From Conexivisphaerales archaeon (GTDB taxonomy: Archaea > Thermoproteota > Nitrososphaeria > Conexivisphaerales > DTJL01), in NCBI GenBank assembly GCA_049509455.1, contig JBEKZX010000014.1, forward strand, positions 1 to 28,679: a stretch of DNA of 28,679 nucleotides. The letters run 5' to 3'. Below, in pieces: positions 1 to 28,679 of this stretch (within the stretch, counting starts at the first letter, position 1; every line of letters begins with the position of its first letter). Under the pieces are notes generated by a model. The model was not told the origin of the DNA. It ran no database searches and worked only from the letters and a program-made list of their open reading frames with translations. Made by a program: the position numbers and the translations under genes.

Positions 1-117
1 GTCGGCAACATAGAAGCGCCCGTCTTCGTCGACTCTGATCCCGCTCTCGATCAGCAGGCGGGCGACCTGGAGGCCCGCCTTCCTCTTGACAAAGTGGCCC
101 TTGACGGCGTTCCACAT
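1..117 (-). CDS. 5' part of an archaeal ACT-domain regulator of amino-acid metabolism (COG2150-like); runs off the left edge
   Basis: Manual translation from ATG at 117: MWNAVKGHFVKRKAGLQVARLLIESGIRVDEDGRFYVAD, open to position 1. Resembles the recalled N-terminus MW..i...F...P....VAR.l.e.Gl.v.edG.iy of this family. Not in the ORF track. Confidence 0.65.
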   Translation of the reverse strand, partial: MWNAVKGHFVKRKAGLQVARLLIESGIRVDEDGRFYVAD

Positions 118-219
118 CAGATACCTGCTCCCGGTAAGATTGTCATGAACATCAACGCCCTTTTTCGGACAGCGAGGTCTAGAACCAATCACCCTAAAAG
201 ACTATCGCGGAAACGCCGT

Positions 220-1020
220 TCATGGCCACATGACGGTGGTCTGGAAGCTGTTCCCGGCCTCGGTGACAAGGACAATGTTGTAGAGCGTCCCAGAAATCGT
301 GCCGGAGGTCGAAACGGTGAGCGTCCCGGAGGCGGCCGACGCCAGCTGGCCCGCCTGGCTGAAGCCCGATCCGAAGGTGACGGAGGCGGGGACGCCGTTG
401 AAGTAGACCTGCAGCACCGTGACGGTCCCTGGGCTCTGGTTGAGCACGGTGACGTTGAGGGTCCCCCCTATCACGGAGGCAGACAGCACTAGCTCTTCGA
501 TACCCCCACCGTCGCCCCCTCCTCCAGGGGACCCTCCAGAAGCAGGGAGCGAGATTTGAGTCGAAACGGTGACGCCGTCGGACGTCTCGACCTCTACCTC
601 CAGGGATTGGCCGGCGGAGTACGTCACCCCGCCTCCGCTGGCGACCGCGACGGATAACGAGAAGAATGAACTGGGCTGCACGACAACAGGGAGGCCCGGC
701 GAACTCACCTCGGCTGAATAGTCCTTCCCGTCAACCCTGACTGCGGATATCGTGAGAGGGGAACCACCTTCATTGGAACCCTGTACGATTACGGTCCATG
801 GCCCGCTCCCGCTTGACGAGCCAGTGCCGAGGACGAGCCCGCGAGCGCTGTTGCTTCCTTGACCAGGCACCACGAGTTCCCGCCAAGCGAGGAAGCCGGC
901 TGCCACCCCCAGGACTATCAGGGCGATCACTATGAGAGCCAGAGGCCTCAATGAAGTCGACCTGCCTGAGAGCCTGGATGCATTGACCCCGCCTCGCCAA
1001 CCATGTAGCAGGGGATGCAC
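220..1020 (-). CDS. membrane-anchored surface protein with two tandem archaeal pilin/archaellin-like beta-sandwich domains
   Basis: N-terminal hydrophobic helix (LALIVIALIVLGVAAGFLAW), then two repeats of the pattern v.v.N.g...v.i..v..dG/nG...y.i.v.T..G....t.i..p joined by a Gly/Ser linker. Start uncertain (GTG 1020 or TTG 951). Confidence 0.7.
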   Translation of the reverse strand: MHPLLHGWRGGVNASRLSGRSTSLRPLALIVIALIVLGVAAGFLAWRELVVPGQGSNSARGLVLGTGSSSGSGPWTVIVQGSNEGGSPLTISAVRVDGKDYSAEVSSPGLPVVVQPSSFFSLSVAVASGGGVTYSAGQSLEVEVETSDGVTVSTQISLPASGGSPGGGGDGGGIEELVLSASVIGGTLNVTVLNQSPGTVTVLQVYFNGVPASVTFGSGFSQAGQLASAASGTLTVSTSGTISGTLYNIVLVTEAGNSFQTTVMWP

Positions 1021-1124
1021 TTAAGCTGTCGACGGGTCATATCCCTCTGCAGTTTGTGGAGCGAATCATCCTCGCCCTGCGCTTAAGGGCGTAGCCCAGA
1101 CTAGGATGCGCAGAACAGGGAGAC

Positions 1125-1130
1125 AAAAAG
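1125..1130 (-). terminator. oligo-T tract downstream of the thermosome stop (candidate archaeal terminator)
   Basis: Minus strand reads CCTTTTTGTCTCCC about 22 nt after the TAG at 1152. Confidence 0.4.
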
Positions 1131-1151
1131 GATCGAAGAAAGGGTGCGCGG

Positions 1152-2864
1152 CTAGTCTTCCATGCCGCCCATGCCGCCCATGCCACCGCCCATTCCTTCC
1201 ATGCCGCCCATGCCACCGCCCATGCCACCTGCGCCTGCCGGCCCCTTCGGGCCGCCCCTAGGCTTGGAAGATGCTATCACGTCGTCTATCCTGAGCAGCA
1301 TGCTCGCGGCTTCGACGGCCGACTTTATGACCTGGACCTTGACGGCCAGCGGCTCGAACACCTCTCTTTCGTACATGTCGCCCACCTTGCTCTTGGCGGC
1401 GTCGACTCCGCTGTAGATCTTCCCCTCGCCGTGGGCCGCGGCCAGCTTCACCTGCGTGTCGAGGATGTCCATCCCGGCGTTCTCCGCCAGGGTCAGGGGT
1501 ATGACCTCCAGGGCGTCGGCGAACTTCTGAACGGCCAGCTGTTCTCTTCCTGGGAGCGTGCTCGCCCATTCGCGGAGCCTGAACGATATCTCAGCCTCAG
1601 GAGCGCCTCCGCCCACCACGACAAAGGGCTTCTCGAGGACGTCCTTAGTGGTCATGATGGCATCGTGGAGGGACCTCTCGGCCTCGTCGACGATGCGCTG
1701 ACCTCCGCCTCTAACGAGAATGGTAACCGCCTTGGGGTTCTTGCAGCCTTCGATGAAGACCCACTTGTCCTCTTCGACCTTCCTTTCCTCCACCAGATCG
1801 GCCTTCCCCAGATCCGAGGCCGTCAGATCTTCTATAGTGGTGACGACCCTGCCGCCGGTCGCCCTCGCCAGCTTCTCCATGTCACTCATCTTGACCCGCC
1901 TCACGGCGAGTATCCCCGCCTTGGCAAGGTAGCTCTGAGAGATGTCGTCGATGCCCTTCTGGCACACCACCACGGTGGCGCCCGCCTCCCTAATCTTGTC
2001 GACCATGGCCTTGAGCATCCCCGACTCCTCGTCGAGGAAGGACTTCATCTGTGTGGGGGCGGTGATGTTGATCTTGGCGTCGAATTCAGTCTTCTCTATC
2101 TCGAGTGGAGAGTTTATGAGAGCAATCTTGGCCTTCTCAATCCGCTTGGGCATGCCCGCGTGGACGACCTCCTTGTCCACGACGATGCCTCGGATGAGGG
2201 TGGTATCGAGGATGGAGCCCCCTGGCTTCTTCTCGACCTTGATGTTGTCTATGTCGACAGAGTATGATCCGTCCTCATGCTTGTCGGCGACGAGGAGGAG
2301 CGCTTCCACCACCAACTTCCCCAGGAACTCGGAGTCCTTGGAAACCATCTTCGTGGCCATCGTCGTCTTAGCTATCTTCAGGAGCCACTCGGGGTCGCCA
2401 ACCTTCACCTTGATGGCTATCTCGTCGAGTATCTTCATGGCCTGAGACGCGGCCTTCCTGTATCCGTCCACTACGATGGTGGGATGGACCTCCTTGTCCA
2501 AGAGGAGTTGTGCCTTATCAAGCAGGGCACCAGCGAAGACCACGGTGGAGGTGGTGCCGTCGCCGACCTCGCCGTCGGTGGCCTTGCTGATTTCAACCAT
2601 CATCTTGGCTGCCGGATGCTGGACGTCGATCTCCTTCAATATGGTGGCGCCGTCGTTGGTGATGGTGACATCGCCCAGGGTGTCCACTAGCATCTTGTCC
2701 ATACCACGTGGCCCAAGACTGGACTTCACAATTTCGGCGATGAGCATCGCAGCGGCTAAGTTATTGCGCTGTGCGTCTCTCCCCTTGGCCTCGGAAGAGC
2801 CTTCCTTGAGGATGAGAACGGGCTGCCCAGTGGAAGTAACGGCCGGGTATGCGGTTGTAGACAT
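1152..2864 (-). CDS. ths: thermosome (group II chaperonin) subunit
   Basis: Motifs SLGPRGMDKM, TITNDGATIL, GDGTTS and GGGAPE, plus a GGM-rich C-terminus. True start taken as ATG 2864 (MSTTAYPAVTSTGQPVLILKEG), preceded by SD-like AGGAGTG at 2883-2877. Alpha versus beta subunit not resolved. Confidence 0.97.
   Translation of the reverse strand: MSTTAYPAVTSTGQPVLILKEGSSEAKGRDAQRNNLAAAMLIAEIVKSSLGPRGMDKMLVDTLGDVTITNDGATILKEIDVQHPAAKMMVEISKATDGEVGDGTTSTVVFAGALLDKAQLLLDKEVHPTIVVDGYRKAASQAMKILDEIAIKVKVGDPEWLLKIAKTTMATKMVSKDSEFLGKLVVEALLLVADKHEDGSYSVDIDNIKVEKKPGGSILDTTLIRGIVVDKEVVHAGMPKRIEKAKIALINSPLEIEKTEFDAKINITAPTQMKSFLDEESGMLKAMVDKIREAGATVVVCQKGIDDISQSYLAKAGILAVRRVKMSDMEKLARATGGRVVTTIEDLTASDLGKADLVEERKVEEDKWVFIEGCKNPKAVTILVRGGGQRIVDEAERSLHDAIMTTKDVLEKPFVVVGGGAPEAEISFRLREWASTLPGREQLAVQKFADALEVIPLTLAENAGMDILDTQVKLAAAHGEGKIYSGVDAAKSKVGDMYEREVFEPLAVKVQVIKSAVEAASMLLRIDDVIASSKPRGGPKGPAGAGGMGGGMGGMEGMGGGMGGMGGMED
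1161..1229 (-). repeat. imperfect 9/12-bp coding tandem repeat encoding the GGM tail of the thermosome
   Basis: Plus-strand units catgccgcc / catgccaccgcc repeated about 7 times; encodes GGMGGGMGGMEGMGGGMGGMGGM. Confidence 0.9.
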
Positions 2865-2928
2865 TGTCTCAATCAACACTCCTTTTTTCCAATCGGAATA
2901 ATCTGCGAAACAACACGTCACCAGAGCA

Positions 2929-2943
2929 CTTTATATGTTTTTC
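2929..2943 (-). promoter_or_regulatory. BRE + TATA box of the thermosome gene
   Basis: Minus strand GAAAAA-CATATAAAG about 65 nt upstream of ATG 2864, implying a leadered mRNA that contains the SD. Confidence 0.7.
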
Positions 2944-2976
2944 TGATTACTCGCTACGCCATCCAAGGATTCAAAC

Positions 2977-4302
2977 CTAGCCAGACGCCTTAGTGACCTT
3001 GACGTTGGGGACGCGAAGAGCCGGGATGAGCGTCGGAGCATCCACCTCCCACCACTGGACCCATCTCCTCTCCTTGCCGATTGCGTCCATCTCCTTCATC
3101 TGGCGCGGAATCTCCCCGCTCAGGCGCATCCCTGCCACCGGATGGAGGAGCTCGCCGTTCTCGATGAGCCACGCGGCGTCCCTCGGGAGGGTCGAGTACT
3201 CGCCCTTGGTGTAGCTCTGGAAGCGTGTATACCAGTTGCTCGTGACGTAGATCCCCTTCTTGGTCCCCCGAATCATTTCGTCCAGGGTCTGGTCCCCAGG
3301 CTTGATCTCTATGTTCCAGACGTGAGGTTCGATCAGGCCCGCGTTCCCCGTCAGCTCCGCTTTGAGCTTGGCGGCGGTGGTGCGGTTGTGGACGTAGGTC
3401 TTCAGGATTCCCCTGTCGATCAGCGAATTGCTGCGAGTGGAAACACCCTCGTCGTCGAAGGACCTGCTATGGAGGCCGTTCTCGATCTGGCCATGGTCGA
3501 CGAAGGTCAGTGCCTCGGTGGCCACCTGCTTTCCCAGAGCGTCTGCCAGGAAGGAGAGGCCCGCTTCGACGCTGAAGGCCGAAACGGAGCTGGCCACATG
3601 CTGCATCAGCTCGGCCGCCACGGTGGGGCCCATGATCACGGAGTATTCACCGGCCTCCACCTCCTTGGGGTGCTGGCTGAGCTTGGCGTTCTCGCCAGAC
3701 AGCCTTCCGGCAGCCTCAACGTCAAAGGCATTTAGGTTGGTCGCCACGGCCAGGCCCTGGCCGCTGGCATCCCTGTCGGTGAAGGACCTCACATTGAGCA
3801 GGAAGCGACTGCGCTCCTCGCTAGCCATGACCCCAGTGGAGGTCGAGATGGAGGTTGTGCAGCGTTCCGTCGACAGCGAACCGGCGACCCTGCGGGCACC
3901 AGCCGCCCGGGCAGCCTCAATCGCGATGGAGGCGTTACCGGCAAGGTCGAAGTCGGCGATGCGGGGATCGAAGTCGCCGTTGAAAGCGTACTTGAACGGC
4001 CCCTGAGGAAGCCGCGGGAAGTCCGACTCCCCGCCCGCGGTCATCATCGACTTGTAGAGCCGCTCGACGAACCTGTCGACGCTGGCCCTGTCGATCGTCG
4101 AAAGGTCGCCGAAGACCTTCCTCTTGCCCTTGGTGAGGTAGACGAAGAGCTCTTTCGTGAGAAGGCGGTTGGTGATGGTTAGGCTGTTGTTCCCGAAGCG
4201 TGCCTGGCCTTCGTCAGTGTGATAGAGCAGGACGCTGTAGTCGTCGACCCCCAGCTCCCTGCACTTGGCGGCGGCCCAATCCCTCGAATCATCTTTGCTC
4301 AA
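2977..4302 (-). CDS. tldE: TldE/PmbA family protein (non-catalytic partner of TldD)
   Basis: Signature RFGNNS (RFaNn.i), FDDEG, and GEYSTLPRDAAWLIENGE; no HExxH. TTG start with GAGGTGA SD overlapping the tldD stop. Confidence 0.9.
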   Translation of the reverse strand: MSKDDSRDWAAAKCRELGVDDYSVLLYHTDEGQARFGNNSLTITNRLLTKELFVYLTKGKRKVFGDLSTIDRASVDRFVERLYKSMMTAGGESDFPRLPQGPFKYAFNGDFDPRIADFDLAGNASIAIEAARAAGARRVAGSLSTERCTTSISTSTGVMASEERSRFLLNVRSFTDRDASGQGLAVATNLNAFDVEAAGRLSGENAKLSQHPKEVEAGEYSVIMGPTVAAELMQHVASSVSAFSVEAGLSFLADALGKQVATEALTFVDHGQIENGLHSRSFDDEGVSTRSNSLIDRGILKTYVHNRTTAAKLKAELTGNAGLIEPHVWNIEIKPGDQTLDEMIRGTKKGIYVTSNWYTRFQSYTKGEYSTLPRDAAWLIENGELLHPVAGMRLSGEIPRQMKEMDAIGKERRWVQWWEVDAPTLIPALRVPNVKVTKASG

Positions 4303-4308
4303 GGGGGG

Positions 4309-5745
4309 TCACCTCGCTCCGACCTTTACGTCCTTCACGACGAACTTGGGGCCGCCATGCCACACCGGCGCCCCCTGCTGGGGATCTCCCTTCCCGCAAG
4401 TGGCTGCCCCGAATTCCATCTCCTTGCCGCGGGCGTAGACCCCTCCCCAAAGCCTGGGCGTGCTTATCTCTATGACGGGGTTGCGGACGAGGCCCTTGAC
4501 CTCGCCATGCTCGATGAGGTAGGCTTCGTGGCCGACGTACCGGCCGTTCAGCCTCTTGTCATCGATGTTCCACTCCATGAAGTTCTTGACGTAAACGCCG
4601 TGGCTGATCTCCTTGAGCAGCTCCTCGAAGGTGTAGTCGCCCGGCTCGACGTACGTGTTGGCCATCCTGATGATGGGCTCCCTGTCATAGCGGACGGCCC
4701 TTGCCGAGGCGTTGCTGTCCACCCCGAAGGTTTGGGCGGTCTCTCTGTTCTGGAGCAGCTCGGTTATGGAGCCGCCTGCGATGAGTCTTCTCTTCCTCGA
4801 CTTAACGCCTTCGTCATCGTAGAGGTAGTAGCCAAAAGCATGAGGTAGGGTGGGATCATCACTTATGTTGGCCTCGTTGCTTCCCACCCTCAGCCCCACG
4901 TCGTCCGACGACAGGTAGGACTCCCCTGCCTGGGCGCCCTCCCTGCCGAGGATCCTGTCGGCCTCCCCCGGGTGGCCCACCGATTCGTGCGCCATTATCC
5001 CGGCCACCTCGTGACCGACGAGGACGTCCATCTCCCCGGGGACGAACTTGGCGGCCTCCTTCAGAATCTTGAGCACCATCGAGGACTCCTCGCTGAGCTT
5101 CTCCAGGACCTTCATTCGTCCGAGCGCCTCCCAGCCGCCCGACTCCCCATACTGGACGGTCCTCTGGACTACGTTCCCTCCGGCTACGCCCGAAAGGATG
5201 CCTAAGAGCATCAAACGGGGGACCCTACTGTCCAGCTTGGAGCCGTCCGAATTGACGTAATACTTCTCGTCCACCTCCGACATCAGATAGAGCACCCTGT
5301 TGGCGATCTTCAAGTCGGTGCCCACAGCGGTGACGGCGGCGTCCAGCTCCCTGAGATAGGAGAGGATACTCTCCAAGGTGACGTCCTCGAGCGGCTCGCT
5401 CTCCTCCGCCCTCCACTTGGCGAGGTGCACGTCCTCCCGGCTCATCTTGACCTTCTCTTTGAAGTGAGGCGCGGAAGCCTTCGCCTGCTTGGCGAGGCGA
5501 GTAGCCAGCTCCGCAACATTGCTTTTGTCGAGCAGGTTGGTGGAGCCGAAGGCGAGGGCCCCCTTGTATATGACTCGCACACCTACGCCCAGCGTGTCGC
5601 CATATCCTGGCGTCTCGACCTCCCCGTTCTTGAGCGCCGCCATCTGCTCGATGTTCCTCTGAAGGCGCGCCTCGGCGTATTCGGCGTCGGCCTTCATGGC
5701 AGCTTCAACGGCCTTTTCCGCAAGATCCCTGTCCAATGCCGTCAT
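4309..5745 (-). CDS. tldD: TldD family metalloprotease
   Basis: Zinc motif AHESVGHPGEADR (HExxGH), YDDEG, RMANTY and the C-terminal CGKGDP Cys ligand. Confidence 0.95.
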   Translation of the reverse strand: MTALDRDLAEKAVEAAMKADAEYAEARLQRNIEQMAALKNGEVETPGYGDTLGVGVRVIYKGALAFGSTNLLDKSNVAELATRLAKQAKASAPHFKEKVKMSREDVHLAKWRAEESEPLEDVTLESILSYLRELDAAVTAVGTDLKIANRVLYLMSEVDEKYYVNSDGSKLDSRVPRLMLLGILSGVAGGNVVQRTVQYGESGGWEALGRMKVLEKLSEESSMVLKILKEAAKFVPGEMDVLVGHEVAGIMAHESVGHPGEADRILGREGAQAGESYLSSDDVGLRVGSNEANISDDPTLPHAFGYYLYDDEGVKSRKRRLIAGGSITELLQNRETAQTFGVDSNASARAVRYDREPIIRMANTYVEPGDYTFEELLKEISHGVYVKNFMEWNIDDKRLNGRYVGHEAYLIEHGEVKGLVRNPVIEISTPRLWGGVYARGKEMEFGAATCGKGDPQQGAPVWHGGPKFVVKDVKVGAR

Positions 5746-5770
5746 CGCGGGAGGTGCGACCTCGCCTGCT

Positions 5771-5785
5771 CTTTTATGTATTCTC
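5771..5785 (-). promoter_or_regulatory. BRE/TATA of the tldD-tldE operon
   Basis: Minus strand GAGAA-TACATAAAAG, ending 26 nt before ATG 5745 (leaderless spacing). Confidence 0.6.
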
Positions 5786-5811
5786 GGACATTCGTCATCA
5801 CTTGGCGAGCT

Positions 5812-7974
5812 TCAGCCCAGGAGGACGCGAGCGTCGACGACCGCCCCTCCCGATGAGTACAGGAAGAAGGGGTTGATCTCCATCTGATTGATGGAGGGGT
5901 TCTCCAGCATTATCCCAGACATTTTCACTATAAGGTCTCTGAGGCAGCCCGTGTCGTAGGGGTCTGTCCCACGGTAGCCCTTGAGGATGCGCGAGATGCG
6001 AAGTTCGCCCATCATCTCTTCCGCTTTGATGGGCGCTATGGGCGCCACCCTGAGCGTGTAATCCCTCACCAGCTCCGTGTAGGTCCCTCCTGCGCCTAGC
6101 GTGATCACTGGGCCGAAGAACCGGTCCCTATAGGCCCCTATTAGGAGCTCGAAGCCCTGCCTCGCCATCTTCTGCACGAACACCCCCCTGAAGGGGTCCG
6201 TAAGGCCTAGGTCGGAGGTCCTGTTCCACAGCTTCGCAAACTGGCTCCTGACCCCGATGCTGTCCCCCACGTTAAGGACCACGCCGCCCACATCCGTCTT
6301 GTGGCTGACCCTAGCCGTCACCATCTTCAAGGCCACGGGATAGCCCATCAACTCGGCGGCATTCACCGCCGCGTCTTCGTCCTGCACCACGGCTGAGGGC
6401 AGCAGCGGTATGGAGTACTCGGCCAGGAGGCGGCTGGCGTTGGGCTCAAGAAGGATGGCTGCACCGCCGCCTTCCATGTATGACTTCAACCAGTCCACCC
6501 TATCGCTAGAGGACTGCGTGTCGCGCCAGAGTTCGGGGTCGTTCTTGAAGAAGCCGTAGCGTGAAAGGAAATGGATCGCCTTTGCTGCCCTGTCGGGCGT
6601 TGGATAGGAGGGTATCCCGTAGGTCTCGTACTTCGACCTCATAATCCTCGCCCACTCCGCCTCGCCGACGTCACAGGTCACTACCGGCCGGCCGGAGGAC
6701 TTCCGGACGGAGGCTATCACGTCGACCACGTCGTCGAACACGGCCGGCGCGTGATGGAGCGTGATGTAGAGCCAGGCGTCGAAGGCGCTACCCACCATCA
6801 GGGCTTCGCTGGCGAACCTAAAGGTCTGGCTGCTCGCCGAGCCCGTAAGGTCCAACGGGTTGTTGGGAGATACCATGGAGGGAAGGTTCCCTGCGTTCTC
6901 CATGGCGACAAGGCTCCTCACCGTCTCCTTCCCCAGTGCCGGGACCTTCAGCCCCAGCTCTTCGCAAGAGTCGGCGGCTATGACACCGGCGCCGCCGCCG
7001 TTAGTCACGATGACGACCCTGTCACCGTCAGGCGGTGAAAGCATCGACAGCGCCTTCCCCGCGTCGAAGAGGTCCTCGATAGTGGAAACCTCCACCAAGC
7101 CTCCCTGATGGAAGGCAGTGCTATAGACCTCGACCTGGCCCACCATAGAGGCCGTGTGAGTGAAGGCCGCCCTGATGCCCGACTCCGACTTGCCCGCCTT
7201 GAGCACCACAATCGGCTTCTTCTTGGAGGCCGTGCAGCAGGTCTCGATCAGCTTCCTCCCCTTTTTGACGCCCTCGACGTAGAGAAGCATCACCCTCGTC
7301 TTCTCGTCGTCGGCATAGTAGGATATGACCTCGTCCAGGGTGACGTCGGCCTGGTTCCCCAGCCCCACGAAGGCGCGAAGGCCCCCTCCGCTGCCCACGA
7401 TGTAGTCGATGAGGGCCGCGCCAATGCCGCCACTCTGGCTGACCAGCACTATGGAACCCGGCCTGGCCTTTGGCATGGAGACGGCTTCATGCCTGTTGGA
7501 AGTCATCTTCCATTCCGGAAGGAAGAAGGTGTCCACCCCGATGTAGGGGTCCTGTATCCCCAGCGTGTTGGGGCCGAGCACTCTGATGCCATTCTCTGAG
7601 CCAATCCTGACCACCTCCTCCTCAAGCGCGACGTTGCCCACTTCGCCGAACCCGCCCGAGATGACGATGGCAGCGGGCACGGCCTTCTTCGCCAAGTCCA
7701 GCATGACCGCCGGGGTGTTCGGCGCGGGGACGACCACCACGGCGAGGTCGACCTCACCCTCGATGGAGCTAACATCGGGGAAGCACGGCCCTCCGGCTAC
7801 TTCGGCATAATGAGGGTTGACGGCGTAGAGGGCGCCCTTGTAGGAACCCATCTTCTTCGATACCGACAAGTTGTTGAAGACCTCATAGCCTAATTTGGTA
7901 GGTTCAGACGAGGCGCCGACGACGGCTATGCTCCGTGGGTTGAACAGACAAGTCAGCGACGGTGAGCCTGGCAA
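5812..7974 (-). CDS. ADP-forming acyl-CoA synthetase (acetate--CoA ligase family, fused alpha+beta)
   Basis: LFNPRSIAVVGAS CoA-binding start, GPNTLG, SQSGG, phospho-His AAFTHTASMVG, NGGGAG, NPLDL, and an ATP-grasp domain with GYPVALK and SHKTDVGGV. Confidence 0.93.
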   Translation of the reverse strand: MPGSPSLTCLFNPRSIAVVGASSEPTKLGYEVFNNLSVSKKMGSYKGALYAVNPHYAEVAGGPCFPDVSSIEGEVDLAVVVVPAPNTPAVMLDLAKKAVPAAIVISGGFGEVGNVALEEEVVRIGSENGIRVLGPNTLGIQDPYIGVDTFFLPEWKMTSNRHEAVSMPKARPGSIVLVSQSGGIGAALIDYIVGSGGGLRAFVGLGNQADVTLDEVISYYADDEKTRVMLLYVEGVKKGRKLIETCCTASKKKPIVVLKAGKSESGIRAAFTHTASMVGQVEVYSTAFHQGGLVEVSTIEDLFDAGKALSMLSPPDGDRVVIVTNGGGAGVIAADSCEELGLKVPALGKETVRSLVAMENAGNLPSMVSPNNPLDLTGSASSQTFRFASEALMVGSAFDAWLYITLHHAPAVFDDVVDVIASVRKSSGRPVVTCDVGEAEWARIMRSKYETYGIPSYPTPDRAAKAIHFLSRYGFFKNDPELWRDTQSSSDRVDWLKSYMEGGGAAILLEPNASRLLAEYSIPLLPSAVVQDEDAAVNAAELMGYPVALKMVTARVSHKTDVGGVVLNVGDSIGVRSQFAKLWNRTSDLGLTDPFRGVFVQKMARQGFELLIGAYRDRFFGPVITLGAGGTYTELVRDYTLRVAPIAPIKAEEMMGELRISRILKGYRGTDPYDTGCLRDLIVKMSGIMLENPSINQMEINPFFLYSSGGAVVDARVLLG

Positions 7975-8025
7975 GGGACTGGGCTTCGCCTTCGGGAGAC
8001 ATGGAAGGGCAAGCGATTTAAACCT

Positions 8026-8034
8026 GAGCCATGA
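8026..8034 (-). promoter_or_regulatory. TATA box of the acyl-CoA synthetase gene
   Basis: Minus strand GGTTTAAAT. Confidence 0.55.
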
Positions 8035-8054
8035 GACTGCCCGCGTGAGTTGGC

Positions 8055-8390
8055 CTAGGCTTTCGCAGCCTTCAGAGTGGATGCCAGGTCGACGCAGAGG
8101 GCGGCGGGAAGCTCAAATTCGCGCAAGAGGCTCTTCATGATGAAATCCTCGATGATCGTCGCCGAGTCTCCGAAGACGTCCCCGAGGCACTTCTGAAGCT
8201 TCTCGGGATCGTCCACCAAGTCGGCGACGTTGGCCGAGTACTGCTTCTTGACATAGGTCCTGAAGGCGTTCGAGGCAGGCCCTCCCAGCAACGCGTAGAG
8301 ACAGCCATCGATGACAAGCGCCAACATTTCGGTGGATGGCTTGGAGGCTTCGGTGTCCGTCGCGCTCCGAAGGCCCCCTCCGGTCTTCAA
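8055..8390 (-). CDS. small alpha-helical protein, DUF3227/NitrOD5-like; paralog of 9603-9929
   Basis: Pattern ID..L..LLG..AS.A...Y.KK.......VDDPE.L...L..VFG..A.IIE..I.K.L..EF.LP. Start revised to TTG 8390, 25 nt after TATA TTAAAATA (8422-8415); the ORF track start is GTG 8450. Confidence 0.7.
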   Translation of the reverse strand: MKTGGGLRSATDTEASKPSTEMLALVIDGCLYALLGGPASNAFRTYVKKQYSANVADLVDDPEKLQKCLGDVFGDSATIIEDFIMKSLLREFELPAALCVDLASTLKAAKA

Positions 8391-8462
8391 TTTGAATATC
8401 TGACGGTGGTTGAGTATTTTAACTTGACCTTCGACGGTGATCGACCTCACGTCCGGACCCTA

Positions 8463-9353
8463 TCAGCGGCGGCCGGGGAAGGCTGCGCGGGCGAACCTCT
8501 GCATGCTGGATATGTAGCTCTCGGCGTCCCTGTCCCCGAAATAGGCCACTAGGTACTCGAGACCGGCTGCGCCGTACTCCCGGAGCATTCTGGTCACTCC
8601 GTCCACACCTCCGCCCCAGACCACACGCCTTTCCCCCGCCGGGTTCTCGGTCAGTTTCGACTCCCTGGCCTCCAGGTCGATGGTCATCCGCGAGGAAACG
8701 ATGACTTGGCGCTTCCCTGCCAGCTTCCGAAGCTCCTTCACCCGGACCTGGAACTCGTCAAAGGGTATGCTCGTAGCGTGCCAGGCGTTTCCCAGCGCTG
8801 CGGCTCGCCTCACGGCAAAGCTGCTGTTGCCGCCGATCCAGATGGGCGGCCCGCCCGATTGCTCGGGCTTGGGGTCGCAGGTAACGTCGCGCACAGAGTA
8901 GTACCTCCCCACGTAGTCCACGACCGGCTGGGTCCAGAGGGAGCGCAAGAGCTCGATTTCCTCTTCGGCACGGACTCCCCGGTCGTGGAAGCTGGCCCCC
9001 AGTGCCTTAAACTCCTCCTCCCACCAACCCACGGCCAGCCCGGCGATCAGGCGTCCTCCGGAGAGCTGGTCCACCGTCGCCAGCTGCTTTGCCAGGAGGA
9101 CCGGGTCTCTCATAGGTAGCACTATGATGGAAGTCCCCAGCGCCACGCGCCGCGTGACCGCGGCGGCGTAGGCCAGGACGGTGACGCTCTCGTAGCTGTT
9201 CTTGTAAGGCGACGACGTGCCCGACGGCGTGACGAGGTGGTCGGTGGTCCAGACGCTGTCGTATCCCACCTCCTCCGCGGCCAGACAGACCTCGCGAATC
9301 GATTCAGGCGAGAGGTGGTCACCGAAGTTGGGAATGCAGACTCCGAACCTCAC
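8463..9353 (-). CDS. LLM-class (luciferase-like) probable F420-dependent oxidoreductase
   Basis: GTG 9353 gives MRFGVCIPNFG; motifs AEEVGYDSVWTTDH, LAKQLATVDQLSGGRLIAGLAVGW..EEF, PPIWIGG and RRAAALG. TATA CTTAAATAT at 9383-9375. Confidence 0.9.
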   Translation of the reverse strand: MRFGVCIPNFGDHLSPESIREVCLAAEEVGYDSVWTTDHLVTPSGTSSPYKNSYESVTVLAYAAAVTRRVALGTSIIVLPMRDPVLLAKQLATVDQLSGGRLIAGLAVGWWEEEFKALGASFHDRGVRAEEEIELLRSLWTQPVVDYVGRYYSVRDVTCDPKPEQSGGPPIWIGGNSSFAVRRAAALGNAWHATSIPFDEFQVRVKELRKLAGKRQVIVSSRMTIDLEARESKLTENPAGERRVVWGGGVDGVTRMLREYGAAGLEYLVAYFGDRDAESYISSMQRFARAAFPGRR

Positions 9354-9446
9354 GAGAAAGAGCTCCTTCCGGCCATATTTAAGAGCGGAGCAGGAACATC
9401 TGGACATCCTCTATCTATCCGGCCGTCGATGGTCCCCAAGGTTGAC

Positions 9447-9547
9447 ATGGAGCGCGTCAGGCTGAGCATGACGGCCCGAGGGCGTCCGTGATAGGCTTCG
9501 GCGCCTGGCAGGCCGGCGGCGCAGGATGGAGGCTGACGGACCGAGAA
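9447..9547 (+). pseudogene. frameshifted 5' remnant of an aldo/keto reductase
   Basis: ATG 9447 gives MERVRLSMT; after a one-base frame change it reads PRASVIGFGAWQAGGAGW, matching the AKR N-terminus (MeyrrLGrtGl.vSvIGlGaWq.Gg..W). Nothing AKR-like follows. Confidence 0.7.
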
Positions 9548-9602
9548 ATGAGTAAATTAACCAAAGCGGCCGATGAACTGCACTTGTCTTGCTTCCAGGG
9601 AA

Positions 9603-9929
9603 TCATTTCCCTGCGGCGAGGGCTTCCTTGAGGCAATCGACCAAGCCCCTGCCTTCCGTGTACGGCAACCCGAACTCATTGCAGACGTTCTTGTTGATGA
9701 TGTCAATCAAGACGACAGAACCGTTACTGAACACGGCCTTGATGTGCCTTTCCAAGGGCTCTGGGTCATCAACGATGCTCTCCCACTCGAGCTTCTGGAC
9801 CTTCTTGAAGCTTAGCCGTAACGCAGTAGAAGCCACCCTGCCGAGCACCTCTAGAGACAAATCTATCGTAAGGAGCATTCGTCTCTTCTTCTCTTCCAGC
9901 CCTTCACCGGTGCTCTCTGCAGATGGCAT
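9603..9929 (-). CDS. small alpha-helical protein, DUF3227/NitrOD5-like, directly downstream of the response regulator
   Basis: Aligns by eye with 8055-8390 (IDLSL..LG..AS.ALR...KK...VDDPE.LE..I..VF...D.I.K...EFGLP...L...LK.A.A). Starts 24 nt after the RR stop, with a GGTGGGG SD-like site. Confidence 0.75.
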   Translation of the reverse strand: MPSAESTGEGLEEKKRRMLLTIDLSLEVLGRVASTALRLSFKKVQKLEWESIVDDPEPLERHIKAVFSNGSVVLIDIINKNVCNEFGLPYTEGRGLVDCLKEALAAGK

Positions 9930-9952
9930 TGGTCAACCCCACCGGCTGACCG

Positions 9953-10432
9953 CTAGTTAGCCTTGGGCTTCTTCTTATCGGAGAGCTGCTTGGCCCTTTC
10001 CTTGATGTACTCGGTGACCTTCTCTTCGGAGTATTTCCTGTTCTCGGCCTGCTTCTTCAGAAGCACGCTGACCTTGTCCAGGAGCTCCTTGACGTCAAAG
10101 GGTTTGATCACGTAGCCGTCGGCGCCTTCGTTGACCGACTTTATGGCGTTATCGAGGTCGGGGTAGCCCGTCACAATGACCTTGACCATGTCCACCACTC
10201 CACCCGACATCTTCGACAGCAGCTCGGTGCCCTTCATGTCGGGGAGAACAATGTCGATAAGCGCCAGGTCGTAGTGGTGCTTTTTGTACTTCGCGATGGC
10301 TTCCTTTCCGTCCTTGGCCACGTCAACCTGGTAGCCCTTGAGGTCAAGCACGTTGGCAAGAGACATCCTTATTCCTTCGTCGTCGTCGATGACAAGTACT
10401 CTCGCCTTAGATGCTCTTTCTTTCATTACCAT
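9953..10432 (-). CDS. response regulator receiver protein with a short C-terminal helical tail
   Basis: VLVIDDD, phospho-acceptor LIDIVLPD, VTGY and KPF motifs. BRE/TATA CAAAGG-TTATAG at 10462-10451; start ATG 10432 or 10426. Confidence 0.95.
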   Translation of the reverse strand: MVMKERASKARVLVIDDDEGIRMSLANVLDLKGYQVDVAKDGKEAIAKYKKHHYDLALIDIVLPDMKGTELLSKMSGGVVDMVKVIVTGYPDLDNAIKSVNEGADGYVIKPFDVKELLDKVSVLLKKQAENRKYSEEKVTEYIKERAKQLSDKKKPKAN

Positions 10433-10583
10433 GACGTAAACAAACCTCCACTATAACCTTTGTGCCCGGAGGTCACTTGAGAAGCGGGTCGCAAGATGGT
10501 GCGAGTCGACCGAGCCACTGTTGCATCGGTGCGACCGTGAGCGTCGGGGATGGCCGAGCCTACGAGCCCACCGACGGCCCCTT

Positions 10584-12938
10584 TCACTTCCCGGGTTGCA
10601 GATGTGAAGGGCCCAAAGCGGATTCCAAGGGGAAGTCCTTCGTAGCCGTAGCCTTGCTGGACAACGTCAGGGTGACCGTGGTACCCTTCTTCGGAACCGA
10701 GTCTATGGCGATGGTGCCTCCATGGCCTTCGATGATCCTCTTGCAGATGGGCAGCCCAAGACCCATCCCCTGCGACTTCGTCGTGAAGAAGGGAGTGAAC
10801 AGCTTTTCCAAGTGCTCCTTCTTTATGCCGACTCCTGTGTCCTTGACCTGGATGGTCACGGTGTCTTCGGCCTTGACGGCGTTCACGGTGACGGTCCCTC
10901 CGTCTGGCATGGCGTCGGCGGCGTTCCTGAAGAGGTTCGAGAACACCCTGAGCAACTTCTGCTCGTCGGCGTACACGGTGACGTTGGGGCCTACGTTGAG
11001 CTCCACCTTGACGTACTGTCCCATCGGCGAGCGCTCTAGGGCGGTCTTGACGAAGCCCAGCAGGGAGATCTCCTTCCGCTCTCCCACTTCAGCCCGGGAG
11101 TACTCCAGGAGGTCAGAGACGATATCGTTGGCGTGCTTCACCGACTTCTCGATGAGCGTCATAGTCTTGATCACCTCGGGCTTCTCTCCCTCTACCAGGG
11201 CGTCCCGGAGGAAGAAGACGGAGGTGTTGATGCTGGTCAACGGGTTCCTCAGGTCGTGGGCCACCTGGGCTGCCAGCTCGCCTATAGCGGCCAGCCTCTC
11301 CGCCTTGACTAGCCTCTCCTGAGATTCCTTCAGCTGGGTGGTGCGCTTCTCGACCAACTTTTCCAGTTCCTGGCTGTACTTCTTGAGCTCCTCCTCCAGC
11401 TCGACGGTCTTAGTGACGTCTCGGGCGATCCCTTCCACGGCCACCAGCTTGGAGTTGGCGCCGACGACGGGGACTATCGAGACGTCGAGATGAACGGTCC
11501 TTCCGTCTTTGGTCAACCACTTCGAGCGGATGCCGCCGGTGAAGTCGACGCCGGCCCTCAGCTCGTCCAGCATCTCCTTCTGCATGAAAACGTCCCCTGG
11601 CGAAATCAGCTGGAGGCCCAGCTCCTTGTTGGAGTACATTTCATCAATGGTGTAGCCCAAGACTTTCTCAACGGACTTGTTGACGTACTCGACTCCTTTG
11701 TCCGGGGATATCCGGAACACGACGTCGACGGCGTTTTCAGCCAACCTGCGGAAACGCTCTTCGCTTTCTTTGAGGGCCTGCTCCATCTTCAGCCTCTCCG
11801 TGACGTCCGTGGAGACGCCCACCATGGCGATGGGGGCTCCGTGGACGTCCTCCACCAGAGAGATGGTGAGCACCGTCATCCTCTCGTCCCCGGCGACCGT
11901 CTTGACCCTGAGGACGCCCTCCCAGCTGCCCTTTTCGTAGACGGCGGCCATGATCTCACCCATCCCCTTGGAGGAGACGAGGTCTCCCCAGACGTCGGAG
12001 ACGGGCATCCCCATGGCCTCAGACCGCTTCTTCCCGAAGAGCTTCTCGGCCTCCTTGTTCCAGTAGACTACTCCTCCCCTCATGTCGGATGCGACGACGG
12101 CGTTGTCCACCTGGTCCAGGATGGCAGCCTGCAGCCTAATCCTGGATTCCGATTCCCGCCTCCTGATGAGATCTCTCGCCGTGACGACGGCGCCCACGAC
12201 GCTACCGTGGATGAATATGGGGTCCACGGTGACCTCGTATTCAAGGAAGACGCCAGGCTTGGTCCTGAGGCTGACGTCGACGGGTCCGAAGGTCCCACCT
12301 GTGGTGACCGTGTTCCTGAGGTCTTCTACGTCGCTCCCTGCCAGCCGTGGCAGCAGCTCGGAGATGTCCTTTCCCAGCAGTGCGCCCCTGTCGTAGCCCG
12401 TCACGATCTCCGTGCGCTTGTTGACGAAATCTATGTGCCAGAGCGAATCCACCGTGATCAGAAGTATGGTACCGCTTTCGAGGGCGGACTCCATCTTCTC
12501 ACGGGTGCGCTCCAGCTCGTCCTGAAGCGCTATGGTCTCCGTGATATCCTCGCCGGTGCACACTATGGCGGCGACTGAGCCGGCGTCATCGCGGACCAGG
12601 GTGTTGTTCCAGGAGATGGTCCTCATCCCGCCCCCGCGCGTCTTGACCGAGTTCGTGAGCCTCGTAGGCGTCTCGCCTCCCCTCATGCGATCTATCACGG
12701 AACGAGTGCTCTCGACATCCATGCGGGGGATGAATTCGCTCGCCCAGTCCTTTCCGGCCAGCTCGGAGAGGGTGTACCCGATGAGGCGCTCGGCTGTCGC
12801 GTTGAGGTAGAGGATCCTGCCCTGGATGTCAAGGATTAAGATGACCGAGCCCACGGTGTCGAGGTAATGGGAGACAGTCGCCCTGATGTCCAGCAGTGGT
12901 CCGGGCGCTGGCTGATTCCCACGAGGCGGGACGGACAT
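10584..12938 (-). CDS. cytoplasmic sensor histidine kinase, 4 PAS domains + HisKA + HATPase
   Basis: Four PAS starts (D.QGRILYLN, DSLWHIDFVN, DMRGGVVYWN, SPDKGVEYVN), H-box AHDLRNPL, N-box NLFRNAADAM, DTGVGI, FTPFFTTK and GMGLGL; no TM segment. ATG 12938 preferred over TTG 12950 from TATA ATTAATAG at 12974-12967. Confidence 0.95.
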   Translation of the reverse strand: MSVPPRGNQPAPGPLLDIRATVSHYLDTVGSVILILDIQGRILYLNATAERLIGYTLSELAGKDWASEFIPRMDVESTRSVIDRMRGGETPTRLTNSVKTRGGGMRTISWNNTLVRDDAGSVAAIVCTGEDITETIALQDELERTREKMESALESGTILLITVDSLWHIDFVNKRTEIVTGYDRGALLGKDISELLPRLAGSDVEDLRNTVTTGGTFGPVDVSLRTKPGVFLEYEVTVDPIFIHGSVVGAVVTARDLIRRRESESRIRLQAAILDQVDNAVVASDMRGGVVYWNKEAEKLFGKKRSEAMGMPVSDVWGDLVSSKGMGEIMAAVYEKGSWEGVLRVKTVAGDERMTVLTISLVEDVHGAPIAMVGVSTDVTERLKMEQALKESEERFRRLAENAVDVVFRISPDKGVEYVNKSVEKVLGYTIDEMYSNKELGLQLISPGDVFMQKEMLDELRAGVDFTGGIRSKWLTKDGRTVHLDVSIVPVVGANSKLVAVEGIARDVTKTVELEEELKKYSQELEKLVEKRTTQLKESQERLVKAERLAAIGELAAQVAHDLRNPLTSINTSVFFLRDALVEGEKPEVIKTMTLIEKSVKHANDIVSDLLEYSRAEVGERKEISLLGFVKTALERSPMGQYVKVELNVGPNVTVYADEQKLLRVFSNLFRNAADAMPDGGTVTVNAVKAEDTVTIQVKDTGVGIKKEHLEKLFTPFFTTKSQGMGLGLPICKRIIEGHGGTIAIDSVPKKGTTVTLTLSSKATATKDFPLESALGPSHLQPGK

Positions 12939-12978
12939 ACCTTCAGTCAACCGTTCGACGCGGTGACTATTAATGCCT

Positions 12979-13503
12979 TCATTTGACGGACTTCTTGCTT
13001 TCGGCGCGCTTTGGTTCTCTTTTCTTGGCGATCCCCTCTAGGTCGCTGAACCATCGCGGGACCTTGACTGCCGGCACCAGCCTTTCGGGCGAGCAGGGCT
13101 TGATGTCGAGCACCGGGGTGCCGTCGAAGGCTTCCAGACCCCTGACTTCAAGCCTCAGGCCATCATGCCGGACGAACTCCACTATCGAGAAGCCTATCGG
13201 ATTGGGCCTGGATGGGGAGTCCAGGGCGAAGACCCCCAGCCAAGGGAGCTCGTCCAGCGTCAGTCCCCTCCGGAGGAACTTCTTGGGCTTGACCCTGAGC
13301 ACGCCCTTCTGCTCGGGGCGGAGCCTGTCGAAGTAGAAAAGCACGATCAGGTGCGAGAAGCCGTCTATCCCGTCGAGGGCCTTTGTGTATTCTGGGAACA
13401 ACTCGATGGTGTACTTTAGGTCCTTGCCCATCTCCCGTACGTCTTCGTCCGAAGCAGAAGTGTGAGCTATCCCCACAGGACTGAATGCTATCTCTCCAGC
13501 CAA
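12979..13503 (-). CDS. trmO: TrmO/TsaA (YaeB/AF0241) family SAM-binding protein; putative tRNA m6t6A methyltransferase with variant motifs
   Basis: ALDGIDGFSHLIVLF, GVFALDSPSRPNPIG, GLEAFDGTPVLDIKP. Confidence 0.85.
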   Translation of the reverse strand: MAGEIAFSPVGIAHTSASDEDVREMGKDLKYTIELFPEYTKALDGIDGFSHLIVLFYFDRLRPEQKGVLRVKPKKFLRRGLTLDELPWLGVFALDSPSRPNPIGFSIVEFVRHDGLRLEVRGLEAFDGTPVLDIKPCSPERLVPAVKVPRWFSDLEGIAKKREPKRAESKKSVK

Positions 13504-13557
13504 TGCGCCATGAGTTGCATCTGGGGGCTTATTTCGGTTGCCGCACGATCTGTCGTC

Positions 13558-13950
13558 TCAACTGACGTTGACCCTTATCGGATCGATGCGCATGACCACC
13601 CGATGCTCGCCGGGCTTCATTCCGGCGTACTTGTGGCCGGTGTACTTGATTGACAGCTCATCGATGCTTTCGCGGGCCCCCTTCCTGACCATCTTCACGA
13701 CCTTCCCTCTGATGAGCAGCTTCCTGTAAGGGTCATTCATGTCGAAGACGGAGATAGCCACCCTGGGATCGCGGGTGACGTTCCTCTCCTTGACACGGCC
13801 GATGCTTGTATTGACGACGACGATGTCGCCGTCCCTCGCCACCCAAACCGGGCTCACCTGGGGGGAGCCGTCCTTCATGAGCGTCGCCAGGCTCGCGAAA
13901 TTCTTGCCGTCCAGCAGACTCCTGCCTTCCTGTGGTATCTTAGCCGGCAT
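13558..13950 (-). CDS. PPOX-class (split-barrel) probable F420-dependent oxidoreductase
   Basis: LATLMKDGSPQVSPVW, K.RNVTRDPRVAISV, RVVMRIDP. Confidence 0.9.
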   Translation of the reverse strand: MPAKIPQEGRSLLDGKNFASLATLMKDGSPQVSPVWVARDGDIVVVNTSIGRVKERNVTRDPRVAISVFDMNDPYRKLLIRGKVVKMVRKGARESIDELSIKYTGHKYAGMKPGEHRVVMRIDPIRVNVS

Positions 13951-14008
13951 CGCAGGTCGAGGGAGGAATGGGGCTCTTCATTTCTATAAGCTTTGCTTCA
14001 AGAGCCGT

Positions 14009-14737
14009 CTAGCCGGCGGCGTAAGGCTTCTCGCAAGCTATCAATACGTATCGTGAAAGGAACCAGGGGCCGGTGCTCCTGTCGAGGACGCCCTCCAGCT
14101 GCTCCACGAAGTTGACCAAGCCCTTGTTCCGCAGGGTCCTCCAGAAAACAGGATCCACCTTGAACATCGCTCTGTGGCTGAAGGGTGTAAGGCCCACGGA
14201 GGCCATCATCTTCACGCCATCGCCGAAGGCAAAGTATGCCCTCGCGGGAGGGCGGACCCGCAGCCAGGATCCCAGGCGGCGCAGGATGGCCGCCGGCGAG
14301 TACTTGTTGCTCACGTCCACTATGAGCCTCCCGCCAGGCTTCAGCACGTCGGCCATTTCGGAGACGGCGGCTTCGGGATCCTCCAGGAACTTTATCACCT
14401 TTATGCTGAGGACTTGGTCGAACGCCTCATCTCGAAAGGGCAGGCTCGATGCATCACCCACCACGAAGTGTTTGGAAGCGTCCCCAGAGTAGCGCTGGAC
14501 GGCCGAAGCTAGATCAGACTCTGAAGAATCCATGCCTACGACCTCTGGGGGAGGAGGGAAGTTGATGAGCTTCCCGAAGCCGGTGCCGACGTTCAGGAGT
14601 ATCCCCGGCCGAAGCGAGCCCAGCTCTTCTAGGATCATCCTCTGCTCGTAAGCCAAGGCGCCCAGGGCCCCGGCCGTGTTGTAACGCGCTTCGAAGTCAA
14701 AAGGGTCTTGGGTTCGTACGTCCATATCAAGGGACAA
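14009..14737 (-). CDS. class I SAM-dependent methyltransferase (Methyltransf_11-like)
   Basis: Motif I LNVGTGFG, VVGMDSS, VGDASSLPF.DEAFDQV, VLKPGGRL. Start may be ATG 14725. Confidence 0.88.
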   Translation of the reverse strand: MSLDMDVRTQDPFDFEARYNTAGALGALAYEQRMILEELGSLRPGILLNVGTGFGKLINFPPPPEVVGMDSSESDLASAVQRYSGDASKHFVVGDASSLPFRDEAFDQVLSIKVIKFLEDPEAAVSEMADVLKPGGRLIVDVSNKYSPAAILRRLGSWLRVRPPARAYFAFGDGVKMMASVGLTPFSHRAMFKVDPVFWRTLRNKGLVNFVEQLEGVLDRSTGPWFLSRYVLIACEKPYAAG

Positions 14738-14805
14738 CTTTAGGATGGGTTATGAGCCTGACGTAGCCTCATAAGGCTTTGCGCAAAAGCGGCATCATAC
14801 GGGCC

Positions 14806-15804
14806 CTAAAGGAACTTCTCGGCCCAGTGGCATGCCACCAGATGAGTGGGTTGAGATGGATCGACCTTTCTGAGGGGCGGCTCCTCCTTCCTGCAGACTT
14901 CCGTGGCGAAGGGGCAGCGAGGGTTGAATCGGCAACCGGGCGGAGGGTTGATGGCGTTAGGTATCTCCCCGTGGGGGATATTCTTGTTCTTCTTGGCTGA
15001 CGGGTCGGGGACGGGCACGGCGGCCAGGAGTGCCTGGGTGTAGGGGTGGAGGGGAAGCCTGAATATCTCCTTCGTGTCGCCCTGCTCCGCTATCCTGCCG
15101 AGATACATAATACCAATCTTGTTGCACAAGTACTTCGCCACGGCCAGGTCATGCGTAATGAACAGGTAGGTGAGGCCCAGCCTGTCATGCATGCCGCGCA
15201 TGACGTCAAGAATCTGGGCCCTCACGGAAACGTCGACCATGGCGACCGGCTCGTCGGCTACGACGTACTCCGGGCGTGTGATGAGCGCCCTGGCGATGAC
15301 GACGCGCTGCTTCTGGCCTCCGCTCAGGTTGCTAGGGTAGCGGCCGTAGATTTCACGGGCTGGTGTGAGGCCTACGTATTCGAACATCTCCAGGACGCGC
15401 TTCTTCGCTTTCGGGCCGCCCTCTCCCTCCAGGAGCCTGATGGCGTCGGCCACGGCATCGCCAACCTTCATCTTCGGGCTCAGCGAAGCGGTGGGGTCCT
15501 GAAAGATGATCTGCATGCGCCGGCGCATCTTGCGGAGGGCCGTCCCGTCCAGCTTCTGGACCTCGATCCCGTCTAGCACGACCTTCCCCGACGTCGGCTT
15601 CAACAGGCCGATGGTTAGGCGGCCCGTCGTGGTCTTCCCACTTCCGCTCTCTCCCACAAGGCCGTAGATGTCGCCCCTGGCCAAGGAGAAGCTCACTCCA
15701 TCCACCGCCTTGACGAAGGTCTGCTTTCTAGTGGTCAGCTGCTCCAGCAGCCCATGCTGCACCGGGAAGTACTTCTTCAGTTCCGCGACCTCTAGGAAAG
15801 ACAC
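14806..15804 (-). CDS. dppF: peptide ABC transporter ATP-binding subunit (DppF/OppF)
   Basis: Walker A GESGSGKT, LSGGQKQR, ADEP, HPYT, and C-terminal GCRFNPRCP...ACH. Confidence 0.95.
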   Translation of the reverse strand: MSFLEVAELKKYFPVQHGLLEQLTTRKQTFVKAVDGVSFSLARGDIYGLVGESGSGKTTTGRLTIGLLKPTSGKVVLDGIEVQKLDGTALRKMRRRMQIIFQDPTASLSPKMKVGDAVADAIRLLEGEGGPKAKKRVLEMFEYVGLTPAREIYGRYPSNLSGGQKQRVVIARALITRPEYVVADEPVAMVDVSVRAQILDVMRGMHDRLGLTYLFITHDLAVAKYLCNKIGIMYLGRIAEQGDTKEIFRLPLHPYTQALLAAVPVPDPSAKKNKNIPHGEIPNAINPPPGCRFNPRCPFATEVCRKEEPPLRKVDPSQPTHLVACHWAEKFL

Positions 15805-15810
15805 TGCAAA

Positions 15811-16770
15811 TCACCCATATAGATGGCAGGCCGTCTCCGTTCCGTCCGCCAGCCTCGTGAGAAGCGGGTCCTCGACCCTGCACCTGTCGAAGACGTGAGG
15901 GCACCTAGGGCTGAAGGGGCAGCCCGGAGGGAGGGAAGCCATGTCGGGCGGCGTGCCGGGGATGGACTTCAGCACCTGGTCGTCGACCAGTATGTTGGGT
16001 ATGGACCCCAGGAGCGCGCCGGTGTACGGGTTCATGGGATGAGTAAACAGGTTCGCGGTCGTCGACACCTCCATGAGCTTTCCGGCGTACATGACGGCGA
16101 TCCTGTCAGCGGTCTCCGCCACCACTCCCATGTTGTGAGTGATGAGCATGAGAGAGACCGAATACTTCTTCTTCAGTTCCCTCAGCAGCTCCAGGATCTG
16201 GGCCTCTACGACCACGTCGAGAGCCGTCGTGGGCTCATCGGCGATGATGAGTTCAGGCCGGAGGGCGAGGGCCAAGCCGACCATGACCCTCTGCCTCATG
16301 CCGCCGCTAAACTGGTGAGGATAGTCGCCCACCCTAGAACGTTCCATCCCCAGGTCTTCGAAGATCTTCCGGGCGTCGTTCAAGGCGTCGGCCGGCGAAA
16401 CGGAGGGGTCGTGCTGCCGGATGTATTCGACGAAATGGTCTCCCACCTTCTTGACAGGGCTCAGGGAGGACATCGGGTCCTGGAAGACCATGGCGATCCT
16501 CTTCCCCCTGATCTTCCTCATCTCCTCCACCCCCAGCGAAAGGATGTCCACGCCGTCGAAATAGATGTGACCGGAGGCCACCACGCCGGGCGGATCAACG
16601 AGCCTGCTGATGGCGTGGCCAAGGGTGGATTTGCCGCTGCCCGACTCTCCTACGATGCCCAGCGTGGAGCCCTTGTTCAGGGTCAAGGAGACGTTGTTGA
16701 CGGCCCTGATGGTGGCGCGCCTGGTACGGTATTCAACTGTGAGCTCCTTCACCTCCAGGAGGTCGCCCAA
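15811..16770 (-). CDS. dppD: peptide ABC transporter ATP-binding subunit (DppD/OppD)
   Basis: GESGSGKS, YPHQFSGGMRQR, ADEPTTALDV, GCPFSPRCP...ACH. Confidence 0.95.
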   Translation of the reverse strand: MGDLLEVKELTVEYRTRRATIRAVNNVSLTLNKGSTLGIVGESGSGKSTLGHAISRLVDPPGVVASGHIYFDGVDILSLGVEEMRKIRGKRIAMVFQDPMSSLSPVKKVGDHFVEYIRQHDPSVSPADALNDARKIFEDLGMERSRVGDYPHQFSGGMRQRVMVGLALALRPELIIADEPTTALDVVVEAQILELLRELKKKYSVSLMLITHNMGVVAETADRIAVMYAGKLMEVSTTANLFTHPMNPYTGALLGSIPNILVDDQVLKSIPGTPPDMASLPPGCPFSPRCPHVFDRCRVEDPLLTRLADGTETACHLYG

Positions 16771-16776
16771 GGGGTC

Positions 16777-17658
16777 TCACTCCCTCCCCGCTCTTTCGGC
16801 CAGGCCTTCGCTTATCAGCCCGAAGCCCAAGGCGGAGAGCACTATCATTGTGCCTGAGAAGAAGATTGTCCACCACGCGCCGATGGGGAGGGCGGCCCTC
16901 CCATAGAAGAGGTCCACTCCCCAGTCAGGTTGGTCGAGGCGGCCTAGACCTATGAAGTCGAGGCCGGCCGTGGTGAGGATGGAGTCGGCAAAGTTGATTG
17001 TGGCCACTACCACGATGGAGGGAAGGATGTTGGGGAGTATGTACGTCGTGAGGATGTGTCCAGACCGGCCCCCTATCGACTTTGCCGCTTCGACGTAGGG
17101 GAGCTCCTTGATCGTGAGGACCTGGCTGCGGATGACCCGGTAATATGAAGGGACGTAAACGACGGCGATAGCTATCGCTTCGTTGATAGCGTTGACTCCG
17201 AACACACCGATGATCACAATGGCGAGGACGAGGCTGGGGAACGCGTACATGCTATCCATCACCAGGGACACGACCTTGTCCAGGGAGCCACCCCGGTAGG
17301 CCGAGGCGAGCCCTATGGGGACGCCCACCGCCAGACACAGTATCACCGCGGTGACGGCTACCAGAAGCATGAACCGGCCGCCCCAGATGATGCGGCTCAG
17401 CATGTCCCTGCCGTACTGGTCTGTGCCGAGCGGGAAGCTGGAGCTGGGTGGCGAGTTATCGGGCCCTACGAATAGTTCCGTCGGGCCATGGGGGGAGATG
17501 AACGGTGCGAGGAGGCTCATGCCCACGATGAAGGCCACGATGATGGTGCCGGCCACGATGAACCAGCGCCCGGAGCCGGGGCCTAATGCGGACCTGACGG
17601 CACCCATCACTCGTGGCATGAACCCGAAGGTCTCGGCTTCTTCGCCCGTCTTTGCCAT
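16777..17658 (-). CDS. dppC: peptide ABC transporter permease (DppC/OppC)
   Basis: LGTDQYGRDMLSR, EAA loop YVEAAKSIG, ILPN, DWG; about 6 TM helices. Confidence 0.95.
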   Translation of the reverse strand: MAKTGEEAETFGFMPRVMGAVRSALGPGSGRWFIVAGTIIVAFIVGMSLLAPFISPHGPTELFVGPDNSPPSSSFPLGTDQYGRDMLSRIIWGGRFMLLVAVTAVILCLAVGVPIGLASAYRGGSLDKVVSLVMDSMYAFPSLVLAIVIIGVFGVNAINEAIAIAVVYVPSYYRVIRSQVLTIKELPYVEAAKSIGGRSGHILTTYILPNILPSIVVVATINFADSILTTAGLDFIGLGRLDQPDWGVDLFYGRAALPIGAWWTIFFSGTMIVLSALGFGLISEGLAERAGRE

Positions 17659-17663
17659 CTATG

Positions 17664-18695
17664 TCACAACCTGATCCTGGGGTCCAGGTAGGCGTAGATG
17701 ACGTCAACCATGAGGCTGACCAGGGAGATCAGGATCGCCAGGAACACCACCGTCCCCTGCACCGCCGTGTAGTCCCTGAAGTTAATGCGATCGACGAGGT
17801 AGGAGCCGAGGCCCAGGATGTTGAATTCGGTTTCAGTGAGGATGGCGCCGCCCAGGAGCAGAGCGAACTGCAGCCCCATGATGGTGACTATCGGGAGGAG
17901 GGCGTTTCTCATCGCGTAGCCATAGACCACCGTGTCGTCCTTCAGCCCACGCGCCCGAGCCGCGGTGACGAACTCCATCTTCATCGTCTCGAGCATGTTG
18001 CTGCGAGTCATTCTGACGAACACCCCGGAGATGACGAGGCCGAGAGTGAGGCATGGAAGGAGGAGGTACTCGCAGGCTTCGAAGAACTCAACGATGTTGC
18101 CGGCCAGCAAGCTGTCGACGGTGTAGAGCCCGGTCTGGATGTGAATTGACCCCCAGTTCAGCCCGGCCGGGATGACCCCCTGAGGCATCCTGCCTGCCAC
18201 CGGCAGCCAATGGAGCCACACTCCGAACACCAGCTGCAGGATCATCCCGAGGAAGAAGATGGGAAAGGCGTAGATCAGGATGCCGTACACCTTCACGGCA
18301 CCGTCGGTCTTGCTTCCGGGGCGTCGAGCCGCCGTGGACCCGAAGACGAGGCCCACCAGGACAGCCACTAGAAAGGCGCCAATGGTGAGCTCCAGCGTTG
18401 CCGGGAACCGTGCCAGTATTTGACTCGCGACTGGGTCGAAGGTGACCATGGAGAGACCCAGGTTGCCATGAAGCAGCTCGTCAAGGTAGTTCAGGTACTG
18501 CTGCCACAACGGGAGGTCCAGCCCCAGGCGATGCGTATACTCGGCTATCAGGGCAGGGTTGGCGTTCTTCTCGAACCTGAGAAGCACGGGGTTGCCTGGG
18601 AGTATCCTCATCACCACGAAAACGAGAGTAAGGAGGAAGAGGAGCATGGGCAGGGTAAGAGCTATCCTCGTCAGTATGTACGTGCGTAGGGTCAT
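17664..18695 (-). CDS. dppB: peptide ABC transporter permease (DppB/OppB)
   Basis: LPGNP, GLDLPLWQQY, FPATLEL, FVTAARARGL, TETEF, YAYLDPRIR. Confidence 0.95.
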   Translation of the reverse strand: MTLRTYILTRIALTLPMLLFLLTLVFVVMRILPGNPVLLRFEKNANPALIAEYTHRLGLDLPLWQQYLNYLDELLHGNLGLSMVTFDPVASQILARFPATLELTIGAFLVAVLVGLVFGSTAARRPGSKTDGAVKVYGILIYAFPIFFLGMILQLVFGVWLHWLPVAGRMPQGVIPAGLNWGSIHIQTGLYTVDSLLAGNIVEFFEACEYLLLPCLTLGLVISGVFVRMTRSNMLETMKMEFVTAARARGLKDDTVVYGYAMRNALLPIVTIMGLQFALLLGGAILTETEFNILGLGSYLVDRINFRDYTAVQGTVVFLAILISLVSLMVDVIYAYLDPRIRL

Positions 18696-18702
18696 GTATA
18701 CA

Positions 18703-18737
18703 GAAAAAACTTCCTTTACTGTGAATTAAGCGTTTTG
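18703..18737 (-). promoter_or_regulatory. internal promoter of dppBCDF overlapping a T-tract after dppA
   Basis: Minus strand: TAA(dppA)-CAAAACG-CTTAATT ... GTTTTTTCTG ... ATG 18695. Confidence 0.5.
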
Positions 18738-20408
18738 TTATGAGGATGCGTAAAGCAGGTAGTACCTAAAGATTGTAGTCGCGTCCAACACTATGCCGCC
18801 GACTTTGGGTGTGCTGACGGCAACGCTGGTCCCCTGGAAGAGGGGTACCATCGGCACCGTCTGAGCGAGCCTGGTCTGCAGCTGAGTATAGAGTGACTGT
18901 TGAGTTGACGAGGACGTCGTTTCCACCACCTGGGAGAGTAGGCTGTTGATCGTCGTGTCGACGAACTGCGTGTGCAGGAAGCCTACGCCGTCGGCAGGCA
19001 GGAACGGATAGGTGTAGTCGTACGGGTCAACGTAGTCAGGGTACCATCCGTAGATGTAGACTTGCAGCGCGTTCGAAGCCGTGCTGGCCTTGTAGTTCGC
19101 CCATGGCTGACTTGCGAGGTTGACGGTGACCATCCCAGTGGCTTCGAAGGCTTGCGCCAGAGCCGCCGCGATGGCGTCCGTCGAGGTGTAATGGCCTGTC
19201 GGGTAGGTCAGGGTGAAGGTGAGCTTGTTGGTCGTGCTGTACCCTGCCTGCTGGAGTAACTGCTCGGCCCCGGTAACGTTGGCTTCGCCGAACTGGGTTT
19301 TGAAGGCGTCAGTGTGGTAGACCATGCCAACCGGAATCATGCTATAGAGCGGCTGGGCCTGTCCCTGGAAGACGCCCTGGGTGATGGCTGTCCTGTTGAC
19401 AGCGGCGGCGAGCGCCTCTCTAACCAGCACGTTGTCGAAAGGTGCAGCCTTGGTGTTGAATACCATGTACTGAATGAAGGTTCCTGGACCCGTCCACACC
19501 TTGTAGTTGTTGTTGGTGCTCAGCGAGTTGATGGTGGAAGCATCCAGCTGCCTGTAGGCGACGTCAATCGACCCGCTCTGGAGAGCCAATAGCAGCGAGG
19601 TCGAGTCTGAGTAGAACTTGATCACGATGTTCTTCGTCGCCGGCCAGTTAGCGGACGCGTTCCAGTAGTTGGGGTTAGCCGCCAGATCGATCTCAACGTC
19701 CTTGCCGGCGGACCTTACCCAGTTAGAAAGCAAGTACGGGCCTAGGCCAGTGGGGTTGGAGGCAGCCGCATTTCCGTTGGTGTAGTTGACTATTTCATTC
19801 ATCGGGGCGACGTTGGGGTTGACTGGATAGAGCGGGATGAAGGCCACCGTAGCAAGGAAGGCCGAGAAGGGCTCGTTCAGGACGAATTGTATCTGATAGG
19901 GTCCGGTCACAACCGTCTTGTTGATGAACCCGCCAGTGTTGCCGTCGTATCCGACCCCCTCGAACGGTCCTTCGGGCTCCGCGATGGTAAACTGCCTATT
20001 CATGGAGTACTGCACGACAGAGGCATTGAAGGGTGTCCCGTCGGGGAACTTCACGCCCTGCCTGAGGTTGAAGGTCCAGGTCAAACCGTCCGAGCTCGTA
20101 GTCCAGCTCGTCGCAAGAGCCGGAACGATGTTGGTTGTCCCTGGGACGTAGTCTACGAGGCCGTCTCCGACGTTCTCGATGATGTTGATTCCGAAGTAGT
20201 CGTATGCGTCGGCCGGGTCCAGAGTGGTCTGGACCGAGTCAGTTGTTCCGATTGTGAGAGTGGACTTCTTGGTGGTGGTAGTGGTGCCCTTACTTAGGAC
20301 ATAGTAGGCGGCCGCCCCACCGGCGATCACGAGAACGACGATGACAATAGCCACGGTTGCTATCCGGGAAATTGCTTTACGCTTCTTTGAAGATAACAGT
20401 CGTTTCAT
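18738..20408 (-). CDS. dppA: peptide ABC transporter substrate-binding protein (SBP family 5) with class III (pilin-like) signal peptide
   Basis: N-terminus KKRKA|ISRIATVAIVIVVLVIAGGAAAYY; LDPA, PALATSW..S.DG.TWTFNLRQGVKF.DGTPF, GLGPY, NVLVREALAAAVNR. TATA CTTATATATC at 20440-20431. Confidence 0.93.
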   Translation of the reverse strand: MKRLLSSKKRKAISRIATVAIVIVVLVIAGGAAAYYVLSKGTTTTTKKSTLTIGTTDSVQTTLDPADAYDYFGINIIENVGDGLVDYVPGTTNIVPALATSWTTSSDGLTWTFNLRQGVKFPDGTPFNASVVQYSMNRQFTIAEPEGPFEGVGYDGNTGGFINKTVVTGPYQIQFVLNEPFSAFLATVAFIPLYPVNPNVAPMNEIVNYTNGNAAASNPTGLGPYLLSNWVRSAGKDVEIDLAANPNYWNASANWPATKNIVIKFYSDSTSLLLALQSGSIDVAYRQLDASTINSLSTNNNYKVWTGPGTFIQYMVFNTKAAPFDNVLVREALAAAVNRTAITQGVFQGQAQPLYSMIPVGMVYHTDAFKTQFGEANVTGAEQLLQQAGYSTTNKLTFTLTYPTGHYTSTDAIAAALAQAFEATGMVTVNLASQPWANYKASTASNALQVYIYGWYPDYVDPYDYTYPFLPADGVGFLHTQFVDTTINSLLSQVVETTSSSTQQSLYTQLQTRLAQTVPMVPLFQGTSVAVSTPKVGGIVLDATTIFRYYLLYASS

Positions 20409-20543
20409 TCTTCCTTAGCCACTCGGGCGTGATATATAAGCGTGATGGAGCGGGACGACATCGTGTATTAATTTCAAGAAACATATGCCATTGATGAAGA
20501 TAAACGCAGAAGAATGCTGAACAATCACTTGCTAACGAGGCCA

Positions 20544-21239
20544 TCAGGCCAACGAGAAATAGACGCGCCTGTTGGACTTGCCCTTGTTGTCGGCCCTGAG
20601 GAACCGTACGCGGCCTATCTCGGACGTCCTTGCGACGTGGACGCCGCCGTCCGCCTGCCTGTCGAAGTCCCCTATCTCAACCACCGTCAGTTCGGCGACC
20701 TCGGGCGGGGCGGCCTGAGCCAGCTTGACCATCCCGGGCATGGAAAGCGCCTCTTCGCGCTTGAGGAAATAGGTGCGGACGGGAAGGTCTCGGCCTATCA
20801 CTTCGTTGACCGAGCTGATGTAACCCTCCATCTTGCCCTTGTCAAATTCCTCGAGGCTGAAATCGACGCGCGACTCGTCGGGCGCGACGGCATTCCCGGT
20901 AATCAGGGCCCCCGTTTCTCTGTTGACTACGTTACTCAGGACGTGTGTGGCGGTGTGCATTTTCATGATCTTGTATCTCCTCTCCCAGTCAAGGACTCCC
21001 CTTACGGTCTGCCCTGCCGTCAGGCCCGGCGCTGCCGGGAAGGTGTGAAGTATCTCGTCGCCCACCTTCGTGACTTCGGCCAGGGGGAGCCCGCCGACTG
21101 TGCCCAGGTCCGACACAAGGCCCCCTCCCCTCGGACTGAAGCAGGTCTGGTCCAGCACGATGCCGTTGCCCTCGGACGAAATGACGGTGGCTGTGAACTC
21201 CTTAACATAGGGGTCGTCCCAAAAGAGCTTCTTCGCCAA
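20544..21239 (-). CDS. alaX: AlaX (AlaX-M size) freestanding alanyl-tRNA editing protein
   Basis: KLFWDDPY, LDQTCF.PRGGG..SDLG, MKMHTATHVL (HxxxH), QADGGVHV, NKGK.NRR. TATA CTTATATC at 21273-21266. Confidence 0.92.
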   Translation of the reverse strand: MAKKLFWDDPYVKEFTATVISSEGNGIVLDQTCFSPRGGGLVSDLGTVGGLPLAEVTKVGDEILHTFPAAPGLTAGQTVRGVLDWERRYKIMKMHTATHVLSNVVNRETGALITGNAVAPDESRVDFSLEEFDKGKMEGYISSVNEVIGRDLPVRTYFLKREEALSMPGMVKLAQAAPPEVAELTVVEIGDFDRQADGGVHVARTSEIGRVRFLRADNKGKSNRRVYFSLA

Positions 21240-21589
21240 CGGTACCGACTGAGGATGAGGGGTGCGATATAAGCTTGAGCCGCTTCACCTTCGTCGAAGC
21301 CGCGGACCGGCGCATGATGCGTTCAGATACGGAGGGCATTCCCGCTAGGGCCGCCCAAAATACGCAGCCGGTTCGGACGTTTGGTGCGAGCTGGGACGAA
21401 GTTCAGCCACCTGACCTGCCAAGAGCAGCGACAACTCTTTTGAATGGTGAGGATCGGATTTCTGCGCCTTCTGGATAGCGGGAGGCCTCGCCCGCCGATA
21501 CGTTACGGGTCGGGCTGAAGATTTCGGGCTGGCTCTAAACCCAGAAATCCATCTAGCGTGGAAGGCCCATCTAAGTAGACCGAGGGATA

Positions 21590-21958
21590 GTGAAGGTGGC
21601 GCTGGCGACCGATGACGGTAGGTCGATGAGCCAGGACCTGGCCTCTGCGAAGTTCTTCTTGATCATAACCCTGGCCAAGTCGAGGCCTTCGGAGAGGGAG
21701 TTGCGCCTCAAACCCCGGCGGGTCGCTTTTCCTTGTGCGACCGCCGACTGGGATCGCGCCGACCGTCTCTCGAAGGAGATAGCCGACTCCCTGACCGACT
21801 GTCAGATGGTGGTGGTCGGCCGCATGAGCAGGAAGGAGCTGGAGAACGTCGTCGCCTCCGGCAAGAGGACGATCCTCACCGACCTAGTTCAAGTCGATGA
21901 CGTGATCGAGGCCTTGGCGAAAGGGCTCCTCGATCACCATCCCGAGCGGTTCAAGTGA
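21590..21958 (+). CDS. NifB/NifX (dinitrogenase FeMo-cofactor biosynthesis-like) family small protein, divergent motifs
   Basis: MKVALATDDGRSMSQ..A.A.FFLII, DCQMVVVGRM, and C-terminal TDL..VDD.I.A...G.LDHHPE all match the recalled family layout. Confidence 0.75.
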   Translation: MKVALATDDGRSMSQDLASAKFFLIITLAKSRPSERELRLKPRRVAFPCATADWDRADRLSKEIADSLTDCQMVVVGRMSRKELENVVASGKRTILTDLVQVDDVIEALAKGLLDHHPERFK

Positions 21959-21976
21959 TCGATGTAAATCGATATC

Positions 21977-22375
21977 CTACAGGAATGGAGACACGCGCCG
22001 CATCAGGTCGGCCTTCGGAATGGCCCCGACGAAGCAGTCCAAGACTTCACCCTTTCTCGTTATGAAGATCGTGGGTATCCCTTGGACGCCTAACTTCGAG
22101 GGCGTCACAGGGTTCTCGTCGATGTTGAGCTTCCCCAGCACCACCTTGCCGGCGTTGTCCCTCGCTATCTCCTCTAAGAGCGGAGTCAAAGCTATGCAGG
22201 GGCTACACCAGGGCGCCCAGAAGTCGACCAACATCAGACCGTTGTTCATCACCGCGCTGTCGAAGCTGTCGTCAGAAAGTTCGAGAACCAAGGGTTGCTC
22301 CGAGGGCGCGACGACGCCTCCCGCGGGGTCCACACCAACTGAAAGATTGAATTCGTCGTCGGGAGCTGGCTGCAT
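21977..22375 (-). CDS. trxA: thioredoxin
   Basis: LVDFWAPWCSPC, KLNIDENP, GVQGIPT (cis-Pro), FVGA; acidic N-terminal extension. Confidence 0.93.
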   Translation of the reverse strand: MQPAPDDEFNLSVGVDPAGGVVAPSEQPLVLELSDDSFDSAVMNNGLMLVDFWAPWCSPCIALTPLLEEIARDNAGKVVLGKLNIDENPVTPSKLGVQGIPTIFITRKGEVLDCFVGAIPKADLMRRVSPFL

Positions 22376-22477
22376 TCCGCTGATGCTCCGATGGCCAACT
22401 CGACGGTTCCAACGGTAATAACTCTATTGCATCCGGCGACCGAAAGCCCACGTTGGTTAGCATCGTCGGCCGGCGGC

Positions 22478-24568
22478 CTACAGCAGGCCGCCCGCCTGAA
22501 GAAGAGCCCGCCTCGTGAGGAGCTCGGCGGTGTCACGGCGCTGCTTGGCTGTGCCTCTAGAATCGCTGATGGGCTTGATCCCTTCGACGGCGACCTTCGC
22601 CGTTTCTCTGGCGGAGGCTGGGTCCAGCTTTCTTCCGATGAGCGATGCTTCGGCACCGGTGGCCCTGACGGGGGTGGGGGCTACGGACCCCAGGGCGATC
22701 CGACAGTAGTCGACGACGCCTCCCCTGGACCCCACCAGCGCCGCTACGTTAACCTGGGCAATATCAGTGTAGGTCCTTCCGGCCTTGACGAAGGCGAAGC
22801 CCACGCCCTCCGGAGGGAAGGGAACCTCCACCTCCGTAATCAGCTCCCCGGGCTCCAGTGTCGTCCTTCCGGGTCCAAGGAAGAAGCTGGAGAGCGGGAT
22901 GGACCTGCTTCCCCTGGGGCCGATGGATTTGAGGCTAGCGCCGAGTGCAAGCAGAACAGGGGCCATATCGGCGGCGGGAGAGGCGTTGCACAGGTTTCCT
23001 CCCAAAGTTGAGACCTCGCGCAGCTCCGGCACCGACATTTTCATGGCAGTTTCGGGGAGCGCCGGGAGCTTCTCTTTGAGCAGCTTCGATTCGGCCAATT
23101 CCTTCATGGTGGTGGCCGCGCCGATAGCGACGCCTTTTTCCTTCGACTTTATGTAAGCTAGGCCCTTGACGCCCTTCAGGTCCACGATGTAGGCTGGGGA
23201 GACGAGGCCCTGCTTCATCCTGACCATGATGTCGGTTCCGCCAGCCTTCAGCATGGCGCCCCGCCGGCGGAGAGCGGCGATGGCCTCATCGATGGTCTCG
23301 GGGAAGTAGTAGCTCGCCTTCGGATAGATGGCCGTAACAGCCTGGTAACGTTCCCTGGCTTCCCTCTCGGGGAGCATCTTAATCGCCCCAGTCGGGCAGA
23401 CGCCGACGCAGAGGCCGCATCCCTTGCAGTCGTCAGGGTCCGACCTGGCGACCATCTGGACAGGGTCAATCTTCATGGCGCCCCTCCCCACGACAGAGCA
23501 GGTGGTGACGCAGCGGGTGCACGGAATGCACTCGGCCGGGTTTACCCAGGTCCTCATCCAATCTTGGAATGAGAGGTCCGAGTGGGCGACAAGGTTGGGG
23601 AGGGCCTTCCCGACGACGTCGACGACGGTCGGGTATCCCCCTTCAAGGAGGAACTGGCGAGTGCCGGTGATCAGGTCATCGATCAGCTCGTAGCCATGCA
23701 TCATAGCACCCGTCACGACCTGCGTGGCCCTGGCGCCCAGGGCCATGAACTCCATGGCGTCACGCCATCCCTCTATCCCTCCGATGCCGAATATCTCCGC
23801 CTCGGGGAGCGCCTTGGCTACCTCCGACACGATCCTCAAGGTGTTGGGCTTGACGGCGGGCCCCGACATGCCGCCGTAGGCTCCCTTGCCCAAGACGTCG
23901 GGGGCGGGGATCATGCTCTCAACATCGACGGCCGACATGACGGGGCCGTGGGTGTTGGTGAGCGTTAGGGCGTCGGCGCCGCCGGCAAGTGCCGCCTTCG
24001 CCACCGGCACGACGGAAGTCACGTTGGGTGTGAGCTTCACGGCGACGGGGACCTTGGCGAACCTCTTGACGTGACGGACCAGAGGCTCCACCAGATCGGC
24101 GTGCTGGCCGATGGCAGCACCCATGTCGTGTTCAGGGCTGCCATGGGGGCATGACATATTCAGCTCCACCATGTCCACACCGCTCTCCTGGGCGACCTGG
24201 AGCGGCTCTGTCCAGGAACTTGGATCACCGGTGCCCATCAGCGAAGAGATCAGGACGAAGTCAGACGGCGCTTCGGCCTTGATATGCCTGTTCCACTTGG
24301 CCCACTGTTCCTTCGGGTAGGTCGTTATGAGCTCGATGTTCTGGACCGAAACGACGTCCTCCAGGAACTTGCGGGCGAACATCCGGGGGCTGGGGTCCTG
24401 GGTCTCCTTGACGGCGATGGTCTTGTGGACGGCACCCGCCCAGCCCAGCTTGGCGGCGCGGATGATGTGCTCGTCGTCCCACGTGGGCGGGGCGCTTCCG
24501 AGCAGGAACGGGTTCTTCAGCGGAACGCCAGCGATCGACGTCCTGAGCTCTTCGAACGATCTTGGCAA
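22478..24568 (-). CDS. preA: fusion: dihydropyrimidine dehydrogenase PreA (FMN TIM barrel + 2x[4Fe-4S]) joined to a xanthine/CO dehydrogenase-type FAD-binding medium subunit (CoxM/XdhA-like)
   Basis: aa 1-335: NPFLLGSAPP, GAVHKT, QNIELI, ELNMSCPHG, KLTPNV, LTNT, GGMSGPAVKP, GIGGI. aa 347-391: CIPCTRCVTTC and CKGCGLCVGVCP. aa ~420-696: P.TIDEA, AGGTD, TLGGNLCNASPAAD, RIALGSVAPTP, PISDSRGT. One uninterrupted frame. Confidence 0.9.
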   Translation of the reverse strand: MPRSFEELRTSIAGVPLKNPFLLGSAPPTWDDEHIIRAAKLGWAGAVHKTIAVKETQDPSPRMFARKFLEDVVSVQNIELITTYPKEQWAKWNRHIKAEAPSDFVLISSLMGTGDPSSWTEPLQVAQESGVDMVELNMSCPHGSPEHDMGAAIGQHADLVEPLVRHVKRFAKVPVAVKLTPNVTSVVPVAKAALAGGADALTLTNTHGPVMSAVDVESMIPAPDVLGKGAYGGMSGPAVKPNTLRIVSEVAKALPEAEIFGIGGIEGWRDAMEFMALGARATQVVTGAMMHGYELIDDLITGTRQFLLEGGYPTVVDVVGKALPNLVAHSDLSFQDWMRTWVNPAECIPCTRCVTTCSVVGRGAMKIDPVQMVARSDPDDCKGCGLCVGVCPTGAIKMLPEREARERYQAVTAIYPKASYYFPETIDEAIAALRRRGAMLKAGGTDIMVRMKQGLVSPAYIVDLKGVKGLAYIKSKEKGVAIGAATTMKELAESKLLKEKLPALPETAMKMSVPELREVSTLGGNLCNASPAADMAPVLLALGASLKSIGPRGSRSIPLSSFFLGPGRTTLEPGELITEVEVPFPPEGVGFAFVKAGRTYTDIAQVNVAALVGSRGGVVDYCRIALGSVAPTPVRATGAEASLIGRKLDPASARETAKVAVEGIKPISDSRGTAKQRRDTAELLTRRALLQAGGLL

Positions 24569-24598
24569 GTTTCTTCTACCGTCTGAAACGCGTTCACG

Positions 24599-24610
24599 TA
24601 TTAATAACTT
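24599..24610 (-). promoter_or_regulatory. TATA box of the preA-coxM fusion gene
   Basis: Minus strand AAGTTATTAATA about 31 nt upstream of TTG 24568. Confidence 0.55.
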
Positions 24611-24621
24611 ATCCCGCCCAA

Positions 24622-24851
24622 GGCCTCGCCATTCTCAAGGTGACGAATGGCCCAGGGAACGTGATGGTCGCTCCATCGAAGAAGGAGGGGCTGTGCTTGG
24701 TCAGCGAGGAGCTTTCTTAGTCCACGTAGAAGGACTTCGAGGACCTCGGCTAGCCTGCTGTGAAATGGCACCTCCGAGCTATAGAAGGGGGTTCGGGTTC
24801 AAGAAGGTCCGGAAGCTGGGGAAGAGGAACTGGGTAACGCGGAAGGATCTA
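24622..24851 (+). pseudogene. decayed GNAT acetyltransferase remnant
   Basis: Frame starting 24622: GLAILKVTNGPGNVMVAPSKKEGLCLVSEELS*ST*KDFEDLG*PAVKWHLRAI. After a frame change at about 24780: YRRGFGFKKVRKLGKRNWVTRKDL. Resembles GNAT motif A (V.P..r..G.g..l) and motif B (N..AI..Y...GF). Confidence 0.45.
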
Positions 24852-24950
24852 ACGGGTGGAGGGACCTCCGCGACGCGCGACCGCCGCCTGAGGCCTTCTC
24901 ATCATGGCGCCTAGCAACGGTTAAAGGAACGTCGCACGAAGCGTGGAACG

Positions 24951-25136
24951 ATGACATGTCCGAGCGCCAGCAAAGACCCCAAAGAGAGGAACCTTTCACT
25001 GGCCATCGAGATGTCGTCCGTGGCCCTCGCCATCTGCTGGGACGCCGTGGTGCAGCAGAACCCGGGCCGCCCTCACCAAGCCCTTGTGGCGATATTCCGG
25101 CGCCGGCTGGGGAACCGTGAGTTGGCAGATGAATGA
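24951..25136 (+). CDS. small helical protein, putative antitoxin/partner of the downstream nucleotidyltransferase
   Basis: 61 aa, ERNLSLAIEMSSVALAICWDAVVQQNPG...LVAIFRRRL. TATA GGTTAAAG at about 24919-24926; stop is 3 nt before the NTase start. Confidence 0.65.
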   Translation: MTCPSASKDPKERNLSLAIEMSSVALAICWDAVVQQNPGRPHQALVAIFRRRLGNRELADE

Positions 25137-25139
25137 TGC

Positions 25140-25694
25140 TTGGTGAAGTTCGAATCCTTCGTAAGACGGGTCGTCAGGGAGCTCAACAGGGGAGGGCTAG
25201 AGTATGCACTCACCGGCGCCCTCGCCGTTAGCTACTATGGAAGGCCGAGGACCACCTCCGACGTAGACGTCATCATACGTACGACCCCTGCTGAATTCGG
25301 AAAGCTGGCCAAGGTGCTCAGGAGGGCGAAGTTGACGGTGAAGGACGGAGACCTTGAACGCGCCTGGGAATCAAAATACAAGATCGCCTCCTTCGAGGAC
25401 GGAGACGGCCTTCGATTGGACGTGATGATGACTGACGCCGTGGTCCCAAGGAGGCCCGTCAACGTGCTGGATCTTCCTTCCTTTCTTCAGGACCCCACGT
25501 GGCTGCTCCTTTCCAAGCTCAGGATGATGAAAGTCACCATCGACGACGACAGGAGGTTCCTCGACAGGCAGGACGTCCTTTCAGTGCTGAGGAACGCCGA
25601 GGTCGACCTGCAGGTGCTGAGAGAAGAGTCAAGGCGGCAGCTGACTTTCGATGTCCTCCAAAGTCTGCTCACCGACGCCGAGGCCTACAAGTAG
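25140..25694 (+). CDS. AbiEii/DUF6036-like nucleotidyltransferase (pol-beta superfamily), putative toxin
   Basis: TGALAVSYYGRPRTTSDVDV (G-A..R.T.D.D) and C-terminal LLSKL...DRQDV. Confidence 0.8.
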   Translation: MVKFESFVRRVVRELNRGGLEYALTGALAVSYYGRPRTTSDVDVIIRTTPAEFGKLAKVLRRAKLTVKDGDLERAWESKYKIASFEDGDGLRLDVMMTDAVVPRRPVNVLDLPSFLQDPTWLLLSKLRMMKVTIDDDRRFLDRQDVLSVLRNAEVDLQVLREESRRQLTFDVLQSLLTDAEAYK

Positions 25695-25755
25695 AGGGCG
25701 CTACCCGCAAAGGCTCCCAAGACTTAAATCGCTACCCGCGCCCAATCGAAGCCAA

Positions 25756-27144
25756 ATGAGCTTCTCCGAGGAATTCTGGACGCTCAACCCCGCTACGGGA
25801 GCTAAGCTCGCTTCCTATCTGCTGATGGAGCCGCTCACCTGCCTGCGCTACGCTAAGAACGCCGCCGACGCCTTCTCGAAATGGAGAGAAGTGAGCCTCG
25901 AAGATCGTGGCCAACTCCTTTCCTCCCTGGCGGACACCCTACGGAGAGACAGGGAGAAGCTCGCCCGCATGATGACCCATGAGATGGGGAAGCCTATCAA
26001 GCAGTCGCAGGCGGAGGTCGAGAAGTGCGCCTGGACGGCGGAGCTGGTGGCTAGGGAAGGGGCGAAATGGCTGGAGGAGGAGATCGTAGAGACTGACGCC
26101 AGGAGGAGCCAGGTCACCTTTGAGCCCCTGGGAGTCATACTGGGCGTAGAACCGTTCAACTTCCCGGCTTGGCAGGCGCTGAGGTTCGCCATCCCGACGG
26201 TGATGGCTGGTGATACAGTGCTGCTGCGGCCGTCCAACGTCATCCCGGGCTCCTCCTTGCTCCTCGAAGAGGAGTTCAAGGAGGCAGGTTTCCCGGACGG
26301 GGTCTTCAAGACGTTGCTGACAGCCCATGGTGTGGTCGAGAAGGTCATCGCCTCTCCGCTGGTGAAGGGTGTATCGTTCACCGGGAGCAACTCCGCGGGC
26401 ACGGCCATTGCGGCCATCGCCGGGAAGCATCTAAAGAAGAGTGTAATGGAGCTAGGAGGGAGCGACCCATTCATAGTGCTGGAGGACGCTGACCTCGAGG
26501 CGGCGGCTAGGGCGGGGGCTGAATCCCGGTTCATCAATTCGGGCCAGAGCTGCATCAACGCCAAACGTTTCATCGTCATGGACTCCGTGTACGAGGAGTT
26601 CAGGGAATTGTTCGTCGAGGAAGTCTCCTCCTACATCGTGGGCGACCCCCTTGACCCCATGACGGATGTCGGGCCCCTGGTGAGAGAGGCTCAGCTGGAG
26701 GAGGTCGAATCACAGGTGAGGGACGCCGTAAGGAAAGGGGCGAAGGTCACCTACGGGGGTAGGCGAATGGCCGGAAGCGGATACTTCTTCCAGCCCACCG
26801 TCCTGGAGAACTTCAGCATCAAGATGAAGGTGCTCTACGAAGAGGTCTTCGGTCCTGTAGCGCCACTGGTCAGGGTGAAGGACGATTCGGAGGCCGCCGA
26901 ATGGGCCAACAGCACCGATTACGGCCTGGGCGGAGCCATCTGGACGAAAGATGACGAAAGGGCCTCCCGGCTAGCGTGGAAGCTGGACGCGGGCGTCGTC
27001 TTCGTCAACGGGCTCGTCAAGTCTGACCCTAGGATGCCCTTCGGGGGCGTAAAGGCCTCCGGCTACGGACGGGAGATGTCGAAGTTTGGCATACGCGAGT
27101 TCGCCAACGTCAAGGGCATCAACTTCTACGACGTGACGGCGTGA
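25756..27144 (+). CDS. NAD(P)-dependent aldehyde dehydrogenase (succinate-semialdehyde dehydrogenase-like)
   Basis: TLNPATG, EMGKPI, PFNFP, FTGS, catalytic MELGGSDP and GQSCINAKR, EEVFGPV, PFGGVKASGYGRE. Start revised to ATG 25756, 27 nt after TATA TTAAAT at 25724-25729. Confidence 0.95.
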   Translation: MSFSEEFWTLNPATGAKLASYLLMEPLTCLRYAKNAADAFSKWREVSLEDRGQLLSSLADTLRRDREKLARMMTHEMGKPIKQSQAEVEKCAWTAELVAREGAKWLEEEIVETDARRSQVTFEPLGVILGVEPFNFPAWQALRFAIPTVMAGDTVLLRPSNVIPGSSLLLEEEFKEAGFPDGVFKTLLTAHGVVEKVIASPLVKGVSFTGSNSAGTAIAAIAGKHLKKSVMELGGSDPFIVLEDADLEAAARAGAESRFINSGQSCINAKRFIVMDSVYEEFRELFVEEVSSYIVGDPLDPMTDVGPLVREAQLEEVESQVRDAVRKGAKVTYGGRRMAGSGYFFQPTVLENFSIKMKVLYEEVFGPVAPLVRVKDDSEAAEWANSTDYGLGGAIWTKDDERASRLAWKLDAGVVFVNGLVKSDPRMPFGGVKASGYGREMSKFGIREFANVKGINFYDVTA

Positions 27145-27186
27145 CCGCTCCTCAGAGGTACTACGCTTTGCAGTTCCGTCCAGACA

Positions 27187-27260
27187 TCAATAGTATTGAC
27201 AAAAAGAAGGATAGGAATAGAGTACGATACTTAACGGGTAGGAATTCTTAAAAGTAGGAA
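27187..27260 (+). promoter_or_regulatory. vapBC promoter/operator region
   Basis: TATA TTAAAAG at 27248-27254, flanked by TAGGAA at 27239 and 27255 (third copy at 27212); palindrome TCAATA-G-TATTGA at 27187-27199. Confidence 0.55.
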
Positions 27261-27277
27261 CTGCAGAGGATACTACT

Positions 27278-27496
27278 ATGACAGAAGTGGTGGTCACCCG
27301 GCGGGGGCAGACGACCATACCCAAGGACCTTAGAACGAAATTCAAGATCGAAGAAGGGACCAAGCTTGAAGCCCTAGCTTACGCCGACGGCATCCTTTTC
27401 AAGAAGAAGGCTTCCACCCTCGACCTGGCGGGGAGCGGGCGCGCTTCCCTCGAAGACGCGCTCAAGATCCTCTACAGGATCAGAGACGAGGATTGA
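27278..27496 (+). CDS. vapB: AbrB/MazE/SpoVT-family antitoxin (VapB)
   Basis: VTRRGQTTIPKDLR.KF.I.EG..L...A..DGILFKK...DLAGS. Confidence 0.92.
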   Translation: MTEVVVTRRGQTTIPKDLRTKFKIEEGTKLEALAYADGILFKKKASTLDLAGSGRASLEDALKILYRIRDED

Positions 27497-27885
27497 CCGG
27501 ACGGGCATTAGTCTTCGACACACGCTACTTCGTCCAGCTCTTCTACTCCAAGCACGCCGACAGGACCAGGCTTCTCAGGAGGCTGGCGCAGAGCTCGGCC
27601 CCAAAGTGGATCTCGGCCATCACACTCATCGAAATGTACAAGGTCTCCATGGAAGCCGACGGCAAGGAGGTGGCCGATACGCGGAGCTTCCTCATGCAGC
27701 AGGATTTTAAAGTCAAGCCCGTCGACGCCGAGGTCGCGACGGCAGCCGCCTCCCTTCAGGCGACCCAGGGGCTGTCAGGACCCCAATCCATCATCGCGGC
27801 GACGGCCATCGCCCTGGGAGCCACCTGCGTTACGGACGACCCCGCCCTTCAAAAGCTGGGAAAGCCGCCCACCAAGTGGATCTGA
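27493..27885 (+). CDS. vapC: PIN-domain protein (VapC), third acidic residue replaced
   Basis: VFDTRYF, ISAITLIEM, V.PVDAEVA..AA.L, SIIAATA, VTDDP. TTG overlaps the vapB TGA (TTGA). Confidence 0.88.
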   Translation: MTGRALVFDTRYFVQLFYSKHADRTRLLRRLAQSSAPKWISAITLIEMYKVSMEADGKEVADTRSFLMQQDFKVKPVDAEVATAAASLQATQGLSGPQSIIAATAIALGATCVTDDPALQKLGKPPTKWI

Positions 27886-27893
27886 TCGTCGAA

Positions 27894-27941
27894 AGGCCCC
27901 GGGCCTGCAACGTGTTAGACAAGAACGTCATCCGTTTTTTC
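27894..27941 (+). terminator. candidate vapBC terminator
   Basis: Hairpin AGGCC-CCG-GGCCT at 27894-27906 and T6 tract at 27935-27940. Confidence 0.4.
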
Positions 27942-27983
27942 ACGTTACGGTCATTAGTGCCTCCGACGCATCAAGGCTCGCCT

Positions 27984-28442
27984 ATGAAGAGAGCCCCATC
28001 GATGGAATTGCTTCATCCGAAGGTCAAGCTGATGTACTTCCTGTGGAAGAGGTCGGTCTTCACTGGCAGCATCTCCGAACTGGCGAGGCAGCTGGGTTAC
28101 AAGGACGCCAGCCCGGTGAACCGGATGCTACACGAGCTGATGGACGATCGATACGTAGTGGAGCAGCCCAAGGCCGACAAGAGCGCGTTCAGGCTCACGA
28201 AGAAGGGTCAAAACTCGATATCGCTCCTAGTCTTTAAGGACTTCTCACTACTGTTCCTCGTCGTCTTCAGCGTCGCCGTCGTGTACTCTGGATTCGTAGG
28301 ACTGATATTTCACGTCGTGGTTCCACCGGCTGACCTCGTCATCATGGGCACCGTCTCCATCCTCTTCGTGATCCTGATCAGACAGCAGATCGGACGCCAG
28401 GAGACCCAGCTCTGGAGCAACGAAGCGGGCGGAGTGTCCTAA
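27984..28442 (+). CDS. membrane-anchored winged helix-turn-helix protein (N-terminal wHTH + 2 TM helices)
   Basis: SISELARQLGYKDASPVNRMLHELMDDRYV...FRLTKKG (wHTH with wing), then FSLLFLVVFSVAVVYSGFVGLIF and LVIMGTVSILFVILI. Start revised to ATG 27984 (or 28002); the track start at 27876 overlaps vapC. Confidence 0.78.
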   Translation: MKRAPSMELLHPKVKLMYFLWKRSVFTGSISELARQLGYKDASPVNRMLHELMDDRYVVEQPKADKSAFRLTKKGQNSISLLVFKDFSLLFLVVFSVAVVYSGFVGLIFHVVVPPADLVIMGTVSILFVILIRQQIGRQETQLWSNEAGGVS

Positions 28443-28607
28443 ATGGAGATCCCTCGCCCCGTTTGGCTTTGGATACTTTCCATCGTGCTCATCGTAATCC
28501 ATGCCACCGTCCCTTCGCTCCCCCTTGAGATTTCATTCCTAGGGTTCTTCATGGCCGTGGCCGGCATCGTGTTGGCGCTGTGGGAAGAAGACCGGGCTCC
28601 GGACTAA
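28443..28607 (+). CDS. 54-aa two-TM microprotein, abutting the wHTH gene
   Basis: TAA-ATG junction at 28440-28445. Translation MEIPRPVWLWILSIVLIVIHATVPSLPLEISFLGFFMAVAGIVLALWEEDRAPD*. Not in the ORF track. Confidence 0.65.
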   Translation: MEIPRPVWLWILSIVLIVIHATVPSLPLEISFLGFFMAVAGIVLALWEEDRAPD

Positions 28608-28679
28608 GAAGAGGACCTCCTCTGAGCCCTTCCTTCGAACAAATTTCCCTCTTACGCTGTCAAGGTTTATAGAGGGAAG

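Follow-up and report, generated by a model that had tools for sequence, protein, structure and literature searches.

A PreA-type dihydropyrimidine dehydrogenase module joined to a CoxM-type flavin subunit in a single archaeal protein

A small group of hot-spring archaea encodes, in one protein, the pyrimidine-reducing half of dihydropyrimidine dehydrogenase (DPD) joined to a flavin subunit otherwise known only from molybdenum hydroxylases. This looks like a new way of feeding electrons to a known enzyme. The gene was found in a stretch of 28,679 nucleotides (the window) from a Conexivisphaerales archaeon (assembly GCA_049509455.1, contig JBEKZX010000014.1, positions 1 to 28,679 of the forward strand). 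A first-pass annotation had described it as PreA fused to a CoxM/XdhA-type FAD subunit, and that observation is confirmed. Its interpretation is partly supported: a self-contained reductase with a non-homologous flavin input is the best reading, with two points needing correction, whereas docking of a molybdenum hydroxylase found no support. The features of the locus are as follows.

22478..24568, minus strand: whole fusion open reading frame of 696 amino acids (protein P0001), with a TTG start at 24568 and the stop at 22478-22480
23654..24547, minus strand: PreA/DPD-type FMN (beta/alpha)8 barrel, residues 8-305, with the catalytic Cys in SCPH, the substrate Asn residues (QNIE, ELN, TNT) and the FMN-binding Lys residues
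23375..23545, minus strand: two-[4Fe-4S] ferredoxin domain, residues 342-398 (CxxCxxCxxxC twice), equivalent to pig DPD domain V
23333..23374, minus strand: PreA C-terminal tail helix (399-410, LPxxEAxxxY) plus the short true join to the CoxM fold (about residues 404-412)
22817..23317, minus strand: CoxM/XdhB-type FAD-binding domain, residues 418-584, with AGGTD and TLGGNLCNASPAAD
22493..22795, minus strand: CO_deh_flav_C domain, residues 592-692, the C-terminal domain of the medium subunit
24599..24610, minus strand: TATA-like box AAGTTATTAATA about 35 nt upstream of the TTG start, a candidate own promoter

The frame is intact, and its start position matches the N-termini of homologues P0003-P0010. 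Pfam profiles identify DHO_dh at residues 8-305, Fer4_21 at 342-398, FAD_binding_5 at 418-584 and CO_deh_flav_C at 592-692, all above the gathering thresholds. The TATA-like box was read directly from the sequence and is an inference only, as there are no transcript data. The gene stands alone, with its own TATA-like box, in four different genomic contexts.

The first half is a complete PreA/DPD module. The NCBIfam PreA equivalog (NF006183) scores 385.7 bits against a cutoff of 335, over residues 7-408. Residue-by-residue alignment to pig DPD (531-838 for the barrel and 911-1005 for the ferredoxin domain) shows that the equivalents of K574, N609, N668, C671, K709, N736 and T737 are all present, along with both four-Cys motifs. 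These catalytic, substrate and FMN residues are invariant in 13 relatives, as are all eight Cys across 13 fused and unfused sequences. Residues 3-403 superpose on pig DPD (1gth_C, 529-1009) with an rmsd of 1.6 A over 396 residues (VIA Z 47.7), the barrel and ferredoxin domain together. Uracil and thymine reductase activity was not assayed. The pairing with PreT, a GltD-like protein, that is expected of this family is absent: there is no Fer4_20 or Pyr_redox_2 domain in the protein or the window.

The second half is a complete CoxM/CutM-type FAD subunit. FAD_binding_5 scores 164 bits and CO_deh_flav_C 79.3 bits, covering profile positions 3-169 of 170 and 2-102 of 102. The sequence aligns end to end with CutM/CoxM, with an E-value of 4e-44 to CutM (1ffu_C), and the predicted fold matches CutM with a TM score of 0.96 and an rmsd of 1.1-1.2 A. 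Across 1ffu_C, 1n5w_C and 4zoh_B, the last being the FAD subunit of Sulfolobus glyceraldehyde oxidoreductase (GAOR), the rmsd is 1.1-1.3 A at 33-34% identity. The FAD motifs AGGTD and GGNLCNASPAAD are invariant in all nine fusion homologues, and 64 of 79 family-conserved positions are kept. The domain does not belong to a named functional subfamily, as it scores 211 bits against a cutoff of 350 for the glyceraldehyde dehydrogenase beta subunit and 190 against 310 for XdhB.

The first-pass annotation placed a linker of about 25 amino acids between the halves. Most of this is PreA's own conserved C-terminal tail: LPxxEAxxxY (399-410) is shared with unfused PreAs, and E403 and A404 are invariant. 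Structural alignment sets the limits of the two modules at 3-403 and 413-695, so the real join is about 9 residues. In the predicted model (pLDDT 94.9, pTM 0.87), the join is ordered, with pLDDT 90-94 over the helix at 401-409 and no dip at the junction. The matches to solved structures were separate for the two modules, and no listed chain spanned both. FAD-cluster-FMN distances, a measurement suggested for this model, were not obtained. A complex prediction of residues 1-412 against 413-696, with FAD and two 4Fe-4S clusters, gave ipSAE values of 0.26 and 0.14 and a mark of 0.32; controls were not run, and this result counts neither for nor against docking. The two halves are joined by a short stretch that is rigid in the model.

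A chimeric assembly, or two genes joined by a sequencing error, is very unlikely and effectively ruled out. The absence of a homologous fusion from every related genome had been set in advance as grounds for rejecting the observation. Instead, nine protein clusters from independent JGI, NCBI, ENA and Logan assemblies (57-100% identity) carry the same architecture with an uninterrupted junction, and both halves are kept down to 57% identity, in line with selection on the whole. These stand in for read mapping across the junction, also proposed beforehand, which was not carried out. Trees of the two halves are congruent single clades, with SH-aLRT support of 98 and 97, so the fusion arose once. 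It occurs in at least two families of one archaeal order (one relative is labelled Conexivisphaerales). Among 1.84 billion representatives, only this cluster spans both halves. One genus member (G065) shows the gene in two frames, but the break consists of two 1-nt insertions inside the barrel, in a 10-contig assembly, and is not a natural split at the domain border.

The best explanation is that the gene encodes a self-contained iron-sulfur flavoenzyme that reduces uracil or thymine to the 5,6-dihydropyrimidine at an FMN site of the DPD/PreA type, a reading held as somewhat more likely than not. In this view, electrons would reach the FMN through PreA's own two [4Fe-4S] clusters, and would enter those clusters from an FAD held in the C-terminal domain recruited from a molybdenum-hydroxylase medium subunit. 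This domain would do the job done by PreT in bacteria and animals, and apparently by ETF in the closest unfused archaeal relatives, and would work without CoxS or CoxL. By analogy with pig DPD, the enzyme is probably a homodimer. The external donor is most likely NAD(P)H reacting at the FAD, as in xanthine dehydrogenases, but this is the least secure step. The analysis demonstrates the architecture, the residues, the folds, their conservation, a single origin and the stand-alone gene context; FAD occupancy, electron transfer from FAD to cluster, the direction of flow, the identity of the donor and the dimeric state are inferred, and there is no biochemical evidence at all. The host has a haem-copper oxidase, and it is inferred that an NAD(P)H-linked input would fit better than a low-potential ferredoxin.

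The first-pass annotation proposed that the CoxM-like domain replaces PreT, giving a convergent FAD-FeS-FMN wire. This is true only by analogy of function, as the nearest unfused relatives pair with ETF. This sister clade of PreAs of about 440 amino acids (Fervidicoccaceae and others) shows 50-55% identity to the fusion, with a support of 100 for the joint clade. Its members share the conserved C-terminal tail and also lack PreT, but are unfused and lie beside etfB-etfA, either divergently or, once, in a preA-etfB-etfA-fixC-fixX operon. The module displaced was therefore probably ETF rather than PreT. The clade is itself, as far as is known, uncharacterised, and literature searches on ETF-PreA coupling found nothing specific. 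A Thorarchaeota PreA lies in a full Pyd cluster without PreT. PreA's redox partner is thus demonstrably interchangeable in archaea, and the published ferredoxin-dependent PydAc of Clostridium chromiireducens shows that a PreA-type enzyme can work without the PreT FAD/NADPH module (PMC7332683). PydAc has no flavin input domain at all, whereas here a different FAD domain is covalently attached. A genome search for preT had been named as a check, and two GltD-like genes were found on other contigs, one of them an NfnB/GltA-type gene paired with a PyrK-like gene. These could in principle act in trans.

The second point requiring correction is the donor, since NAD(P)H is unproven. The closest solved relatives of the FAD half (CutM/CoxM, GAOR 4zoh_B and quinoline oxidoreductase) outscore the NAD-using XDH and nicotinate dehydrogenase subunits, and the half is closer to CutM/CoxM and archaeal GAOR subunits than to NAD-dependent XdhA/XdhB or NdhF-type subunits. 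CutM/CoxM, GAOR and quinoline oxidoreductase come from enzymes that do not use NAD(P), so NAD(P)H reactivity is not implied by homology. The nearest free relatives are ordinary members of CoxL-CoxM-CoxS operons. It is therefore possible, though less likely, that the protein exchanges electrons with another carrier (ferredoxin, a quinone, or a protein partner), as CoxM does at the exit of CoxLMS enzymes, and it may even run in the oxidative direction. The use of non-pyridine-nucleotide donors by PreA relatives, namely ferredoxin (PMC7332683) and probably ETF, is consistent with this. However, a quinol is too oxidising to drive pyrimidine reduction, and an oxidative direction has no obvious physiological role. 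If ferredoxin were the donor, the clusters could accept it directly, as in PydAc, and no FAD domain would be needed; yet the domain is conserved down to 57% identity.

It had also been suggested that the fused domain docks a CoxL/CoxS-type hydroxylase encoded elsewhere, so that hydroxylation of a purine, aldehyde or pyrimidine directly feeds pyrimidine reduction. The CoxM fold is complete, including its C-terminal domain, and the genome is rich in CoxLMS paralogues. The search of the genome for coxL and coxS, put forward as a check, found 11 CoxL, 11 CoxS and 11 adjacent CoxM, plus a contig-edge fragment on contig C55. Every CoxL/CoxS pair has its own CoxM, and the fusion is an extra copy. No CoxS or CoxL lies in the window or in any fusion locus, and no Moco or 2Fe-2S genes lie near the fusion in any of the four contexts. 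Three positions that free CoxMs conserve are systematically replaced in the fused clade: Q515E in 9 of 9, N518 variable, and Y676Q in 8 of 9 against 92% Tyr. In addition, the ferredoxin domain is tethered within about 9 residues of the CoxM N-terminus. Docking is unlikely but not formally excluded, and physical assembly was not examined. The most far-reaching form of this idea, also unlikely, is that the domain still docks a CoxS/CoxL hydroxylase, perhaps transiently and in competition with that complex's own CoxM, wiring oxidative hydroxylation of a purine, aldehyde or pyrimidine directly to reductive pyrimidine ring opening as a pyridine-nucleotide-independent dismutation. A less extreme novelty is much more likely, at roughly even odds: a molybdenum-hydroxylase medium subunit working autonomously as the flavin input of a non-molybdenum enzyme, making it the third independent solution (PreT, ETF, CoxM) for feeding PreA.

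No paper describing this architecture was found, and as far as could be searched it is undescribed. Bacterial PreT-PreA (E. coli YeiT-YeiA) and single-chain animal DPD (pig DPD, PDB 1gth/1h7w) share with the fusion the FMN barrel, catalytic Cys, substrate Asn/Thr residues and C-terminal two-cluster ferredoxin domain, and the overall logic of flavin input, Fe-S wire and FMN. The input module here is not GltD-like, so the two N-terminal clusters are absent, and a PCMH-fold FAD domain is fused at the C-terminus rather than the N-terminus. The N-terminal Fer4_20 and Pyr_redox_2 module is present in a comparator of about 850 amino acids (P0123), and all other odd PreA architectures sampled were PreT-type or extra-ferredoxin fusions. 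CoxM/CutM and the GAOR subunit differ in that the fused domain is not encoded with CoxS or CoxL and is attached to a non-molybdenum enzyme. Class 1B dihydroorotate dehydrogenase PyrD-PyrK is a related FMN barrel fed through Fe-S from a separate FAD protein, but PyrK is an FNR-type fold with a 2Fe-2S cluster and the enzyme acts on dihydroorotate. HcrB and PaoB (1rm6_B, 5g5g_B), CoxM-type FAD subunits that carry their own [4Fe-4S], show that a CoxM-fold flavin can exchange electrons with a neighbouring [4Fe-4S] cluster. Their clusters are insertions within the FAD subunit of genuine Moco enzymes, not a fused PreA ferredoxin domain.

DPD is a textbook Fe-S flavoenzyme whose NAD(P)H input has always been a GltD-like module, and here its catalytic PreA core is joined to an unrelated flavin fold. 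It would also be, as far as is known, the first case of a CoxM/XdhB-type medium subunit used outside a molybdenum hydroxylase. Together with the ETF-linked sister clade and PydAc, it makes PreA a natural test bed for how electron-input modules are swapped onto a fixed Fe-S/FMN core, and it offers a compact, single-gene, probably thermostable DPD for enzymology. Databases label these proteins plain “PreA subunit”, which hides the extra domain and wrongly implies a PreT partner.

The barrel could instead act on a substrate other than uracil or thymine (dihydroorotate, another enone, or a modified base), as PreA and class-1 DHODH share active-site chemistry, but this appears unlikely. The PyrD equivalogs fail by a wide margin (165 against 269, and 134 against 330), every pyrimidine-binding residue of pig DPD is kept, and the genome has its own PyrD (contig C1, 40695-41525). 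The possibility that the fusion is the cell's DHODH was rejected on the basis of the PyrD scores and the separate gene. Nucleoside and nucleobase uptake or salvage genes recur next to fusions: a Bmp-type nucleoside ABC transporter, a Transp_cyt_pur permease, and PNP_UDP_1 plus a putative thiouracil desulfurase. A true dihydropyrimidinase, whose gene had been listed among those to look for, is in the genome, but the fusion is not clustered with it. The dihydropyrimidinase is in all five genomes of the genus, including two members where the fusion was not found, so there is no co-occurrence signal. No beta-ureidopropionase was identified, and the full pathway is thus not demonstrated: searches of the genome returned one clear CN-hydrolase hit, which is Nit1-like, a second weak CN-hydrolase match interrupted by a stop, and no M20 carbamoylase. 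A suspected purine-type cluster on contig C2 (hydantoinase-like, OTCase-like and CoxSML genes) was discounted, as NCBIfam shows these to be simply PyrC and PyrB.

The fusion occupies a single frame of 696 codons with a TTG start. The segments of the gene are as follows.

22478-24568, minus strand: the complete fusion gene
Residues 8-305: DHO_dh
Residues 342-398: two-cluster ferredoxin domain
Residues 418-584: FAD_binding_5
Residues 592-692: CO_deh_flav_C

Each of these Pfam domains scores above its gathering threshold. The NCBIfam PreA equivalog scores 385.7 bits against a cutoff of 335 over residues 7-408, while the C-terminal half matches the glyceraldehyde-dehydrogenase beta and XdhB models from end to end, but below their cutoffs. 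Alignment to pig DPD shows that every functional residue is in place, namely the equivalents of K574, N609, N668, C671, K709, N736 and T737, together with both CxxCxxCxxxC motifs. The C-terminal half aligns from residue 2 to 281 of CutM/CoxM at E 4e-44. The observation made in the first-pass annotation, that a PreA module and a CoxM-type FAD subunit share one frame, is therefore confirmed.

An AlphaFold2 model was built from a 120-row alignment and has a mean pLDDT of 94.9 and a pTM of 0.87, with no dip in confidence at the junction. In this model, residues 3-403 superpose on pig DPD 529-1009 (Z 47.7, rmsd 1.6 A, 396 residues) and residues 413-695 on CutM 1-285 (Z 38.5, rmsd 1.2 A). Distances between the cofactors, which had been proposed as a check on the electron path, were not measured. 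The stretch originally described as a linker of 25 aa is mostly the native tail of PreA, as LPxxEAxxxY (399-410) is conserved in unfused PreAs, with E403 and A404 invariant. The true join is about nine residues.

A lack of any homologous fusion in related genomes had been named in advance as grounds for rejecting the architecture. A word-indexed search instead found eight further clusters of 696-702 aa (P0003-P0010, 57-87% identity) with the same precomputed Pfam architecture, from JGI, NCBI, ENA and Logan assemblies, one of which is labelled Conexivisphaerales. All motifs in both halves are kept down to 57% identity. An exhaustive HMMER scan of 1.84 billion 50%-identity representatives found exactly one representative spanning residues 1-696, which is that of the gene's own cluster, with every other hit covering only one half. 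Trees of the two halves each recover the nine fusions as one clade (SH-aLRT 98 and 97), with P0010, the most divergent fusion, basal in both. This fits one fusion event followed by joint evolution.

Among the 36 species representatives of the order, a PreA homologue occurs in only four genomes. Three of these are fusions in the genus to which the window belongs and one is an unfused form, in genome G014. The contig carrying the most divergent fusion has an IMPDH that is 78-79% identical to that of a second family of the same order, and at most 61% identical to all others. The fusion is therefore old but patchily retained, and none of these statements rests on genomes flagged as unpublished. 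In another genus member (G065), two single-base insertions about 50 nt apart inside the barrel (L038:1960-2010; contig C3, about 136450-136500) divide the gene into two frames. This is either an assembly error, such as long-read indel error, or local decay into a recent pseudogene, and it is not a split at the domain border.

The PreA half is sister (joint support 100, long stem) to a clade of roughly 440-aa unfused archaeal PreAs (Fervidicoccaceae and others). In five of the six loci read for that clade, the gene lies next to etfB-etfA. It is divergent in loci L017, L018, L020 and L054, in all of which a nitroreductase-family gene follows PreA, and it forms a co-directional preA-etfB-etfA-fixC-fixX operon in locus L055 (5001-9567). 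The gene of G014, at a contig edge, shows none within 1 kb. This arrangement suggests an ETF-coupled, perhaps bifurcating, pyrimidine reductase. The CoxM half groups, weakly, with free CoxM proteins that sit in ordinary CoxL-CoxM-CoxS operons, including one of the genome's own copies on contig C2.

A more distant Thorarchaeota PreA (P0050) lies in a compact and complete reductive pyrimidine cluster, comprising a dCMP/cytidine deaminase, dihydropyrimidinase, CN-hydrolase, class-III aminotransferase, PreA and ALDH, with no PreT or other flavin partner. It is probably ferredoxin-dependent like PydAc, the characterised enzyme that lacks the FAD/NADPH domains (PMC7332683). The survey of 3419 PydA sequences in that study scored only Pyr_redox_2 partners. 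All other unusual PreA architectures sampled here were PreT-type or extra-ferredoxin fusions. The electron-input side of PreA is thus demonstrably modular, and the CoxM solution is unique to this clade.

It had also been postulated that the fused domain docks a CoxL/CoxS-type hydroxylase encoded elsewhere, and a search of the genome for such genes had been suggested as a test. The genome (2.05 Mb, 95.5% complete) has 11 CoxL, 11 CoxS and 13 CoxM-type domains, and each of the 11 CoxL/CoxS pairs has its own CoxM within about 3 kb. The two extra CoxM-type domains are the fusion and a contig-edge fragment on contig C55. The eleven complete triads lie on contigs C2 (two), C44, C45, C49, C56, C57, C64, C97, C98 and C119, a large paralogue expansion of molybdenum hydroxylases with unknown substrates, and five of the CoxM copies (C44, C45, C49, C64, C98) form one tight clade. 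None of the four distinct fusion contexts contains Moco or 2Fe-2S genes, and the fusion gene stands alone, with its own TATA-like box about 35 nt upstream of the start.

Of 79 positions conserved in free CoxMs, the fused clade keeps 64. Three positions that 60 free CoxM subunits conserve are systematically replaced:

Residue 515, window about 23022-23024: Q to E in 9 of 9 fusions
Residue 518, window about 23013-23015: N to variable
Residue 676, window about 22539-22541: Y (92% in free subunits) to Q in 8 of 9 fusions

These are candidate markers of a changed partner surface or flavin environment, although they were not placed relative to the CoxS/CoxL interface. The docking hypothesis therefore lacks support but is not excluded.

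As regards function, the genome has a separate PyrD, so the fusion is not the biosynthetic DHODH. A dihydropyrimidinase gene was among those to be sought, and a bona fide one is present (517 bits against 393), but it is unlinked to the fusion and occurs in all five genus members. No beta-ureidopropionase was identified in the genome. Fusion loci recur beside nucleoside and nucleobase uptake or salvage genes: a Bmp-type ABC transporter lies immediately upstream in locus L053, a Transp_cyt_pur permease is found in L052, and PNP_UDP_1 and a putative 2-thiouracil desulfurase are found in L015. The host encodes a haem-copper oxidase.

Whereas the architecture is established from the sequence, its mechanism is inferred. 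The protein is most likely a self-contained dihydropyrimidine dehydrogenase, in which a CoxM-derived FAD domain would pass electrons to the clusters of PreA and on to FMN. The donor has not been identified. NAD(P)H is plausible by analogy with xanthine dehydrogenase; however, the nearest solved relatives of the FAD half are from enzymes that do not use NAD(P). The genome also has two GltD-like genes elsewhere, which cannot be excluded as trans partners. The earlier interpretation is thus supported only in part: its proposal of a CoxM-like domain serving as the flavin input is favoured with corrections, while its docking alternative is unsupported.

Full-text searches found no description of this fusion or of ETF-coupled PreA. 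A review of Fe-S flavoenzymes describes only the GltD-like input for DPD (PMC8097209), and the source databases name these proteins "PreA subunit".

Three further features lie around the fusion.

21977-22375, minus strand: thioredoxin gene
24327-24914, plus strand: 195-aa ORF with no family hit
25651-27144, plus strand: aldehyde dehydrogenase

The 195-aa ORF overlaps the first 80 codons of the fusion on the opposite strand and may be spurious or a remnant. At the syntenic place, the 83%-identity relative (L014) has a 196-aa GNAT acetyltransferase that does not overlap the fusion. The aldehyde dehydrogenase (best match succinate-semialdehyde DH type, below cutoff) is syntenic with the fusion in the same 83% relative, and an ALDH also flanks PreA in the Thorarchaeota cluster. 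It could oxidise malonate semialdehyde from beta-alanine, an activity that was not examined, while the significance of the thioredoxin gene is unknown. The latter lies directly downstream of the fusion on the same strand, both in the window, where it has its own TATA-like box, and in the 75%-identity relative (L052:10235-10672). No CxxC motif occurs in the FAD half, and the thioredoxin gene is absent in the 69% and 57% relatives.
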